Below are positions 1-64,000 of a DNA stretch of 64,000 nucleotides, one piece after another. The translations under genes and the position numbers were made by a program. This stretch comes from a virus. The stretch lies in IMG/VR virus record IMGVR_UViG_3300028027_000047, positions 1 to 64,000 of that record; one strand, written 5' to 3'. Under the pieces are notes generated by a model. It was not told the DNA's origin. It saw only the letters and a list, made by a program, of their open reading frames with translations, and did not search any database. Each line of letters begins with the position of its first letter. The first letter of the stretch is position 1.

Positions 1-153
1 GCAACTGGTCCACAAGGATTAAAAGGTGACACTGGCGCAACAGGCGCAACTGGTCCACAAGGATTAAAAGGTGACACTGGCGCAACAGGCGCAACTGGTC
101 CACAAGGATTAAAAGGTGACACTGGCGAAACAGGCGCAACTGGCCCACAAGGA
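1..153 (+). repeat. 45-bp tandem repeat (about 3.4 copies visible) encoding the collagen unit [15 protein letters not shown]
   Basis: gcaactggtccacaaggattaaaaggtgacactggcgcaacaggc recurs at 1, 46 and 91, with a partial copy at 136. Confidence 0.95.
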
Positions 154-1500
154 TCTAGCGGCACAGCTGCAACAGTAGCACTAGGATCAGTTACAACAGG
201 CTTAGCTGGATCTTCAGTGTCTATAACAAACTCTGGAACCACATCCGCGGCAATACTTAATTTTACAATTCCTCGTGGAGACACAGGGGCTTCGGGTACT
301 GGAGGATCAACGTTTTCTGGAACAACAGATTCTGTAACTGAAGGAACAGCAAATCTTTATTTTACAAATGAAAGAGCATCTGTTGCAAACAATCAAAGAT
401 TTACAGATGTTTATGTAAACATAAATCAGGCCACAGACGACTTGATGGCATACACAGCAAATAATTATGTAACAATATCAAATCTAGACAACAGATTAGG
501 TGGATATGTTATGGAAGCTGATGCGGATCTAGCGGGAGGGTATGCAAAAATTGGAGTTGCTAGCGGTAAGATATTAGACTCAGTTATTCCTACTACAATT
601 GCAAGAACCTCAGATATAACAGCAGCAATAGCAAATGTTGTAAATGCAGCACCAGACTCATTTGATACTCTTAAAGAAATTGCAGATTATATTTCTACAG
701 ATCAAACAGCTGCATCTTCATTAACTACATTAGTTGGAACTAAGCTTTCTTCTTCAACTGCCGCATCAACATATGCGCCACTTGCTTCACCAACATTTAC
801 TGGAACAGTTTCTGGTATTACAAAATCAATGGTAGGGCTTGGAAATGTGGATAACACTACAGATGCCTTAAAACCAATTTCCCAAGCTACTCAGACAGCA
901 TTAGATGCTAAATTAGCAGTAGCAACCGCATCAACAACATATGCGCCAAAAGCATCACCAACATTTACTGGAACAGTAGATTTTTCTGGTGCAGATGTAG
1001 TTCTAGGAGTACTACCAGCTCAAAGCTTTTCTTCCGTAGGTAAGTATTTAACAAGTAACGGTTCTCAGGCTTCTTGGTCTACAATAAACCTTGCAGACTA
1101 TGCAACTAAATTAAATCCAGTATTTTTGGGAACAGTAGACTTTACCAACGCAACAGTAACTGGAATACAGACTGGTGTGGCAGACAACTCAATAACATCA
1201 GCTAAAATTGCTGATGGAACAATTGTAGACAATGACATTAGCTCCTCAGCAGCAATAGATAAAACAAAAATTTATGGCACAGCGGTTACTAGAACAGACA
1301 TCGGTACAGTAGATAACGCTATGCTTGCTGGATCAATTGCAAATGCAAAGCTTGCAAATTCATCAATTACAATAAACGGAACCTCTGTTGCACTTGGAGG
1401 CTCAACAACAATTTCAGCAGGAGCAAAAACATTCTATAACAATACTGGCGCACTACCTGCTACGGGTATGGTTGCTGGAGATCTTTATATACAGTACTAG
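1..1500 (+). CDS. Collagen-like (Gly-X-Y) tail fibre/appendage protein, 5'-truncated by the window edge
   Basis: Frame 1 is open from base 1 ([15 protein letters not shown] repeats) into the 217..1500 ORF. It contains [24 protein letters not shown] and GLGNVDNT fibre motifs. Confidence 0.8.
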
Positions 1501-1507
1501 GATATAA

Positions 1508-3313
1508 ATGAAAATACATGATGGAACGACCTGGCAAGAGGCTAAATCATTAAGAATTAATAATGGTTCTAGCTGGGTTTCTGCTGCCAAAGGCTGGGTG
1601 TACGACAATGGATGGAAGTTATCATATCCAAACTACCCTGTACTATCTTCTGGTTTTCTTTCAATTTCTGGAACACCAGTGGCTACAGTAGGAACAACTT
1701 ATACTGCAAATATAGTATGGCTAGTAGATCCAGCATATTTAGCATCTTCATATTCTTATAAATGGTACAGAAGCGGAACATTAATTTCTGGAGCAACTTC
1801 ACAAACGTACCTAACAGTAGTTGCTGATGTTGATAAAATAATATCATGTAGAGTAGAAGCAACTAATGCTAGAGGCACGACCTCGGTTTTACTGGAAACT
1901 GGAGCAACAATACTTCCAAGAATAGCAACCATGGAAGCAGCATTTGACACGACCCTAACCCCCACAGCTACAGTATCTTTAAGTGTAAATGGCTTGTCAT
2001 ATTCAGGATCTTGGTCTTCTAGCAATGCCACAACAGTTTCAATTAGCTCAACTAACGGTCAAGCCTACCCAGATTCATCTGGTGCATCTGGTACGTATTC
2101 TGGAATTGGCTCAGCTGGACCGATTAGAGTAGATGCAAGCTTAACAAATACTAGAAAAAGAGTTTACCTTCAGTGGTCTGCAGCACCAGGAGCAGCATCT
2201 TACGATGTAATCAAGTATGGCAATAATGTTGAAACAAAAGTAAATATTCCATCAAATCAAACAAGCTATATATGGGATAACATTGCAGACGGCAACGAAA
2301 CAAATTATTTTTCAGTATATCCAAAGTCAGCAGTAGCTGGAACAGGATATGGTGTTGTGCAGACTGTCACAGCTTCAAATAAATATGGATCAGCTTCAGC
2401 CTCATCTTCTCTTTACGAGCCATATCCTACTGCCCCAACTAATGTAATTGGTAGTGATGATTCCAGTGCAGATAGTGGATCTTTTTCTTGGTCTGCCTCA
2501 ACTTCGCCAATAGGTAGAACCATACTATATCATTCATATACAATAAATCGAGATGGTTCATATTATACATCTGGAACTACTACTGGTACAAGCGTGGCAG
2601 TTGCTTCAACAGGATCATTCACTATATCTGTAACTGGTTTTGATGGAATATGGACATCAAATGCAGGAACTGGCAGTGGAACTTTTACGGTAAAATCTCC
2701 AGGAACTCCATCTCCTTCTACAAGCGGAGCAGCATATAACCAATTTAACGTATCATGGACTGCAATTACAGGTGCATCATCTTACTCCGTAAAGGTTGGA
2801 ACATCTGCATGGGGAAGCAATATTTTAGACACAACAACAACAAATACCTCTGCAACAATTTCAGGTCTATCTGCCAGCACAACATATTATGTAACAATTG
2901 CTGCTTATAAAAATGGATATGGGTATGGATCAAATGGATATACCACAGGAACTACTACGGTAGATCCAACAGTTAATATATCTGCCCCCAACGTTCAATT
3001 TGAAAGAACTGCAACGCAGATAAAATGGGGAATAGATAATGGATATTGGACAGGACCTTTTGATGCATATGGCATAGAGTGGGAAGTTAGAACAGGGGCA
3101 GGCAGCGGAACAGTTATAACTTCTGGAAACACTATAAACTATACAACAACCATGACAAAGGGACCCGTAAACGGCTATTCTTGGAACTACTGGGTTAGAT
3201 CCACCACAGACCTCCCATACAGCTCCTCTCCAAGATATCTAAGAGCAAGAATGTATGGGTATAATTCGGCTACAAATACATTTGTAGATGGCACTTGGTC
3301 AGGTTGGTCTTAA
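1508..3313 (+). CDS. Ig-like/fibronectin type III repeat virion protein (putative adhesin)
   Basis: YSYKWYRSG...ISCRVEATN Ig-like block; FN3 signature VSWTA...YSV...ISGLSASTTYYVTIAA; Ser/Thr/Gly-rich. Confidence 0.75.
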   Translation: MKIHDGTTWQEAKSLRINNGSSWVSAAKGWVYDNGWKLSYPNYPVLSSGFLSISGTPVATVGTTYTANIVWLVDPAYLASSYSYKWYRSGTLISGATSQTYLTVVADVDKIISCRVEATNARGTTSVLLETGATILPRIATMEAAFDTTLTPTATVSLSVNGLSYSGSWSSSNATTVSISSTNGQAYPDSSGASGTYSGIGSAGPIRVDASLTNTRKRVYLQWSAAPGAASYDVIKYGNNVETKVNIPSNQTSYIWDNIADGNETNYFSVYPKSAVAGTGYGVVQTVTASNKYGSASASSSLYEPYPTAPTNVIGSDDSSADSGSFSWSASTSPIGRTILYHSYTINRDGSYYTSGTTTGTSVAVASTGSFTISVTGFDGIWTSNAGTGSGTFTVKSPGTPSPSTSGAAYNQFNVSWTAITGASSYSVKVGTSAWGSNILDTTTTNTSATISGLSASTTYYVTIAAYKNGYGYGSNGYTTGTTTVDPTVNISAPNVQFERTATQIKWGIDNGYWTGPFDAYGIEWEVRTGAGSGTVITSGNTINYTTTMTKGPVNGYSWNYWVRSTTDLPYSSSPRYLRARMYGYNSATNTFVDGTWSGWS

Positions 3314-3516
3314 TGATGTATAATATTATAACAGCAGAAGAAAAGATTTTTATTATAAACACATACTTAAAAAACCTAAATGGTGAAAAGTATACGCTTA
3401 ATAATAAAATAAACGTAGATTTGACTCAAGATGAGATTTCAGAGATAAACTCTGCCATATCTTTAATTGAAGAAAAGATTCAAGCTATTGAATCGGAAAA
3501 AAGAAATATAAACTAA
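3313..3516 (+). CDS. Small coiled-coil protein (possible fibre chaperone)
   Basis: TAATG coupling to the upstream gene; similar pattern to the next ORF. Confidence 0.6.
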   Translation: MMYNIITAEEKIFIINTYLKNLNGEKYTLNNKINVDLTQDEISEINSAISLIEEKIQAIESEKRNIN

Positions 3517-3526
3517 GGAGAATACA

Positions 3527-3730
3527 ATGACTACATACACAGCCCTAACTAATGATGAAAAAGCAGCAATTGCTCAAGGAGAAATAAGAAACCTAGAGTA
3601 CCAGATGTATGCACTTGAGGTAAAGCTTATTGCAGAAAATGCAAAGTCCACCCCAGATGCAGAAACAATTGCAGCACTAAACACATCAATTGCAGAAAAG
3701 CAAAGTCAAATTGCAGCGGTTATTGCTTAA
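3527..3730 (+). CDS. Small coiled-coil protein
   Basis: AAGGAG Shine-Dalgarno upstream; heptad pattern. Confidence 0.75.
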   Translation: MTTYTALTNDEKAAIAQGEIRNLEYQMYALEVKLIAENAKSTPDAETIAALNTSIAEKQSQIAAVIA

Positions 3731-3783
3731 ATTATAATTATACATAAGATATAATTAGTTTATGCAATACGCCAGGAGGCAAC

Positions 3784-4338
3784 ATGGCAAGTACTTTTCC
3801 AACAACTAAAGATAATCTATCTAATCCACTTTCAACAGATGAGTTATCTGGACACGCAGCACAGCATGCTAACGCTAATGACGCAATTGAAGCATTAGAA
3901 AATGTAGTCGGTATAACAAACTCAGTAGACTCAAATTCTTTGACATATAAAATAAATGCATTGTCGGAGTCAGTCGGCACACTTTCAAATACAGCAACAA
4001 GCATAGAAACACTTATGGGCCTAGAAGGAAATAATGATCTAACAATTTCTGGTATACAGAATAAGACAACTGTTGACTCCTATGCCTCTGCAGATTATCG
4101 GACAGCATCTTATGCCCTACAGATTGTAAAGGCATCTACTGGAGAGTCCTATTTTTCAAACATCACAGCACTCAGAGGATCTTCTGATATCTATGTATCA
4201 GAATCTAACATTGTAACTAACGCTAATTCATCAATTGCAACGACAGCTTTTGAATCTGCGAATGGTATAATTAGTTTAACAGTCACCCCAGTATCAGGCG
4301 AAGTAACTGTAAGATATTTCAGAACAGCGTTAAAATAA
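3784..4338 (+). CDS. Virion structural protein sharing a C-terminal beta domain with 4362..5969
   Basis: AGGAGG SD; N-terminal FPTTKDNLSNP...HANANDAIEALE motif; C-terminal DYRTA...VSE...ISLTVT. Confidence 0.7.
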   Translation: MASTFPTTKDNLSNPLSTDELSGHAAQHANANDAIEALENVVGITNSVDSNSLTYKINALSESVGTLSNTATSIETLMGLEGNNDLTISGIQNKTTVDSYASADYRTASYALQIVKASTGESYFSNITALRGSSDIYVSESNIVTNANSSIATTAFESANGIISLTVTPVSGEVTVRYFRTALK

Positions 4339-4361
4339 AGCAGTAAGAGGAGTCATAAAAT

Positions 4362-5969
4362 ATGGCAATAGTAAATAAGAATTTTAGAGTAAAAAATGGT
4401 CTTATCGTCGACGGTTCCGTCGCAACGGTAAATGGCTATAACGTATTAACAGAGGCATCAACAGCCTTTATCATCAGCACAGTTGGCGGATCAGCAGATA
4501 CAGCCAATACTCCTAATACTGTAGTAAAGCGTGACGGCTCAGGAAACTTTGCAGCAGGCACAATTACAGCATCTATCGTTGGTAACTTAACTGGTAACGT
4601 AACAGGAACAGTTTCAAGCCTTTCAAACCATGATACTGCCGATCTTGCAGAAGGATCAAATCTATATTTCACAAATGCTCGTGCATTAGCAGCAACAGCT
4701 GCCGCATACGATGCAGCAGGTGCAGCATCAAGCGCACAGGCAAATGCAGCAACAGATGCCACAGCTAAGGTAGCGGCAGAAGCAACAGCACGTAGCTCAG
4801 CAATTGCAACAGCAATTGCAACAGAGGTTACAGACCGAAATGCAGCAATTGCAACAGCAAAAACCGCAGCAGAGGCAACTGCATCAGCAGATGCAACAGC
4901 TAAAGTAGCCGCAGAAGCAGCTCTTAGAATATCAGGAGATGCCGCTTCAGTTTCAACTGCAGCAGCAGATGCCAGTACAAAGGCAGATGCCGCTCAAGCA
5001 GCAGCAATATCTGCTGCAGCAGCTGACGCAACTTCTAAGGCCAACGCCGCTAAATCTGGAGCAGAAGCGACAGCAGCAACAGCGCTCTCAGCTGCAATCG
5101 CAACAGAAGTTTCAAACCGTAACACAGCAATTTCAGATGCAGTAGATTCATTAGTTGATGGCGCACCAGGAATTCTTGACACTTTAAATGAATTAGCAGA
5201 CGCAATTAATAATGATGCTAATTATTCAACAACATTAACAACAGCTCTTGGTACAAAGGCAAACGCAGCAGATGTAGCTTCAAGTTTAGCATCAGCAGCT
5301 TCAACCGCAGCAGCAGATGCAACAGATAAGGTAGCAGCAGAAGCAGCCCTTAGAGTCTCAGGCGATGCAGCCTCAGTCTCAACTGCAGCAGCTGACGCAA
5401 CTTCTAAGGCCAGCGCCGCTCAAGCAGCAGCAATATCTGCAGCAGCAACAGACGCTACTACAAAGGTAGCAGCGGAAGCTACAGCCCGTAACTCAGCAAT
5501 TTCAACAGCAATCTCAGGTGAAGTTACTGATAGAAATGCAGCAATAGCAACAGCCCAGGCTGCTGCACAATCTGCAGCAGAAGCAACAGCAGCAGATGCA
5601 CTTGCAGATGCTAAAGACGGAACAGCACCGTTTACAGTAGTAAATGTAAATGATGTAGCAGCGGTACGAGCAGCGACTACAACAGTTTCTTCAGCTGGAA
5701 CTGTAAATGCTTTAACATGGTCAGGATCTGACTACCGTACAGCAAAGGCACTTGTTAAGCTAAAGAATGGTGTTAATACTCAGGTTTCTGAGGTTCTACT
5801 TACACTTGATACTAGCAATAACGTTTCAGTAACAGAATTTGGTTCAATTAATACAGGAACCGATCTAGGAACAATATCAGCAGCATATGCTTCAGGTAGC
5901 GTTTCAATATCAGTAACAACAACCTACGCATCAACAGATGTAATGGTTTATGCAACACTAATTAAATAA
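4362..5969 (+). CDS. Ala-rich coiled-coil fibre protein
   Basis: GAGGAG SD; EGSNLYFTNARA and GAPGILDTLNELA fibre motifs; long Ala-rich repeats. Confidence 0.75.
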   Translation: MAIVNKNFRVKNGLIVDGSVATVNGYNVLTEASTAFIISTVGGSADTANTPNTVVKRDGSGNFAAGTITASIVGNLTGNVTGTVSSLSNHDTADLAEGSNLYFTNARALAATAAAYDAAGAASSAQANAATDATAKVAAEATARSSAIATAIATEVTDRNAAIATAKTAAEATASADATAKVAAEAALRISGDAASVSTAAADASTKADAAQAAAISAAAADATSKANAAKSGAEATAATALSAAIATEVSNRNTAISDAVDSLVDGAPGILDTLNELADAINNDANYSTTLTTALGTKANAADVASSLASAASTAAADATDKVAAEAALRVSGDAASVSTAAADATSKASAAQAAAISAAATDATTKVAAEATARNSAISTAISGEVTDRNAAIATAQAAAQSAAEATAADALADAKDGTAPFTVVNVNDVAAVRAATTTVSSAGTVNALTWSGSDYRTAKALVKLKNGVNTQVSEVLLTLDTSNNVSVTEFGSINTGTDLGTISAAYASGSVSISVTTTYASTDVMVYATLIK

Positions 5970-6033
5970 TTAATAAAAGGTATGGGGTCCTTTCAAAACC
6001 CCACCAAAACAATTAGGGGATATGTGAACTTAA

Positions 6034-6405
6034 ATGGCAATAGTAAATAAAAACTTCAAGGTTAAAAATGGCCTTAACGTAGCAGGACCTGCAACATTTG
6101 ATGCAGCAGTAAATGTAGACAACTTAGTCTTAAATTCAACCCCCCTTGCCTTCGATTCATCAACTGGAAGATTAAAGATCCAGATTAATGGTGCTTGGAA
6201 GGAAATTGCCCTTCTAACAGATGCGGCGGAAGACACAAGCGCTTTAACATTTATGGATATTGGATTGGCTATGGATTATAACGGCCAGCCAATCTATACA
6301 GTTTATGCAAACGGAGTAAATACAACAGCCACAAAATTTGCGGATGGTGGAGATTACTCAACAGATACATACAGCATGACCTTTGATTCTGGAACAATTA
6401 ACTAA
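6034..6405 (+). CDS. Virion protein sharing the N-terminal MAIVNKNFxVKNGL motif with 4362..5969
   Basis: 123-aa ORF; the first ~14 aa are nearly identical to the upstream gene. Confidence 0.7.
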   Translation: MAIVNKNFKVKNGLNVAGPATFDAAVNVDNLVLNSTPLAFDSSTGRLKIQINGAWKEIALLTDAAEDTSALTFMDIGLAMDYNGQPIYTVYANGVNTTATKFADGGDYSTDTYSMTFDSGTIN

Positions 6406-6434
6406 TTGTTTTGGAATTATTGTAGTGCTATAAT
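6406..6434 (+). promoter_or_regulatory. Sigma-70/HrdB-type promoter
   Basis: TTGTTT, 17-bp spacer, TATAAT with extended TG (TGCTATAAT). Confidence 0.6.
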
Positions 6435-6466
6435 TACCAAATAAGTCTAAATAAGGGGTGGCAAAT

Positions 6467-8680
6467 ATGTCAACAGTAAGAATTCAAGTAAGAAGAGGTA
6501 CAGCTTCACAGTGGACCTCAGTTAATCCAATTTTGGCAGCAGGAGAAATGGGTGTCGAGTCAGACACCAACCTATTTAAATTCGGTAACGGATCCTCTAC
6601 ATGGACTGCCCTTGCATATGCAAACAATTCAGATGTAGCGATTGGTGAAATATCCCAAGACGCAATTAACACCGCCCTTTCAATGGGAGCGGGACTCACA
6701 AAGTCATACAACGATGGAACAAATACAATCCAGATAACAGTGGACTCAACAGTAGTAGCACTTAAGTCATATGTAGATTCAGCAATCAGCGCATCAGCGA
6801 CAGCAATTGAAAATACAGCAGACTCGACATATTTGCTAGCAGCAGATCTTGGACAAGCAAATGGAGTAGCTTCACTTAATTCTTCTGGTAAAGTTCCAGC
6901 AGGTCAACTAGATATTGCAGAGGCAGTTCAAGACAATATTGCAGGAGCAATAGTTGCAGGTTCAGGCGTTACAAAAGCTTATGACGATACATTAAATACA
7001 ATAACATTAGAAGTAGACACATCAACGATTGCTTCAAAGTCTTATGTTGATTCAGGCATTTCAGCAGAATCAACAACTAGACAGTCTGGCTTAAATTCAG
7101 CTATAAATGCTGAAGTAACTGCTAGAACTTCAGCAATAGCTCTTGCAAAGTCTCAGGCAATCACAACAGCAGGAACATACACAGATACAGCAATTACTAA
7201 TTTAGTAAATGGCGCACCTGCAGTTCTAGATACCCTTAATGAGCTTTCAGCAGCACTTGGAGCAGATGCAAATTTTGCAACTACGGTTGCTACAAATATT
7301 TCAACAGCAGTAACAACTGCAGCTTCTTACACAGATGCACAGGTAAATATCGCAGTAGGAAATGCTCAAACTGTACAGACTGCACATGCAAATAAGACAA
7401 CATCTGTTCATGGTATTGCAGACACTTCTTTGCTTGCAACCACTTCAGATGTTGCAACTGCTAAATCAGAAGCAATTGCAGCAGCATCTACAGATGCCAC
7501 TACAAAAGCTAGCGCAGCACAGGCAGCAGCAATATCAACAGCAGCAACCGCGTCAGCAGCAGCAGTATCAACAGCAGCTTCAACCGCAGCAGCAGATGCA
7601 ACTACAAAAGCTAATGCAGCACAGGCAGCAGCAGTTGTAACAGCAGGAACTTATACAGATACATCTATTGGTGCAGAAGTAACTGCAAGAAACTCTGCTA
7701 TAACTGCAGCAGTCTCCGCAGAAACAGCAGATCGCTCTTCAGCAATCTCTGCAGCAGTAGCAACAGAAGTATCAAATAGAAATTCAGCGATTGCATCACA
7801 TGAAGCAGACACAACAAATGTTCATGGTATTGCAGACACTTCAGCGCTTGCAACCACAGCACATATCACAACACATAATTCAGATACCACAGATGTTCAC
7901 GGTATTGCAGACACTTCAGTTCTTGCAACAGATACAACAGTTGCAACTGCTAAATCAGAAGCAATTGCAGCAGCGGGAACAGCAGCTGATACAAAGGTTT
8001 CAACTGCGGTAGCAGCACTTACAAAGTCTTCAGTAGGACTTGCAAATGTTGACAATACAGCAGATGCATCAAAGCCAGTTTCAACAGCACAGGCTACAGC
8101 AATTGCAACTGCTAAATCAGAAGCAATCGCAGATGCAACATCACAAGTAAATGCACTATTAACAGGAGCTCCAGCAGCACTCAATACACTTGATGAACTT
8201 GCAGCAGCACTTGGTGATGACGCAAACTTCGCATCAACAGTTACAACTAATTTAGCAGCAAAAGCACCTCTTGCTTCACCAACATTTACTGGTACAGTAA
8301 CAGTTGCAGCAGCAGGAGTAGCATTTACAGACGGAACACAAACAAAAGCTGGAGTGCCGTCATTAACAACTACAACAACTACAGTTTCAGGAGCTTATAA
8401 CTTGTCAACTGGTGGACTTGCTCTGCGGGATCAGCTAGTTAATATTGCTGGAGCATTTGCAATTACAGTTCCAACGAATACAACAACAGCATATCCAGTT
8501 GGAACATCAATTGATTTCTGGCAATCATCTGGCGCAGGCGGAGCAAGCTTTGCACCAGTAGATGGCACAGTTACAATTTATTCAACACCAGGATCAACAT
8601 TAAGAGCACTATATTCATCAGCAACACTAACTAAAGTTGGAGCTAATGCATGGTTACTTGCTGGAGATCTAAAAGCTTAA
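6467..8680 (+). CDS. Tail fibre/appendage protein with an Mtd/hyaluronidase-type N-terminal domain and Ala-rich stalk
   Basis: IQVRRGTASQWTSVNPILAAGEMGVESDT...FKFGNG..W..L is the characteristic N-terminus. It has two GAP..LDTL.EL..ALG.DANF motifs and a C-terminal YPVGTSI...W.L.GDL domain. Alternative GTG start at 6458. Confidence 0.8.
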   Translation: MSTVRIQVRRGTASQWTSVNPILAAGEMGVESDTNLFKFGNGSSTWTALAYANNSDVAIGEISQDAINTALSMGAGLTKSYNDGTNTIQITVDSTVVALKSYVDSAISASATAIENTADSTYLLAADLGQANGVASLNSSGKVPAGQLDIAEAVQDNIAGAIVAGSGVTKAYDDTLNTITLEVDTSTIASKSYVDSGISAESTTRQSGLNSAINAEVTARTSAIALAKSQAITTAGTYTDTAITNLVNGAPAVLDTLNELSAALGADANFATTVATNISTAVTTAASYTDAQVNIAVGNAQTVQTAHANKTTSVHGIADTSLLATTSDVATAKSEAIAAASTDATTKASAAQAAAISTAATASAAAVSTAASTAAADATTKANAAQAAAVVTAGTYTDTSIGAEVTARNSAITAAVSAETADRSSAISAAVATEVSNRNSAIASHEADTTNVHGIADTSALATTAHITTHNSDTTDVHGIADTSVLATDTTVATAKSEAIAAAGTAADTKVSTAVAALTKSSVGLANVDNTADASKPVSTAQATAIATAKSEAIADATSQVNALLTGAPAALNTLDELAAALGDDANFASTVTTNLAAKAPLASPTFTGTVTVAAAGVAFTDGTQTKAGVPSLTTTTTTVSGAYNLSTGGLALRDQLVNIAGAFAITVPTNTTTAYPVGTSIDFWQSSGAGGASFAPVDGTVTIYSTPGSTLRALYSSATLTKVGANAWLLAGDLKA

Positions 8681-8707
8681 TTAATATAAAATAAAAAGGG
8701 GTATAAG

Positions 8708-10285
8708 ATGGCAAAACACATAGGTAAGAAATCATCTGCACAAGATAACTTTGTTGGTCCAAATCCAGTGACTGGAGTTTCAGCATCAGATATAGGAACA
8801 GGACGGGCATACAATGATGGTGCAATTAGTGTTTCATGGACAGCGCCAGTAGGTGGAAATACCCCAACAGGATATAAGGTGTATGAGGGGGCCTCTGTAG
8901 TTGCTACAATTGCGTATGGAACAAATACTGCAACAATTACAGGGCTTGCTTCTGAATCAAGCCACACTTATTCTGTAGCATCATATGATTCATATAAAGA
9001 TAATAATACTAATGCAGTTGCTGCGTCAGCAGTAACTGCTACTACAGTTCCACAGGCACCATCAGTTTCTGCAACAGATGTTGGAACAGGTAGACCGTTT
9101 AATAATGGAGCAGCAACTGTTATAGTTACAGCAAATGCAACTGGAGGAAAAGCAATTTCAACATATGCAGCAACTCCAAACGGATTATCAGAAGTTACAG
9201 GTGCTTCAAGCACATTAACACCAACAGGAATGGCATCTGGAACAGGATATACATTTACTGGTAGAGTATCAAATGCAAATGGTTTTTCTGCAGCATCATC
9301 TGCAACAGCATCAATTACAATTACAACAGTTCCAGCTGCACCAACTGGATTATCTGCTGCAAATAATGGTCAAAATAATAACCGTGCATCTTGGACTGCG
9401 CCAGCAACTGGTGGGAAAGCAATTTCTAGCTACAATGTTTTTGATAATGGCGGCAATGCCCCAGACTCAATAAATACTGCAGGAACAACGGCTGACTTTA
9501 CAGGCCAGGCAGACAATTTTGGTTGGTACTTTAATGTCGAAGCTATAAATGCAAATGGAACTTCAGCAAGATCAACAAATTCAAGCACAATTACAACAAC
9601 GCCTTTTAGCTTTGTTCCATTTAGCTTTACGCCATTTGGCTTTACACCATTCGGCTTTACACCATTCGGCTTTACACCATTCGGCTTTACGCCATTTGGC
9701 TTTACACCATTCGGCTTTACACCATTCGGATTTACTCCATTTGGATTTACTCCATATGGGTTCTCTGGTGGTCTTTGCTTTAAATCACTTGGCGCAACAA
9801 CAATGGTACAGACAACAAATGGATTAGTAGCAGCTCACGATTTAGCAGTAGGAGACGTTCTTCTATCAGCAGATATTGAAACAATGCCTACAGAATTCCC
9901 TGGACCTCAGTCTGAATATCCAGACTGGTCTGTGGTTGATCCAACAGTAACACCAAAGACTACAACAATTACATCAATTGCAACTCGAAACTCTTCAACA
10001 ATTATAGTTGTAAATGGAGAGACATACGCAGACTCACACTACATATTTGTAAAAAGAGATGGCTTATCTAAGTTTGTAAATGTTAGCGAACTACTACTAA
10101 CAGACTTAGTCTTCTCTTCAGATACAAAAGAATGGGTTGAGGTTATACAGGTAGATGTAATTCCAAATGTATCTTACCCAGTAGTATGTATAAACACAGA
10201 GCCTTACGATGTATTTTATACCGAAAGATTCCTTGTTCACGATTCTTATACAATCGCCTCAGACAACCCAGTCGTAGGACAGTAA
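8708..10285 (+). CDS. FN3-repeat virion protein with a (PFGFT)n pentapeptide repeat and C-terminal Hint (intein/Hedgehog-like) domain
   Basis: Three FN3-like repeats and 11 P-[FY]-[GS]-F-[TVS] units. Hint blocks: A SLGATTMVQTTNG...DLAVGD, B YADSHYIFV, F/G VVCINTEPYDVFYTERFLVHDS. Confidence 0.8.
   Translation: MAKHIGKKSSAQDNFVGPNPVTGVSASDIGTGRAYNDGAISVSWTAPVGGNTPTGYKVYEGASVVATIAYGTNTATITGLASESSHTYSVASYDSYKDNNTNAVAASAVTATTVPQAPSVSATDVGTGRPFNNGAATVIVTANATGGKAISTYAATPNGLSEVTGASSTLTPTGMASGTGYTFTGRVSNANGFSAASSATASITITTVPAAPTGLSAANNGQNNNRASWTAPATGGKAISSYNVFDNGGNAPDSINTAGTTADFTGQADNFGWYFNVEAINANGTSARSTNSSTITTTPFSFVPFSFTPFGFTPFGFTPFGFTPFGFTPFGFTPFGFTPFGFTPFGFTPYGFSGGLCFKSLGATTMVQTTNGLVAAHDLAVGDVLLSADIETMPTEFPGPQSEYPDWSVVDPTVTPKTTTITSIATRNSSTIIVVNGETYADSHYIFVKRDGLSKFVNVSELLLTDLVFSSDTKEWVEVIQVDVIPNVSYPVVCINTEPYDVFYTERFLVHDSYTIASDNPVVGQ
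9602..9766 (+). repeat. 15-bp coding tandem repeat, 11 units (PFSFV, PFSFT, 8x PFGFT, PYGFS)
   Basis: ccatt[tc]gg[ca]tttac[agt] units vary mainly at synonymous positions. Confidence 0.95.
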
Positions 10286-10301
10286 TTAGAAAGTAAGGTT
10301 T

Positions 10302-10856
10302 ATGTCAGATACTTCTGAAAAACCATATGAAGTTATTGATGGAATGATATTTCCTAAAATCCAGGAGTACCCAAAAGAACTTGGGGATTCCTGGATACAG
10401 GTGACTAAATTTAGTAATGACTCAGCGATGTATGGGGTTATTTCTTTATATCTTGATAATAAGCATGATAAAGGAACAACTATTTTTTCGTCTTTTATCA
10501 GAAACAAGCACCCAGATGCATATATATCATTTCAACCAACTGGCAACGTAGATAGAGTTTATACCTCACCAGACCTTAGAAAAAAAGGAATCCTAGCAGC
10601 ACTCGGTGGTTATGGAAGAAATTTAATATTCTATCCTTATGAAAAAATATTGCTAGACCACTCTAGATCGTCTAGTCCAGCCGCAGATGAAACGCATGCA
10701 AGAGCAATAGGTAAAGCATTAGGCATTAACAATAAAGATGAGGTAAGAGAAACTAAACATTTTTTAAAACCACAGATTTTATATGAAGTAGAAAAGTCTC
10801 CACCGAGAGACGCCATATATCCGTGCATATGGGCAGAGAAAAGAATATGGGAATAA
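10302..10856 (+). CDS. Putative GNAT-fold acyltransferase
   Basis: VDRVYTSPDLRKKGILAAL resembles the GNAT acetyl-CoA-binding motif A. Confidence 0.45.
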   Translation: MSDTSEKPYEVIDGMIFPKIQEYPKELGDSWIQVTKFSNDSAMYGVISLYLDNKHDKGTTIFSSFIRNKHPDAYISFQPTGNVDRVYTSPDLRKKGILAALGGYGRNLIFYPYEKILLDHSRSSSPAADETHARAIGKALGINNKDEVRETKHFLKPQILYEVEKSPPRDAIYPCIWAEKRIWE

Positions 10857-10857
10857 G

Positions 10858-11427
10858 ATGATTAAGAATATTATTAACATAAATAATGATTTATTGAAAA
10901 AAGATATCAATATAATTTTTTCTCAAATGAATGAAAAGATGCATATAGGTTCAAATGGTCTGCTTGTAAAATATTCTTTTGATAAAGAGTATTCATTTTT
11001 TAACGAAGATCAGTTTAATATTTTTACTACCTATAACAAGCAAATAAACCATATTTATCAAAATATAGCAAAATGCTTAAAAGAGCTAAATTTAGAATCT
11101 AAATTAAATTCAGAAAAAAGCATGCAGCATATTACTGGCAATCTGTTTTATGCTCACAGGTCTTTTAAAACACATGAGTATGATTATGTTTCATCACTTC
11201 CTGGATGCTATTTTGGATTATATGTAATAGATTCTAACAATTCTACAATATATATTAATGATGAAGAAACAAATCTAAATGATAAAGACCTTCTAATAAT
11301 TAGTGGAAATAAAAAAATTAACTTTAAAGACTTAGGTGAAAACTTTAATGCAATTGAATTTTATATTATGCCACTACATTATTTAAACGGACAATATTAC
11401 CAAAAATGGTGTCCAGTTATATGCTAA
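10858..11427 (+). CDS. Degenerate paralog of the cupin/2OG-oxygenase-like proteins 14141..14791 and 15612..16247
   Basis: Shares the FN.F..Y...IY..I, F.G.Y and terminal Q.W.P motifs but lacks HDH...H. Confidence 0.55.
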   Translation: MIKNIININNDLLKKDINIIFSQMNEKMHIGSNGLLVKYSFDKEYSFFNEDQFNIFTTYNKQINHIYQNIAKCLKELNLESKLNSEKSMQHITGNLFYAHRSFKTHEYDYVSSLPGCYFGLYVIDSNNSTIYINDEETNLNDKDLLIISGNKKINFKDLGENFNAIEFYIMPLHYLNGQYYQKWCPVIC

Positions 11428-12014
11428 AAAAATCTAAAGAAAATTTTCATTTTAAATATATAAATATATTTAATATAGATAATTTGCAGAATATTGTAAA
11501 AAATATTACCTTTGACAAAAATCAATCAGAGTATGACAGAAGAGACAGTACCTTTTCTGGTGCTCTCGGCGGATCTAGAAATGTTTATGATAGCGTAACG
11601 CCAATAACTATAAATGAAACTAATTTAAGCTGGACATACGGAGAAGATATACACTCAGATCAAAAATGCGACATTGCCTTGGCAGAAGAGATAGATCCGA
11701 TAATTAAACATTTAGAAAAACATGTAAACGGCAAAGTTGCTGAAGTTTCTTTAAATAATTTAAAAGCAGGAAACAATATAATTGGTCACTACGACACAGG
11801 GGACTACTATGAATACATGAGAAGATTCCACATACCTCTAGAAACAAATCCAGATGTTGTTTTCCATATCGAAAAGTCCTCTGTAATGATGTCTATTGGA
11901 CAATGCTGGGAAGTTAATAATGCAAAATATCACTCTGTTCGAAATGATGGGGAGTATGATAGAATACACTTAGTAGTTGACATTATGCCAAATGAAGCCA
12001 TGAGAAAAGAATGA
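11421..12014 (+). CDS. Aspartyl/asparaginyl beta-hydroxylase-like 2OG-Fe(II) oxygenase
   Basis: HxD (IGHYD), RFHIPLETN, GQCWEVNNAKYHSVRN, DRIHLVVD. Confidence 0.85.
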   Translation: MLKKSKENFHFKYINIFNIDNLQNIVKNITFDKNQSEYDRRDSTFSGALGGSRNVYDSVTPITINETNLSWTYGEDIHSDQKCDIALAEEIDPIIKHLEKHVNGKVAEVSLNNLKAGNNIIGHYDTGDYYEYMRRFHIPLETNPDVVFHIEKSSVMMSIGQCWEVNNAKYHSVRNDGEYDRIHLVVDIMPNEAMRKE

Positions 12015-12015
12015 T

Positions 12016-12732
12016 ATGAAAAAAATAGAATTTTTCCCCAAGAGAAAAGATTTTGCCGAAGTCTTTCCCCAGCCAATACCAATTGTATCCTCAATGCCAT
12101 CCTGGTGGAAAACACAGCCATCTATTCTTGATAATAGCCAGAATCCAGTAAGTGGAGTTTTAAAGTTAACTGTAAAAAAATGCCAAGCAGTTTTTGATTC
12201 GATGACTGCGGGATACTACTTGCTATGCCCAGTAGATATTCATATAGATGCCACTGGGCCTAGGCTGCAAATTCAAATACCAATAAGTCAGTTTTCTCAA
12301 TATGGAGAAATAATAGCTCACCATACGCCAGAGCAAGTTGAAAAATATCCAAAAAAAGAATATTATCACCCTGAAGTGTTAAGGGTTCATCCAATGTGGC
12401 TAGTTCATACTCCTAAAAACTATAGCGCTCTATTTATCGAACCAATACACTCAGATGGAATACCCATACACTCTATTCCAGGAATTATTGATACAGATGC
12501 ATATATATCAGACGGGTACCTATCATTTTTTGTAGAAAAGGGTTTTAAGGGAACAATTAAGCAAGGAACACCAATAATTCAAGTCCTTCCATTTAAAAGA
12601 GATAGCTGGACAAGCTTCATTACAAAAGATAAAAATTCAGATAACACCATATTAAGCCAGCAATTAAAAGTAAGAACTGTTTTTCAAAATGGGTATAGGC
12701 TGAAGTTCTGGACAAAGAAAATATTTAAATAA
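12016..12732 (+). CDS. DUF6065-like protein (dUTPase-like fold), commonly found beside phage 2OG oxygenases
   Basis: MPSWWK, TVKKCQAVFDSMTAGY, W...TPKNYSALF..P, PGIIDTD, IKQGTPIIQVLPFKRDSW. Confidence 0.6.
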   Translation: MKKIEFFPKRKDFAEVFPQPIPIVSSMPSWWKTQPSILDNSQNPVSGVLKLTVKKCQAVFDSMTAGYYLLCPVDIHIDATGPRLQIQIPISQFSQYGEIIAHHTPEQVEKYPKKEYYHPEVLRVHPMWLVHTPKNYSALFIEPIHSDGIPIHSIPGIIDTDAYISDGYLSFFVEKGFKGTIKQGTPIIQVLPFKRDSWTSFITKDKNSDNTILSQQLKVRTVFQNGYRLKFWTKKIFK

Positions 12733-13373
12733 TGTTAGAGCAATCCCAGTCCTGGATTGAGATGCAAGATCTTAATTTTATTGATATATCTAGCAAGTCG
12801 CTACTTCCTCCAAAATGGAAAAACTGGTCTTTTGTTTTATCTGAGCATAAAGATGATCCTATTAAGCCAATCAACATGTATTCTGGAATATTTGGAGAAA
12901 GGCCGAAATTAATTTCAATTAAAGAAAACGTCATTACTTTAGAGCAGCACACCTACTCAGACATATACCTATTAATTAATTTTGATAAAAGCATATATGC
13001 AATAGATAAAGCACACCAAAGACAATTTTATATGTCTAGGAATAAATATAATATTGATAGTACTGGCATGCTGTCAAACCAATGCTTTAGAATGTTTATG
13101 CCATGGATAGTAGACTATAATGTGGACGCAAAGATTTACTCAGATAAACCAACATCGTTTAACATAATGCCAAAAGAAGTTAAGTTTTTTAAAAGAAACC
13201 CAGATCTGGATCAACAAGATACAGAGTTTATAGATTTTTATTTTACCAATAGCCCAGAGCACATGATTGAAAATGATTGTGGGATAATAGAAAAAGGATC
13301 TTACATTTATACAATTTCTTTTATAGCAGATGACATTCTTTTAAAACAAATACAGGAAATGTATGACAAATAA
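12732..13373 (+). CDS. Hypothetical protein, possibly a diverged DUF6065-like paralog
   Basis: Coupled ORF. FMPWIVD and GIIEKGSYIY echo the PW and IxKGTP motifs of its neighbours. Confidence 0.5.
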   Translation: MLEQSQSWIEMQDLNFIDISSKSLLPPKWKNWSFVLSEHKDDPIKPINMYSGIFGERPKLISIKENVITLEQHTYSDIYLLINFDKSIYAIDKAHQRQFYMSRNKYNIDSTGMLSNQCFRMFMPWIVDYNVDAKIYSDKPTSFNIMPKEVKFFKRNPDLDQQDTEFIDFYFTNSPEHMIENDCGIIEKGSYIYTISFIADDILLKQIQEMYDK

Positions 13374-14091
13374 ACTAAAAATTATTTTTAGCCCGTCAGC
13401 AATTGAGCTAAAGGACAGTCTCCTTCAACCAGAGCCAGCAATTAAATTTATTCCTGAGTGGTATAAAAAAATATCTAGATTTTATAAAAACAATACCATT
13501 TCCTCATTAAATCCAATTAACGACAGAGGAACAGATGGAAGCGCATCCTCGACCAAACTGTGTATGCCATTTTTTGATGCAATTACTTCTGGTTATATAT
13601 ATAGGCTGGACACAGATGTTGAAGTGTCTTTGGACGATAACGGGAAACCAATTTTAAATTGGGGCGGAGATGTAATGGTTTGCGATAAAAGATTGATGAT
13701 AGATGTCGCAGTACCGTACCAGCATCACCCAGTACATTTTGGATTTAAAATGCATTGGTATTATGAGACACCCCCAGGCTATTCTTTGTTGATTACACAC
13801 CCAATGAATAGACACGATCTTCCGTTTACTGTTCTGTCTGGAATTGTCGACTCAGACATATGGGGCTTGCCAGTGTTCATATCATTTTTTGTAAAAAGAA
13901 ATTTTGTTGGCATTATTCCAAAAGGGACCCCTTTATTCCAAATGATCCCAATTAAAAGGGATGAGTGGGAAATGGAAATAGATTACTCTGTAAAGAAACA
14001 TTTAATCAATAAGGTTGATGAAGAGAGAAGAAGATCTAAGATATTTGCATATTATAAAAGCCACGCCTGGAGAAGAAAGAAATACGAATAG
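13363..14091 (+). CDS. DUF6065-like protein, paralog of 12016..12732
   Basis: IPEWYK, TKLCMPFFDAITSGY, TPPGYSLLITHPMNR, GIVDSD, IPKGTPLFQMIPIKRDEW. Confidence 0.6.
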   Translation: MTNKLKIIFSPSAIELKDSLLQPEPAIKFIPEWYKKISRFYKNNTISSLNPINDRGTDGSASSTKLCMPFFDAITSGYIYRLDTDVEVSLDDNGKPILNWGGDVMVCDKRLMIDVAVPYQHHPVHFGFKMHWYYETPPGYSLLITHPMNRHDLPFTVLSGIVDSDIWGLPVFISFFVKRNFVGIIPKGTPLFQMIPIKRDEWEMEIDYSVKKHLINKVDEERRRSKIFAYYKSHAWRRKKYE

Positions 14092-14093
14092 CA

Positions 14094-14122
14094 TTGCAAT
14101 TATTTACATTAAATGCTAACAT
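14094..14122 (+). promoter_or_regulatory. Sigma-70-type promoter
   Basis: TTGCAA, 17-bp spacer, TAACAT with extended TG; AAGGAG SD downstream. Confidence 0.5.
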
Positions 14123-14140
14123 ATATATAAGGAGACTAAA

Positions 14141-14791
14141 ATGAATAATAATTATCAATTACCACCCCACCCAACAGGTGCAGAGCATAAATTTTTTGAA
14201 AGGTATTTAGACAATGACCTAGATTCTTTATCTGATTTCTTGCAAAAACAATACGGAAGAATTGAAAGGCGTGAGCTACCAGGAACTACTGCTGTTACTG
14301 AAAAAGATGCATGGCTATCTTCTTCAAGTGTTTCAACAATTAAGTGGACTGAGTATAATGTATTTCAGTTTTACGATAAGGGTATTTATAATTTATATAA
14401 AAACATTTCTGATGTCGTTAAAGAGGCTTGCGAATACTACAAAGTTAATTTTGAAGATCAGAAATATATGATCCAAGGATGGTTCAACATAAACCACAAC
14501 AAAAAAGGAAGATTGGATTGGCATGACCATGGAGGACCGTGGGCGCCATATTTTCACGGATACTATTGCGTAAAGGCTGAACCATCAACGACATGGTATA
14601 AAGTTTTTGACAAAGATGTTCCAAATGAAAATAAAGACAATAGACTTATTATATCTGAAATGGGTCATCCACATGCAATGCAAGACTGGGACTGGGAAGG
14701 CCCAAGAATAACAATAGCCTATGACATAGTTCCACTAAGCAATTTAATTGCAATAGACGCACAACCACAACATTGGATACCTTTGCTATAA
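14141..14791 (+). CDS. Cupin/2OG-Fe(II) oxygenase-like protein (HxH...H type)
   Basis: QGWFN...WHDH...FHGYYCV...HPHAM...RITIAYD double-stranded beta-helix pattern. Confidence 0.7.
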   Translation: MNNNYQLPPHPTGAEHKFFERYLDNDLDSLSDFLQKQYGRIERRELPGTTAVTEKDAWLSSSSVSTIKWTEYNVFQFYDKGIYNLYKNISDVVKEACEYYKVNFEDQKYMIQGWFNINHNKKGRLDWHDHGGPWAPYFHGYYCVKAEPSTTWYKVFDKDVPNENKDNRLIISEMGHPHAMQDWDWEGPRITIAYDIVPLSNLIAIDAQPQHWIPLL

Positions 14792-15612
14792 TGTCAACAA
14801 TTGCTTTATTTATATATAGTTTTCAAAATAACGATTTGATTAATGTCGTTAATGATATTATAAGTAAATCTAGCGGTAACAATATTATAGCGATTTCTAT
14901 AATAGATCAAAATTCAATAAACCATTATAAAAAATTTAATATAAGACAAAAAAATATTTATATGAATTATCAGCACAAAGTTTGGGACGCAATAGATAGC
15001 CCAATAAAATATAAAAAACATTTTTTAGATTCCATAAATACTGACTATGCAATGATATGTTCAGACGGAATTAATTTATGCGACCAGTGGGACATGGTCC
15101 TAATAGATAGCATAAATAAAAAAGATTTTATTTTGTCTGGCAATGCGATCAAATCTCTGGAGGTATATAATGATATGGTGTATAAAACACAATCAGTCTA
15201 TAGTGATGAATACGCTTTATCAAATAATATAGATAGGTCATTTATTTTTGGCAAAACAGAATTATTAAAAAAGATCGATTGGCCAGTGCAGCTAAAATAT
15301 TATGGAGAAGAAGAGGTTCTATATATGTCTTGTGTAAAAAATAATATACAAGTTCATAAGGTGCCCACTTATATCTATAAAGACAGCGGCAAAAAACTTA
15401 ACGAATACGACTATGTGCCATTTTCTTTAACCCATAAATACAACACTATAATAAAACAAATTGATGAATACAATATAAAAGACAATATTATATTTAATAA
15501 TTTAAAAGAAATAAAATATCAAAATGATGATGTAGAGTATGACCCGTTCGAATCAGATTTTAATAAAATTGCAGGAGAAAGATACTTAAATAAAACAAGG
15601 AGCATAGATTAA
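14791..15612 (+). CDS. GT60/GlcNAc-transferase-like glycosyltransferase (GT-A fold), with diverged catalytic motifs
   Basis: TIALFIYSF, IIDQ, DY..I.SD...WD..LI, FIFG and YYGEE match the order of Skp1 Hyp-GlcNAc transferase-family motifs. The canonical DSH reads CSD/SDG here. Confidence 0.55.
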   Translation: MSTIALFIYSFQNNDLINVVNDIISKSSGNNIIAISIIDQNSINHYKKFNIRQKNIYMNYQHKVWDAIDSPIKYKKHFLDSINTDYAMICSDGINLCDQWDMVLIDSINKKDFILSGNAIKSLEVYNDMVYKTQSVYSDEYALSNNIDRSFIFGKTELLKKIDWPVQLKYYGEEEVLYMSCVKNNIQVHKVPTYIYKDSGKKLNEYDYVPFSLTHKYNTIIKQIDEYNIKDNIIFNNLKEIKYQNDDVEYDPFESDFNKIAGERYLNKTRSID

Positions 15613-16247
15613 TGAGCATAGAGCATAGATTTTTTGAAAAACATTTAAACAATGACTTAGATTCATTGTATAATTTTTTAATGTCCAAAAAGGAAGATAT
15701 TAAAAATGAGTCATTAGAAGGAATAGATTTATCAAAAGCTCCCAAGCACTATTTTGAAAATTATAATCCGCAAAGAGTTGATTTCATGTTCAATGTATTC
15801 CAGTTCTATAATCCAGAGATATACAACCTGTATGTCGGCCTCAGAGATCTCACAAAAGAGGCTTGCCAACACTATGGCCTTGATTTTGAAAAAGAAAAGT
15901 TTATGATTCATGGATGGTTTAATTCAGATAACGGGAAAAAAGAGATTGACCTTAATAATGAAAACCTTTATCACGATCACTCTGGTGGTACTGGTGCGCC
16001 ATATTTTCATGGATATTACTGCGTAAAGGCTGAGCCATCAAGTACGTATTATAAAATAAATAGAGATAGGCCTTTTGAAAATATAAATATAAACAACCGT
16101 GCTATTATTTCTGAGACTGGGCACCCACATGCAATAGGGGTATGGGATCAGCCAGAACAAAGAGTTACAATTGCATATGATATAACACCGCTTTCAATGA
16201 TATCTGGCGGCGGTTACCCAGAACAAAGGTGGATACCACTAGCATGA
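15612..16247 (+). CDS. Cupin/2OG-Fe(II) oxygenase-like protein, paralog of 14141..14791
   Basis: EHRFFE..L.NDLDSL, FNVFQFY, YHDH, APYFHGYYCVKAEPS, GHPHA. Confidence 0.7.
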   Translation: MSIEHRFFEKHLNNDLDSLYNFLMSKKEDIKNESLEGIDLSKAPKHYFENYNPQRVDFMFNVFQFYNPEIYNLYVGLRDLTKEACQHYGLDFEKEKFMIHGWFNSDNGKKEIDLNNENLYHDHSGGTGAPYFHGYYCVKAEPSSTYYKINRDRPFENININNRAIISETGHPHAIGVWDQPEQRVTIAYDITPLSMISGGGYPEQRWIPLA

Positions 16248-16786
16248 AGATAAAAATAATTGAAGATTTTATTACTGATTACGACGCACATTCATTGATA
16301 TCTGAAATAAATAACCCATCATCCGTAAATGAATACCCAGACTACTATGCTGATAGAAATGGCGGAACGGCATTCCCATACAACAATACAGTGATAAGCA
16401 TACTTAGAAAGTATGCAAAGGAAGCTAATTTAATTCAAAAAGAATTTTTTGAAACAGACAGGGATGTAATAATTACTAAGTCTTTTGGTTCTGGATGGGG
16501 CCCAGGTATGAGCGGAAACCCACACATAGACGCAATAGAAAAAGAGCCTTTTATAGAATATAGCTCTGTAATATATCTTAATGATGGGTACACTGGAGGA
16601 GACATATACTTTCCAAAACAAAACTTTACGCATAGCCCTAAAAAGTACTCAGCAATATTTTTTCCAGGAAACGACTATGAGTATTTGCATGGTGTTTCAA
16701 AAATTGAAACTGGCAACAGGTACACAGCACTCTTTATGCAATCAACGCAAAAAGAATTTATGGATCCAGATTTTGAGGGATGTTAA
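16244..16786 (+). CDS. Prolyl-4-hydroxylase-like 2OG-Fe(II) oxygenase
   Basis: HID...YSSVIYLNDGYTGG.IYF...AIFFPG...YLHGV..IETGNRYT. Confidence 0.85.
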   Translation: MKIKIIEDFITDYDAHSLISEINNPSSVNEYPDYYADRNGGTAFPYNNTVISILRKYAKEANLIQKEFFETDRDVIITKSFGSGWGPGMSGNPHIDAIEKEPFIEYSSVIYLNDGYTGGDIYFPKQNFTHSPKKYSAIFFPGNDYEYLHGVSKIETGNRYTALFMQSTQKEFMDPDFEGC

Positions 16787-17439
16787 TGGAATTTAAACAG
16801 CTTGCATTGGGCGTAGTTCAGTATAATGGGATAATTAAAAGCCCACAACTTATTATTGATAAGATTGAAGATTTAGAAATAAAAAGACAGGAAGACCCTT
16901 CTTACAAATCAGAGTTTGTTAAAGAATGGACTGCCTGGGATTATGATCATGGCGGACCAGAGAAAACTGTTTTTTGCTGGCAAAAGTTTTTACCAAAACC
17001 AGAAGATATTAGTTTAGATGACAAGTTTTACAAAGAGCAACACTTCATATCGTCAGAGCTTTTTGGTTCTTTAGAAACAGCTCTAAAACATTACTTTACA
17101 ATTTACCCTTATGCTGAAAAAAATATTAAGGCTAGAGAAAAAACAATGCACGTTTTAAAGTACAAGGAAAGCGGATTCCTCCCAGCTCATTCTGACCACG
17201 GAATTAGCAGTAGGGTTTTATCTGCACTTCTTTATTTAAACGATGATTACGAAGGAGGGACGTTAAGGTTTCCACACCTTGGCCTTGAGCTAAAGCCACA
17301 GGCAGGCACAATATTGTTTTTCCCATCAAACTTTGTGTATGTCCATGAAGTAGATGCAGTTACTTCTGGCACAAGGTATTCCCTGCCAAATTGGTATCAT
17401 AATAGAAAGCACCCCTACTACTCAGATGGCACTGAGTAG
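16786..17439 (+). CDS. Prolyl-4-hydroxylase-like 2OG-Fe(II) oxygenase
   Basis: HSD...RVLSALLYLNDDYEGG.L.FP...KPQAG..LFFPSNFVYVHEV..VTSGTRYS. Confidence 0.9.
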   Translation: MEFKQLALGVVQYNGIIKSPQLIIDKIEDLEIKRQEDPSYKSEFVKEWTAWDYDHGGPEKTVFCWQKFLPKPEDISLDDKFYKEQHFISSELFGSLETALKHYFTIYPYAEKNIKAREKTMHVLKYKESGFLPAHSDHGISSRVLSALLYLNDDYEGGTLRFPHLGLELKPQAGTILFFPSNFVYVHEVDAVTSGTRYSLPNWYHNRKHPYYSDGTE

Positions 17440-17444
17440 TTTTA

Positions 17445-17453
17445 TGGTATAAT
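17445..17453 (+). promoter_or_regulatory. Extended -10 promoter, probably leaderless transcript
   Basis: TGGTATAAT lies 6 nt before ATG 17460; no SD. Confidence 0.6.
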
Positions 17454-17459
17454 TAAAAA

Positions 17460-18611
17460 ATGGCTACTACAGGTATAAACGGTTGGCACTTCCCAACATA
17501 CACGGACTCCCCAGACGTACCTAGAGATCTAGGTGTTCTTGGTGCAGATATAGCTGCATTTATTGCAGCAAACCCTGGACCACAAGGATCATCAGGACCA
17601 GCAAATGTTATAACGGTTGCTGCCACAAACACTATTGCTCCAGGACAAAATGCTTCAGTAACTATTAGCGGAACGTCCCCATCTCAATCATTAACATTTA
17701 ATATTCCAAGAGGTGTAGATGGCGTTTTAGGCGGACCAGGACCAGCAAACGTATTAAGTGTTGGAACCGTGGCATCAGGAGCTTCTGGAACACAACCGCA
17801 GGTAACTATAACAGGAACTGCCCCCTCTCAAACAATAAATTTTACAATTCCTCGTGGAGATACTGGATTGACTGGAATTACTGGCGCAACAGGCGCTACT
17901 GGTCCCAAAGGTGATGCGGCAGCAACAATAACAGTCGCTCCAACAGTCACAACATCAGCAGCTGGCACAAATGCGGAAGTAACAAATTCTGGAACATCTA
18001 GCGATGTAATTTTAAACTTTACAATACCTCGTGGAGCAGACGGATTGCCTGGAGCAGATGGAGCTCCTGGAGCTCCTGGAGCAACAGGACCAGCTGGAAC
18101 AAATGCAAACATTGATCCAATCGCTACAAGAATCTCATTAAACTTTTCAGCAACAGATCTTTCACCAGTTGGAGTTAATTCAAACTGGTTTCCACTGTCT
18201 AACAACACATTCACCTTGGGTCTCATGGGACCGCTAAACGCAGGACCCCCAGAGCAGCGTACAACAAGAGGCTGGAAAAATATATATTCGAATAACAGTG
18301 CCACAACAATTTCTGATGCAAGAACAAAAGAAAACATAGCCACATCAGATCTAGGGCTAGATTTTATAAATGATTTGCATCCTGTTAAATATAATAAAAT
18401 TGAAGGAAATAGAACACACTACGGTTTAATTGCACAAGAAGTCAAATCAGTAGTAGATGCTTCTGGGGTTGCCGATTTTGGTGGATGGCTAATATCTGAT
18501 GTTAATGATTTAGAAGGACAGCAAGCGCTAAGATATGAAGAGTTTATATCCCCATTAATTAAAGCGGTGCAAGAGCTTACAGCAAGAGTAAAAATACTAG
18601 AAGAGCAGTAG
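17460..18611 (+). CDS. Collagen-like tail fibre with a C-terminal intramolecular chaperone (peptidase S74)
   Basis: Gly-X-Y tracts and three NF.IPRG motifs; SDARTKENI...LGLDFINDLHPVKY...HYGLIAQEV...LIKAVQEL. Confidence 0.85.
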   Translation: MATTGINGWHFPTYTDSPDVPRDLGVLGADIAAFIAANPGPQGSSGPANVITVAATNTIAPGQNASVTISGTSPSQSLTFNIPRGVDGVLGGPGPANVLSVGTVASGASGTQPQVTITGTAPSQTINFTIPRGDTGLTGITGATGATGPKGDAAATITVAPTVTTSAAGTNAEVTNSGTSSDVILNFTIPRGADGLPGADGAPGAPGATGPAGTNANIDPIATRISLNFSATDLSPVGVNSNWFPLSNNTFTLGLMGPLNAGPPEQRTTRGWKNIYSNNSATTISDARTKENIATSDLGLDFINDLHPVKYNKIEGNRTHYGLIAQEVKSVVDASGVADFGGWLISDVNDLEGQQALRYEEFISPLIKAVQELTARVKILEEQ

Positions 18612-18618
18612 GTCCTGG

Positions 18619-20424
18619 ATGTCATATAAAAGCGTAGTCTTAAATGACCATCCAACATCGTTTTATCTATTAGATGAAGTTAGATCTGGAAGCGTTGGAT
18701 CATACTCTGGAATAATCTCACAATTTGCAACATACCAGGCTTTAAAAGACAGTGGCCTCACATATTCTGCCCTTAGCGGACTTCCAGTTTATGATTATTC
18801 TGGAAATGTTAATGATGGCTATGCGGTAAACACTTCAAACAAAGAACTAATGCCTTTAATTTCTGGCGGGATAAGAGGAACCCAGGTACTCGCAGATACA
18901 GGAATTCACTATACCCCCAAAGGAATTGCAAACGAATATAATAGCGATGATTCTTTTACAATTGAAGCCTGGTGCCTTTTACCGACAGTTGAAAGTGATA
19001 TAACAATAGTTGCAGACACATCAATTAATGCAGGTCTTTTTTATAAAAATGGAAATATTATTTTTAGAATAGGTTCTATTGAAGCACAACATACCGTGTC
19101 AAATATAGAGTCACTATATATTGCTGGAGTATATCAAAACGATTCAATTTCTCTTTATATAAATGGATACATTGTTGATTCAGTATCAACAGAAGGGTAT
19201 AGATTTTCTAACTCGGATATTGATTTTAAAACAGGCCCAGCAGATGGTAAATTTATAATAGATTGTGTAGGATTTTATAAATTTAATCTTTCAGATAGCC
19301 AAATTAAAAATCATTATGTTGAAGGTATAAAAGAAATTAACTCATCTCAAATAGTTGATACAGATGGAGGATACATGTTTAGCATGAACTCTTTCCCTAT
19401 AAGACCTAAATTTAAATTCTCTTATCCAGGCTCTAAATCTTGGTCTGATGTTGTGGGAAGTGGAATATCTGTATCTGACGATGGGTCGTATATATATTTC
19501 CCAAAGACAGATGTATCAGTAGCAGCAACCCACTCATTTATAGATTATTTTATTGTCCCCGATTATTTAAATATATCAACCAGCCAAATACACTGGTCAA
19601 ATGATGTAAAAGGCATAAAGGTACATGTAAAAATAAGCGGAGAAGAATGGGCGGAATGTAAAAATGGAAGCCCAATGCCATACTTTAATAAGAACAGTAA
19701 TAAAATAGGAACCGTTATATACATTAGGGTTACCATGTCATCAGACGATACAAGTAAGTATCAGCCTATATTAAAAAATTTAGAAATCATGTTCTATAGT
19801 TCAAAAAACTTTTATAGCGATAATTCTGGTTACTATGTATCTTCAAGCTTTGATTATGCTTTGCCTAAAAACAATAGCAGAGTCTTGTCTTATAACAAAA
19901 ATAATGGATTAAGGATGCATGCTGGCCACGGCTTCTCATTAAATAATGTACCTCCAGTAAGATCGGTAGAAATGATATTCACACCAGAATCTGGAGAAAA
20001 TGTTCTAGTCTCAGCATCTTCAAAAATATATGAGTGGTCATCTTTAGGAGCCATATCAAAAACAGCGGTTGCATCAATATATGTAAATGGTATAAATAGG
20101 ACATCCGAAACAAATGTATTTGATTTTCTAGCAATAGGCCTACCTCATCATATTGTAATTACCTTTACCTCCGATGCGACAAATCTTAAATTTAATCAAA
20201 ATCAGTCTGACTCAAAATACGGCATAGGCCATATGTATAACAACCTGGCCATATATGAATCTGCTCTATCAGAGGCCAAAGTATTAAATCATTACCTGCT
20301 CTATACTGGAAATATTGTAAATACAGTAAACGACACAAGCATGACCATCCTTGAAGCAACAACTGGCAATAACCTTACCCCCTTCACATTGACTTCTGTA
20401 GAGCCTTTGTCAATAAGCCTTTAA
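18619..20424 (+). CDS. LamG/concanavalin-A-like lectin-fold virion protein
   Basis: SY...L.D.P..FY.LDE N-terminus; FTIEAW, LYINGY and LS..QI..HY LamG motifs, with a second copy at the C-terminus. Confidence 0.7.
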   Translation: MSYKSVVLNDHPTSFYLLDEVRSGSVGSYSGIISQFATYQALKDSGLTYSALSGLPVYDYSGNVNDGYAVNTSNKELMPLISGGIRGTQVLADTGIHYTPKGIANEYNSDDSFTIEAWCLLPTVESDITIVADTSINAGLFYKNGNIIFRIGSIEAQHTVSNIESLYIAGVYQNDSISLYINGYIVDSVSTEGYRFSNSDIDFKTGPADGKFIIDCVGFYKFNLSDSQIKNHYVEGIKEINSSQIVDTDGGYMFSMNSFPIRPKFKFSYPGSKSWSDVVGSGISVSDDGSYIYFPKTDVSVAATHSFIDYFIVPDYLNISTSQIHWSNDVKGIKVHVKISGEEWAECKNGSPMPYFNKNSNKIGTVIYIRVTMSSDDTSKYQPILKNLEIMFYSSKNFYSDNSGYYVSSSFDYALPKNNSRVLSYNKNNGLRMHAGHGFSLNNVPPVRSVEMIFTPESGENVLVSASSKIYEWSSLGAISKTAVASIYVNGINRTSETNVFDFLAIGLPHHIVITFTSDATNLKFNQNQSDSKYGIGHMYNNLAIYESALSEAKVLNHYLLYTGNIVNTVNDTSMTILEATTGNNLTPFTLTSVEPLSISL

Positions 20425-20449
20425 ATATTGCATTTCTTTGTCACAAATC

Positions 20450-20478
20450 TGGACTTTGGTCTTATATAATGGTATGAT
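20450..20478 (+). promoter_or_regulatory. Sigma-70-type promoter for the head operon
   Basis: TGGACT, 17-bp spacer, TATGAT with extended TG. Confidence 0.55.
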
Positions 20479-20486
20479 TGTGGTCT

Positions 20487-20825
20487 ATGGATATCTTAAA
20501 TAAAAATACCAGGATTGTTGAAGAGACAACCCTAGGAATCTATGTGTGGGAAATGCCTGATGGCAGATGGATTGGGGATGACGATGGCAATTTTCTTTCG
20601 ATCACATCAATCAAAGGCAATAGATCCAGAATCGATGCTTTGGCTAGAGAAGTTCGCTCATACGGTATTCATGAGGGCCAGCCTAAATTCCTTTCTGGGA
20701 GAAGAAAGATCAATGACGAAGAGCTTGAAGAGCAAGAACAAAGACTTAGATGGGGACTCCCCCCAGATCCATACGACATAGGAGTTTACAAGGACTCTGT
20801 ATCAAGAGGCGGTAAAGTGCAATGA
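20487..20825 (+). CDS. Hypothetical protein upstream of the portal
   Basis: ATGA overlap with the portal gene. Confidence 0.7.
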   Translation: MDILNKNTRIVEETTLGIYVWEMPDGRWIGDDDGNFLSITSIKGNRSRIDALAREVRSYGIHEGQPKFLSGRRKINDEELEEQEQRLRWGLPPDPYDIGVYKDSVSRGGKVQ

Positions 20826-22411
20826 CACGTAATATAGAAGTTTTAGAAGATGATGAGTCATCTAATACAATTGATATTTCAAATACATCTGACTGGTTTC
20901 ATTTTCAAAAAGCAGAAGAATCTGAAGACCCATTTAAAATGGGACTAGAAGAAATTAAAAAGCTTAGAGGTTTAGGAACAAACTTTAAACGCAAAATCAA
21001 CCGTGATTTTTCAAAAGCATTTGTTGGAAAAGATGACGCTGGTACTCAACAAAATCTTTTGCAGCAAGCAATTAGCGGATATGCATTATTTGATCTTGTA
21101 GAACCAACCTATAACCTAGAATACCTTTCAAAAATTTATGAGGTTTCAACATATAACTACGCAGCAATTAATGCCAAGGTTTCAAATATTGTTGGTCTAG
21201 GATATATGTTTACGGAGACATCAAAAGCAAAAGATGCAATGGATGCCATAACCGATCAAAAGCAGGTCGACAGAGCACGTGCAAAAATTGATAGAATTAA
21301 AACACAGCTAGATCGCTGGCTTGATGATTGCAACGAAGAAGAGTCATTTACAGAGACCCTTATAAAGGCCTACACGGACCTTGAGGCGACTGGAAACGGC
21401 TACATAGAGATTGGACGTACAACTGCTGGAGACATAGGCTACATAGGCCACATACCAGCCAAGACAATGCGTGTACGCAGATTCCGTGATGGATTTATTC
21501 AATTGCTTTATGGCAAGGCGGTTTACTTCCGCAATTTTGGAGACCTTGAAACACCAAGCCCAATTGCTGGTCAAGAAGATCGACCAAATGAAATTATACA
21601 TTTAAAGAAATACACTCCAATGAATAACTACTACGGAGTCCCAGATATTATTGCAGCACAACAAGCGCTGGCAGGAAACGAATTTGCTGGAAGATACAAC
21701 TTAGACTACTTTGAAAACAAGGCGGTCCCAAGATATATTATTACAGTAAAGGGAGCAAAGCTTTCACCAGAGTCAGAAAGAAAATTGCTTGAGTTTTTCC
21801 AGGTTGGACTAAAAGGCAAGAATCACAGATCCCTCTATATCCCACTTCCAGCCGATACACCAGACTCAAAGACTGAATTTAAGATGGAGCCAATTGAAGC
21901 AGGAGAGCAAGAGTCTTCATTTAATATCTATCGTAAGTCTAATAGAGATGAAATTCTATTGGCTCACCGTGTTCCAATTAGCAAGATCGGTATCCCAGAG
22001 GGAGTTAACCTAGCAGCTGCCAGAGATGCAGATAAAACATTTAAAGAGCAGGTTTGTAGACCATCACAAGACAGACTTGAAAAGAAATTAAATTATTTAA
22101 TTGCAGAAAAAACAGATGTTGTACAATTAAAATTCAACGAGCTTAGCCTTACTGATGAAGAGACTCAAAGCCGTATTGATGAAATTTATTTAAGAATGCA
22201 GGTAATAACTCCAAACGAAGTTCGTATTAGAAAGAATATGACAACCGTTGACGGCGGGGACGAAATGGTAGATTTAAAGCCGCAGCAGGTGGCTGACCAG
22301 AAAGCAAAATCCACTGGAAATAAAAAGCGAGATCAGCAAAGATCCGCTAATGCCCCAGATAAAAGCGGAGAAGCCAGAAACCCCAAGGGCGATGGTCCAA
22401 AAGTCAAATAA
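20822..22411 (+). CDS. Portal protein
   Basis: DLEATGNGYIEI, EIIHLK...YYGVP, YFENKAVP, ITPNEVR (HK97/PBSX-type portal). Confidence 0.93.
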   Translation: MTRNIEVLEDDESSNTIDISNTSDWFHFQKAEESEDPFKMGLEEIKKLRGLGTNFKRKINRDFSKAFVGKDDAGTQQNLLQQAISGYALFDLVEPTYNLEYLSKIYEVSTYNYAAINAKVSNIVGLGYMFTETSKAKDAMDAITDQKQVDRARAKIDRIKTQLDRWLDDCNEEESFTETLIKAYTDLEATGNGYIEIGRTTAGDIGYIGHIPAKTMRVRRFRDGFIQLLYGKAVYFRNFGDLETPSPIAGQEDRPNEIIHLKKYTPMNNYYGVPDIIAAQQALAGNEFAGRYNLDYFENKAVPRYIITVKGAKLSPESERKLLEFFQVGLKGKNHRSLYIPLPADTPDSKTEFKMEPIEAGEQESSFNIYRKSNRDEILLAHRVPISKIGIPEGVNLAAARDADKTFKEQVCRPSQDRLEKKLNYLIAEKTDVVQLKFNELSLTDEETQSRIDEIYLRMQVITPNEVRIRKNMTTVDGGDEMVDLKPQQVADQKAKSTGNKKRDQQRSANAPDKSGEARNPKGDGPKVK

Positions 22412-22428
22412 GTTTAATCAACTGTTAT

Positions 22429-22457
22429 TTGCGTTATAGTAGATAAACCACTAAAAT
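22429..22457 (+). promoter_or_regulatory. Sigma-70-type promoter, probably leaderless
   Basis: TTGCGT, 17-bp spacer, TAAAAT; ATG 7 nt downstream; no SD. Confidence 0.6.
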
Positions 22458-22464
22458 TAACCAT

Positions 22465-23817
22465 ATGAACATTGAAAAAGGCCATTGGTCTAGTAATGGC
22501 GAAAATCTACATTTGTCGATTCCGTTTACTAAGGTCAATCGAGAAAATAGAACTGTATCTGGTTTTGCAACATTAGACAATGTTGACCAGACAGGCGATG
22601 TAGTCACAGCAGAAGCAAGCGTAAAAGCTTTTGAAAACTTCAGAGGAAATCTTCGTGAGATGCATCAGTCAAATGCAGTTGGTAAAGTTGTTTCATTCAA
22701 GCCAGAAACATACTACGATCAAAAGTCTCAAACTTTTTACAATGGCGTTTATGTAACTTCATACATTTCAAAGGGTGCACAAGATACTTGGGAAAAAGTT
22801 CTTGATGGCACTCTTTCTGGTTTTTCAATCGGCGGAAAGATTAAAGAGTCAGACAACGAAGTTAACAAAGCAACAGGAGAAGCAGTTAGATTTATTAAGG
22901 ACTATGATCTAGTTGAACTTTCAATTGTTGACTCACCAGCAAATGAGCTATGTAATATCTTGTCAATTGAAAAGGTTAATGGACAAATGATTTACAAAGG
23001 CCTTGCTACAAATGTAGTAACAGAAAATATTTTTTATTGCGAAGACAGCGACTCAGTGTTTATGTCTACAGAAAAAACTTTTGATTCACCTATATCTGGA
23101 AAACCAGCCTCGCTAATTGGTTGGGTAGAAAGTTCAGATATTAACAAGTCAAAAGAAATAGATAAGATTCTTGCTTCATTTAAGAAGTCAAGATTACCGT
23201 TGCCTGAAACACAATTAGCAAAACAGGCAAACGTAGAAGGAGGTAATAAAATGTCAGATACAAACATTGATAATGTTGTAGAAGCTCCAGTAGCAGAAGC
23301 AGCAATCGAATCAACTGACGCAGTAGCCGTAGAAGCTCCAGCAGCAGATGAAGCAAATGTCGATCTTTTTGACAAATCATCAGAAGTTGCAGAAGTTGCA
23401 ACTGAAGAAGCCTCTGCCGACAACGTTGAAAAAGCAGCCGATACAGTAGAAGTTATGGTTGATGAACCTGATTTTGCAAAAATGTTAGGCGATCTCAAAG
23501 GCTTTTTCGCAGAGACACTCACAAAAGCTACAGAAGCAAATGCTGCACAAGTTACAGAGATTAAGACATCTGTAGAAGCTTTCAGCAAAAGCGTCGACGA
23601 TAGAATTTCTGAGTTGGCAGAAAAGCACAGCGCACTTAGTGCTGCTGTGACAGAAATAAAGGGCACCATTGATGGTGTTCAAAAGCAGGTTGATGCCGTA
23701 GAAGGCGATACCGCAATTAAGAAGTCCTCTGACCTTGGCGGGTCTGAGGTATTTACCAAATCAAAATCAAAATGGTCTGGAGCTTTCCTCGGTTCCGTAA
23801 ATGAAATCTTTAACTAA
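22465..23817 (+). CDS. Prohead protease with a C-terminal acidic/coiled-coil scaffold region
   Basis: VSGFAT..NVD..GD, EMH, GFSIGG, ELSIVDSPAN; lies between portal and capsid. Confidence 0.9.
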   Translation: MNIEKGHWSSNGENLHLSIPFTKVNRENRTVSGFATLDNVDQTGDVVTAEASVKAFENFRGNLREMHQSNAVGKVVSFKPETYYDQKSQTFYNGVYVTSYISKGAQDTWEKVLDGTLSGFSIGGKIKESDNEVNKATGEAVRFIKDYDLVELSIVDSPANELCNILSIEKVNGQMIYKGLATNVVTENIFYCEDSDSVFMSTEKTFDSPISGKPASLIGWVESSDINKSKEIDKILASFKKSRLPLPETQLAKQANVEGGNKMSDTNIDNVVEAPVAEAAIESTDAVAVEAPAADEANVDLFDKSSEVAEVATEEASADNVEKAADTVEVMVDEPDFAKMLGDLKGFFAETLTKATEANAAQVTEIKTSVEAFSKSVDDRISELAEKHSALSAAVTEIKGTIDGVQKQVDAVEGDTAIKKSSDLGGSEVFTKSKSKWSGAFLGSVNEIFN

Positions 23818-23838
23818 AATAAGGTAGGTGAAATAAAA

Positions 23839-24888
23839 ATGAGTAATGAATTATTAGAAAAGGCCGCAGCAGCTGGTACAACAGTATCAACTGGGTTCGG
23901 TTCTTCAACAGGTGGTTCAGGCGTTCATGTTGCTTCAGAAAATGGCAACGGTGGACTTCTAAACCCAGAACAATCAGCAAGATTCTTGGACTATATGTTC
24001 GATGCTACCGTAATTGGTAAGGTTGCACGTACGGTTCGTATGAAATCCGACACAACAGAAATTGATCGCATGTCAGTAGGAGAAAAGCTTGTAAAGCTTG
24101 CATCCGAAGGAGAAAACACAGCCATAAACCAAGGCGTAACATTCTCAAAGATCTCTCTCACAACAAAGAAGCTCCGCATGGACTGGGAACTTTCAACTGA
24201 GTCTCTAGAAGACAACATCGAAGGTGCAGATCTTGAAGATCATATTGCACGTATGATGGCAACACAAGCTGGAAATGACATCGAAGATCTTATTCTTAAC
24301 GGTGATACATCACTTTCAAGCGATGCGCTGTACAAGTCATTTGACGGTGCAGTTAAGAAGGCAAAGACACATGGTCGCGTAGTAGATGCAGCAGGTGCGG
24401 GAATTTCTCGTGACATCTTCAACAAGGCTCTTAAGGCAATGCCACGTAAGTACAAGCAACGTCGTACAGACCTTCGCTTCCTTTCTGGATCAAACTTGAT
24501 CCAAGATTACTTGTTCTCTAACTCACAGAACATTCAGAACGTTACTCCACAAGATATTGCCTCTGGCATTATCCGTGGCGATGTTCCTGTTCTTGGAGGC
24601 CCAGCAGGATATGTAGCTCCATACGCATTTGGTATTCCAATCGTTGAAGTTCCATTGCTTCCTGAGACACAGACAGGTACATACGCAAGCCCATCAGGTT
24701 CACACGGAGACGTCCACTTGACATTCCCAAATAACGTAGTTATTGGTATCAAGCGTGATGTAACTGTTTACCGCTTCTTCCAGCCACGTAAGGACACAAT
24801 CGAGTACACAATGTATACTCGTGTTGGCGTTCAAATCGAGCAGGCAGACGCTTGGGTCGTTGTAAAGAACGTTAAGGTTGCTTCTTAA
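23839..24888 (+). CDS. Major capsid protein (HK97 fold)
   Basis: GGLLNPEQ..RF, ELSTESLEDNIEG, ILNGD, GIPIVEVP; position in the head module. Confidence 0.93.
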   Translation: MSNELLEKAAAAGTTVSTGFGSSTGGSGVHVASENGNGGLLNPEQSARFLDYMFDATVIGKVARTVRMKSDTTEIDRMSVGEKLVKLASEGENTAINQGVTFSKISLTTKKLRMDWELSTESLEDNIEGADLEDHIARMMATQAGNDIEDLILNGDTSLSSDALYKSFDGAVKKAKTHGRVVDAAGAGISRDIFNKALKAMPRKYKQRRTDLRFLSGSNLIQDYLFSNSQNIQNVTPQDIASGIIRGDVPVLGGPAGYVAPYAFGIPIVEVPLLPETQTGTYASPSGSHGDVHLTFPNNVVIGIKRDVTVYRFFQPRKDTIEYTMYTRVGVQIEQADAWVVVKNVKVAS

Positions 24889-24914
24889 TTAATTAAGAAT
24901 TAGACTACAGAAAG

Positions 24915-24940
24915 GCCCCCAATTAATTTTGGGGGCTTTT
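24915..24940 (+). terminator. Intrinsic terminator after the capsid gene
   Basis: GCCCCCAA-loop-TTGGGGGC followed by TTTT. Confidence 0.85.
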
Positions 24941-24956
24941 CATTTAAATTTAACAA

Positions 24957-24965
24957 TGCTATAAT
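24957..24965 (+). promoter_or_regulatory. Extended -10 promoter
   Basis: TGCTATAAT upstream of AAGGAG SD and ATG 24996. Confidence 0.55.
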
Positions 24966-24995
24966 TAAAGGACCTAGAAAAAGGAGAAATAAAAT

Positions 24996-25388
24996 ATGTC
25001 GTTTGACACATTAAAGGTGGCTGAATTAAAAGTAATTGCAACAGATTTTGCAGTTGATACAGAAGGCCTAAAGAATAAAAAAGACATTATTGCAGCTCTA
25101 GCAGAAGAAGGCGTTACCTGGAGTGTATATCAAAGTACGGTAGAGGCAATTGAAAGAGACACAGAAGAAATTGAAATTCTTCCAAAGTTTGATCCAAAAG
25201 CGCAACCAGAAGATACCCTGCTTGTAAGAATGACAAGAGATAATCACAGATACGATATCCACGGATATACCTTTACAAAAGATCATCCTTTTATAGCAAT
25301 GTCTGAAGATGATGCTCAAAAAATCTTTGATACAGAGGAGGGTTTTCGTTTAGCGACACCAAAGGAAGTTCAAGACTTCTACAACTAA
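24996..25388 (+). CDS. Hypothetical head-associated protein (N-terminal HeH/Rho-N-like helix pair)
   Basis: LKVAELK.IA..F......KKDII..L pattern; strong SD. Confidence 0.6.
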   Translation: MSFDTLKVAELKVIATDFAVDTEGLKNKKDIIAALAEEGVTWSVYQSTVEAIERDTEEIEILPKFDPKAQPEDTLLVRMTRDNHRYDIHGYTFTKDHPFIAMSEDDAQKIFDTEEGFRLATPKEVQDFYN

Positions 25389-25404
25389 ACGTTAACATAA
25401 GCTA

Positions 25405-26373
25405 ATGGCAGAAATATATGTAAAGCAAGCTTCACCAGTAAGATTTAAATTATACTGGGGTGGAGAAATAACAGATGCAACTGGTAATGTAACTGCAGTA
25501 GTAAAAGAAGCATTGCCATCTGGTACTCTAAGCGCTACAATAGCAACTTATACTGCCACAAAACTAGATACAGATATTGGAACTTATGAGATTATAATTC
25601 CACATACAATTGCAAGCCAACCTAAAAAGCTTAGAATTGAATGGACTTACTCAGTATCTGGCGTATCCTCTTCAAACATTCAAATGGTAGATATTGTTAT
25701 GCCGTATGTAAATATATACGATGTAATTGACGATTTAAATATTGGGACAGACCCTTCTGACCCGAATCATAGAACATACAATGATCTACAGCAAGCAGAG
25801 AAGTATGCTAGAAAATTAATTGAAGCGTATACAAATCAATTTTTTCATAGTTATATTGGTACACAAATTGCACAAGGACATGGGTCAGACATTCTCCCAC
25901 TTCCAATTAGAATAGAGCAAATTACAAAACTTTATGAGCAAGACGTTAAAGTATTTGATTCTGAACTTTCCGTAAACAACTGGTTTTATATACCAATAGT
26001 TTCTGAATCAAATTATGGAGTCAGAGTTAATCTACAAGATCTTCAAGACGACACAATATACTCGGCAAACGGAATGGTTACCCCATCAGTTAATAGCAGG
26101 GGCCATTCTGGAACATTTAAGAAAGACTTGAGATATCAGGTTGAAGGCTTATTTGGCTGGAACTATGTGCCAGACAATGTTAAAGAGGCCTGTAAAATTT
26201 TAATGAAACAATACTTCGAGCAAGACCGTGCATGGAAAGATAAATACGTAAAAAACATAAGCACATTTGACTGGAAGTTTGAGTTCATGGAAGACGCACA
26301 CAGAGGAACTGGAAACTTATACGCGGATCAACTGCTTGCGCCATATGTAACAAATGGCATGGTCGTATTCTAA
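25405..26373 (+). CDS. Head-tail adaptor
   Basis: A..LIEAYTNQFF, G.FGW..VP..VK.A..IL and TGNLYADQLL.PY motifs; position. Confidence 0.75.
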   Translation: MAEIYVKQASPVRFKLYWGGEITDATGNVTAVVKEALPSGTLSATIATYTATKLDTDIGTYEIIIPHTIASQPKKLRIEWTYSVSGVSSSNIQMVDIVMPYVNIYDVIDDLNIGTDPSDPNHRTYNDLQQAEKYARKLIEAYTNQFFHSYIGTQIAQGHGSDILPLPIRIEQITKLYEQDVKVFDSELSVNNWFYIPIVSESNYGVRVNLQDLQDDTIYSANGMVTPSVNSRGHSGTFKKDLRYQVEGLFGWNYVPDNVKEACKILMKQYFEQDRAWKDKYVKNISTFDWKFEFMEDAHRGTGNLYADQLLAPYVTNGMVVF

Positions 26374-26799
26374 ATGAGCCTGGCAACTTCATTAATGCCA
26401 ATGAAGCTAGACATCTATCTTCAATTAGACACCCAAGATGAAAATACTGGTGCTATTAAAAAAGAATGGATATTCACTAGGTCTGTTCCATGTTCTGCAA
26501 AAGGAATGATTTCAAATTCTGGTACAGGAAGAGGCGGGGACAAGCAAACGTTTAACAACAAGTATATGAATGAGCAGATGCTTGAGATAAGAACGCCAGA
26601 CCCAATAACGTATAGAGAAAAAATTACTAACGTTAGAGATATGAATGGCAATGTAGTATGGAAAGAAATAAACTATCCAAATAACACTCCAACAGTATTT
26701 GAAGTTATAAGCTCTACCCCGATTACCGATCCATTTGGTAATGTCCTTGCATACAACTCTATTGCAAAGAGATCGGAGAATCAGGAAATTGGATTCTAG
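26374..26799 (+). CDS. Head closure/stopper protein
   Basis: Size, position and the QD..TG.IKKEW motif. Confidence 0.65.
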   Translation: MSLATSLMPMKLDIYLQLDTQDENTGAIKKEWIFTRSVPCSAKGMISNSGTGRGGDKQTFNNKYMNEQMLEIRTPDPITYREKITNVRDMNGNVVWKEINYPNNTPTVFEVISSTPITDPFGNVLAYNSIAKRSENQEIGF

Positions 26800-27577
26800 C
26801 GTAGCCTTAATTCAAACAGCAAGCGGCCTAGAAAGATTAATGGCAGGCTCAGTTCCAGGAGTTATCAAGGACAGTACTGTTGCACAGATATCCGCATTCC
26901 TATATTATGAAGCAGCAGTAATATCTAAATTGACTACAAATGAATCATTCAAGAATTTATTTAAAACAACTATCTTTAATCAGATAGAAAAAGATTTTGG
27001 ACTATATATGGATTCACAAGCAAGAACAAAGCCTAGGTCCTTGCACCATGTTTATGAATGGAATAAAACAGGCATGCCTTCTGCTAGACTATTTAAACTT
27101 TATGCAATTGAAATGGAAGGCTTGTCATTTAGAATAAACTATAATTTTAAATTATCAAAATCATCTGTACCCACCAAAAATAAAAAACAAAAGAAAAAAT
27201 ATGTATTTGGAAACAAGGCTGACGTGATGGAAGCTGGAATGCCCATAGTAATCCGCCCAAGGTCCGCTGAGCGCCTTGTATTCGAGATGGATGGTGAAAC
27301 AGTCTTTATGCCCAAAGGCACCTCAGTGACCGTTAGGAAGCCTGGTGGAGCACAAGCATCCCATCAGTTCTCACTATCTTATGGAAGATTTTTTGGCGGG
27401 CAATTAGTAAACTCTTCAATAAAATCATCAGGCCTACAAAGAATATTTAATTTAAAAATGGCAAAGGCTTTGGACGTACCCATGAATATTAAAAAGGTGC
27501 AATATAGCTTTACCCCTGGTAAAATAAGGATACAGGCAGACGCATCCTTGGATGCAGCATTTGGAGGCTCACTATGA
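26789..27577 (+). CDS. Neck/tail completion protein
   Basis: Position in the neck module; TTG start inferred. Confidence 0.55.
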   Translation: MDSSVALIQTASGLERLMAGSVPGVIKDSTVAQISAFLYYEAAVISKLTTNESFKNLFKTTIFNQIEKDFGLYMDSQARTKPRSLHHVYEWNKTGMPSARLFKLYAIEMEGLSFRINYNFKLSKSSVPTKNKKQKKKYVFGNKADVMEAGMPIVIRPRSAERLVFEMDGETVFMPKGTSVTVRKPGGAQASHQFSLSYGRFFGGQLVNSSIKSSGLQRIFNLKMAKALDVPMNIKKVQYSFTPGKIRIQADASLDAAFGGSL

Positions 27578-28083
27578 CCGTAGACTATAAAATAGACGCA
27601 ATGTTTGAGCTCCGTAAATTTTTGTGGAAAGAACTAAAAGATTCTTTTATATTTGATGCCTACGACTATTATTCAGATAATCTTGGTACGGAAATAATAC
27701 CCATAATCCCAGTACAGCAATCCCCAGAAATGGATCAATTTTTAAACGGCAAGAAGCATATAATCTATGACAAGATAGGGATGTCATATGAAGAGAACTG
27801 GTTAATATGCTGCGAGAAGATCCTATTTACAATATACTCCACAGACGTCACGGAAATATATGAGATTAGAAACCTCATGACTGATCTATTTAGAAGAATG
27901 GACGAATCGGCAGTAGATGTAAATGATCAAAATAGGCCTAGCAAGCTAAAGTTTCACAGCATCCATATTGTAGAGACATCCCCCATAGATCCGTCCATGG
28001 AGCTAAAGGGCTTTATGTCCACAGATGTGATCCTAGAAGTCAAGTATTCAAGGACCACAGACAAAAGCGGCAGATTCAACTAG
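27574..28083 (+). CDS. Tail terminator protein
   Basis: Acidic 169-aa ORF immediately before the major tail gene. Confidence 0.6.
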   Translation: MTVDYKIDAMFELRKFLWKELKDSFIFDAYDYYSDNLGTEIIPIIPVQQSPEMDQFLNGKKHIIYDKIGMSYEENWLICCEKILFTIYSTDVTEIYEIRNLMTDLFRRMDESAVDVNDQNRPSKLKFHSIHIVETSPIDPSMELKGFMSTDVILEVKYSRTTDKSGRFN

Positions 28084-28112
28084 TTGCTTTTAGTATAGTT
28101 ATCCAGTAAAAT
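28084..28112 (+). promoter_or_regulatory. Sigma-70-type promoter for the major tail gene
   Basis: TTGCTT, 17-bp spacer, TAAAAT. Confidence 0.55.
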
Positions 28113-28201
28113 TAGGCAAGAGGAAAAAGAGAGCCTAGCCAGCTTTGATTTAGATTTAAAAGTAAGTCAATATATATATTTATTTAATGGAGGTAATACA
28201 A

Positions 28202-28897
28202 ATGGCATCAGCCAAAAATATTCTAGTTGGAGCTTCTCCACTATTCTTGTCAGCACTTGATTCAACATCACAGGGCTACAAGGCAGACATGGAGCCAGGT
28301 TCAACCGACGGTGTAGCATTCGTTACAAAGAACGCAGCAGCAACACCACCAGTTCCAGCAACAGTTTCATACGCAGACACACTTAACGCAGCAGCAAATG
28401 CAGCAAAGTGGAGAAACGTAGGTTTCACAAATAACGGTCTTCAAATTACTTACAACCCATCATACGGTTCAGTAACAGTAGATCAGCTTCTTGACTCAGC
28501 AAAGCTTTTCAAAGAGTCAATGGAAGTTATGATCGCAACAGAGCTTGCAGAAGGTACTCTTGAGAACGTTCTTGCAGTATTCGGTCAGTCAGGATCAGCA
28601 GCAGTAACAGGCACTGGAGACTCAAAGAAGTCTACAATTGGTCTAGAAGCAGGAGCTCTTGGTATTGCACCAACAGAGCGCCAGCTAGTAGCAGTTGGAC
28701 AGGCACCTACAGAAGATGCAACAAAAGCAGAGCGTGTATACTATGCACGTCGTGTTCTTTCTGTACAACAGTCACAGTTCTCACTATCACGTAACGCAGC
28801 AACAACATTCCCAGTAACCTTCCGTCTACTACCAGTAGAGGCAAAGTCTGGCGCTGAATACGGTATTATCGTTGATCGTACCCTAGTAGCACTATAA
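28202..28897 (+). CDS. Major tail tube protein
   Basis: NILVGA, VGFTNNGLQITYNP...VDQLLD, AE.TLEN, FPVTFRLLP; GGAGGT SD. Confidence 0.85.
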   Translation: MASAKNILVGASPLFLSALDSTSQGYKADMEPGSTDGVAFVTKNAAATPPVPATVSYADTLNAAANAAKWRNVGFTNNGLQITYNPSYGSVTVDQLLDSAKLFKESMEVMIATELAEGTLENVLAVFGQSGSAAVTGTGDSKKSTIGLEAGALGIAPTERQLVAVGQAPTEDATKAERVYYARRVLSVQQSQFSLSRNAATTFPVTFRLLPVEAKSGAEYGIIVDRTLVAL

Positions 28898-28922
28898 TTA
28901 ATATTAATTAATTAATAGATTG

Positions 28923-28946
28923 CCCCCCAAGAAATTGGGGGGTTTT
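28923..28946 (+). terminator. Intrinsic terminator after the major tail gene
   Basis: CCCCCCAA-GAAA-TTGGGGGG followed by TTTT. Confidence 0.85.
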
Positions 28947-28949
28947 CTA

Positions 28950-28978
28950 TTGCTCTTGTATTTTGAATATGATACAAT
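28950..28978 (+). promoter_or_regulatory. Sigma-70-type promoter for chaperone/tape measure genes
   Basis: TTGCTC, 17-bp spacer, TACAAT with extended TG. Confidence 0.6.
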
Positions 28979-29007
28979 AATTAAGACAAGATCCTAGGAG
29001 GATTAAA

Positions 29008-29340
29008 ATGGCAAGTACAGTATATGATGTTGAAGAAATTCAACTAGCAAATGGCGCAACAGTTAAACTTAAGCCTTTAACAATTAAAGAGCTTCGTAAG
29101 TTTATGATAGTCATTCAAAAGACAGCAGAAGTAACATCAGAAGACGAAACACTAACAATTTTAATTGAAGCATGTGCAGTGGCTTTAGAAAAGCAACTCC
29201 CAGAGCTAGTTAAAGATATTGACGCATTTGAAGACACACTTGACGTTCCAACAATCAATCGCATTCTTGAAGTATGCGGAGGAATTAAGATGGACGACCC
29301 AAACCTACTAGCGGCAACAGTACTGGCTGGTCAGAACTAG
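29008..29340 (+). CDS. Tail assembly chaperone (G-like)
   Basis: Lies between major tail and tape measure genes; AGGAGG SD. Confidence 0.85.
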   Translation: MASTVYDVEEIQLANGATVKLKPLTIKELRKFMIVIQKTAEVTSEDETLTILIEACAVALEKQLPELVKDIDAFEDTLDVPTINRILEVCGGIKMDDPNLLAATVLAGQN

Positions 29341-29672
29341 ATTTAGCCGCTTTAGAAGGGGAAGTATTTCTTTTAGGTAATTGGAAAAATTACGAAGAAC
29401 TAGAAGATAGTCTTTCAATGCCAGAGATGGTCCAGACTTTTAAGTCAATGCAAAAAACTGAAGAAGAGAAAAGAAAGTTCTTAGCTTTAATTCAGGGTGT
29501 TGAATTAAATGAAAGCAGTAATCAAAATGGGGAGGGATCAACCTTCGAAGACGTTAGAAGAAGAGCACTTGGTATTAACGCATCAGCAGATGATGTTGTT
29601 TCATTACAAGGTGGCTTTGCAGCGGAAGCTGGATTTGGTGTCGGAGCGGGATTAGGATACTCTATAGAGTAA
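29298..29672 (+). CDS. Tail assembly chaperone -1 frameshift extension (T-like; product G-T = 29008..29672)
   Basis: Slippery heptamer C CCA AAC at 29298-29304. The -1 frame is open (PKPTSGNSTGWSELDLAALEGEVFLLG...) and in frame with the 29418..29672 ORF. Confidence 0.85.
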   Translation, partial: PKPTSGNSTGWSELDLAALEGEVFLLGNWKNYEELEDSLSMPEMVQTFKSMQKTEEEKRKFLALIQGVELNESSNQNGEGSTFEDVRRRALGINASADDVVSLQGGFAAEAGFGVGAGLGYSIE

Positions 29673-29681
29673 CATATATAT

Positions 29682-32600
29682 ATGGCAGATAATATAATAA
29701 CGACCAATATTACAGCCCACGCAGACTTCACGAGCTTAAGAGCTCAGCTAGCTGCGGTTACTGCCCAACTCATAAAACTGCAAGAAACAACAGCGGGAAC
29801 AAACGCAAAACTAGCAAATCAAATTGCTGTAATGAACAAGTCGTTTGCAACAACGCTAACATCAACAGGACAGTTCTCGCAACACTTTGTATCCCTATCA
29901 TCAGACGTAGACAAGTTCGGAAAGAACTTAGATAGAGGCCGTCTCAAGCTCAACGATTATTACAACGCTTGGAGCGGCCATACAAAGAAGACAAGCAATT
30001 TAATTAGAGACTTAGCTAAGCAGCAGGTAATGCTGCAACAGGCTATAGTTCAGCCTGTAGGCAAAAATGCACAAGGACAAATGCAATACAATGTCATGGT
30101 TGCAAAAGGTCTTGATGAAATAAAGAACAAGATGGCTATTGCTCGACAAGAAGCCGCAATAATGAACAAGGTAATGCTTGACGGATCAACAGGTCTTATT
30201 AACTGGGGTAAAAATACTCAATGGGCTGGTCGTCAGCTTACAGTAGGACTAACTGTTCCTTTGGTTATGTTCGGAGCGGCAGCACAAAAAGCATTCAGAG
30301 AAGCAGACGCAGAATTAGTAAGATTAACAAAAGTTTATGGAGGGCTTGCAGCAACTTCATCTGCAGATCTGGCACAGGTAAGAAAAGATGTAACAGCCAC
30401 AGCTAGGGAAATTGCTGGATCCTACGGTGTTGCTTATAAAGAAACAATTGCACTCGCTGCAGACCTAGCAGCAACTGGACAACAGGGTAATGAATTAATC
30501 GCAGCCACACAGCAAACAACTAGACTTGCAGTTCTTGGTGAAGTTGATAGACAAGATGCAATGAAAGCAACTCTTGCTATTCAGAATGCATTTAAGCAAA
30601 ACACAGATGAACTCGCACAATCAATCGATTTCCTTAACGCAGTTGAAAACCAGACTTCCACAAGCCTTGCAGACCTGACAGAAGCTATTCCAAAGGCAGG
30701 GCCTGTAATTAAATCTCTTGGCGGAGATGTAAAAGATTTAGCTCTCTACCTTACTGCAATGAAAGAAGGCGGAGTAAATGCATCAGAAGGTGCAAACGCA
30801 ATTAAGTCAGCAATGGCATCACTTATTAACCCAACTAAAGTTGCAACAGAGCAGTTTGCTGGATTTGGAATTGATCTAAAAGGAATTGTAAATAGTAATG
30901 CTGGAGACTTAACTGCAACAATATTAGAATTGCAAGGAGCTCTAGACAAACTTAATCCTCTAGATAAATCAAGAGCAATTGAACAGCTATTTGGCAAGTT
31001 CCAGTTTGCAAGAATGTCGGCGTTATTTGAAAACCTAGGAAAGTCTGGATCACAAACACTTCAGGTAATGGACTTAATGAAGGCTAGCGTAACAGACCTA
31101 GCAGCAATTTCAGATCGAGAATTAAAGATGATGACAGAATCAGCCTCTGGGCAGTTCAAGAGAGCTTGGGCATCAGTTCAAGCAGACCTAGCTGGCGCAG
31201 GAGAGCAATTCTTAAGAATAAGCACAAAGGTATTAAAAGTTGTCGACTCAATTATAAAGTTTTTCCAGAAGCTTCCAGAGCCAGTTAAAACATTATTAAA
31301 TGTATTAGGAGGTTTCACAGCAATTGCTGGACCTCTTATTATGTTGGCTGGTGTTATGGGCAACTTTATTGGATATGTAATCAAGGGAATATTCCATCTA
31401 AGACAATTAGCAAAGGGTGGGCAAGGATTTAAATTATTAACACCAGAGATCATCGCCGCAGATGCTGCTGCTAAAGGTCTTGCAACATCGTTCTACTCGG
31501 ATACAGAAGCAACTATTGTTTTATCTAATGCAGTAAATACACTTGCAGAATCATTTATAAATCTAGAAGCAAAAGCAAATGCAGCCAAAGTATCTGTTCA
31601 GCCAGCAGTATCAACAGTAGCAGGCGGAGTAATTATGGCAGCAGGACCCGCTGGAAGAATGGTAGATAAAAATAATCCACTAGTTGGTGCACCATATTCT
31701 AGAGATATGTCTCACTTAATTCCATCTGGAAATCCACAGGCAGGAACAATATTTGGAACAGTACCAGGATCAAAGCCAGTAAATATAAGAGTTGGCAGAA
31801 ATCCACAGGCTTATATGGACAGTGATCTACCAAAAATCCCTGGACTAACATCAATAGGAGGAACCTCCACAGGAATTGTTGCAGCAGAAGCTGCAAAATG
31901 GCATGCAATGACAGCCGCTATTGCTATGCAATCTGAAGCAGAGCTTAAGATGCTAAAGGCGGAAGTGATGGCAACAGGAACTGTTACATCAAGCTTATCT
32001 GATTCTTACCAAGCATTGTTGCCAGAGTTTAGCCAGATAACAGACCTTGCAGCAAAAGAAACTGCAGCAATTGTTCAGCAAGTTCAGCAAAGTAAAATAA
32101 CAGTAGAACAAGCTAGAGCAAGAATTATTTCATTAAATGCAACCGTAGAAGCAATGCTTGCAGAAACAACAAGACTAACTGCAGCGGGAATGGGCAGAAC
32201 AGCAAACCTAGGAACAGTACCACTAACCTCTCAGCCAGTAGTAGATCCAGTTACAGGAAAGTCTAATATGAAAGAGATGTTTCATAAAGGACCTACAAAA
32301 GCAATGGTTGATAGAATCGCAAGAGCTCTTGGCGGGGTAAGAACTTCTGGTGCTGGATACAACATAGAAACAACAAAGCCAAAGTTTGCAAAAGGTGGTT
32401 TTGTTCCAGGAACTGGCGACACAGATACATACCATACAACAGCTGAGCCTGGATCATTTGTAATCAATAAAGCTGCTACTGAAAAGCATCTACCATTAAT
32501 AACAAATATTCTTGGAGGCAAATCTTATTATGCACAAGAAGGTGGTCAGGTCCCAGTTGTATTAACACCTGGAGAAGCAGTAATACCAGCGCACATTGCA

Positions 32601-35600
32601 CAAAGAAATATGCCTTTAATGTACGAGCTAAACGGCGGACCAGGAAATACATCTGGGAGCGGTATGCACGAATTTGGTGGAGAAACAGCTTTTGAAAGAA
32701 GTCACGTTTCTGAAGCATCTGCTGCCGATCTAAAAAGAGTACGGGCAACAAGAGGATACGCTAATTCAGTAAGTGTTGGTAGAGGAATTCCGATTTGGAT
32801 GAGCAGAGATGCAAATCAACAAACTCGATCAGTCGGCAGCGGAATGACTGGACCGCAGCTAGCAAAAGAATTTAGAAAAGCAATTGCAGCAGGAAGACAC
32901 CCATTTGAGCCATGGATGACTGCAGCCCAAGGGCTGGGTGGAGATCCAAGAAATAACGCTCAATTTAATAAAGTATTTAACGAAATGCTTAAAAATCTTG
33001 AAAAAGATACAAGAGTATTTGGCGGTAAAAATGGAGTAATGACATTTGAAAAATGGTTTGAAAAAGAAGTAATTGGTTCTAAATCATTTAAAGATATAAG
33101 AGTTGGAGACAGGTCTTTTAGATCAATATTTAATTCAGTGCTACAGCCTATGGGGCCAAGAGATGGAAAGCCTATCGCGGCATTAGAAACGCTTGTTAAA
33201 TCCAGAAATGGTTTAACTACAATTGAAAATTCAAAATTGGCTGGCCTTGCAAAAGGAATGCTTGGAACATTCAGCGGAAGCTCATTTAATGCAAGCAGAC
33301 AAAGACTTGCCATAATGATGTCAAGAGCATTTCTTAAAAGAAATGCTGGAGGATCTATTCCTGGAGGAACTGTAGAAAAGGGAAGATACGGATACGGTAA
33401 GCCTTTCTTTATTGGTATGCCTAAAACTATCAAACAAGTTGAAGAACAAAGAGCAAAAAGAGTTGCAATGGAAAAAGCAAACGAGGCAGTTACCAATTCT
33501 AGATTTGCAAAGACTCCAGTAACTCAATACGGAGAGATGCTATCCCCTACTTCAGGACGCAGCTTCCCTGTTCCAGGAGTTGGCGGACTCTATATGAAGG
33601 GCGATGAAAAAGTATTTGTAAAGCCAGTGTTAGACGAAAGAGCGGCAGTTGCAGAAATGAGAGCAACACAAATTGCTCGTGAGGTTCATGGATTACATGC
33701 TCCAACACAAAAAGTTGTTGTAATGAGAGACCCTACCGATCCAACTGGTAGAAGAAAGCTGTTAGCACTAGAATCTAAATTTGATCCAAAGATTGCAGCG
33801 ACAGATGCTAAGTTTACGACAGACGAATACTTTAGACAGCTAGTTGCATCAGCTTTACGTGGAGATAAAGATTTAGCAAGAGGTAATTTATCTGGAAACA
33901 TACTTTCAGACGTAGGGCCAGCTGGAGTATTCTCAGCAGCTTCTGGCCTCAGAGGATATTCAGCTGTCATGCCGTCAGTAAAAGATCAGGCTTATATAAA
34001 TCTATTAGGAAGAAAAGGCAGCGGAGCTAAGAAATTCTTTGCTGAGTCAACTCATCAAATACCAAAAGGTATGACCGCAGATGAATATCATAGCCGTATG
34101 CTTAAAGAAATTGAAAGCGCTTTGCCAAAGCTTAAGCAGACAGTCTCAAGATTTGATTTAAACCCAGAAGAAAAAGTTGTCTATGAGGCAATGATTAAAA
34201 GACTGTCTGATGCAAGAGGCGTCAATTGGAAAGAGCTTCATGGAATACACTCTGGTTTGCAGATGTCACCAGAAAAACAAATGACACCAGCGGCTATAGC
34301 AAAGATGGTAGCAGCAGATGAACTAAAGCGTAGACAAACTGGTCATTCAGCAAGTCTTTCAGACAATGCATTTAAAACTGATGCAAACGGATTTAGATTT
34401 GGCGGATTGCTTGAAGCATTAACAAAAGGCAAAGCAATGCATAAAATTGGTGCAGGATTTGGAAAAGATTCTACTGGCGGATGGGGAGTAACGTCCTTGC
34501 AAATAGGAATGGCCGAAAAGCTTTTTGGGTCTACTGGACTAACTAAGAGAACTCAAAAAATTCTATACGATAAATTTGCAGCCGAGCTTGCTAAAGAAAT
34601 GCCGTATGGATACTCAAAGAATGCACAAGGACATTTAGTAAAAGCATTAGAGCCAGACATTATGGACTCTGTAATAAGATCCGCAGCCTCATCCACTCTA
34701 TCTGCACCAGAGGGAAGAAAGGTTCTTTCTGTTATAGATAGAGAAATACTTAGAAAGAAGTTTGCAAATTGGGAATCTAAAAAAGATACACCGTTAACAG
34801 AAACTTTAAAACAGTTGGTTTTCGGAATAGAAAAAAGAGAAATGGGCGGACCAGTTAATGCAGGCCAGCCATACATTGTTGGAGAGAAGGGGCCAGAACT
34901 ATTTGTTCCAAGAAATGCTGGTGGAATAATTCCAAATGGATATAAAGCTGGAGGATCTATTCCAAATGGCTTTAGGTTTGGTGGAATAATCCCAATGCTA
35001 AAGCAGCTATTATTATTTTTTGGAATACAGCAAGGTGCAAATTATGCTGGCGATAAAGTTGGCGGAACCAGCGGAGATGCAATTAAACAAGTTGGAAACA
35101 TCCTTCCATACTTGGCTATGGGAAATATGATGAATGCAGGTGCAGGAAAAGGCGCAAGCGTTATGGGCGATAAATTTATAAAAGCAAGAACCCCAATGTT
35201 TGCAGTTGGATCTAATAAAGTTCTTGGTACACCACAGTTAACTAAATACGGAACAATGTTAAGCAAGCTAACTGGAAGCTCAAACCTTTTCAGCAAAGCA
35301 CTCGGAAAATCATTAAGTATATTTACACGATTTAATCTTGCACTCGGCACAGTCGCTACAGTAGGAAAGATTGCGTGGGATAGATGGCAGGCTCACAAAG
35401 AAGCCCTTAGACTAAATGCATTAGGATATGGCATGACTGCAGAAGCTGCAGAAAAAGCAGGCCTTAAGTTTACAAACTTTAATGACAAAATCAAAGAAGC
35501 GATCAATAATGCAAAGGCATTGAAAGAAAGAAATACTCTTTTATACGAAAGCATGCAAGGGTCTGGAACACCTATAGATGTAACTATTGAGGAGTATAAA

Positions 35601-38600
35601 AAGTTAAAAAAAGAAGTTAAAACTAATTATTCTGATCAAGTAGATTTAATTAATCAAACAGTTGATAAAGATCCAGAAAAACAAGCACAAAAACAAAGAG
35701 AGCTTGCCATAAGACTTAAAGAACAGTTAATTGCTATGGGCATGTCAGCAGAAGATGCGGCTAAAAAGATATATACGATGTACGCATTATCAGACCAGTC
35801 AGCAAATGCCGCTGCCTACACAGTTCGATCACAAGGATTTAATGACATAAAGGATACAGCGTCTGCTGCAGCATCTGCAATTGATAGTTTGACTACTGCA
35901 ATGGCAACTAACCGTAATGCCACAGAACAAGCAAATCAGCTAAATACTGCAATGATGGCTTTGTCTACGGATGTCGAGTCTAGACAAGCAAAAGCTTTAA
36001 AGGAAGCACGTAAAAAAGCAGCTAAGGATGGAACATACTTTTCAAGTGGTCAAGAAAAGCAATTAATGCTTGATCAAGAAAAAATTGCTATTGACGAAAT
36101 TAATAGACAAGTTAAAGATCAAGTTTACTTAACCAAAGAGGTCGTTGATGAGATGGCAAAAATTGACCCATCAATTAGACAAATAGTTAACGAGCAAGAA
36201 ACTGCTTTATCTTTATGGCAAAAAACAAGAATTCAGGTTAAGGGATACACGGGAGACTTAAGAGCCCTTAACGCAGAGCAGACAAATGATCTTTATAACC
36301 TTCAGATATCTTTAGGTAAAAAAGTTGAATCTGCCAACAGAGAAGGCGTATTGAAAAAGCAATATGCTGATCTAGACAGAATGTTACAGCTTCAGGCAAA
36401 ATATCAAAAGGCAGCAAGAGGACAATCTGTAGCAGATCAAATATCAGATAGAGATAAGATTGCTTCACTTCAAAAACAAATAGATGCAAACAATAAGCTT
36501 GCAGATGCAAGACTTAAGGCGCTAGATGCAGCAAAGCAAGAAGGCGATATAGGAAGAGAGATTGCAAAGAAGCAGGCAGAATATGATGCCGCACTTGCAA
36601 CTGGAAACATTGCTGGTGCTCAACAAGCAAGCCTTGATATACAAGGATACCAAAGTGAGCTTCAATATAACGCACAGAAAAAATCAATTGAAGATTCAAA
36701 TATTCTAAAGAATGTTCCACTTCAAAAACTAATTGAAGCCATACAGAGCAAGCAGCAAGGAATCTCAGACAATGCTCAATTAGCAGGAGAAAAGCTTGGG
36801 GATCTAAGTGGCAAAATTACTAATGCAGAAAGTTCTATTTCAGCAATAAATACTGCAATGCTTAATTGGCAAATTGAATTGCTAAAGCAGCCAGAAGCAA
36901 CAAGAGGCGCTTGGAAGTCAAGCGAAGCATCAAAGAAGATGCTCGCAGCAGTTGCTGACGCAGCAGAAAAAGCTGGAGTTAAACTTAATGGATTAAAAGA
37001 TCTAGACTTAGGCGCTGCAGTGGTTGCTAGCCTTGAAGGCAAGCTTGGCGCAATGAGCACTATAGATGTTAAAGGAAATGTTAGCATCTATGTCGATGGC
37101 AAAAAGTTTGAAATTGGTGGAAGAGGATCTGGAACAAAAGATGCTCCTTATGATTTAGGAAAAGCTGGTGTCGGAACAAACACGATCAGTAAAACAACTT
37201 TGGCAGATTGGTCAGGTCTTGGCGGGTTTGGTAAGTTAGGAACTAGACAAAAGGTTAAGAACATTGCAGAAGAAAGAGGAATTTTGCCTGGACAATTTTT
37301 CTCATTAACTGATAAAGATGAAAAAGTATTTGTATACAAGATGGACGACAGGGGCCAGATAATTGAAGTAACTGATCCTTACAAAAAAGCAGATGGTGGA
37401 CATATTAGGGGAGCAGGAACTGCAACATCTGATTCTATCCCAGCCTACTTATCAAATGGTGAATATGTAATTAAAGCAGACTCCGTAGCTAAGTATGGAG
37501 TAGACACATTTGATGCATTAAATGCTGGCAAGTATGCACAAGGTGGCCCTATAAATCCAACCCCTCAATCTAAGCATAATAGCTCATTTGGAACTGGCAC
37601 ATCAAATATAAATGTAAACATGCAGGGCGGAAAGCTAATGGGCCCAATAGAGGCATGGCAAGATGCTAATAAGCAGGTTATTAAAATTGAAGTTCCACCA
37701 ATCACAGCTAATTTTGCTACAAACTCTTACACATTAAATAAAGAGCAAAGACTAGAACTTCAGGCAATCGCTAAAGATCTTATTAAACATAAGCTGGCAT
37801 CAATAGTTGTTCAAGGACACACAGACTCTGTAGGTAAAGGAAAAGACAACAAGATCCTTTCACAAAATAGAGCAAATGCTATTGCAGAATATATGTCAAA
37901 GTTTGTTCCTGGTACAGCATTTACGCCAGTGGGATACGGGGAGTACAGACCTCTTGTTCCAAATACAACTGCCGAGAACAGAGCCAGAAACAGAAGAGCA
38001 GAATTATTCCTGCCTGATAAATACAAAACAATTTATCCAGAGTTTATTCCAGAAAAGCATAAAAACTTTTTAAGTAAAGGCAAAATAGAAGGCGGCGGAA
38101 GCATTGGTCCAAGCGGCGGAAGCATTGGTCCAAATGGTACATTAGTTTCTGGCGGATCTATGGAGTCTGTTATTGACTGGGGCAAGCTATTTAAGAAAGT
38201 TAAAAAAGCTATTGGTTTCCACACAGGCGGCGAAGTGGGTCATCGTCACGGAAGAAATCTGCCGAAGACTAAGAGTAAGTATAAGACAGTAGATCAATAC
38301 CGTGAAGAAAATGGCATTGGCTCTCCAAATGCTGTGACACCAAATGGCAACACGTCAGGTATGCAACCTGGGGATAAATGGAATAATAGACATCTAACCG
38401 AATCATTTATAAAACTAATGCTTACCAGTGCAATGCCAGGATCTTCATTGCTTAATCTCTTGCCAAAAAATATAACAAATTCTATGGTAGATCCAGCGTA
38501 CTCAATTTTAGGGCAGCCATTTGAAGAAATATTTGCAGGAAGCGGAACCAAGGGAGATTGGTTAAATGCAGGCTTAACCTTTATTCCATTTGGAAAACTT

Positions 38601-41360
38601 GGATCATTAGTAAAAGCAGTTCCTAAAGCACTAAAAACAATTAAGCAAATACCTACAGCAATTAAAGTTGGACAAAAATTAAAGGCTGGAAACTTTGACG
38701 ATCTAATAAATATAGGAAAGTCCACAGCAGGAAAGTCAAGGCCGTCTATAATGCAGGCAGCCGATGGATCTGTACATTACATGAAGATTATGCAGGATGT
38801 AATGGAAGGTGCATTTGAAGTAACTGGCTCTACAATAGCTAAAAGATTTAAAATGCCAAGTACCGACAACATCTTGGGCACGTGGAAGAATTTATCTGTC
38901 ATATTAAGTAAAGATTTTGCATCAAAGGGAATGAAAACACTAGAAGACGCTGGTGCGATGTTGCCACATGGATTCCTTGACATGGATTGGCTTAAAGCCA
39001 ATGCTTCAATGAAGAGCTTTGGAAAGATGAGAGCAGTTTCATCTATACTAGGCCACGGAGACATGCATCCAGGAAACCTACTGCTTAAGGGCAAAAAAAC
39101 TCTTGGAGCATTTGACTGGGGAATAATAGATAATTTAACCAACCCAGCTGAAACAGCATTAAAGGCTGGCAGCACTTTAGTTGGAAAACAAGCTTCTCAA
39201 TTTACTAAAGGATTTGCTTCTGTAAGAAAGTCAATAGCAAAGCAGGGCCCAGAAAAATTTATAGACGATATCTTAACTAAGAGCGGAATAACTGATGAGG
39301 GTCAGCTAAAGGTCCTTCGTATTGTACTTGAAAGAAATATAAAGTCATTATTAGACTTAAAGATTCCTGGCAGACTGCATAAGGGTGGAGCAGTAGGACA
39401 CAGACATGGAAGATCTGTTCCAGAAAAGAAAAATTGGTTTCAGAATTATGTTTCTAAATTAACAAAATCTCAACAGGATGCAGGAAAGATGCTCCCGTCT
39501 TTTATGAGAATGAATGGTAAAGCAGATGCTTTAGGTGCAGGGTCCATATTAAGAAATTTAGCTGGACAAGGCGAGAAAGGAGATACTTTAAATTCAATAC
39601 TTTTCCCATTAAACTTTATGGGAATGGGGTCTGCCAAATCGGCACTGGCAAAGCCGACAGCAAATGTAGCAAAACAGGCATCTTCAGTTGGTGCACCTTT
39701 AATTAGAGCGCTTAGTAAAATACCGTCTCTTGGAAAGGATCTGTTAAAGTTAGGCACCTGGAACACTTTAGGTAAAGTAAAGCCACTTCAAAGTAGTTTA
39801 TATAAAGCAATAGGCTTTAAACCAGATAGTCTAATTCGTAAGTTTAAAAATGCTTTTGACTATACATCAAAAACTGGAAAATCTTATTTTGAAGATATAA
39901 TTAATAAACCAACCCCACCGCCAAGGCGCGGCGGACCAGGTGCCCCACCAGGGCCTGTAACTGACGCCACAAGCGAGGTTGATGATTGGTTAGCAAACTT
40001 GCCTCCATCTACACTACATCCCATGCAAGCATTGGGAGAGGCCGCAGCGGCAATGAAAAATAAATTTATAAACCCAGTCATGACTCCATTAAAAAATGGA
40101 GTTGGTAAATTAACTTCAATGTTCTCAAAAGACAATATCTCACAAAAACTTTTAAAGTTTTCACCAAAAATGATATCTGATTTTCTTTACAGATACACCC
40201 CCATAGGAAGTATTCAGGCACTAAGATCAACACAAAAGATGAATATGAGCAAAACTACAGCCGACACAGGCTTAGGTCTAGACCTTTCATTAGAAGAACT
40301 TTTTAAACAAGATTTTTATCATGGAGGAAGCTTACCAGAAGACCTTTTAAATAGATTAACGCCATCTTCTAAAAATGTTTCTTTAAACGGAAACATATTT
40401 AATTTTGATTTATTTGCTACTGTAGAAAAAATAATGGCAAGAGAGTATGCAATAGGCAAAAATGCAGAAAGTGGCGGATCGTTATGGAAAACTTTATTTA
40501 GAGTCCCAGAAGACATGTCAAAGGTATGGGATATGCGAGGTGGAGCTCCTTCTCTATGGTCACAAAACAAAAAAGGTTATGCGGCTGTAGAAAAATATTT
40601 TATTGATGTTTTAAAAATGTCAAGAGAAGAAGCAAGAGAGATGCTAGCTGGAGAAAGGGTACCAGGCGTAGCAAGGCTTAGCAAAGCGTTAATAGACAGG
40701 CTATCTTTATTCCAGGGAGAACATTTAAACGAAGCATTTTCCGTAAATGGAAAAGGTGGTCCAAAATGGTTAATGGACACTATTGTTCATACTGGTGGAA
40801 AACTAACAAATTCCGACACATTCCATGCCGTTGTTGCCACTCTAGACCCAGAAAACCGTATAAAATTATTAAAAAATATATTGCCAAAAACAGAACTTAT
40901 AAAAAGCCATGGAGTTCTTGATGAATTTTTGCCTTCTACTCTTGAAAGATTTATAGAGCAGTATGCAAAATATGGAAAATCTTTTAAACCACTGCTAGAA
41001 GGAATCTGGCCAGCTAGACATAACTCAACAGCCGTTGCTACAGGCGGATATGTTAGTAATGGAAAAATTTCTATTCCTAAATTTGAAACTGGAATAAATA
41101 GTGTTCCTGTAGATATGCTTGCTATGCTTCATAAGAATGAAGCAGTAGTTCCTGCTAACATGAACCCCTTTAATCCAAACGCTAATAATGCTACAATGGG
41201 TGGAGCAACATATAATATTACAAATAACATTAATGGATTCGATGGGGATATAAATCAATTGTCAAATATAGTAACACAGAAGACTATCACAGCAATCAAG
41301 ACTCTTGATTCCCGCAATTCTAAAATGTCTGGCACATCAATGACAGTAGGAGTTAAATAA
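29682..41360 (+). CDS. Giant tape measure protein (3892 aa) with embedded enzyme/binding domains
   Basis: Follows the frameshifted chaperone. N-terminal TP901-type tape-measure core (GRQLTVGLTVPL, DFLNAVENQT) with hydrophobic segments; GG-motif-delimited inserts. Confidence 0.93.
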   Translation: MADNIITTNITAHADFTSLRAQLAAVTAQLIKLQETTAGTNAKLANQIAVMNKSFATTLTSTGQFSQHFVSLSSDVDKFGKNLDRGRLKLNDYYNAWSGHTKKTSNLIRDLAKQQVMLQQAIVQPVGKNAQGQMQYNVMVAKGLDEIKNKMAIARQEAAIMNKVMLDGSTGLINWGKNTQWAGRQLTVGLTVPLVMFGAAAQKAFREADAELVRLTKVYGGLAATSSADLAQVRKDVTATAREIAGSYGVAYKETIALAADLAATGQQGNELIAATQQTTRLAVLGEVDRQDAMKATLAIQNAFKQNTDELAQSIDFLNAVENQTSTSLADLTEAIPKAGPVIKSLGGDVKDLALYLTAMKEGGVNASEGANAIKSAMASLINPTKVATEQFAGFGIDLKGIVNSNAGDLTATILELQGALDKLNPLDKSRAIEQLFGKFQFARMSALFENLGKSGSQTLQVMDLMKASVTDLAAISDRELKMMTESASGQFKRAWASVQADLAGAGEQFLRISTKVLKVVDSIIKFFQKLPEPVKTLLNVLGGFTAIAGPLIMLAGVMGNFIGYVIKGIFHLRQLAKGGQGFKLLTPEIIAADAAAKGLATSFYSDTEATIVLSNAVNTLAESFINLEAKANAAKVSVQPAVSTVAGGVIMAAGPAGRMVDKNNPLVGAPYSRDMSHLIPSGNPQAGTIFGTVPGSKPVNIRVGRNPQAYMDSDLPKIPGLTSIGGTSTGIVAAEAAKWHAMTAAIAMQSEAELKMLKAEVMATGTVTSSLSDSYQALLPEFSQITDLAAKETAAIVQQVQQSKITVEQARARIISLNATVEAMLAETTRLTAAGMGRTANLGTVPLTSQPVVDPVTGKSNMKEMFHKGPTKAMVDRIARALGGVRTSGAGYNIETTKPKFAKGGFVPGTGDTDTYHTTAEPGSFVINKAATEKHLPLITNILGGKSYYAQEGGQVPVVLTPGEAVIPAHIAQRNMPLMYELNGGPGNTSGSGMHEFGGETAFERSHVSEASAADLKRVRATRGYANSVSVGRGIPIWMSRDANQQTRSVGSGMTGPQLAKEFRKAIAAGRHPFEPWMTAAQGLGGDPRNNAQFNKVFNEMLKNLEKDTRVFGGKNGVMTFEKWFEKEVIGSKSFKDIRVGDRSFRSIFNSVLQPMGPRDGKPIAALETLVKSRNGLTTIENSKLAGLAKGMLGTFSGSSFNASRQRLAIMMSRAFLKRNAGGSIPGGTVEKGRYGYGKPFFIGMPKTIKQVEEQRAKRVAMEKANEAVTNSRFAKTPVTQYGEMLSPTSGRSFPVPGVGGLYMKGDEKVFVKPVLDERAAVAEMRATQIAREVHGLHAPTQKVVVMRDPTDPTGRRKLLALESKFDPKIAATDAKFTTDEYFRQLVASALRGDKDLARGNLSGNILSDVGPAGVFSAASGLRGYSAVMPSVKDQAYINLLGRKGSGAKKFFAESTHQIPKGMTADEYHSRMLKEIESALPKLKQTVSRFDLNPEEKVVYEAMIKRLSDARGVNWKELHGIHSGLQMSPEKQMTPAAIAKMVAADELKRRQTGHSASLSDNAFKTDANGFRFGGLLEALTKGKAMHKIGAGFGKDSTGGWGVTSLQIGMAEKLFGSTGLTKRTQKILYDKFAAELAKEMPYGYSKNAQGHLVKALEPDIMDSVIRSAASSTLSAPEGRKVLSVIDREILRKKFANWESKKDTPLTETLKQLVFGIEKREMGGPVNAGQPYIVGEKGPELFVPRNAGGIIPNGYKAGGSIPNGFRFGGIIPMLKQLLLFFGIQQGANYAGDKVGGTSGDAIKQVGNILPYLAMGNMMNAGAGKGASVMGDKFIKARTPMFAVGSNKVLGTPQLTKYGTMLSKLTGSSNLFSKALGKSLSIFTRFNLALGTVATVGKIAWDRWQAHKEALRLNALGYGMTAEAAEKAGLKFTNFNDKIKEAINNAKALKERNTLLYESMQGSGTPIDVTIEEYKKLKKEVKTNYSDQVDLINQTVDKDPEKQAQKQRELAIRLKEQLIAMGMSAEDAAKKIYTMYALSDQSANAAAYTVRSQGFNDIKDTASAAASAIDSLTTAMATNRNATEQANQLNTAMMALSTDVESRQAKALKEARKKAAKDGTYFSSGQEKQLMLDQEKIAIDEINRQVKDQVYLTKEVVDEMAKIDPSIRQIVNEQETALSLWQKTRIQVKGYTGDLRALNAEQTNDLYNLQISLGKKVESANREGVLKKQYADLDRMLQLQAKYQKAARGQSVADQISDRDKIASLQKQIDANNKLADARLKALDAAKQEGDIGREIAKKQAEYDAALATGNIAGAQQASLDIQGYQSELQYNAQKKSIEDSNILKNVPLQKLIEAIQSKQQGISDNAQLAGEKLGDLSGKITNAESSISAINTAMLNWQIELLKQPEATRGAWKSSEASKKMLAAVADAAEKAGVKLNGLKDLDLGAAVVASLEGKLGAMSTIDVKGNVSIYVDGKKFEIGGRGSGTKDAPYDLGKAGVGTNTISKTTLADWSGLGGFGKLGTRQKVKNIAEERGILPGQFFSLTDKDEKVFVYKMDDRGQIIEVTDPYKKADGGHIRGAGTATSDSIPAYLSNGEYVIKADSVAKYGVDTFDALNAGKYAQGGPINPTPQSKHNSSFGTGTSNINVNMQGGKLMGPIEAWQDANKQVIKIEVPPITANFATNSYTLNKEQRLELQAIAKDLIKHKLASIVVQGHTDSVGKGKDNKILSQNRANAIAEYMSKFVPGTAFTPVGYGEYRPLVPNTTAENRARNRRAELFLPDKYKTIYPEFIPEKHKNFLSKGKIEGGGSIGPSGGSIGPNGTLVSGGSMESVIDWGKLFKKVKKAIGFHTGGEVGHRHGRNLPKTKSKYKTVDQYREENGIGSPNAVTPNGNTSGMQPGDKWNNRHLTESFIKLMLTSAMPGSSLLNLLPKNITNSMVDPAYSILGQPFEEIFAGSGTKGDWLNAGLTFIPFGKLGSLVKAVPKALKTIKQIPTAIKVGQKLKAGNFDDLINIGKSTAGKSRPSIMQAADGSVHYMKIMQDVMEGAFEVTGSTIAKRFKMPSTDNILGTWKNLSVILSKDFASKGMKTLEDAGAMLPHGFLDMDWLKANASMKSFGKMRAVSSILGHGDMHPGNLLLKGKKTLGAFDWGIIDNLTNPAETALKAGSTLVGKQASQFTKGFASVRKSIAKQGPEKFIDDILTKSGITDEGQLKVLRIVLERNIKSLLDLKIPGRLHKGGAVGHRHGRSVPEKKNWFQNYVSKLTKSQQDAGKMLPSFMRMNGKADALGAGSILRNLAGQGEKGDTLNSILFPLNFMGMGSAKSALAKPTANVAKQASSVGAPLIRALSKIPSLGKDLLKLGTWNTLGKVKPLQSSLYKAIGFKPDSLIRKFKNAFDYTSKTGKSYFEDIINKPTPPPRRGGPGAPPGPVTDATSEVDDWLANLPPSTLHPMQALGEAAAAMKNKFINPVMTPLKNGVGKLTSMFSKDNISQKLLKFSPKMISDFLYRYTPIGSIQALRSTQKMNMSKTTADTGLGLDLSLEELFKQDFYHGGSLPEDLLNRLTPSSKNVSLNGNIFNFDLFATVEKIMAREYAIGKNAESGGSLWKTLFRVPEDMSKVWDMRGGAPSLWSQNKKGYAAVEKYFIDVLKMSREEAREMLAGERVPGVARLSKALIDRLSLFQGEHLNEAFSVNGKGGPKWLMDTIVHTGGKLTNSDTFHAVVATLDPENRIKLLKNILPKTELIKSHGVLDEFLPSTLERFIEQYAKYGKSFKPLLEGIWPARHNSTAVATGGYVSNGKISIPKFETGINSVPVDMLAMLHKNEAVVPANMNPFNPNANNATMGGATYNITNNINGFDGDINQLSNIVTQKTITAIKTLDSRNSKMSGTSMTVGVK
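33555..34260 (+). other. Kinase-like domain 1 (HipA/PI3-PI4-kinase fold) within the tape measure protein
   Basis: GVGGLY, VFVK (Lys), AVAE (Glu), catalytic loop GDKDLARGN, DVG. Confidence 0.7.
37707..38010 (+). other. OmpA/MotB-like peptidoglycan-binding domain within the tape measure protein
   Basis: F.TNS..L...IVVQGHTDSVG...N..LSQNRANAI...GYGEYRPLVPN.T...RARNRRAE. Confidence 0.92.
38710..39360 (+). other. Kinase-like domain 2 (HipA-like) within the tape measure protein
   Basis: GKSRP...DGSVHYMK, AFE, LGHGDMHPGNLL, AFDWG. Confidence 0.8.
40311..40860 (+). other. ADP-ribosyltransferase-like domain within the tape measure protein
   Basis: FYHGG...LFAT....AREYA...GSLW...IVHTGG...HAV...DP pattern, as in polyvalent-protein ART domains. 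Confidence 0.55.
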
Positions 41361-42046
41361 TGGCACTAACCCTTCCGCTTGGATCCCTTATAACATTTGA
41401 AAACACATCGGTTACCCCTGTAGTCTGGCAGGCATTAAGCGAGCACAATAGGGCAAGTGCTACATTGGATATACAGAGAATTGAAAAAACCCAGAGAATG
41501 TCAAATGGAACATTAAGAAAGATATTTATTGCTGATAAAGACATGCTTTCAGTTAGTTGGGTAGGCTTGCCAACATATTCTTCTATGACTGTAGATGGAG
41601 CCTGGGGAGCTATGAACATTAAAGAGTTCTATGAGTCAGTTGCTGGTCAGGGTGCGTTTAATGTAAAAGTTTCTCCAAACGGAACCGCCTCAAGAGAAAA
41701 AACAATGATGATGTCATTCACATCTTGTAGTTTTACTGTTACAAAAAGAAATTTAAAAACGGGTGGAGTATTTAAAAATTCAAACATAACCGCTATATCG
41801 TATGCTGCTGGAGTAACAACATATACTGGTAGAAATAGTTTTGCAGTTGGAAATAAGATTAGCGTATCTGGAGCAACATTTGCAGCATATAACGGAGTAT
41901 TTACTATCACCGCAGCAACTCCAACATCATTTACTGTTGCAGGAACTATATCTGGAACACCTGCCTCATCAACGGCATCTGCTGTTACGGTTCTGCCAGA
42001 GGCGCAAGAATTCTGGGATGTATCTATAGCACTGGAAGAAGTTTAA
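41360..42046 (+). CDS. Distal tail protein-like, with an inserted beta domain
   Basis: Directly follows the tape measure gene; RMSNGTLRK...W and terminal WDVSIALEEV flank an ITAIS...FAVGNKI.VSG...YNG.FTI insert. Confidence 0.7.
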   Translation: MALTLPLGSLITFENTSVTPVVWQALSEHNRASATLDIQRIEKTQRMSNGTLRKIFIADKDMLSVSWVGLPTYSSMTVDGAWGAMNIKEFYESVAGQGAFNVKVSPNGTASREKTMMMSFTSCSFTVTKRNLKTGGVFKNSNITAISYAAGVTTYTGRNSFAVGNKISVSGATFAAYNGVFTITAATPTSFTVAGTISGTPASSTASAVTVLPEAQEFWDVSIALEEV

Positions 42047-45000
42047 TGATTACAGGATCACCAGGCTTACTTGGATATTTAAACACGTCACAGTCATTTA
42101 AAATGACTAATGGGTGCTTCGTAGAATATAACATGAATGATTTAATTGATGGCGTTACTATGCGTGGCCCAAATGGAACAGCCGCAAATCCTTCTGGTGA
42201 TCTTCAGGTAACAAAAACAGATGCTTATGGAAATACTTATAGACCATTTGAAAAGCTATTTCCAATAACCAGCATAATAGATCCAAGAAGACCAAAGCTG
42301 GCTGGCATTCAGTATATCATTGACGGAGACAGAAGCGTAAAGGCAAACTTAGAAAGTGGAATAGGGTCAAAGCAGTCATATGCATCGTCAAGTTCTTTTA
42401 ATAAAAGATTATACTTTTCAAGCATGCAGCTGCCATATAAATATTGGGTATCCCCATCTGTAGTGCTTAGCCCAACAGGAGATACATCTCTAACCAATTG
42501 CATATTAACTGTAGAGTACCCAATTTTAAAAACAGCGGCGGCTAATAAAATAGTTGTTAAGTTTGAAACATCACACTCAACTCCAACAGAATGGAACCTA
42601 AAAGCAACAACTAAGGACGGGGTCGAAACAACAATCTATAATGGAACATCTGCTGGGATTGTTAATGGTGTTATAAACATATACTATAACGGACTTCCAA
42701 CATGGACAACTGTTGAGGCAGATTTAGATACTCAAAAATCTATTGACATTCATAAATTAAAGCTAGAAGTAAAAAAGATAAGTGTTCCAATATCAACCAA
42801 ACCAGATACAAGCACTGCGCCTAAATTAGGATTTCTCGGAATGGTCGAGCTGTCAGCAAGATATGTTATTGATATAGGAGATAGGGTAGAGTCTTTTAAT
42901 ATATCAGCAAACTCATCTGACAAAGTTGACGGCATAGTCCCAGTCGGAGATGTAACAGCAAACTCAATGAGAATTTCAGTAAATGCATACGACAAAGGAT
43001 ATGAAAACTACGATAAGATAAATTCATTTAATAAAAATAAAATCAATTTATATAAAAATGTTATCCTTAAGCCATACGTAAGAGTTGATATGGAGATTGT
43101 AAAGCTTGGAACATTCTACATAGATTCTTATAGCGTTGATGAATTTGGCTTGGTAGACATAATGTCCTTGGACGGTGCTAGAGAACTTCAATACATAAAG
43201 CCACCAGACATAGTAACATCAGACATGTCTTCCGTTGCAATAATCAGAAGGCTCTTAGATTCAATTGGATTTACAAATTATCAATTTAATTTAGCCGATA
43301 GCGATACTTCTACTATAACTCCTTTCCACTGGTATACAGATAAAGAAAAAACTGTATGGCAGCACATACAAGATTTATGTAAAGACACACAAATGGTAGC
43401 AATATTTGATCACAATGACATCCTGCAGTTTTATCCTAGAGATAAGATATTCTCAAAAGATAATCCCATAAGAGCATCGTTTAGATATTCCCCAAAATAT
43501 TCTGGCTCCGTTACGAACCTAGCAAACATAGCTTCTTTATCTATTGACAACGTACCATCAGTAAAGGCGATTAAAATTTTATATAGCCCACAACTAAGCT
43601 CTTCTTATTTAGTAAACGCTGACAATCTTTATACTTCCCCAGTAGTAACACTGGGTGCGGCAGCATTGATGGACGAATTGCTTCCAGTAGCTCCAAAATG
43701 GAATGAAGATAAACCAGAGCTCTATGCAAAAGACGGTGTAATAAGATTACAGCCAGTAGTTATATCGGGACAAGAAAAACAATTCTATTCATTTACTGGA
43801 TACTTAGTTGTAGAAAAAGAAATTATTGAATACGATGCCATCCTGTATGAATACATACCAATTGGAGGAGAAGCCTCTGAATCTAAATGGATAACATCTG
43901 AAACCGATATTCAAAAATATCAAGGCTTGGCACAACCAAACACATTTAAGCCAACTGGCATATACAGAATAAAAGCTAGAAATGTTTTTGAAGTAGTAAA
44001 GCCTACAGACACAGCGTCATTAACCCATAACGTAGATACAGATTCACTTGCCAATGAATGGGAAGGTAGAAAGTGGACCTCAGCCGAAGGAACATTTAGC
44101 AATGTAGATCAATCTATTTTTAAATTAACAGAGACAGAAGTAAAAAGAGATGAAAAGGGCAACCCTATAAAAAATAAAGACAACCTTTTAAACTCTATAC
44201 CAAGATCAATGATGACAATCAATGCCCCACTGCACACAGAAAAAACAAATGAAGATCCATCCAAACCAAACATAATTGTACCAAACACAGTATACTCGCT
44301 AGTAACAACTAAAGAGGATGCAGAGTTTTTAGGAAATGTAACACCAACCAGCAATAACAGCTTTGCAATTGGAACTAATATGTATTTCCCGCTATTAGTT
44401 GATGAGGTATCTCAAAAGGCCACAGGAAATCAAAAAACAATATCTGGTATTGCATTTGCTTTAAGCCCAGACAATAAAAGTGGATATATGCTTACAATAG
44501 GAACTTCACAGAACGCAACAGTTGACAAAAACTATAGAGATGTTAATTTTTATAAAATAACTGCTGGCAAGCCTATCAAGATGACAACGTCTCAAAAAGA
44601 AACAGACGGCACAATTATAACCAACATTAATGGCGGAGAGCTTTATAGAATTGATATAAAGGCTAACTGGTCCATTCCAGCGAATGGAACAAAAAAAGCT
44701 TTAGCCCTTAAAATATCAATTAACAATGCTGTCATCGCAGTAATTGACACAGACCCAATAAATATAACAGAAAAAATTGGCCTGTTGTCTTTGCAAGGAG
44801 TGTCAGCATTTGACTATGTTTACACAACATCAATTTCAAAAGAAGAATTTCTTTCAAAAGATGAGTATAGTTTATACAAAGGATTTGTTGGTGGAACTTC
44901 CTCTGTAATAAAAACTTTTGGGGATTTCATATTCAATAAAGGTGAAACAACATCTACCGTTTCATGGCTAAAAGAATTTGGGCCAGTTGCAAGAGAACTA

Positions 45001-45564
45001 AGAAGAATTAAGGCAAGATACACAACGCCAGGATTTCCAAGATATACGAAGCTGGTAAATAATGAAGATGTAACGATTGTCGGGGCATCCCTTGATCCAT
45101 TTACCATGGATACGTTTGTATTAAATAACACTGGTGCGTTTACATCTCTTGCTAACGGAGAAGAAAAACAATTTATTGTTGTCGGGGACTTTATAACTCC
45201 TTCAGATCAGTTTGAATATATTAACCCAGACCTAACAGATGAGGATAAAAAGGAGCAGGTGGCGTTTGACTCTACTTGGATCCAGAGAGAGGACGAGGCA
45301 AAAGCCCTTGCAAAATGGATGACAGACCAATGGTCAAAACAGCAGAAAGTGTTATCTCTTCAAACTTTTATTAACCCTCTTTTGCAGGTCGGAGATGTTA
45401 TTGAGATATCGTATCCAGAGAATAAAATATATTCCACAGAAGATGTTGGTATACCTACAGGATATTCGGCTAGCAAATTTGTAATATTATCGTTAGACAA
45501 CACTTATGACTCTACTTCTGCACCAACCACAAGCATCGTCTGTAGATCGATTTATACTGGATGA
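42046..45564 (+). CDS. Tail tip/baseplate hub protein
   Basis: 1172 aa; LGTFYID, TVWQHIQDL and NPLLQVGDVIEI hub motifs. Confidence 0.75.
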   Translation: MITGSPGLLGYLNTSQSFKMTNGCFVEYNMNDLIDGVTMRGPNGTAANPSGDLQVTKTDAYGNTYRPFEKLFPITSIIDPRRPKLAGIQYIIDGDRSVKANLESGIGSKQSYASSSSFNKRLYFSSMQLPYKYWVSPSVVLSPTGDTSLTNCILTVEYPILKTAAANKIVVKFETSHSTPTEWNLKATTKDGVETTIYNGTSAGIVNGVINIYYNGLPTWTTVEADLDTQKSIDIHKLKLEVKKISVPISTKPDTSTAPKLGFLGMVELSARYVIDIGDRVESFNISANSSDKVDGIVPVGDVTANSMRISVNAYDKGYENYDKINSFNKNKINLYKNVILKPYVRVDMEIVKLGTFYIDSYSVDEFGLVDIMSLDGARELQYIKPPDIVTSDMSSVAIIRRLLDSIGFTNYQFNLADSDTSTITPFHWYTDKEKTVWQHIQDLCKDTQMVAIFDHNDILQFYPRDKIFSKDNPIRASFRYSPKYSGSVTNLANIASLSIDNVPSVKAIKILYSPQLSSSYLVNADNLYTSPVVTLGAAALMDELLPVAPKWNEDKPELYAKDGVIRLQPVVISGQEKQFYSFTGYLVVEKEIIEYDAILYEYIPIGGEASESKWITSETDIQKYQGLAQPNTFKPTGIYRIKARNVFEVVKPTDTASLTHNVDTDSLANEWEGRKWTSAEGTFSNVDQSIFKLTETEVKRDEKGNPIKNKDNLLNSIPRSMMTINAPLHTEKTNEDPSKPNIIVPNTVYSLVTTKEDAEFLGNVTPTSNNSFAIGTNMYFPLLVDEVSQKATGNQKTISGIAFALSPDNKSGYMLTIGTSQNATVDKNYRDVNFYKITAGKPIKMTTSQKETDGTIITNINGGELYRIDIKANWSIPANGTKKALALKISINNAVIAVIDTDPINITEKIGLLSLQGVSAFDYVYTTSISKEEFLSKDEYSLYKGFVGGTSSVIKTFGDFIFNKGETTSTVSWLKEFGPVARELRRIKARYTTPGFPRYTKLVNNEDVTIVGASLDPFTMDTFVLNNTGAFTSLANGEEKQFIVVGDFITPSDQFEYINPDLTDEDKKEQVAFDSTWIQREDEAKALAKWMTDQWSKQQKVLSLQTFINPLLQVGDVIEISYPENKIYSTEDVGIPTGYSASKFVILSLDNTYDSTSAPTTSIVCRSIYTG

Positions 45565-45566
45565 AA

Positions 45567-45575
45567 TGGTAGAAT
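45567..45575 (+). promoter_or_regulatory. Extended -10 promoter, probably leaderless
   Basis: TGGTAGAAT lies 6 nt before ATG 45582. Confidence 0.55.
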
Positions 45576-45581
45576 GTAGAT

Positions 45582-45926
45582 ATGACTAATAGACAGCCCT
45601 CCTCAGCCTCGGCAAAGCCTCAAAAGCTTTTCCTTTTCCCAGGAGACCCATTAATTAAAACACTTAAGCCAGACTACTATGTTATAGTTGACCCATATTC
45701 TTTTGAGCAGGTTGTTGTGTCTGACGGAGAAGGCGGCGAGGGCGGGGAAGTTGTAGATCCACCACCGCTACCAAATGAATTTGAGCCACCTAACCTTGAA
45801 GACATTACCTTGGTAAGCAAAAAGCTTGTTACCGATAAAAATAAAAATCAGTATATTGAATTTGTTTTTAATGTTAAAAATCACGTAGGGGATTCAGTTG
45901 TGGGGGCAAATGTATATGGACAGTAA
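45582..45926 (+). CDS. Hypothetical minor tail protein
   Basis: ORF in the tail tip module. Confidence 0.6.
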   Translation: MTNRQPSSASAKPQKLFLFPGDPLIKTLKPDYYVIVDPYSFEQVVVSDGEGGEGGEVVDPPPLPNEFEPPNLEDITLVSKKLVTDKNKNQYIEFVFNVKNHVGDSVVGANVYGQ

Positions 45927-46890
45927 TATTTACGGAGAATACGTATTCTATGAAGATGGAAAAGAGATCGCAAGGTCTAAAAATATTTTAACTAAGTTTG
46001 GTAAAAGATATATAACTGAATACTTAGCTGGCCAGGCGGTAACCACAGCAAAAGACATTGCTTTGGGAATTGGCTCGACACCAGCAACAGTAAATGACAC
46101 GCAGCTTAATTTTGAATTCTATAGATCACAAGTAAATATAACAAGCGTAGATATCCAAACAAGCCAAATAACTGGCCAAAGCACATATGGTGTTGTGTAT
46201 AAAACAACAATCCCAGTAGATGTATCTGGAATAATAAATGAGATTGGTTTATTCCCAAACATAACTCTTGGAACAACTGACTTTGCAAGCAGGTCCATAT
46301 CTTCATTTGAAGACAATCAGTCCTGGGTTGACAGTTCTGGAAATTACCCAAGTTTAGTTACCGTGTCATCCCCTAAAATAGGTCCGTACTATATGTCAAT
46401 GGGCGCTTCATCGTCACAGACAAAAGAGTATTTTTATGATTTTAATTTAGATATTTCTGGCTATAGCGCAAACGATAGCATGACTTTAGCATATTATCAA
46501 AGCGATTTAAATTTAGACTACATTTTTTTAAGAGCATATGATTCAAACAACAACTACTATGAAATTAGATATCCTGGCGAGACATCGACACAGTATACGG
46601 GAGATTCCGCAATAGGATATAAGGTTAAGCCATTAAAGCTAAGCAATCTGTACACTAGCGGTTTTACATCTGGCACACCAGACAAATCATCAATAGTTAA
46701 AATATCAATTGGAGTTAAGGCAAAAAGCTCTGGAGCAACAACAGTCTTGCTAGACGGACTTAGAATAAACGATGAAGATTCTTTTAGAACAGATTATGGA
46801 ATGATAAGTAGATCCGTACTTACTGATGTTATTACAAAAACTTTAGGCAAACAGATGGATATTGAATATAGGTTGGGCTTGGGCTTTTAA
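45916..46890 (+). CDS. Minor tail protein
   Basis: N.LT..GK..I..YLAG, IALGIG, DTQL.FEFYR and INEIGLF tail-tip motifs. Confidence 0.7.
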   Translation: MDSNIYGEYVFYEDGKEIARSKNILTKFGKRYITEYLAGQAVTTAKDIALGIGSTPATVNDTQLNFEFYRSQVNITSVDIQTSQITGQSTYGVVYKTTIPVDVSGIINEIGLFPNITLGTTDFASRSISSFEDNQSWVDSSGNYPSLVTVSSPKIGPYYMSMGASSSQTKEYFYDFNLDISGYSANDSMTLAYYQSDLNLDYIFLRAYDSNNNYYEIRYPGETSTQYTGDSAIGYKVKPLKLSNLYTSGFTSGTPDKSSIVKISIGVKAKSSGATTVLLDGLRINDEDSFRTDYGMISRSVLTDVITKTLGKQMDIEYRLGLGF

Positions 46891-49800
46891 ATGGTATACA
46901 CAGGCCCAATGATGACTGACGGCGGCGGAATTCCAGCCGATCTCGAAAAAGACGCCGATGCCGCAGCAGAAGCAGCTGGCGCAACATCTGCAAACTCATA
47001 TACAAAAACAATAAGAATGGTGCCAGTAAAAGACAAAAATCATAACTATAGGTTTTTTTTCACCTATCTCTATGAAGATGAAGACACTAAATTAATAACT
47101 GAAAGTGAAAGGTCTCCTGCATATTTAGTAAAGCATATTATAGAAAACGAGACACTCCCAGTTAAAAATCTAACATTGACTTCAGGATTTAAATCCTATG
47201 GAGTTAAATTTGATTTAGATCCGCTTAGTGTACAAGAAGATGTAGTTATATTTGAAAGTCTTACAAGTGATTTTGCTGTCCAGAATATTGTTTATGTTGG
47301 AACTTCAACTAACGTTACCATACAAGCCTCTAGCTATGCCCCAAGATGGGTAAAGGTTAGATCAAGAGATAGGTGGGATGATCTAAATATATCAGAAGTA
47401 ACGGCGGGGCCTGTAGAGATTCTTAATTCTGAAATAGATACAACAAAAGTTCCAAAGGCACCTACAGGAGTTGCAGTAACTCCTTCAATTGATCCTGAAG
47501 ATAAAAGTGGGTTTAGTATAAAAATTGATGTGTCGTGGACAGCAAGTACAGACGCAGATACAAATGGCTATGTAATTAGATGGTCCCCTAATAATCCCGC
47601 AACCGTTACAAATCCATTATGGGAATATGGGCAGGTAGATGGAAAAGCAACAACAAAGTTTTCTATAACAGGGTTAACTCCAAACACAGTTTACTACTGG
47701 CAGGTTACAGCAAAAAGCCCGTTCAACAGCATATCTTGGAATACTGGAATATCTGGACAAGTAGCATCTGGAAGTTTTGGTCCAGTTTCAGACCCAAATG
47801 CACCAGCAGGAAATTTACAATTAAGATCTATATTATCTATTGGCGGGAAAACATCTGACCTATTTAAAATAGGAACTGGTATAGCTCAATCTATAAATAC
47901 ATCTACAACAATTACTCCAACACAAACAGCTGGTACATATAACGGAATTATATTAGACAGATCAACAACAAATTTTGGACACAACTACTGGCTAAACACT
48001 GGCCAATTTAGAGTTGGAAGCTCAAGCTCATTCCTGTACTGGGACGGGTCTGATATATATACAACTGGTAAAATAAACGCAACTGGTGGAACGTTTACTG
48101 GAAACGTCAGAGTAACTACAGGAAGCATAATTGCTGGTGGAACATTTGCAGCAGATGGATCTGTATCTGGAGCCAGAGTTGTTATGCAATCTGGCGGCTT
48201 ATATGCACATGATGCCGCAGGCGCACAAAGTGTTTTCATTCAATCGTCAGATGGACTAATTGATGCCCGCAAAGGGTACATAGGCGGATGGACTCTAAAT
48301 GCAACAGATAAAACAGTAGGGTACATTCAAAGTGCAAACACAAAAATTGAAAGTAATGGAACCATAACTTTAGGAGACATAACAGGAACACTCGGCTCTA
48401 TAGTTAGATTAAGCGCCACCGACGATTATAGATTATGGATTGGAAGCCAAACTTCTTCAAATGCAGCTTTTAAAGTTTCAAAAGATGGAACCTTATATGC
48501 AAGCAACGCTGTTATTTCATCGACTAGCGGCGGACTATATGACTCAATTGTTGCTGCACAAAATGCAGCAAATTCAGCAAACAGCACAGCAGGTTTAGCA
48601 AATACTACTGCGGGAAATGCATTAACAACTGCAAGTGGAAAAAATTCAATATTTAGATCTTCCTCTACTCCAAGTGCTTTAAAGGCTGGAGACATATGGA
48701 TTAATTTTAATGATGAAAATAAGCTGTATGTTGCAACAGCAGCAGGTACAGGTAGCTGGGTTTTATCTAGAGACACGTCAATTGCCGCAGCAGTAACTAA
48801 GGCAGATACGGCATATGACAAAGCAGTTGCAGCAGTAACCAAAGCAGAGGCTGCCGTCCCATATGGCAGTTTTAATAAATCAGCAATTCTTCAAGCTATT
48901 AATGAAAGCACAAATGGTGCTAATTTATTAGGAGGAGTTGTTGAGGCTGGAACTGTTGTTGCAGGTTCAGTAATTGCAGATTGGATTTATGCTGGATATA
49001 TTGATGCAGAAAAAATTAAAGTTGGAACTCTTACTGGACAGAGATTAAAAGCTGGATCAGATACCTATGCTACTGGATTCATTGACACTGGAGCAACTAA
49101 AACTATTAGTGGATACGGCACAGTTAATTATTTAAAGATTAAAGCAATTGGCCTAGAGTCAGTATCAAACTCAGGATTTGTTAGCAATGTTTATCCATGG
49201 TTAGATAACTCTGCAAACTTGGGATACAATAGCTTTAGCTGGGGGGCAATTTATATTGGGTCTAATGCTTATTTTGCTAATGGCACTACGTATAAGATTG
49301 GCTCTACGGGAGATGCTTATTTAAACGGTTATGGTGTTTCAGGAGGGTACGGAATTACATCTGACTGGTCTCCAAGAACAGATGGCACCGAATCGCTTGG
49401 AATATCTGGTCATAAGTGGAAAGATGTTTGGGCAGTGGACAGCACTATTAATACATCAGATATCAGGCTAAAAAAAGATATAACTAATTCAAGCTTAGGA
49501 TTAAACTTCATTAATTTACTAAGACCAGTATCCTATAAATGGAAAAAGACTGGCGTTAAAGAAGTTCTTATAGATAAAGAGATTGAGCACTTAGATCAGC
49601 AAGGCAATATTGATGTGATTGAAATTGAAAAAATTCCAAAGATAATCGGTGTTGATGAAAATGGTCAGGATATTATTGAAACAACATCAAGAGAAGGATC
49701 AAGAAATCACTATGGGTTTGTAGCCCAAGAGGTAAAAGAAGCCTTAGATCAAGTTGGCATTGGGGATAATTTTGCTGGCTGGATTATAGAAAACTTAGAG

Positions 49801-49926
49801 GACCCAGAGTCAACACAAAATCTAAGATATGCTGAATTTATATCTCCATTAGTTAAGGCTGTACAAGAACTATCGGATATGGTAGAATCATTACAACAAG
49901 AAATAAATACACTGAAAGGTATATAA
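46891..49926 (+). CDS. Tail fibre/receptor-binding protein with FN3 and C-terminal peptidase S74 chaperone
   Basis: FN3 (VSWTAS...GLTPNTVYYWQVTA); TSDIRLKKDI...LGLNFI..LRPVSY...HYGFVAQEV...LVKAVQEL. Confidence 0.85.
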   Translation: MVYTGPMMTDGGGIPADLEKDADAAAEAAGATSANSYTKTIRMVPVKDKNHNYRFFFTYLYEDEDTKLITESERSPAYLVKHIIENETLPVKNLTLTSGFKSYGVKFDLDPLSVQEDVVIFESLTSDFAVQNIVYVGTSTNVTIQASSYAPRWVKVRSRDRWDDLNISEVTAGPVEILNSEIDTTKVPKAPTGVAVTPSIDPEDKSGFSIKIDVSWTASTDADTNGYVIRWSPNNPATVTNPLWEYGQVDGKATTKFSITGLTPNTVYYWQVTAKSPFNSISWNTGISGQVASGSFGPVSDPNAPAGNLQLRSILSIGGKTSDLFKIGTGIAQSINTSTTITPTQTAGTYNGIILDRSTTNFGHNYWLNTGQFRVGSSSSFLYWDGSDIYTTGKINATGGTFTGNVRVTTGSIIAGGTFAADGSVSGARVVMQSGGLYAHDAAGAQSVFIQSSDGLIDARKGYIGGWTLNATDKTVGYIQSANTKIESNGTITLGDITGTLGSIVRLSATDDYRLWIGSQTSSNAAFKVSKDGTLYASNAVISSTSGGLYDSIVAAQNAANSANSTAGLANTTAGNALTTASGKNSIFRSSSTPSALKAGDIWINFNDENKLYVATAAGTGSWVLSRDTSIAAAVTKADTAYDKAVAAVTKAEAAVPYGSFNKSAILQAINESTNGANLLGGVVEAGTVVAGSVIADWIYAGYIDAEKIKVGTLTGQRLKAGSDTYATGFIDTGATKTISGYGTVNYLKIKAIGLESVSNSGFVSNVYPWLDNSANLGYNSFSWGAIYIGSNAYFANGTTYKIGSTGDAYLNGYGVSGGYGITSDWSPRTDGTESLGISGHKWKDVWAVDSTINTSDIRLKKDITNSSLGLNFINLLRPVSYKWKKTGVKEVLIDKEIEHLDQQGNIDVIEIEKIPKIIGVDENGQDIIETTSREGSRNHYGFVAQEVKEALDQVGIGDNFAGWIIENLEDPESTQNLRYAEFISPLVKAVQELSDMVESLQQEINTLKGI

Positions 49927-50084
49927 TGGATAAAGCAGAACTAGTAATACAAGCATTGCAGCAAAGAATTGGTGACCTAGTCTCACAATATGAGACACAT
50001 ATAGCAATTCTTCGTGCTGAGATAACACAACTATCTGATGCAAATAAGTCACAGGAAGTTCCAGCGGAACAGCCAAAGGAGTAA
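49926..50084 (+). CDS. Small coiled-coil protein (52 aa, not in the ORF track)
   Basis: MDKAELVIQALQQRIGDLVSQYETHIAILRAEITQL...; TAATG coupling. Confidence 0.7.
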   Translation: MDKAELVIQALQQRIGDLVSQYETHIAILRAEITQLSDANKSQEVPAEQPKE

Positions 50085-50087
50085 AGA

Positions 50088-50525
50088 ATGGCAATAAAAT
50101 CAAGAGCTATAACTCCTGGAGATCCAGTAACAGCAGAGATCATTAATAATCTTATTATAGATCTAGGAGCAATAGAAGCAAAAAGTACAGCCCAAAGCAT
50201 CATATTACAAAATGCTCAAGAAGAAGGAAAGAAAGATCAAGTTACAACCATGCTGTGGAATTCTGGCCCTGTTTCAGTCACTGTAGAATCAGGTACACCC
50301 AAACCAAAAGAATTTAAATTTGGCACACAAAAGTGGGCTTCAGCGCCAACAGTATGGGTTCAATTTTATATTGAGGGTATTAGCCAGCCAACATGGGCAC
50401 AGTCTCAAATATTTACACAGGTTTCCAAGGTAACAACCACCGCAGCATTTGTTTTATTTAGATCAGCAACTAAATCAAATATCAAAGTAGTTGTATTTGC
50501 TACTGGAACACCAGCATCCGCTTAA
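50088..50525 (+). CDS. Minor tail protein (H-type-lectin-like C-terminus possible)
   Basis: GDPVTAE.IN N-terminus; F......SAPTVWV...VTTT.A.V pattern. Confidence 0.5.
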   Translation: MAIKSRAITPGDPVTAEIINNLIIDLGAIEAKSTAQSIILQNAQEEGKKDQVTTMLWNSGPVSVTVESGTPKPKEFKFGTQKWASAPTVWVQFYIEGISQPTWAQSQIFTQVSKVTTTAAFVLFRSATKSNIKVVVFATGTPASA

Positions 50526-50529
50526 CCTA

Positions 50530-50557
50530 TTGACAATCTTAACCAATATGTTACACT
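50530..50557 (+). promoter_or_regulatory. Near-consensus promoter at the start of the replication module
   Basis: TTGACA, 16-bp spacer, TACACT with extended TG. Confidence 0.6.
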
Positions 50558-50569
50558 TACTGTAACATC

Positions 50570-50594
50570 AAAGTCACGTACCCGTGACTTTTTT
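50570..50594 (+). terminator. Intrinsic terminator hairpin
   Basis: AAAGTCACG-TACC-CGTGACTTT followed by TTT. Confidence 0.75.
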
Positions 50595-50610
50595 CGTATG
50601 AAGGCAGATA

Positions 50611-51411
50611 ATGAGCAACGATTTAAAGTGGATGATTTCATCCGACCAGCAGTTTCCATATCAGGATGACAAGATGATTGCACTTTGGTTTAAAGTGATG
50701 AAGTGGTTTAAGCCAGATGTCGTTGACTACCTTGGAGATACAGATGATCAGGCATGCTATAGCAAGTACACAGAAGGAAGATCAGCAGAGTTTTTAAATC
50801 TTCACAAAACAGATAGCCGTGATCTTATTGTTCCAATGATGCGTCACGAAGCAAAGGGCGCAAGAGACTTTTATGCGAAGACAAGAGACATGCTCCCAGA
50901 AGCGCAGCTATTTTCAGCGCTTGGTAATCACGATGTTAGAATTTTTAATTATGTAGATGCAAAATTGCCAGACTATATAAACGAAGTAACTCCAGAAGCT
51001 TTATGGGGCCTTGACTCCTTGGGATACGAGTACATTCATTACAACGAATTGCCAAAACGACGCTTTGGAGATATTCACGTACACCACGGCCTTTCAATTG
51101 CAGCAACAGGCTCAGTCCGTAAAGATATGGAAGACCTACAGATATCATTAATTAGAGGACACTCACACAGAATTGCCTCACATTTAGTCACATACGAGTT
51201 AAGGAATAATGGCGAAGGAGAAACACTTCGTGGTTATGAGCTTGGCCATATGTGTGATGAAAAGGGTCCAGGGATGAAGTACATGCAGCACCATGACTGG
51301 CAAAAGGGATTTGCAATTGCTCACATCGTTAATGACTATCCACATATTCAGATGATTCACGTCGCTCCTGATTATTCATGTGTCGTTGACGGGAAGTTGT
51401 TTACTTTATAA
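50611..51411 (+). CDS. Calcineurin-like metallophosphoesterase
   Basis: SDQQ, LGD..D, LGNHD, HHG, GHSH. Confidence 0.85.
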   Translation: MSNDLKWMISSDQQFPYQDDKMIALWFKVMKWFKPDVVDYLGDTDDQACYSKYTEGRSAEFLNLHKTDSRDLIVPMMRHEAKGARDFYAKTRDMLPEAQLFSALGNHDVRIFNYVDAKLPDYINEVTPEALWGLDSLGYEYIHYNELPKRRFGDIHVHHGLSIAATGSVRKDMEDLQISLIRGHSHRIASHLVTYELRNNGEGETLRGYELGHMCDEKGPGMKYMQHHDWQKGFAIAHIVNDYPHIQMIHVAPDYSCVVDGKLFTL

Positions 51412-51596
51412 TGTGGTGCGGAAAATGCAATGGACGAGTTTTTGTAGACAGAGTCTTCTCTCAAAAACTACATATGGAATTATTCTGTATCATGTGCGGC
51501 AAACGCTGGATGTGCAATAAAGAAACGAGTGCTTTCGGAAAATGGCTGGAATCAAAAGAGACGGCAAATCAAAAAGCTTACGGTATTTCTTCTTAA
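51411..51596 (+). CDS. Small zinc-ribbon protein
   Basis: CGKC...CIMCG. Confidence 0.7.
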   Translation: MWCGKCNGRVFVDRVFSQKLHMELFCIMCGKRWMCNKETSAFGKWLESKETANQKAYGISS

Positions 51597-52027
51597 ACGA
51601 TAAGATACATAAGGTTTTAAAAGCATCCAGATCAAAGGATGAGATGGTTGCCTGGTGTTATCCAGACAAGAAAAGAGTTATGTATTCGTATTCTCAGGTT
51701 AAAAAGAATATGGAAACCGCTTACACTGTTGTAGAAGTTGCCTCTATGCTTAATAAGCATAGGGTAACTATACAAGAATATATATTGAATGAGAAGGTTG
51801 CTACCCCTCAAAAGATATATCCAATCGGACAGCCAGATAGCGAAAATTGGTCTCAGTATATGTTTAATCAAAAGAACATATTAGATATACACCAACATAT
51901 ATTAGACTCAGGGCACTCAAAAGAAGTTCCTTCAAAGGCAGAGGTCCAGGCCCTTCTCAAAAACAACTTAGTATTGTATACTAAGACAGAAGACGGAAAG
52001 TTTGTTCCAGTATGGAAGGCGGAGTAA
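51542..52027 (+). CDS. HTH DNA-binding protein
   Basis: YTVVEVASMLNKHRVTIQEY (MerR/Xis-like HTH). Confidence 0.65.
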   Translation: MAGIKRDGKSKSLRYFFLNDKIHKVLKASRSKDEMVAWCYPDKKRVMYSYSQVKKNMETAYTVVEVASMLNKHRVTIQEYILNEKVATPQKIYPIGQPDSENWSQYMFNQKNILDIHQHILDSGHSKEVPSKAEVQALLKNNLVLYTKTEDGKFVPVWKAE

Positions 52028-52158
52028 TGGCTGAAATGGCACGGTACACACTAGAGACAGGCGCTGCAAAAAAACGCAAGCGTGAAGCAGAAGTTGAATA
52101 TTGGAATTCTAAGAACGGCCCTGTGATAGTAAAAAAGGTAGAAGATGGAAAAAAGTAG
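52027..52158 (+). CDS. Small basic protein (43 aa, not in the ORF track)
   Basis: MAEMARYTLETGAAKKRKREAEVEYWNSKNGPVIVKKVEDGKK; TAATG coupling. Confidence 0.5.
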   Translation: MAEMARYTLETGAAKKRKREAEVEYWNSKNGPVIVKKVEDGKK

Positions 52159-52258
52159 AGCCGTGACATGCGATATCTGTAAGCGGGACATAGAAGTTCG
52201 TTGGGGCATATTTGCTAGCGATACACTTAGTAGACACAAGAAGGCGGAACACAAATGA
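52145..52258 (+). CDS. 37-aa C2H2-type zinc-finger microprotein (not in the ORF track)
   Basis: MEKSRAVTCDICKRDIEVRWGIFASDTLSRHKKAEHK; ATGA overlap with the next gene. Confidence 0.65.
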   Translation: MEKSRAVTCDICKRDIEVRWGIFASDTLSRHKKAEHK

Positions 52259-52458
52259 CAACGAGAGTAAAAGTAGATCTTTCCTTTACTAGAAATCTTG
52301 GTAACTATGAAAGCATTAAGATTGGCGTAGGCATTGAAGATGATGTAAGGCAGGGAGAGACAGTAGAAGCTGCAACAGAAAGAGTATATACTTTTGTTGA
52401 GAACAAACTAATTCAAAAAACAGAAGAGGTCGAGGAAGAGCTAAAGCGTGGCAAATAG
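52255..52458 (+). CDS. Hypothetical protein
   Basis: TRNLGNYESIKI motif; coupled ORF. Confidence 0.7.
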   Translation: MTTRVKVDLSFTRNLGNYESIKIGVGIEDDVRQGETVEAATERVYTFVENKLIQKTEEVEEELKRGK

Positions 52459-52771
52459 TAAAGAGCCATATATCCTTCTCTCTCTCTATCAAAACCTTTA
52501 CAAAGAGAAGTATGGTAAGGCCCCATCAATAAACAAGTTCCGTGAAAAATGGGCTATGCAAGATGTGATTGATAGTGTAGGATTTGATCGTGCTAAAGAG
52601 TTGCTTGAATACTATTTCAATCTAACAAAGCACGGACATACTATCCAGTTTTTTTTATACAACTTTGACAAGATGGATACAGTCAGGACTGAGATTGAAA
52701 AGGATAAGGCAAAGCGTCGTTTGTTACTAGAGGAAACGAAGAAGATGGTAGAGCAAGGCGGACTAGAGTGA
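52448..52771 (+). CDS. Hypothetical protein upstream of the helicase (possible loader)
   Basis: Coupled to dnaB; position. Confidence 0.6.
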   Translation: MANSKEPYILLSLYQNLYKEKYGKAPSINKFREKWAMQDVIDSVGFDRAKELLEYYFNLTKHGHTIQFFLYNFDKMDTVRTEIEKDKAKRRLLLEETKKMVEQGGLE

Positions 52772-54030
52772 ATACAGAAGCAGAGTTAATCTCAGCGGTA
52801 TGCAAAAATAAAGATATTAGTACGCTACTTGCGGATAACGTAGACGATTTATTTACATCACATAAAGATATCTGGGATGGCCTAAAGTCATACTACTATA
52901 AGTTTAAAGCCGTACCAGAAGCTGGAATTCTTCAAGAAAAGTTTAAAGACTTTGAGCCAGTAGATGTTAAAGGCCAGACTGGATACTATCTAGACACGCT
53001 TAAGAATGAATTTATTTCAAACAAACTTAAGACTATTATTCTCCGTGCTGGATCATCACTTAAAGAAGATGCTGCCTCAAGAGTTCTTGAGAACATGCAG
53101 TCTCAATTAGCTGGCCTCAGCAGGTTCACAAACAATGTTCGAGATCTAGACATAACGGATGCAGATGCAGCAATTAGATATATGGAATTATTAAAGGTAC
53201 GCTCTGCCGAGATGGGCGGTTCTCCAGGCATCAAGACTGGTTTTGAGGCCATAGATTTAGCATACCCAACAGGTATGGCTCCAGGCCACCTTATCGTCGC
53301 TATTGGCTGGCCAGGACGTGGTAAGACATGGTTTACATCCTACCTTGCCTGTAAAGCGTGGGAGCAAGGGTTTAAGCCTATGATTGTATCCCTTGAAATG
53401 TCACCAGAGAATATGCGTGATCGTATTTATACAATGCTTGGCTCTGGACTATTTAAGGCTTCCGATTTTTCAAAGGGAGATATTAATATAGATGACTTCC
53501 GCTCATGGTCAACAAAGAAATTTGCTGATAAGAATAGCTTTATCCTTATTTCAAATGAGGGCAATACGGAAGTCACACCAGCAACTATTCAAGGAAAGAT
53601 TGATCAGCATAAGCCAGACTTAGTTATCCTTGATTATCATCAATTATTTAATGATAACAAGCGAAGCAATTCTGAAGTTGAAAGAAACCGAAATGTTTCT
53701 CGTGAATTTAAAATGCTAGCAGTATCTAACAATATTCCTATTATCGATATCACAGCAGCCACTGCAGATGATGTATCTGATCAGGACAATCCGCCGATGA
53801 TGTCTCAGGTTGCGTGGTCAAAAGCTATTGAGTACGATGCCGATATGGCTATGGCCGTACACAGATATCCAGGGACTAACATGATTGAGATTGTGTCACG
53901 CAAGAATCGACATGGACATGAATTTGGTTTATACTTAGATTGGGATATCAACAGGGGTATCGTCAAAGAGATTTATGAGAATCCGTTCCAAAATAATGAA
54001 TCACAAACCGATAAAAAGATTCCAGGTTAG
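52768..54030 (+). CDS. dnaB: Replicative DnaB-like helicase
   Basis: Walker A GWPGRGKT, SLEM, Walker B ILDY, IEYDAD, KNRHG. Confidence 0.92.
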   Translation: MNTEAELISAVCKNKDISTLLADNVDDLFTSHKDIWDGLKSYYYKFKAVPEAGILQEKFKDFEPVDVKGQTGYYLDTLKNEFISNKLKTIILRAGSSLKEDAASRVLENMQSQLAGLSRFTNNVRDLDITDADAAIRYMELLKVRSAEMGGSPGIKTGFEAIDLAYPTGMAPGHLIVAIGWPGRGKTWFTSYLACKAWEQGFKPMIVSLEMSPENMRDRIYTMLGSGLFKASDFSKGDINIDDFRSWSTKKFADKNSFILISNEGNTEVTPATIQGKIDQHKPDLVILDYHQLFNDNKRSNSEVERNRNVSREFKMLAVSNNIPIIDITAATADDVSDQDNPPMMSQVAWSKAIEYDADMAMAVHRYPGTNMIEIVSRKNRHGHEFGLYLDWDINRGIVKEIYENPFQNNESQTDKKIPG

Positions 54031-54286
54031 AGTTGAATTTTTAGATGACTCTGATATGGTTCGCATTAAGTATCAATATGAAAGCATGCTTACGCACCAA
54101 ATGAGAGACAAAGGGTATCTTAGGGTACTTGACATAGACACTAACTTTTCGGTAGAATTTGATGGCACAACATGGATGTTCTTAATGACACTCTATGGCA
54201 CTTATGTAGGAAAGAAGACGGCATGGCGGCACGAAGCAATTACGCAAGGAAAGCTGATACCACGCAATACTCTAAGCAGCATATAA
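53996..54286 (+). CDS. Hypothetical protein
   Basis: ORF bridging helicase and primase. Confidence 0.6.
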   Translation: MNHKPIKRFQVRVEFLDDSDMVRIKYQYESMLTHQMRDKGYLRVLDIDTNFSVEFDGTTWMFLMTLYGTYVGKKTAWRHEAITQGKLIPRNTLSSI

Positions 54287-55227
54287 AGGCGATTGTAAAA
54301 AGCCTTGGCTTACAGGTAGCGGGTGAAACAGATATAGAGATCTCTTTCTACTGCCCATTTCATTCCAATAGACATAGTGCTAGCTGCAGCATAAGTAAAA
54401 CAACTGGTGCATGGCTATGCTTTAATCCATCCTGTGGTGAAACTGGATCGCTGATAGAGATAGTTAAAAGAGTTTTGCATAAGAATGATTTTGAAGCTAT
54501 GAGATACGTATATTCAAAAGAGGCAGAGACACTAGAAAACTTTGATGATCTTCTAAACGATATGTTAGAAGACAAGCCAGACTTTGTAGAGTTCCCAGAA
54601 GAGATACTAAAGAATTTATATAACGACCTGATTGCCAGTCCAGAGGCACAAAATTATTTTAAGTCTAGGGGCATTGATATGTCTTCGATAGCGCACTTTT
54701 CTTTAGGCTATTCCCCAAAGCAAGACATGGTTACTGTTCCAGTACACAGCCCAGACGGCCTTGCAGTTGGTATTGTTGGCAGATCAATATCAGAAAAGAA
54801 ATTTAAGAACAGTACTAATTTACCAAGAAGTAAAACTATGTTTAACATTCACCGTGCTAAAAAAATAGGTGACAATGTTATTATTGTAGAGTCTAGCTTT
54901 GATGCAATCCGTGTGCATCAGGCTGGATTCCCCAATGTTATTGCAACACTTGGTGGCCATATATCCACAGAAAACTTGGCATTAATAAATAGATATTTTA
55001 ATAAGGTTACTCTAATGACTGATGCGGACCACGCTGGGCGTGAGCTTGCCAATAGCATAGTCTCTAGATTAAACAATAAAGACCTCTTGTGGGCTTCGTA
55101 TGAATATGGTAAGATATATCCACATGATGCAAAAGATGCTGGCGATATGACCGAAGAGGAAATTAAAGCCTGTATTAAAAACGCAGTTTCCAATATTGAA
55201 TATCAATCTTGGACCCATCAAAAATAA
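54223..55227 (+). CDS. dnaG: DNA primase (CHC2 zinc finger + TOPRIM)
   Basis: CPFH...CFNPSC, IVES.FD, DAD.AG, KDAGD. Confidence 0.9.
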   Translation: MAARSNYARKADTTQYSKQHIKAIVKSLGLQVAGETDIEISFYCPFHSNRHSASCSISKTTGAWLCFNPSCGETGSLIEIVKRVLHKNDFEAMRYVYSKEAETLENFDDLLNDMLEDKPDFVEFPEEILKNLYNDLIASPEAQNYFKSRGIDMSSIAHFSLGYSPKQDMVTVPVHSPDGLAVGIVGRSISEKKFKNSTNLPRSKTMFNIHRAKKIGDNVIIVESSFDAIRVHQAGFPNVIATLGGHISTENLALINRYFNKVTLMTDADHAGRELANSIVSRLNNKDLLWASYEYGKIYPHDAKDAGDMTEEEIKACIKNAVSNIEYQSWTHQK

Positions 55228-55269
55228 TAAACAGATGGATTTATACCATCAACTACAAAGGAGAAATAT

Positions 55270-55941
55270 ATGGGAATAGTAAAAGGTCTAAAAGATCTTA
55301 ATAAAGTTATGGACAAACCACAATCAAGTGGTGGCGAAGGCACAAAGGGTCGCTGGGTAAAGTTAGAGGATGCAGAAAGCGTAAAGATTCGCTTCTTGCA
55401 GGAACTAGATCCAGACTCACCAACATACAACGAAAAGGCTGGTCTAGGATTTATTGCTGTAGAGCACACAAATCCAAAAGATTATCGCCGTAAGGGTCTT
55501 TGCACAATGGAAGACCAAGGCAAGTGCTACGGATGTGAGCAACACCGTAAAGATTACAAGGCGGGATGGAAGGGTCGTTCACGACTTTACATTAATGTTC
55601 TTGTTGACGATGGCAAGGAAGATCCATACGTGGCTATTCTTTCTCAGGGATCAAGTGGTAAAACAATTACCCCAACACTAATTGAATATGCTGGCGAAAT
55701 GGGAAGCATCACTAATCTGATGTGGCGTGTTAAGCGTTCTGGAACAAAGACAGATACAAGTTACACAATCATTCCTTTAGCAAAAGATGAGGCTGCTTTT
55801 GATGCTTCATCACTAGAACTGTTTGAGCTTGAAACAGCAGCAGTTCGTGACATGCCTTATACAGAACAAGAAGCTTTCTTTGCTGGCGAAAGTACTCATG
55901 CAGATGAGCCTTCAGCAACTAGCAGCAACTTAGACTGGTAA
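55270..55941 (+). CDS. Single-stranded DNA-binding protein (gp32-like)
   Basis: KIRFL, Cys/His cluster, R.G...DTSY, acidic tail ending in W. Confidence 0.75.
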   Translation: MGIVKGLKDLNKVMDKPQSSGGEGTKGRWVKLEDAESVKIRFLQELDPDSPTYNEKAGLGFIAVEHTNPKDYRRKGLCTMEDQGKCYGCEQHRKDYKAGWKGRSRLYINVLVDDGKEDPYVAILSQGSSGKTITPTLIEYAGEMGSITNLMWRVKRSGTKTDTSYTIIPLAKDEAAFDASSLELFELETAAVRDMPYTEQEAFFAGESTHADEPSATSSNLDW

Positions 55942-55955
55942 AAAATTAAATAGCG

Positions 55956-55977
55956 GGGGCAGTCTATTGACTGCCCC
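55956..55977 (+). terminator. GC-rich hairpin after SSB, overlapping the next -35 box
   Basis: GGGGCAGTC-TATT-GACTGCCCC with a weak U-tract. Confidence 0.65.
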
Positions 55978-55995
55978 TGTATTATTTAGTAGAAT
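55967..55995 (+). promoter_or_regulatory. Sigma-70-type promoter, probably leaderless, for the DnaE operon
   Basis: TTGACT, 17-bp spacer, TAGAAT; ATG 6 nt downstream. Confidence 0.65.
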
Positions 55996-56001
55996 GACAA
56001 C

Positions 56002-56208
56002 ATGATCTCATACGAAATACCAGATCCTTTTGATACTTTTGTGGCGCACAAGTATAAAGACTATAAGGGAATGCTCTATGACTTCTTTGCAAAAGAATGG
56101 CATTTAAAGGCAGCTTGTTGTGGCGAAGATTTATATGCACCAAATAAAAAAACAATGACAAAGATTAGACTTTATCATACTAGAAACGAATGCATGGGCG
56201 GATATTAA
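56002..56208 (+). CDS. Small Cys/His protein coupled to dnaE
   Basis: ACCG...H...C; TAATG overlap. Confidence 0.65.
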   Translation: MISYEIPDPFDTFVAHKYKDYKGMLYDFFAKEWHLKAACCGEDLYAPNKKTMTKIRLYHTRNECMGGY

Positions 56209-59200
56209 TGAGTTTTACACACCTACATGTTCATTCATACTATTCATTAATGGATGGACTAAATTCACCTAAAGAATTATGCCAAGCAGCGTTAGATGCT
56301 GGGCAAACTGCGATTGCAATTACAGACCATGGTACTCTCTCGTCACACAGAGATATGCAAATTGCCGCAAAGGAAACTGGCATTAAGCCAATTCTTGGTG
56401 TTGAGGCGTACATTTCTCCAACCGATAGGTTTGACAGATCATCTAAAACAGATAAGTCTATTCAGGCCTACAACCATATTATTTTGCTAGCGAAAAATAA
56501 AAAGGGGCTGGAGAACATAAACATTCTGCAAGAGCTTGCTTGGAACGAAGGCTTTTATCATAAGCCACGCATTGATAGAGAGGTTTTAAATGAGTACAAA
56601 GAAGGCATTATCGTTCTTTCTGGATGTCTTAATGGTCTTATTTCGAAGTGCATTGAAAAGGGTGAGTTCGAAGAAGCAAGGTCTATCTTACAAAATTTTA
56701 AGAAAAATTTTGCTGAGGATTTCTATATTGAAGTGCAGTCTCACAATCCCGAAGAAATAAATTCAAAGCTTCTTGAATTAGCCGATGAACTTAAAATTAA
56801 GGCGGTGGCAACAGGAGATGCCCATTTTGCTAAAGAAGAAGACAGAATTCTAGAAGAAGCATTACTCATTCTATCAACATCTCCAAAGGCTGATAAAGAT
56901 ATGGACTTTGATATCTCCAGAAATATGAAGGATATGTTAGATAGATTTAACTATCTTTATCCTGACCGTAGAATCTCATTCCAGGATATGAATTTGTTTA
57001 TTCAAAGCCGTTCCGAGATAGAGGCAGACTTTAATAAAGCTGGGATTAATCGAACAGACATCTATGAAAATACAATGGAAATTGCAGATAAGGTTGGAGA
57101 CTATGACTTCTACCAGGGCCTGGACCTACTGCCAGTCCCGAAGACTGATGCCGATGAAAGACTAAGGGAGTTGGCTGAAAAGGGCTTACAGAGGCTTCAG
57201 AAGGCTTCAGACCCTATTTATATGGACAGGCTTAACGAAGAGCTTGGGATTATTGCCAAGAAAAATTTTGCTTCGTATTTCCTTGTTGTTGGAGATATGA
57301 TTAATTGGGCTAAAGAAAATAATATTATGGTTGGGCCTGGGCGTGGTTCTGCCGCTGGATCTTTAGTTTGTTATACATTAGGAATTACTGATGTGGATCC
57401 AATTAAGTACGACCTACTGTTCTTTAGATTTATTAATGAAGAGCGTAATGACTTTCCAGATATTGATACTGACTTTGAAGACCGCAGAAGAAAAGAAGTT
57501 AAAGATTATTTAAAGAAAAGGTTCAAGCACGTTGCTTCTATTTCTACATACACTTATTTTAAAGATAAGGGTGTTGTTAGAGATGCTGCTCGTGTATTTA
57601 TGGTTCCTCTTCAAGAAGTTAATCGTGCACTAAAATCTGTAGATACATTTGAAGACTTTATAGATTCTCCAAATACAAAAGAATTTAGAATGCGCTACCC
57701 AGAAGTTGTTTGGCTTGCCGATAGACTTCGTGGAAGAATCAGATCAGTAGGCGTACACGCTGCTGGTGTTGTTGTTGCAAAAGATGATTTAAGAAAGTTT
57801 GCGCCAGTTGAATCTCGTGAAGACTCTCAAGATAAAGTATCGGGAAGAATTCCAGTCGTCGCATACGACATGGATACGGTTGCAGATATAGGTCTTATTA
57901 AGCTAGATGCACTAGGTCTTAAGACTTTGTCTGTGATCTCTGATACATTGAAGTCGATTAAAGATAGGCACGGCAAGACAATTAATCTTTCCGAAATGAC
58001 TATGGATGACGCCAATGTTTACAAGATGTTGAACGATGGGTATACAAAGGGTGTATTCCAAGCAGAAGCAACTCCTTACACAAACCTTTTGATTAAGATG
58101 GGTATAGATAAGTTTGAAGATCTTGCTGCTTCTAATGCACTTGTGCGCCCTGGCGCAATGAATACAGTGGGTGCAGCCTACATTAGTCGCAAGAATGGCA
58201 ACGAAGCTGTGGACTACATGCACACAATCATGAAGCCTTTTACCGAGAATACATATGGTGTTATTATATATCAAGAGCAAGTTATGCAGGCATGCGTACA
58301 CTTGGGCGGTATGACTTGGGCAGAGGCTGATAAGGTCCGCAAGATTATTGGAAAGAAAAAGGATGCAAAAGAGTTTGACCAGTTCAAAGATAAGTTTATT
58401 GCTGGGGCTTCAGAACACATTACTAAGAAAAAAGCCGAAGCGCTATGGCATGATTTTGAAGCGCATGCTGGTTATTCTTTTAACCGTTCCCATGCTGTTG
58501 CTTACTCTATGCTTAGTTATTATACTGCTTGGCTTAAGTTTTATTATCCGCTTGAGTTCATGTTTTCAATTCTTAAAAATGAAAATGATAAAGACGCAAG
58601 AACAGAATATTTAATTGAGTCAAAAAGACTTGGGCTAAAAGTACTGCTACCTCATATCAATGAGTCCCAGGTTTATTTTTCTTTACAAGATAATGCAATT
58701 AGATTTGGATTGGCTGAAGTAAAGTTTATTTCAGACAGTATTGCAAACAAGATAATAGAAAGAAGACCGTTCAGTGACTATGCTGACTTTATTGATAAGG
58801 CATCGAAAAAGGGTTCTGGCATTAATAGCCGTGCTATTGCTGCTCTTAACTCCATCGGCGGTGCTGCGTTTACTGATAACAAAAGGCAAGGAAATGAAAA
58901 AGACAATTACTATGAATACTTAGGTATTCCAACATTTAATCTTGAAGGAATTCCTCCAAGGATTAAAGCTCAGGCAAGACCAATTGAAGAGTTTGACGAT
59001 CTTGGTTCATTTGTAATGTTTGGAATGGCTAAGTCCATCAAGCGTGGAAATGGGTGGGCTAGAGTTGAGCTAGTTGATGAGACTGGTTCTGTTGGTTTAT
59101 TCCATACTGAGCAAACACAAATTGAAACAGGACAGATGTATTTTATTCTAGTTGGAGACAACAGAATAGCTAGGTATATAAAGGTGTCCGATATAAGCCC

Positions 59201-59477
59201 AGACTCTAGTGACCTATTTGTTGATTATCTGTACAGAAAAAAGTATGATCTTGAAGAAGACGAGTACATTGTGGTAAACTTTACACCTTACACAACCAAG
59301 GCTGGGAAGCAAATGAGCCACATCGTCTTATCGGACAGAGACAAAAAGTTAACAAGAGCTATTGCTTTCCCAGCAATGTATAAAATGACTTTAGCAAAAA
59401 TGCGAGAAGGAATGAAATGTAAAGTGACGTTAGCTAAACTAGATGACGGGACATTAAATATCAAGGAGATAAAATGA
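56208..59477 (+). CDS. dnaE: DNA polymerase III alpha subunit (family C)
   Basis: PHP HLHVHSYYS..DG, TDHG; GPGRGSAAGS; PDIDTD; KLDALGL; YSFNRSHA. Confidence 0.96.
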   Translation: MSFTHLHVHSYYSLMDGLNSPKELCQAALDAGQTAIAITDHGTLSSHRDMQIAAKETGIKPILGVEAYISPTDRFDRSSKTDKSIQAYNHIILLAKNKKGLENINILQELAWNEGFYHKPRIDREVLNEYKEGIIVLSGCLNGLISKCIEKGEFEEARSILQNFKKNFAEDFYIEVQSHNPEEINSKLLELADELKIKAVATGDAHFAKEEDRILEEALLILSTSPKADKDMDFDISRNMKDMLDRFNYLYPDRRISFQDMNLFIQSRSEIEADFNKAGINRTDIYENTMEIADKVGDYDFYQGLDLLPVPKTDADERLRELAEKGLQRLQKASDPIYMDRLNEELGIIAKKNFASYFLVVGDMINWAKENNIMVGPGRGSAAGSLVCYTLGITDVDPIKYDLLFFRFINEERNDFPDIDTDFEDRRRKEVKDYLKKRFKHVASISTYTYFKDKGVVRDAARVFMVPLQEVNRALKSVDTFEDFIDSPNTKEFRMRYPEVVWLADRLRGRIRSVGVHAAGVVVAKDDLRKFAPVESREDSQDKVSGRIPVVAYDMDTVADIGLIKLDALGLKTLSVISDTLKSIKDRHGKTINLSEMTMDDANVYKMLNDGYTKGVFQAEATPYTNLLIKMGIDKFEDLAASNALVRPGAMNTVGAAYISRKNGNEAVDYMHTIMKPFTENTYGVIIYQEQVMQACVHLGGMTWAEADKVRKIIGKKKDAKEFDQFKDKFIAGASEHITKKKAEALWHDFEAHAGYSFNRSHAVAYSMLSYYTAWLKFYYPLEFMFSILKNENDKDARTEYLIESKRLGLKVLLPHINESQVYFSLQDNAIRFGLAEVKFISDSIANKIIERRPFSDYADFIDKASKKGSGINSRAIAALNSIGGAAFTDNKRQGNEKDNYYEYLGIPTFNLEGIPPRIKAQARPIEEFDDLGSFVMFGMAKSIKRGNGWARVELVDETGSVGLFHTEQTQIETGQMYFILVGDNRIARYIKVSDISPDSSDLFVDYLYRKKYDLEEDEYIVVNFTPYTTKAGKQMSHIVLSDRDKKLTRAIAFPAMYKMTLAKMREGMKCKVTLAKLDDGTLNIKEIK

Positions 59478-59725
59478 CAGAAGACATTAAAGTAAGTACA
59501 GCAGAAGATGTATTTGGCGCACTTAGTGTACCAAAGATTTTGATTGCTGCCCTAGAAACACTTGGCACAATCACTGTGTCAACAGACTTATTTATGAATG
59601 CAGCAACGGATGACCAAGAGCTTAAAGTTGATTATAATTCAGATGATCAAACATTTACATTTACACTAAAAGGAAAAGATGAATCAGGGACAGATAACGA
59701 CCAGCTCATTACAGACTTCGAGTAA
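59474..59725 (+). CDS. Hypothetical acidic protein
   Basis: AAGGAG SD; ATGA overlap. Confidence 0.65.
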   Translation: MTEDIKVSTAEDVFGALSVPKILIAALETLGTITVSTDLFMNAATDDQELKVDYNSDDQTFTFTLKGKDESGTDNDQLITDFE

Positions 59726-60068
59726 AGATCTAGAGCTTGTGACTGATTATGGACTAGACGTCCTGTCAGCATTATTGCATGAGACGGCAATTGAAAAAGG
59801 TTTTTGGGATAAGCCAAAAAACTTTGATGTGCTTGGAAATAAGTTGGCTTTAATACACTCGGAAGTAACTGAAGTTCTTGAAGCTATTAGAAAGAATAAA
59901 GGCTCGGAAGAAATTGTAGAAGAGATGGTCGACATCTTAATTAGAACTCTTGACCTATATGCATCAATGCGTAACGGTGGATTTGTAGAACATAGTTTAG
60001 ATGAAGTTTTATTTAAAAAAATGGAAATTAATAAAGAAAGACCAAGGCTTCACGGCAATTTATTTTAA
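59679..60068 (+). CDS. MazG-like nucleotide pyrophosphohydrolase
   Basis: LALIHSEVTEVLEA...EEMVDILIRTLD...K...N..RP. Confidence 0.8.
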   Translation: MNQGQITTSSLQTSSKDLELVTDYGLDVLSALLHETAIEKGFWDKPKNFDVLGNKLALIHSEVTEVLEAIRKNKGSEEIVEEMVDILIRTLDLYASMRNGGFVEHSLDEVLFKKMEINKERPRLHGNLF

Positions 60069-60077
60069 TGATATAAT
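60069..60077 (+). promoter_or_regulatory. Extended -10 promoter for the recA operon
   Basis: TGATATAAT upstream of recA. Confidence 0.5.
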
Positions 60078-60098
60078 TGTATAAAAGAAAGAGAATAA

Positions 60099-61103
60099 AT
60101 GACTATAGCGATAGACGATATCCTAGCGGCACTAGATCCAAAAACAAGAGCAAGAGTTAAAGCAGCACAAGATGTAAAAGTAGAAAAGCAAAAGACACCA
60201 AGCATTGGCCTAAACATGGCATTAAAGGGAGGTCTTGGCTACGGAAGACAGGTTCTTGTTTGGGGAAATAAATCCGCAGGAAAGTCTTCATTCTGTTTAC
60301 AGATGATTGCGCTTGCTCAAAAAGAAGGCAAGACTTGTGCATGGATTGACGCCGAAGCATCATACGATCAGGCTTGGGCTGAGATGCTTGGGGTAGATTC
60401 CTCTTCCCTTATCTATTCACCAGCTAAAACAGTTAATGATATGGTTGATGTTGCTACAAAGCTAATGGATGCTGGTGTTGATATTATTGTAGTAGATTCT
60501 ATATCTGCCCTACTGCCAGCCATTTATTTTGAAAAAGATGGTAATGAAATGAAAGATTTGCAAGACACAAAGCAAATCGGCGCTGAAGCAAAGGATATGA
60601 CTCACGCAGTCAAGATGTTAAACTATGCAAACAAGAACACACTATTGGTACTCATCTCACAACAAAGAAATCAGTTTGGATCTATGCATGCCTCCCACAT
60701 ACCGACAGGAGGAATGGCAGTCAAGTTCTTCTCTTCCACCGTCATTAAGCTTTGGTCTTCTGAGGCTGAAGCTAATGCTATCAAAGCAGGCGTTAAGGTT
60801 GGTGACAAGATTATTGAACAAAGAGTTGGCAGACCAGTCAATTGGATTATTGATTACAACAAGCTCGGCCCCCCTAACTTATCTGGACAATACGATTTCT
60901 ACTACCAAGGAGAATCTCTAGGAGTTGATCTTGTTGGAGAGACTCTGGATGTCGCAGAAATGGTTGGCGCTATAGAAAAGGGCGGCGCTTGGTACACTAT
61001 AAATGGAGAAAGATTACAGGGTCGTGCAAAAGCTGTCACATACTTAAAAGATAATCCAAAGGTTGTTGATCAGCTAATTAAGGACATTGATGCCAAATCT
61101 TAA
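60099..61103 (+). CDS. recA: RecA/UvsX-like recombinase
   Basis: GNKSAGKS, WIDAE, VVDSIS, TGGMAVKF, KGGAWY...QG. Confidence 0.93.
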   Translation: MTIAIDDILAALDPKTRARVKAAQDVKVEKQKTPSIGLNMALKGGLGYGRQVLVWGNKSAGKSSFCLQMIALAQKEGKTCAWIDAEASYDQAWAEMLGVDSSSLIYSPAKTVNDMVDVATKLMDAGVDIIVVDSISALLPAIYFEKDGNEMKDLQDTKQIGAEAKDMTHAVKMLNYANKNTLLVLISQQRNQFGSMHASHIPTGGMAVKFFSSTVIKLWSSEAEANAIKAGVKVGDKIIEQRVGRPVNWIIDYNKLGPPNLSGQYDFYYQGESLGVDLVGETLDVAEMVGAIEKGGAWYTINGERLQGRAKAVTYLKDNPKVVDQLIKDIDAKS

Positions 61104-61287
61104 TGAATTTTTAAAAAATATTAATGTTGAAGAAAATATTCTTGATGAAAATATTCAAATAATAAAACAGATGAGGCCTTGCTCAAAGTGTGATTTATAT
61201 GTTGAGTCATATGAATTCAACACAAATTCCATGGAGATGTACTGGAAATGTAAGGATGGGCATGAGACAAGGTATAGTGTTGGCTGA
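61090..61287 (+). CDS. Small zinc-binding protein
   Basis: CSKC...C..GH. Confidence 0.6.
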   Translation: MPNLNEFLKNINVEENILDENIQIIKQMRPCSKCDLYVESYEFNTNSMEMYWKCKDGHETRYSVG

Positions 61288-61589
61288 TGTCAGAAAGATC
61301 AGAAGTCAAAAGGGATGGGGCTAAGGCTCAAAAAAACAGTGGGCGTGGAGATTATCAAAAGGGCGACGCTCAATGGAAACAGTTCCTTGTTGATTATAAA
61401 GAAGCAGGATCATCATTCACTTTAAATAAAGACATCTGGGCAAAGATATGCACAGATACATTTAAAGTAAATAGAGATATGTACCCAGCGTTAAAAATTA
61501 TTATAGGTAAAGACTCCAAGGTTCGACTTGGAATTATCGAGTGGGCAGTTCTTGAAGAGCTGATTCAGTTTTGGGAGAACAACCAGTGA
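61287..61589 (+). CDS. PD-(D/E)XK Holliday-junction-resolvase-like nuclease
   Basis: E......G....NSG....KGD......VDYK. Confidence 0.7.
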   Translation: MSERSEVKRDGAKAQKNSGRGDYQKGDAQWKQFLVDYKEAGSSFTLNKDIWAKICTDTFKVNRDMYPALKIIIGKDSKVRLGIIEWAVLEELIQFWENNQ

Positions 61590-61591
61590 CT

Positions 61592-61690
61592 ATGTTTTTA
61601 TTTGGATTAATGGTAGGATTTATTATTGGGTATCCAGTCGGACTATTCATTGACAAGTGGGATAAGAGGATTAAAAATGGCGGAAGATAA
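61592..61690 (+). CDS. 32-aa single-pass membrane microprotein (not in the ORF track)
   Basis: MFLFGLMVGFIIGYPVGLFIDKWDKRIKNGGR fills the gap between two genes; an in-frame GTG at 61586 overlaps the upstream stop. Confidence 0.55.
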   Translation: MFLFGLMVGFIIGYPVGLFIDKWDKRIKNGGR

Positions 61691-62015
61691 GAACACACTT
61701 CAATTAATTAGTGATATAACAGAGTTCAATGATCTGCACGAATATATGCAAGATGAGCACCTAGACAAAGCATTGGCTATTGTTGTAAAGCTATTGATGA
61801 CACCAGATGTTCCATCAGCAAAAGCCCCTATCCTTATTATGGAACTTCAAGCAATGTCCACCAAGTTTGCCGTAATGTCTTCTGTGTATTCAACCATTGC
61901 TAAGGATAAAGCGGGAACAGTAAATAACAATAAAAAGAACGTTTATTATTCAGTAAAGGAGTCCATAGACAAACTTGTAGATGCACTCAAGTATGTCGTT
62001 AGGTACAACTCATAA
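61677..62015 (+). CDS. Hypothetical protein
   Basis: GAGG SD before ATG 61677; helical. Confidence 0.7.
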   Translation: MAEDKNTLQLISDITEFNDLHEYMQDEHLDKALAIVVKLLMTPDVPSAKAPILIMELQAMSTKFAVMSSVYSTIAKDKAGTVNNNKKNVYYSVKESIDKLVDALKYVVRYNS

Positions 62016-62807
62016 ATGGCTAGAGATATTGTAAAGAACCTTAAGTTTAAGAAACATACTGGAAAGTTCTTTGACCCAGAAAAGTTTGCGTCATTGCTTG
62101 ACGAGTCATATCGTAATACCAAAAGAGCAGACGGACAGATGACAAAGAAGTCATTTAGCCCAAGCTCACTTGGATATGGGCACGGAACATGCCCTAGATA
62201 TTGGTATATGGCTTTTTCTGGTGCAGTATTTATTGATGATAACGATGCTGTAGCGGTTGCCAATATGGCACAAGGAACCCAGGCTCACGAAAGACTTCAA
62301 AAGCTTATTGCTACAATGCCAGAATGGAAAGCGGAAGAAGAGGAGATAATTAATGAGTATCCCCCCATCAGAGGTTTTATAGATCTAATCATGGAGTACG
62401 ATGGCGAGACTGTAATTGGTGAAATCAAAACGGCGAAGCAAGAAGTTTGGGACACCAGACAGTCAGAAATGAAGTCGTCAGCAAACCATATGCTTCAGCT
62501 ATTAACCTATATGAAATTAAAGAATGCTAAAGAAGGATTCTTTCTGTATGAAAACAAAAACACCCAAGAGATATTAATTATTCCTATTTCAATGAATGAT
62601 AAGAATAAAGCAATAATCGAAGAGGCATTTTCTTGGATGGAGCAAGTCTGGGATAACTTTCAAAATGGAGACCTACCAGTAAGGCCATCAGGATCAACTA
62701 AGTCAAAGATGCCCTGTACTTATTGCCCAGTTAAAAAGGAATGCTATGACAAGTCTGGTCCAGTGGGCACAGTAGAAATAGATTTATATAAGGTTCCTAA
62801 GATATGA
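62016..62807 (+). CDS. Cas4-like exonuclease
   Basis: CPR..., GTQAHE, G.ID...EIKT, Q...Y, C-x2-C-x5-C. Confidence 0.85.
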   Translation: MARDIVKNLKFKKHTGKFFDPEKFASLLDESYRNTKRADGQMTKKSFSPSSLGYGHGTCPRYWYMAFSGAVFIDDNDAVAVANMAQGTQAHERLQKLIATMPEWKAEEEEIINEYPPIRGFIDLIMEYDGETVIGEIKTAKQEVWDTRQSEMKSSANHMLQLLTYMKLKNAKEGFFLYENKNTQEILIIPISMNDKNKAIIEEAFSWMEQVWDNFQNGDLPVRPSGSTKSKMPCTYCPVKKECYDKSGPVGTVEIDLYKVPKI

Positions 62808-63082
62808 TTTGTGCTAATAAGGAATGCGCTAAAGATTTTATTGGGAAAACCCATAATCAAAAATATTGTACAGATGAGTGTTGCAGAGTTGCAACAAATA
62901 AAAGAATCATGGAAAAGTATTATGAAAAAAAAGCTATCAAAAAAGGTGCAGTCAGGTTATGTAAAACATGTAAATCTCAGCTTAGCAGATACAACTCAGA
63001 TGAAGTTTGCTCTTCCTGTTTAAAGAAATCAAATTCTAAATCAAAGAAATTATTACAAGGAATAGTAGATGAAATTAGCTAG
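62804..63082 (+). CDS. Cys-rich zinc-binding protein
   Basis: CANKEC...YCTDECC...CKTC...CSSC. Confidence 0.7.
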   Translation: MICANKECAKDFIGKTHNQKYCTDECCRVATNKRIMEKYYEKKAIKKGAVRLCKTCKSQLSRYNSDEVCSSCLKKSNSKSKKLLQGIVDEIS

Positions 63083-63635
63083 CCTCATAAAGACAAAAGC
63101 AAATAGGGTTTTAGGGATAGATGCCTCAACCAACTCTATAGCCTTTTGTTTAATGGAAGACGATATTCCCCTAAAGTGGGGAAAGATAAATCTTGTTGGC
63201 GAAGATATATATGAAAAAATTTATGATGCAAAAAACAAAATGGCAATGATGCTAGATGAATTAAAGAGTGATTATATTGCCGTAGAGGGTGCAATACTTG
63301 TCAGATCACCAGATGCTGTGATAAAATTGTCTTATGTCTATGGAGTTGTTATTGCTGAGCTTATGTCTACTGGTGCTAAGGTTATTACTATTAGCCCATC
63401 ATCGTGGCAGGCGTACATTGGCAACAAAAATCCTACGAAAGATGAGAAGTCTGCAATAAGGTTGGCTAATCCAGGTTATGCTGAGTCTTGGTATAAAAAT
63501 CAGTTAAGAAATATGAGAAAGCAAAGAACTGCTGATTACTTTAATAAAAAATACGGTTTAGAAATTATAGATTTTGATGTTGCAGATAGCTTTGGAATTG
63601 CACACTATAGCAACCAGGTGCTTACTAAGCGATGA
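63069..63635 (+). CDS. ruvC: RuvC-like Holliday junction resolvase
   Basis: VLGIDAS, IAVE, PSSW, DVADS. Confidence 0.8.
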   Translation: MKLASLIKTKANRVLGIDASTNSIAFCLMEDDIPLKWGKINLVGEDIYEKIYDAKNKMAMMLDELKSDYIAVEGAILVRSPDAVIKLSYVYGVVIAELMSTGAKVITISPSSWQAYIGNKNPTKDEKSAIRLANPGYAESWYKNQLRNMRKQRTADYFNKKYGLEIIDFDVADSFGIAHYSNQVLTKR

Positions 63636-63778
63636 AACTTTATCAAAGCAAAGATTGGCTATACAGAAGATACATAGTTCAAAAGAAAACAGTTACAGAA
63701 ATAGGTAAAGAGTGCGGGGTCTCTGCTATGACTATACAGAGATATTTACAAGAGTTTGGATTGTTGAGAAAAAAATGA
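63632..63778 (+). CDS. 48-aa HTH protein (not in the ORF track)
   Basis: MKLYQSKDWLYRRYIVQKKTVTEIGKECGVSAMTIQRYLQEFGL; ATGA overlaps at both ends. Confidence 0.75.
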   Translation: MKLYQSKDWLYRRYIVQKKTVTEIGKECGVSAMTIQRYLQEFGLLRKK

Positions 63779-64000
63779 GTGAGTACCCAAATAAAGATGG
63801 CGGATACCAGGCTTGGATAACAGACCTTCAGTTGATTGCAACAGATGCTCCTTCTGGACATAAAATCATTAGAGAGTGTTTAGAGATTTCAGAGATGCTC
63901 ATAAAGAAGAATATATCATATGGCAACTCTGCGCTTGATCCAATTCGTATATTTTCCAAGGCGGATTCAACAGAACAAATTCGTGTTCGTATTGATGATA
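63775..64000 (+). CDS. DUF1599/nucleotide-modification-associated-domain-like protein, 3'-truncated
   Basis: MLIKKNISYGNSALDP...IRVRIDD. Confidence 0.6.
   Translation, partial: MSEYPNKDGGYQAWITDLQLIATDAPSGHKIIRECLEISEMLIKKNISYGNSALDPIRIFSKADSTEQIRVRIDD

Follow-up and report, generated by a model that had tools for sequence, protein, structure and literature searches.

A block of enzyme-like genes was found to be a conserved companion of repeat-Hint genes, the pairing occurring in more than 200 viral contigs. In the window (the whole 64,000-nucleotide stretch of DNA analyzed, from an uncultured freshwater phage), it comprises ORF 8708, which encodes a protein with FN3, pentapeptide-repeat and Hint segments, and 11 genes downstream (Table 1). 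At somewhat less than even confidence, we read ORF 8708 as a self-capped fibre protein, the 11 genes as its dedicated companion block and the repeat as the substrate of prolyl-4-hydroxylase (P4H)-like enzymes. The original prediction for this region was partly confirmed as an observation and partly supported in its interpretation, and no paper describing a module of repeat-Hint and hydroxylase genes was found in the literature.

Table 1. Features of the repeat-Hint locus and its surroundings (window positions)
Feature	Positions	Strand	Basis
Collagen-like ORF	1-1497		
FN3-repeat-Hint protein, P0001, 525 aa, fibre-module gene	8708-10285	+	ORF; Pfam fn3
11 pentapeptide repeats, residues 298-352 (TPFSF, VPFSF, 8 x TPFGF, TPYGF)	9599-9763	+	Translation
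Hint domain, Ser360 to Asp512	9785-10243	+	Profile vs PDB, AF2, Foldseek, VIA
13-residue tail beyond the Hint domain, first residue Ser513 (+1 position)	10244-10282	+	Translation
A6/A9-family protein	10302-10856	+	Homologues; no Pfam or PHROG match
Divergent A3-family paralogue of 14141/15612	10858-11427	+	blastp E 3e-5 to 14141
Asp/Asn beta-hydroxylase-type oxygenase	11406-12014	+	Pfam PF05118
phrog_7084 protein (DUF6065-like), copy 1	12016-12732	+	PHROG E 9.5e-42
Conserved A7 protein	12732-13373	+	Homologues in 31 loci
phrog_7084 protein (DUF6065-like), copy 2	13363-14091	+	PHROG E 3.7e-39
A3-family protein with WHDHGG and GHPH motifs	14141-14791	+	Paralogy, relatives
GT60-like (PF11397 'GlcNAc') candidate glycosyltransferase	14773-15612	+	Homologue matches
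A3-family protein, paralogue of 14141	15612-16247	+	blastp E 2e-58
Prolyl-hydroxylase-type 2OG-Fe(II) oxygenase	16229-16786	+	phrog_61 2OG oxygenase, E 2.1e-14
Prolyl-hydroxylase-type 2OG-Fe(II) oxygenase	16780-17439	+	Pfam PF13640
Terminator-like hairpin closing the block	17417-17440	+	9-pair stem then T-rich tail; consensus-level match only
Collagen-like ORF, fibre gene with Peptidase_S74	17460-18611		Pfam E 1.5e-12

The FN3-repeat-Hint protein

The product of ORF 8708 matched Pfam fn3 (E = 4.5e-11) and has more than 150 homologues, encoded in viral contigs of about 105-116 kb. Its pentapeptide repeat, detected by Tandem Repeats Finder at 9599-9755 as a 15-nt period in 10.5 copies with 88% matches, is kept in homologues and ends seven residues before the Hint domain; the predicted FN3 protein with 11 repeats and a C-terminal Hint domain was borne out. 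Pfam made no Hint call on this protein; a profile of the domain compared with the PDB matched solved inteins and BIL domains (gp41-1 intein, 4.4e-7), and a solved cysteine-less intein with Ser at position 1 ranked among the best matches. The AF2 model of the domain (pLDDT 87) matched BIL2 in Foldseek (E = 4e-8), and VIA superposed the two with Z 18.8 and an rmsd of 1.7 A over 135 residues, aligning model residues 14 to 166 with intein residue 1 to the end, with Ser360 opposite intein residue 1 and Asp512 opposite the terminal Asn. His444 is the block B His, Asp501 the block F Asp, and His511-Asp512 the end of the domain; over 22 homologues (31-83% identity to the window protein), Ser360, His444, Asp501 and Asp512 were invariant and His511 nearly so. 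Where relatives have Cys at position 1, they terminate in the canonical motif LVHNK.

The domain is present in 2,721 cluster representatives, nearly always at the extreme C-terminus after P/F/G-rich low-complexity repeats. Past it, relatives either carry a conserved tail of ~45 aa or end one residue after His-Asn; many family members stop at the latter point, and splicing therefore cannot be the general reaction of the family. The window domain is assumed to be active by reference to inteins with Ser at position 1 or a C-terminal Asp. The residues needed for N-terminal autocleavage (a candidate activity) are present, and a new C-terminus at the repeat end, as predicted, is therefore expected.

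The downstream gene block

The 11 genes are co-oriented and, as originally described, tightly packed, with gaps of at most 49 nt or overlaps, and only 16 nt separate the Hint gene from the first of them. On the + strand from 8708 to 17417, the only terminator-like site is a weak one, at 11729. The block lies within the structural module, and its enzymes are intact and under purifying selection, as indicated for 16780 by 93% amino acid but about 76% nucleotide identity to its counterpart in L005.

ORF 11406 scored 47.9 bits against Asp_Arg_Hydrox (PF05118), above the cut-off of 22.6, in agreement with the Asp/Asn-hydroxylase-like enzyme foreseen; among near relatives the gene occurs only in the window and L002, and the same family lies directly 3' of Hint genes in another clade. 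Both P4H-like enzymes were likewise recovered: 16780 scored 59.5 bits against 2OG-FeII_Oxy_3 (PF13640; cut-off, 27), 16229 aligns with it, and HxD...H...R is retained in both. Among solved structures, the P4H-like profile came closest to peptidyl-prolyl hydroxylases (P3H1, 1e-10; B. anthracis P4H, 3e-9), with Tet-like enzymes ~10^6-fold weaker in E-value; the PBCV-1 P4H (5C5T) matched at 1.3e-5.

Four island families are without an established fold. The GT60-like call for 14773 drew on sub-threshold PF11397 matches in 6 of 16 homologues (best E 9.7e-5), the window protein itself having no PF11397 match; at this sub-threshold level, the block does combine a P4H-type oxygenase with a GT60-like gene, as proposed. 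The suggested trio of cupin/2OG-like paralogues stood as to the paralogy of 10858, 14141 and 15612, and not as to the fold, for which HMM tests were negative. Within this A3 family, 14141 and 15612 are 48% identical, 10858 is without their WHDH motif, and 14141, about 70% identical across relatives, possibly has a 2OG-FeII_Oxy_5-like fold (PF13759, a language-model Atlas feature lead). Two of the two to three DUF6065-like proteins expected, 12016 and 13363, are phrog_7084 paralogues whose DUF6065 resemblance is sub-threshold (20 bits for 13363; cut-off, 26.6). The third candidate, 12732, matched no family in Pfam or PHROG and had an hhalign probability of 6% to A4, leaving its assignment unsupported. 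For 10302, the GNAT-like enzyme of the prediction was not established, the lead consisting of one motif and a few matches of E > 0.01 in homologues, with an AF2 pLDDT of 41; the accompanying idea of acylation (+42) rests on this unconfirmed call.

Conservation of the Hint-island pairing

A survey of 226 related viral loci yielded 150 distinct Hint genes, of which 127 had an island-family gene within 700 nt downstream, in line with the co-occurrence of repeat-Hint genes and oxygenase clusters that had been proposed as a test, and within this phage group the island does not occur without repeat-Hint genes. The first downstream place is taken by seven different families, most commonly that of 10302 (59 of 150). 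The adjacency persists in clades with a different gene order and the portal not nearby; the pairing is seen in several gene orders and is thus real. The loci are all from uncultured phages related to one another, however, so common descent accounts for part of the conserved synteny. Where one of these genomes carries a second Hint gene, that copy usually has no adjacent enzyme. No oxygenase was found within 9 kb of the Hint genes in jumbo phages with Hint-capped tail proteins, and P4H-like genes are common in cyanophages that gave no tblastn match to these Hint domains.

Repeat composition followed the enzyme set in raw counts only. Linkers with more proline tended to have more hydroxylase-like genes (rho 0.50), PFFP-type linkers are followed by as many as 10-11 P4H-like copies, and none of 15 Pro-free linkers had a P4H-like gene downstream; when independent pairs were drawn from the Hint tree, the correlation between proline and P4H-like genes was gone, so that the proposed covariation did not survive control for relatedness.

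Alternative explanations

The block could instead occupy a hypervariable late-gene slot running from the fibre genes to the portal, its enzymes acting on other virion proteins (collagen-like or Ala-rich fibres) and the Hint adjacency being inherited order. We consider this unlikely. In most near relatives the island does have the fibre genes on one side and the o20478/portal pair on the other, the two collagen-like structural genes reported earlier are present in the window, a collagen P3H1 and P4H are among the nearest solved relatives, and the independent-pairs result also fits; yet the adjacency is kept where the portal is distant and gene order differs, and in some genomes the second Hint gene is also followed by a P4H-like gene. 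Collagen fibres as substrate, part of the original interpretation, received no support: of 77 near loci, only 6 have the 17460 fibre, and collagen-like ORFs were as frequent in loci with P4H-like genes as in those lacking them (45% vs 46%). Less probable still is that the oxygenases are auxiliary or host-directed, with host proteins, nucleic acids or small molecules as targets, the usual annotation of phage 2OG oxygenases. The 275 matches of the 16780 family in cultured phages come mostly from cyanophages and bear the annotations 2OG oxygenase, PiuC or ferrochelatase, the oxygenases show weak Tet_JBP and Tet-like matches, and other parts of this genome give further weak 2OG-like matches. Against these stand the block's place within the structural module, next to the Hint gene with no strong terminator-like site between, the conserved adjacency, and the far better matches to peptidyl-prolyl hydroxylases.

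A further alternative concerns the Hint domain, which may be catalytically dead and kept on the protein to cap its structure or help it fold, or may splice fully and join the repeat to the 13-residue tail; this is also improbable, if slightly less so than host-directed oxygenases. In its favor, the window domain is non-canonical, with ADSH in block B (Ala for Thr) and a His-Asp-Ser end (Asp for the terminal Asn); the family's C-terminal motifs have drifted to YD, FD and YN, and Ser513 is nearly invariant in near relatives, like a splicing nucleophile. The conservation of Ser360, His444, Asp501, His511 and Asp512, the match to a solved Ser1 intein and the many members ending one residue after His-Asn argue against it.

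Comparison with known systems

BIL domains (C. thermocellum BIL, PDB 2LWY; Tetrahymena BUBL BIL2, PDB 6Y75) share the Hint fold (Z 17.9-18.8, rmsd 1.7 A), and the window domain shows recognizable blocks A, B, F and G. Both are a fixed part of a variable, non-housekeeping protein rather than a mobile insertion, with autocleavage the expected reaction. Unlike them, the window domain has Ser at position 1 and a His-Asp end, and the phage domain lies at the extreme C-terminus of a fibre-module protein, nearly always after a P/F/G-rich repeat and before oxygenase genes. The Hedgehog/Hog autoprocessing domain (PDB 1AT0) aligned with the model at Z 17.0. In Hedgehog, a C-terminal Hint domain forms an ester or thioester, which a second nucleophile can then attack to free the N-terminal body. 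The ~45-aa tail of relatives is reminiscent of the adduct-recognition region, a resemblance only; the phage protein has no sterol-recognition region or known adduct, and the window tail is far shorter.

Also comparable are jumbo-phage tail proteins (Dickeya phage AD1 gp108, Erwinia pEa_SNUABM phages, Phage NCTB 'tail protein, contains intein domain'), virion proteins of the baseplate/fibre module whose homologous C-terminal Hint domains are 26-33% identical to a relative of the window domain that has Cys1. They differ in having Cys1 and His-Asn, a collagen-like N-terminal part and a short Gly/Ser linker with no aromatic repeat. The endosialidase-type chaperone (Peptidase_S74), a C-terminal phage fibre domain that excises itself after folding, is present in the neighboring 17460 and serves as a disposable cap, a functional analogy only, since fold and chemistry are unrelated. 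Nup98/Nup145 carry FG-type repeats followed by a C-terminal autoproteolytic domain with a Ser nucleophile; the likeness to ORF 8708 is a lead only, as the fold of the cleaving domain differs and there is no sequence relation.

On the enzyme side, the protist Skp1 pathway (P4H1 and the GT60 GlcNAc-transferase Gnt1) resembles the block in its P4H-type and PF11397-like genes and differs in that GT60 membership here is sub-threshold. Chlorovirus PBCV-1 establishes the concept of a viral P4H acting on the virus's own Pro-rich repeat protein; the window repeat is instead Phe/Gly-rich, with one Pro per five residues. The earlier analogy with RiPP clusters does not fit a 525-aa virion-type protein.

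Proposed function of the module

In the reading we tentatively favor, the product of ORF 8708 would be a fibre-module virion protein whose three FN3-type domains lead into a hydrophobic (TPFGF)x11 linker, with the Hint domain at the C-terminus. Ser360, aided by His444 and Asp501, would attack the Lys359 carbonyl (N-to-O acyl shift), and the ester would then be resolved by water or another nucleophile, releasing the Hint cap and leaving an FN3 body that terminates in the repeat plus seven residues, SGGLCFK. The 11 downstream genes would be co-expressed with ORF 8708 as its dedicated block; the two P4H-type oxygenases would most likely hydroxylate prolines of the repeat, and the GT60-like enzyme may attach a sugar to Hyp or Thr. 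Because a hydroxylase-like block almost always follows such genes in related phages, the repeat is a testable candidate substrate.

The C-terminal domain of ORF 8708

ORF 8708 translates to 525 residues, in which fn3 was the only domain called by Pfam. Residues 298-352 form 11 pentapeptides (TPFSF, VPFSF, eight copies of TPFGF, and TPYGF) encoded by a 15-nt tandem array, and the heptapeptide SGGLCFK joins this repeat to a domain of ~153 residues that has no Pfam name. A profile built from 41 such C-terminal modules (A2) matched, among PDB entries, the gp41-1 intein (4.4e-7), the cysteine-less Aes123 PolB1 intein, which has Ser1 (1.8e-6), the C. thermocellum BIL (6e-5) and Tetrahymena BIL2 (3e-4), and in the alignment Ser360 coincided with residue 1, YSxSH with TADH and LVHD with the HN at the intein's end. 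The AlphaFold2 model of A2 had a pLDDT of 87 and a pTM of 0.82; Foldseek returned 47 PDB matches for it at E ≤ 1e-3, all of those listed being intein, BIL or hedgehog Hint domains. VIA-align superposed the model on Hint structures with Z scores of 14-19 (BIL2 best, with Z 18.8 and an rmsd of 1.7 Å over 135 residues; Z 17.9 for the C. thermocellum BIL and 17.0 for hedgehog) and paired model residues 14 and 166, which are Ser360 and Asp512, with the first and last residues of the intein. Because the profile matches, the AlphaFold2 model, Foldseek and VIA-align agree, the domain is very probably a Hint domain. Thus, the originally proposed architecture of an FN3 protein with 11 Pro/Phe-rich pentapeptides followed by a Hint domain was borne out by translation, the Pfam fn3 call and the profile and structure matches, with seven residues lying between repeat and domain.

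A search with the C-terminal part recovered >150 homologues, most of which were FN3 proteins of 420-470 aa encoded on viral contigs whose lengths reach 105-116 kb. Among 50,697 cultured-phage records, neither a tblastn search with the protein nor a megablast search with the 8.7-kb region gave a match. The repeat was retained across an alignment of 22 homologues, in which K359, S360, G362, A363, T365, H444, E498, P499, D501 and D512 were invariant and H511 and S513 nearly so. Sequence and structure alignments both assigned the position-1 nucleophile to Ser360, which is replaced by Cys in the clade ending in LVHNK. In block B, His444 aligned with the TxxH histidine of the Aes123 PolB1 intein, while the Thr position is occupied by Ala in the window and by Ser in most relatives; in block G, His511 is present and the terminal residue is Asp512 instead of Asn (HN, HD, YD, FD or YN in relatives). 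Judged by these alignments, the domain departs from the canonical Hint domain at three positions, where Ser replaces Cys, Ala replaces the Thr of block B and Asp replaces the final Asn. Distant members carry Cys at the Ser360 position within a canonical Hint block A (xC[IV]xxDTLIxTPxGL..AKD..VGD) and end in LVHNK plus a stop codon, the canonical block G; these Cys1 members also gave sub-threshold Pfam matches to Hint_2, Intein_splicing, Hint and PT-HINT at the expected positions.

Two other assignments were rejected. Cys357 is ruled out as the nucleophile; it is limited to the window's own small clade in the 22-homologue alignment and lies three residues out of register. A canonical mobile splicing intein is likewise ruled out, since the domain is terminal, with a 13-residue tail, is a fixed part of a large family and in many members is followed by a one-residue "C-extein" after His-Asn. 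Most near relatives have, after His-Asp-Ser, ~45 conserved residues (...SLExLYQQWKxSQ..., e.g., L005:10727-11371 and L012:10667-11302) as opposed to the 13 of the window, and this longer tail may serve as a C-extein or as a region akin to those that recognise adducts. For a fixed, C-terminal Hint domain with Ser360 at position 1, established Hint chemistry predicts a cut between Lys359 and Ser360; such a cut is probable, and it would place the repeat at a new C-terminus.

Genome setting and content of the downstream gene block

The parent record is an IMG/VR virus of 116,220 bp with direct terminal repeats, and the region under study is part of a plus-strand late-gene run. The portal protein shares 56% identity with those of large (~130-kb) Streptomyces siphophages, the window has a GC content of ~38%, and near-identical DNA is present in freshwater, lake and subsurface metagenomes from many studies. 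Taken together, the portal likeness, the GC content and the freshwater and lake occurrence suggest low-GC freshwater actinobacteria as the host. The eleven-gene island downstream of ORF 8708 has a GC content of 31-34% (positions 10000-16000) compared with ~41% in the flanking fibre genes, and its genes overlap or sit ≤49 nt apart. Features of the region are collected in the table below. Its last three entries are weak 2OG-FeII_Oxy_5-like matches lying outside the window; the same phage may carry further oxygenases beyond the island.

Features of the region under study, with the evidence for each assignment and its standing
Position	Strand	Feature	Evidence or location	Standing
1-1497	+	Collagen-like ORF	Upstream of ORF 8708	
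4362 and 6458	+	Ala-rich fibre proteins	Upstream of ORF 8708; Mtd_N domain in 6458	
8708-10285	+	ORF 8708		
9599-9755		Tandem array encoding the pentapeptides		
10302	+	GNAT motif-A-like stretch	Few weak matches; AF2 pLDDT 41	Lead only
10858, 14141, 15612	+	Mutual paralogues		Firm
11406	+	Asp_Arg_Hydrox (PF05118)	47.9 bits, cut-off 22.6	Firm
12016, 13363	+	phrog_7084 paralogues		Firm
12732	+	Third DUF6065-like call		Unsupported
13363	+	DUF6065 (PF19541)	19.5-20 bits, under cut-off of 26.6	Lead only
14141 family	+	PF13759	On language-model (Atlas feature) neighbours; HMM and profile tests fail	Lead only
14773	+	GT60 "GlcNAc" (PF11397)	6/16 homologues match, best E 9.7e-5; window protein without match	Lead only
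16229	+	phrog_61	2e-14, PHROG match only; aligned with 16780, HxD...H and Arg kept	Firm
16780	+	2OG-FeII_Oxy_3 (PF13640)	59.5 bits, cut-off 27	Firm
17417-17440	+	Hairpin	At the island's end; sole good plus-strand hairpin in the block	
17417-17453		The same hairpin (9 pairs, T-rich tail) with an overlapping promoter-like site	Promoter-like site has an extended -10 and lies immediately 5' of fibre gene 17460	
17460	+	Collagen-like fibre with Peptidase_S74 chaperone	Downstream of the eleven-gene island	
	+	Laminin_G_3 protein	Between the 17460 fibre and the portal	
20822-22411	+	Portal	Downstream of the island	
G000:C1:67163-67240		2OG-FeII_Oxy_5-like match, weak	Outside the window	
G000:C1:88862-88972		2OG-FeII_Oxy_5-like match, weak	Outside the window	
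G000:C1:89875-89970		2OG-FeII_Oxy_5-like match, weak	Outside the window	

The reading of the block as an oxygenase island held for the Asp/Asn-hydroxylase gene 11406 and the prolyl-hydroxylase-type (P4H-like) genes 16229 and 16780. For the three supposed cupin/2OG paralogues it is a tentative lead from language-model neighbours, and the HMM tests were negative: PF13759 matched 0 of 39 members of the 10858/14141/15612 family, a genome search with it missed all three genes, and hhalign of the family against the P4H-like profile gave a probability of 0.3%. In the alignment of the P4H-like family, 16229 included, H137, D139 and H189 were invariant and R199 nearly so. The solved structures closest to the P4H-like profile were human P3H1 (1e-10), the Bacillus anthracis P4H (3e-9) and the PBCV-1 P4H and PHD2 (~1e-5), ahead of Tet-like enzymes (4e-4), a resemblance to peptidyl-prolyl hydroxylases that makes activity on peptidyl-proline a candidate function. 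Compared with related locus L005, the two P4H-like proteins showed 90-93% amino acid identity at ~76% DNA identity, from which we infer strong purifying selection on these proteins; the Hint protein was 49% identical.

The remaining assignments fared less well. Members of the 10302 family share a conserved motif-A-like R-x-Y-T-x-P-x-x-R-[RK]-x-G, and 3+2+1 of 30 members matched GNAT models, all weakly (E ≥ 0.012); a search of the genome with PF13508 gave no match, and the family profile retrieved from a set of 5.8 billion proteins its own family only, without Pfam domains. The predicted DUF6065-like proteins were not substantiated, the match of 13363 falling under the cut-off, 12016 giving none with the family HMM and the call for 12732 finding no support. 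Searches of profiles A3 (the 10858/14141/15612 family), A4, A5 and A9 (the 10302 family) against solved structures returned no matches, and hhalign found no relation among the island families.

Association of the Hint gene with the enzyme block

Viral loci were searched with HMMs of every island family in three sets, comprising 77 loci for the whole protein family, 80 for a Pro-rich-linker clade ending in MLTHDS and 69 for the Cys1/LVHNK clade with PFFP-type linkers, and the 150 distinct Hint genes with ≥1.5 kb of sequence downstream were counted. An island-family gene lay within 700 nt downstream on the same strand for 127 of the 150. By family, these first downstream genes were distributed as follows: 10302, 59; 16780, 37; phrog_7084, 14; 14141, 7; 14773, 5; AspH-like, 4; and 16229, 1. 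The smallest set consisted of the Hint gene with one 10302-type and one 14141-type gene, and the largest held 10-11 P4H-like paralogues. These 10-11-copy arrays lie directly 3' of a PFFP-linker Hint gene (loci L159, L160, L162, L164, L168-L170 and L193). Most of the 23 Hint genes without an island neighbour were the second Hint gene in their genome.

An island occurring independently of repeat-Hint genes would have argued against the original prediction, and by the adjacency counts across the fetched loci no such independence was found within this phage group. Outside the group, P4H-like genes are abundant in cyanophages, and tblastn with two members of the window's Hint family gave no match in cyanophage records with P4H-like genes. 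At the level of gene order, the counts establish a conserved adjacency of the Hint-capped repeat gene and an intact enzyme block.

Spread of the repeat-Hint module

Scanning 1.84 billion cluster representatives with A2 gave 2,721 matches at E ≤ 1e-3 and 826 at E ≤ 1e-10. In the best 147 of the 2,721, the Hint domain was nearly always at the very C-terminus, after low-complexity runs such as PFGFT, GAFGAF, PFFPP, poly-Pro, GPPxGPP or Gly. The bodies of the module proteins vary (FN3, PASTA or long unknown proteins). The members in cultured phages were all distant ones, namely tail or virion proteins from Dickeya phage AD1, the Erwinia pEa_SNUABM phages and Phage NCTB. These jumbo-phage proteins have a collagen-like N-terminal region, joined through a short linker to a C-terminal Hint domain of the Cys1/His-Asn type, as in gp108 of Dickeya phage AD1 (L228), and Phage NCTB (L229) has three "intein domain" genes (BN7874_136, _135 and _132) within its fibre block. 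Neither repeat-Hint virion proteins nor DUF6065 were described in the literature searched.

The window's genome has a single repeat-plus-Hint copy. Many related genomes have a second such gene (e.g., L005:3159-5912, L022:4050-5093 and L058:2601-3530) with another body (PASTA-containing, 330-970 aa) and usually without an adjoining enzyme gene. Seven distant members (P0199, P0218, P0226, P0232, P0239, P0243 and P0255) are poly-Hint proteins with 3-9 tandem Hint domains, LVHNKGGGGCF junctions between the domains and a hydrophobic N-terminal segment.

Candidate substrates of the island enzymes

The original prediction called for a test of whether the repeat sequence covaries with the enzyme set. 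The proline count of the 40-residue stretch preceding the Hint domain was compared with the number of P4H-like genes within 9 kb downstream, giving a Spearman coefficient of 0.50 (n = 124, raw, kinship ignored), and a P4H-like gene was found downstream of 0/15 Pro-free linkers (GAFGAF or GHGYGGF types) as against 75/109 others. The covariation seen in raw counts was lost on the Hint-domain tree, where 12 independent pairs differed in Pro-richness and P4H presence was equal in ~10.6 of the 12; the contrast of Pro-free linkers with the rest offered only four independent pairs (1.2 in the same direction, 0 opposite), too few for a test. Because the signal vanishes in independent pairs, the covariation is compatible with modification of the repeat but falls short of demonstrating it.

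Two further elements of the prediction gained no support. Collagen-like ORFs were equally frequent at loci with P4H-like genes (71/157) and without them (32/69), which lends no backing to collagen fibres as the enzyme substrate. The layout had also been likened to a RiPP cluster, a comparison that fails; in place of a small leader-plus-core precursor, the repeat lies within a large FN3 fibre-module protein. Gene position alone leads us to predict that the island enzymes act on the pentapeptide repeat. The whole chain, in which the Hint-capped repeat is cut between Lys359 and Ser360 and the island enzymes act on it, is put forward tentatively, as an account that we judge to fall a little short of probable.

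Implications for phage biology

A dedicated virion protein-tailoring pathway in many uncultured freshwater phages, combining putative repeat modification, Hint self-removal and possible ligation, is a broader proposal that we consider unlikely as it stands. Under this proposal, the adjacent, fast-diversifying oxygenase set would hydroxylate the low-complexity Pro/Phe/Gly repeat, which in some phages would be glycosylated too; the Hint domain would remove itself, and its ester intermediate may join the modified repeat onto a second molecule, much as Hedgehog is ligated to cholesterol. To our knowledge, the many 2OG-Fe(II) oxygenases of phages have no known substrate and are in most cases classed as auxiliary metabolic genes. 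Their position here ties them to one kind of virion gene and offers a concrete candidate substrate, the TPFGF repeat; the proposal, if true, would supply a structural substrate for these abundant "orphan" enzymes. The module is large, with 2,721 cluster representatives, and the phage itself is present in the freshwater and lake metagenomes of numerous studies. On fibre proteins, a Hint cap at the C-terminus would accomplish by different chemistry the task of the S74 intramolecular chaperone, giving phages two solutions to it.

Follow-up and report, generated by a model that had tools for sequence, protein, structure and literature searches.

The question raised by this locus is what a phage carries in two consecutive modules that begin almost identically and then continue into different domains, and in what kind of protein they lie. 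The window analysed here (64,000 nucleotides, positions 1 to 64,000 of IMG/VR record IMGVR_UViG_3300028027_000047) belongs to a complete virus record of 116,220 bp with direct terminal repeats, the genome of an uncultured siphovirus.

A giant tape measure protein

Both modules lie within a single ORF, P0001, which codes for a tail tape measure protein (TMP). The preliminary description of this locus made no mention of the two modules belonging to one such protein. TMPs are usually seen as rulers and channel formers, carrying at most a wall-degrading motif. The features of the gene outside the two modules are the following:

29682..41360, + strand: giant TP901-type TMP gene, encoding P0001 (one ORF, 3,892 aa)
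37395..37469, + strand: TMP-universal motif GG...SDSIPA..LS.GE.V (aa 2572-2596), 5′ of the cassettes, from a regex map
37713..37994, + strand: OmpA-type peptidoglycan-binding domain (aa 2678-2771), directly before cassette 1 (Pfam OmpA, E-value 1.7e-18, 67 bits)
41025..41360, + strand: terminal GG motif and conserved TMP C-terminal piece (aa 3782-3892 plus stop), from comparison with relatives

P0001 possesses the PhageMin_Tail domain (PF10145) at aa 239-438 (E-value 2.8e-27, 96 bits, Pfam cut-off 33.2), and PHROG tape-measure families cover aa 20-842 (best E-value 9e-114). According to the PHROG matches of its neighbours, the gene is flanked by major tail and chaperone genes and by distal tail and hub genes; the chaperone gene lies at 29008-29340. 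This gene order is that of Streptomyces phage BillNye, the TMP of which has 2,102 aa. Queried with 60 aa around the GG...SDSIPA motif, 1,063 records of cultured phages give a match to an annotated TMP; in PHROG matches, ordinary TMP profiles have this motif close to their C-terminal end. There are at least five GG motifs in P0001. The protein combines several unrelated effector-type domains, namely the OmpA domain, a kinase-like domain, the domain termed here cargo 2, and a second kinase-like region upstream.

The C-terminal piece of about 110 aa is 76-95% identical in relatives with a replaced cargo 2. As every relative has this piece after its cargo, the cargo is internal, and not a terminal tip as had been proposed. 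The next gene starts at 41360, overlaps the TMP stop codon and matches tail-protein PHROGs. No immunity gene was seen near the cassettes, in agreement with the preliminary description. There are also no orphan cassettes, the leader profile having no further copy across the 116-kb genome.

Junction motifs and leader modules

The distal region of P0001 may be read as two tandem cassettes, each made up of a junction motif, a leader core of approximately 70 aa and a cargo domain, placed between the TMP body and the conserved C-terminal piece. The motifs and leaders are as follows:

38217..38264, + strand: junction motif 1, FHTGGEVGHRHGRNLP (aa 2846-2861), conserved in P0003-P0007, P0010 and P0011
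38442..38642, + strand: leader-1 core, divergent variant (aa 2921-2987), L1 HMM 117 bits, with a cross-match to the leader-2 profile
39375..39422, + strand: junction motif 2, LHKGGAVGHRHGRSVP (aa 3232-3247), breakpoint of cassette exchange
39423..39638, + strand: leader-2 core, canonical family member (aa 3248-3319), 80 bits, E-value 4e-27

The two near-identical module starts reported earlier are real, both 16-aa motifs being found in place, in the same frame of the same ORF, with 12 of 16 residues in common. The BLASTP match of module 1 to module 2 (E-value 1e-6) comes nearly entirely from this motif. No H-x-H site occurs in P0001 (3,892 aa) outside these two motifs. At the DNA level the two 48-nt copies are identical at just 29 bases, with a longest exact run of 6 nt, which argues for selection on the peptide; the idea that the motif is retained to allow homologous recombination between its DNA copies in the gene was rejected on the same count. 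The junction motif, [F/L]H.GG.VGHRHGR, is the GG motif of most TMPs in shortened form.

A second pair of similar motifs (aa 2951-2974 and 3293-3316), the first copy of which (nt 38532-38603) lies within the leader-1 core, was left unaligned by BLASTP. However, the HMM that gives the leader-2 match, built from distant leaders only, has as its sole other match in P0001 aa 2951-2968 (4.8 bits, conditional E-value 0.0016), and so finds both copies. Comparison of the leader-1 and leader-2 families by hhalign gave a probability of 87% over 22 columns, with an E-value of 4.5e-6, at which the leader similarity is statistically significant. In a six-frame search of the 116-kb genome, leader profile A3 found only nt 39408-39722 (E-value 7e-41) and nt 38532-38687 (E-value 0.002). 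On these profile comparisons the two leaders are homologous, though weakly similar at the second motif pair.

Leader 2 is, as judged from its sequence, a canonical member of an unannotated module of approximately 70-75 aa with the consensus KKQNWFQRYV...LLRK.AGQG.KGD.L.AA..PLNFMG.G. The module is present in 68 giant TMP-like ORFs, all from uncultured phages. It has 25 matches among 1.84 billion representative proteins, among them proteins P0019-P0033, which match in the leader only. In IMG/VR there are 17 true loci, as two of the 19 found by DNA pattern (L016 and L022) were rejected, being chance matches with stop codons. The 12 metagenome loci are all in giant ORFs, with the leader 400-900 aa upstream of the stop, and every one of 18 further leader proteins is named hypothetical. 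Some short database proteins start within the leader; they derive from short contigs and are apparently fragments. Neither the leader nor cargo of the P0001 type was found in cultured phages, and megablast and tblastn searches of these phages with the cassette region and the C-terminal piece gave no matches. Leader patterns searched against 185,579 bacterial species genomes gave 229 pattern matches, none of which was confirmed. No leader matches were present in Pfam, PHROGs or PDB sequences; a likeness to the SRP54/Ffh G-domain motif in a PDB sequence profile search was non-significant (E-value 0.6) and was rejected. The leader domain, KKQNWFQRYV...PLNFMG.G, is so far undescribed.

The invariants of the family are K.NWFQ.YV, LR, GQ, GD.L and PLNF.G.G. 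Because polar and aromatic residues are strictly conserved, the sequences suggest that the leader is an adaptor for a conserved partner, acting in tube packing, exit or release. The leader seems not to be a simple membrane helix, its 19-residue Kyte-Doolittle maximum being approximately 1.0 as against 1.94 for the one clear membrane-like segment of P0001. Many members have a Gly-rich stretch after PLNFMG; a clear GxxxG run is absent from the two leaders of P0001. Complex prediction with three leader copies gave no answer (score 0.00), which speaks neither for nor against self-association.

Cargo domains

BLASTP and Pfam confirm that the two modules diverge into different downstream domains:

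38739..39251, + strand: cargo 1, atypical kinase-like domain (aa ~3020-3190), from Pfam, PDB and motif evidence
39639..40286, + strand: N-terminal portion of cargo 2 (aa 3320-3535), a stretch of predicted helices with a proline-rich linker, conserved in the cargo-2 family
40287..40886, + strand: conserved domain of cargo 2 (aa ~3536-3735), from alignment A2; its fold may be ART-like

Cargo 1 has a catalytic loop, HGDMHPGN, at aa 3125-3132 (nt 39054-39077) and a metal-binding DWG at aa 3145-3147, with HYMK and a following Glu also present upstream, and these kinase motifs are kept in P0017 at 48% identity. Its Pfam matches are ABC1 (E-value 3e-4, 20.4 bits, under the cut-off of 22.9), APH (E-value 0.0019, 18.4 bits, under the cut-off of 23.2) and, in the N-lobe only, HipA_2 (E-value 0.27, 10.9 bits against a cut-off of 27), which scores 15.1 bits for P0017. 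PDB sequence matches at the catalytic loop are to an ABC1 protein and to Ser/Thr kinases (E-values 0.3-0.45), while the Atlas leads are Kdo and HipA_2. The protein is predicted to carry here an atypical kinase-like domain of the ABC1/APH/Kdo type. The HipA-like kinase named in the preliminary description is thus retained as a kinase, by its catalytic loop, but the HipA assignment is not specific, ABC1 and APH scoring better. The domain is 96-98% identical across P0003-P0007, where the backbone is 84-91% identical and the leader-1 core 28-94%; two L1 variants are known before the same kinase.

The conserved domain of cargo 2 has approximately 25 invariant polar residues over an identity range of 26-95%. 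Invariants in alignment A2 include H3547, R3558, D3576, F3578, T3580 and Y3589, followed by D3617, R3619, E3637, D3699, H3703 and H3715. The spacing of H3547, F3578 and Y3589 (31 and 11) is presumably that of H-Y-E ARTs. A first fold of leader 2 with cargo 2 (aa 3226-3781) was of low confidence (pLDDT 43), to which the added leader-only proteins, misaligned in the cargo columns, probably contributed. The AlphaFold model of the conserved domain reached a pLDDT of 59 and a pTM of 0.60. With this model at pLDDT 59, ART-fold toxins made up six of the best 19 VIA rows (Z 2.7-3.8, 106-141 residues aligned). A second look by VIA gave Z of at most 2.7, with the diphtheria toxin catalytic domain at Z 2.1. 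The BFVD list was led by ART-PolyVal and polyvalent proteins, weakly (best E-value 0.036), and the Atlas scores for the ART lead were 0.76-0.77. Foldseek of the second model against PDB returned nothing below an E-value of 0.3. Neither Pfam nor profiles gave a sequence-level match to ART or ART-PolyVal (PF18760) in module 2 or the cargo-2 family. Cargo 2 appears to be a conserved domain of unassigned family, which may have an ART-like fold, this being only a lead from the models; for the ART-like assignment made earlier there are structural leads (Z ≤ 4) and no sequence-level match.

Exchange of cassettes among related phages

Across relatives, the 60 distinct leader-cargo junctions lead to 11 cargo groups, so that the leader is not always followed by the same domain. 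Leader type and cargo type are mixed, three of the 11 groups carrying both leader types, and the pattern of a constant leader with a variable cargo, put forward in the preliminary description, holds across relatives. Alternative cargos behind the leader have the look of effectors or of wall binders, and include OmpA (E-value 3e-13), a LysM domain and two additional kinase-like types. In alternative cargos taken from ten relatives, and in those of ten metagenome loci, Pfam recognised almost nothing. Cargo group 1, found in other phages, has an R / S-T-[SN] / E pattern and weak ART-PolyVal matches (E-values 0.027 and 0.072); kinship of cargo 2 with this group was rejected (hhalign E-value 0.16).

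The collinearity of P0004-P0007 with P0001 ends at aa ~3240, at junction motif 2, beyond which they differ, and P0002 is similar to P0001 from aa 3229 onward. The backbone of P0002 is 55% identical to that of P0001 and its cargo 2 is 91% identical, whereas for P0003 the values are 88% and 39%. As in polymorphic toxins, a variable domain therefore stands behind a conserved junction, with breakpoints at the junction motif. Cassettes would be traded by recombination among the TMP genes of related uncultured phages, the junction motif being the commonest breakpoint. This swapping of cassettes among related phages suggests that interchangeable enzymes are delivered through the tail.

Possible role of the cassettes

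The best explanation, to which we give a probability of about 0.6, is that P0001 carries recombining effector cassettes, with kinase-like and possible ART-like cargo, in its TMP. The TMP would occupy the lumen of the tail, its C-terminal end being at the tip, and the cargo would therefore exit the virion first at infection; once ejected it could act on the host envelope or cytoplasm in the manner of an injected polyvalent effector. The tail lumen, about 4 nm wide, does not fit folded globular enzymes, and the cargo would thus need refolding after ejection. An immunity gene would be unneeded, since P0001 is produced late, when lysis of the cell is near. If this explanation is correct, the idea of the injected polyvalent effector would be extended to the siphovirus tail lumen and a new protein module, with about 70 members of which none is annotated, would be added, one readily open to experiment. 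The system would also hint at a natural scaffold for protein delivery into bacteria, and the cassettes would account for the excess length of some TMPs over those of cultured relatives, such as P0001 over BillNye. A wider proposal, offered tentatively and with more doubt than belief, is that in a clade of uncultured phages the giant TMPs act as a polymorphic effector system borne by the tail, in which the leader would enable the tail to carry, expel and pass on kinases, ARTs or wall binders, these reaching the host ahead of the DNA or along with it, and cassettes are traded in an arms race.

The junction motif and leader could instead form a recognition or autoprocessing site, at which a protease of phage or host, or autocatalysis, would cut the TMP and release free cargo, in tail maturation or after ejection. 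Cleavage of TMPs is known for lambda gpH and T5 pb2. Each cassette border keeps its short peptide motifs under strict conservation despite diverged DNA, and the two HRH sites are unique in P0001. Processing has also been proposed for polyvalent proteins (Iyer et al., 2017, PMC5512222). We nevertheless consider this unlikely, as a motif search of P0001 found no HExxH, Cys pair or serine-protease motif, no protease domain was identified in the TMP by Pfam or PHROGs, the D-P dipeptide of the leader is not conserved, and the short proteins beginning inside the leader look like short-contig fragments. Nor do we give much weight to a purely structural role, which we regard as quite unlikely, where GG motifs and leaders would serve packing, chaperone binding or register in an extra-long TMP that sets a very long tail, the cargo non-enzymatic length filler or wall anchor, and the mosaic mere recombination at the best-conserved TMP sequences. 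Such a role would fit the universal presence of GG motifs in TMPs and their number in P0001, the cassettes that hold OmpA or LysM wall binders in place of enzymes, the majority of cargo groups having no recognisable catalytic family, and a leader too weakly hydrophobic for a membrane helix. It is at odds with the intact kinase catalytic and Mg-binding motifs, conserved down to 48% identity, with the kinase being more conserved than its backbone, and with the invariant polar residues of cargo 2; filler is improbable because such conservation is not expected of it.

The preliminary description had likened the leader to pre-toxin domains, and a leader homologous to those of the PT-TG type would be a handle moving the cargo across the cytoplasmic membrane. 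The PT-TG domain is taken here to be Pfam PF14449. With Pfam at a permissive E-value of 10, module 1 gave only ABC1, APH and HipA_2, and module 2 gave no match, although HMMER filters drop most matches above approximately 0.1 and a very weak match could be missed. The pattern of constant header and variable cargo, and the Gly-rich stretch in many leaders, agree with such a handle. There is also a precedent in a glycine-zipper translocation region that Burkholderia TMPs have in their C-terminal part, in common with Tde1, a T6SS effector, and that is needed for effector translocation (PMC10240207). The likeness to P0001, drawn by description, is that of a short conserved element of the TMP C-terminal part tied to enzyme transfer across a target membrane, but the P0001 leaders have no clear GxxxG repeat and are weakly hydrophobic. 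Taken with the internal cargo, the lack of an immunity gene and orphan cassettes, and the periplasm-acting OmpA and LysM domains behind the same leader, this makes a pre-toxin handle very improbable.

Relation to known systems

The TMPs of mycobacteriophages TM4 and Barnyard have Rpf-like and peptidase motifs, and T5 pb2 has a C-terminal muralytic region. Like these, P0001 has a functional domain inside a tail-borne TMP that would be released at infection, and it shares the GG...SDSIPA motif with the TMPs of more than 1,000 cultured phages. The domains of TM4, Barnyard and T5 pb2 act on the wall and there is one per protein, whereas P0001 has several cassettes of kinase-like and possible ART-like type, with a dedicated conserved leader, which are exchanged between phages.

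The polyvalent proteins of phages and conjugative elements (PMC5512222) are likewise very large multidomain proteins with kinase, ART and peptidoglycan-related domains, are presumed to be injected and show cassette-like variability. TMPs are not mentioned in that study (0 occurrences), and the leader module is absent from the domains that it describes. In the kinase family that it describes, an insert separates the catalytic His from the Asp; in cargo 1, H-G-D is contiguous. The ART-PolyVal domain of polyvalent proteins gives weak fold matches to cargo 2, with no match in sequence.

In polymorphic toxin systems, such as those with CdiA VENN, Rhs PxxxxDPxGL and LXG/PT-TG (Zhang et al., 2012, PMC3482391), a short conserved junction motif marks the recombination point of the variable cargo, as it does here. 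Unlike these systems, P0001 does not have its cargo at the extreme C-terminus and has no immunity gene, orphan cassettes or pre-toxin HMM match. The carrier is also different, being a secretion-system substrate in polymorphic toxins and a virion tail protein in P0001.

Tape measure protein and its genome context

Both modules lie wholly within a single ORF and, given the domains of this ORF, its neighbours and its genome context, are consecutive stretches of one giant tape measure protein (TMP, P0001). The features of this ORF are as follows:

29682-41360, + strand: TMP ORF (3,892 aa)
~33550-34400, + strand: kinase-like region (FVKP ... GDKDLARGN ... DVG) at TMP aa ~1290-1570, upstream of the cassettes and unrelated to the kinase-like cargo 1
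37713-37994, + strand: OmpA-type peptidoglycan-binding domain inside the TMP (Pfam OmpA, aa 2678-2771, E-value 1.7e-18)
38217-38264, + strand: junction motif 1 (aa 2846-2861)
38739-39251, + strand: cargo 1, kinase-like
39375-39422, + strand: junction motif 2 (aa 3232-3247)

The ORF possesses a PhageMin_Tail domain (Pfam, aa 239-438, E-value 2.8e-27) and its first ~840 aa are covered by PHROG tape-measure families (best E-value 9e-114). Genes for portal, major capsid, adaptor and Ig-domain tail proteins lie upstream, and those for distal-tail, hub-like and spike proteins downstream. The source record is a complete virus of 116,220 bp with direct terminal repeats (IMG/VR), its closest cultured phages being the Streptomyces cluster-BE phages (Stanwilliamsviridae), with a capsid protein 55-60% identical. 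Gene order is alike in these phages, whereas their TMP is of 2,102 aa. The structural module is syntenic with these high-GC phages, yet this phage is low in GC and its TMP ~1,800 aa longer; large ORFs of the whole window are all on the + strand, with a GC content of 31-44%.

A Gly-Gly motif (GG motif, GG...SDSIPA), common to >1,000 cultured-phage TMPs, ends the TMP body. Ordinary TMPs have the form GG...(SDSIPA)..GE.V once, near the C-terminus, while here it recurs at least five times (aa 905, 955, 1722, 2572, and 3788; e.g., nt 37395-37469), bracketing unknown domains of the protein. The TMP as a whole has the appearance of modules strung together, with GG motifs as their boundaries.

Junction motif and leader

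Each cassette starts with a 16-aa junction motif, the two copies of which hold the only H-x-H sites of the TMP. As these are identical at just 29 of 48 bases, the conserved entity, judged at the sequence level, is the peptide and not the DNA. Following each motif is a leader, an unannotated core of ~70 aa, canonical in the second cassette (leader 2) and divergent in the first (leader 1). The duplicated leader of the preliminary description was borne out by BLASTP of module 1 against module 2 (E-value 1e-6, nearly all from the 16-aa motif, with the second motif pair of the leaders left unaligned) and by hhalign of the leader-1 and leader-2 families (probability 87%, E-value 4.5e-6). With an HMM made only from distant proteins, aa 3248-3319 scored 80 bits, the sole further match in the TMP being aa 2951-2968. 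When all six frames of the complete genome were searched with leader profile A3, exactly these two leaders were found (E-values 7e-41 and 0.002).

The leader is a real and portable module, with 25 matches when 1.84 billion representative proteins were searched exhaustively with phmmer. Several of these (P0019-P0033) align only to aa ~3230-3360, P0024, P0029, and P0034 match just the leader-1 core, and the module is present twice each in P0019 and P0022. Their alignment gives a consensus of a GG motif, KKQNWFQRYVS.LTK, a variable loop and LLRK.AGQG.KGD.L.AA..PLNFMG.G. A degenerate DNA pattern identified 17 true leader loci in IMG/VR and a metagenome scan 12 more, in all 12 of which the ORF extends >2,000 aa upstream and the leader is 400-900 aa ahead of the stop. 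Profile search of a 5.8-billion-protein collection added 18 leader proteins, all named hypothetical. No leader was found in cultured phage sequences or in any of 185,579 bacterial species genomes, nor did it match Pfam, PHROGs or PDB sequences. A segment of the leader-2 core (39540-39640; LLR..AGQG.KGD.L....PLNFMGMG) resembles TK.DG.ARGGAALS...PI.F.G.GE of the SRP54/Ffh G domain; the resemblance, with an E-value of 0.6, falls short of significance and is probably due to chance.

Cassette exchange

Comparison with relatives shows a TMP with tandem junction-leader-cargo cassettes which recombine among phages. Tabulation of downstream domains upheld the earlier proposal of a constant leader with variable cargo: 72 strong leaders in 68 proteins/ORFs provide 60 non-identical leader-cargo junctions in 11 cargo families, three of them preceded by both leader types. 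The cassettes are not enzyme tips as previously described, being insertions between the TMP body and a conserved C-terminal end piece.

In P0004-P0007, collinearity with this TMP (84-91% identity) runs to aa ~3240 within junction motif 2, past which the sequence is unrelated before re-converging in the last ~110 aa. In P0002, similarity begins at aa 3229 and cargo 2 (aa 3320 to ~3735) is 91% identical with a backbone of 55%, the respective values for P0003 being 39 and 88%, while P0010 and P0011 retain leader 1 with the kinase replaced. Because of these exchange patterns, leader and cargo are regarded as separable units of a fine-grained mosaic. Among five relatives (P0003-P0007), kinase identity stays at 96-98%, while TMP backbones are at 84-91% and the preceding leader-1 core, of two variants, at 28-94%, which has the look of a recent sweep of the kinase or of very strong constraint upon it.

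Cargo domains

Cargo 1 has a catalytic loop (HGDMHPGN) and a metal loop (DWG), with HYMK and a Glu upstream which are kept in a 48%-identical homolog. Pfam matches to ABC1, APH and HipA_2 were all under cut-off, PDB sequence matches at the catalytic loop were one ABC1 protein and Ser/Thr kinases, and Atlas neighbours were hypothetical proteins of Bacteroidota and Verrucomicrobiota, Kdo and HipA_2. Cargo 1 is read as a kinase-like domain of atypical type whose C-lobe is short; of the HipA-like kinase first described, the kinase-like loops stand and the specific HipA assignment does not. The kinase of polyvalent proteins was rejected as a counterpart, as it has an insert separating the catalytic His from the Asp (PMC5512222).

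The conserved domain of cargo 2 is a ~200-aa core with ~25 invariant residues over 13 sequences. Its structure model (pLDDT 59, pTM 0.60) had no Foldseek match in the PDB. In a Foldseek-independent search, where every Z was ≤4, ART-fold toxins made up 6 of the 19 top rows (106-141 residues aligned), namely RhsP2, MbcT, NatT, ParT, VPA0770 and a diphtheria-toxin homolog. Polyvalent-protein and ART-PolyVal entries led the BFVD list (best E-value 0.036), and Atlas scores for ART-PolyVal and Diphtheria_C were 0.76-0.77. The ART-like domain proposed previously thus has weak structural leads and no support from any sequence profile run, and the odds of the modelled domain having an ART-like fold are roughly even.

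In other phages, the biggest cargo group has the pattern R / S-T-[SN] / E, and its Pfam matches to ART-PolyVal are weak. Its members (L035, L036, P0026, P0033, and others) carry LFKGVR / YFSTN / QGSMEF, typical of R-S-E ADP-ribosyltransferases, and end directly at the terminal GG motif. Further groups comprise OmpA, LysM and two other kinase-like types. OmpA or LysM follows the leader in L033, P0035, and P0038, and such domains hint that the host possesses an outer membrane and a wall of DAP type. A homolog of the upstream kinase-like region lies directly after a canonical leader in P0021, P0022, P0032, L008, and L014; in this TMP, that region is preceded by a GG motif without the leader core.

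Possible function of the cassettes

Partly similar systems are polymorphic toxins, polyvalent proteins and those TMPs that contain wall-degrading motifs. In none of them does a TMP act as carrier for exchangeable kinase-like or ART-like cargo behind a leader domain dedicated to it. Full-text literature searches found no description of such TMP cassettes.

From what is established of TMPs, this one would fill the lumen of the tail, C-terminus towards the tip, and be expelled on infection. The cargo would leave first and act on the host, as injected polyvalent proteins do, TMPs being unmentioned in the paper on these (PMC5512222). As regards the leader, described initially as pre-toxin-like, its invariant polar and aromatic residues and modest hydrophobicity suggest that it is recognised by a conserved partner and is not a transmembrane helix; a membrane role is possible by analogy with a glycine-zipper precedent (PMC10240207). 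The main rival reading is cleavage at the junction, and the second a purely structural role.

Delivered cargo may need no immunity gene, since the TMP would be made late in a doomed cell. That none is adjacent, as noted initially, agrees with the overlap of the TMP stop codon by the next gene (41360-42046; overlap at 41357-41363), which leaves no room and suggests translational coupling of the two. This gene has a match to one PHROG of unknown function and a weak one to a major-tail-protein PHROG.
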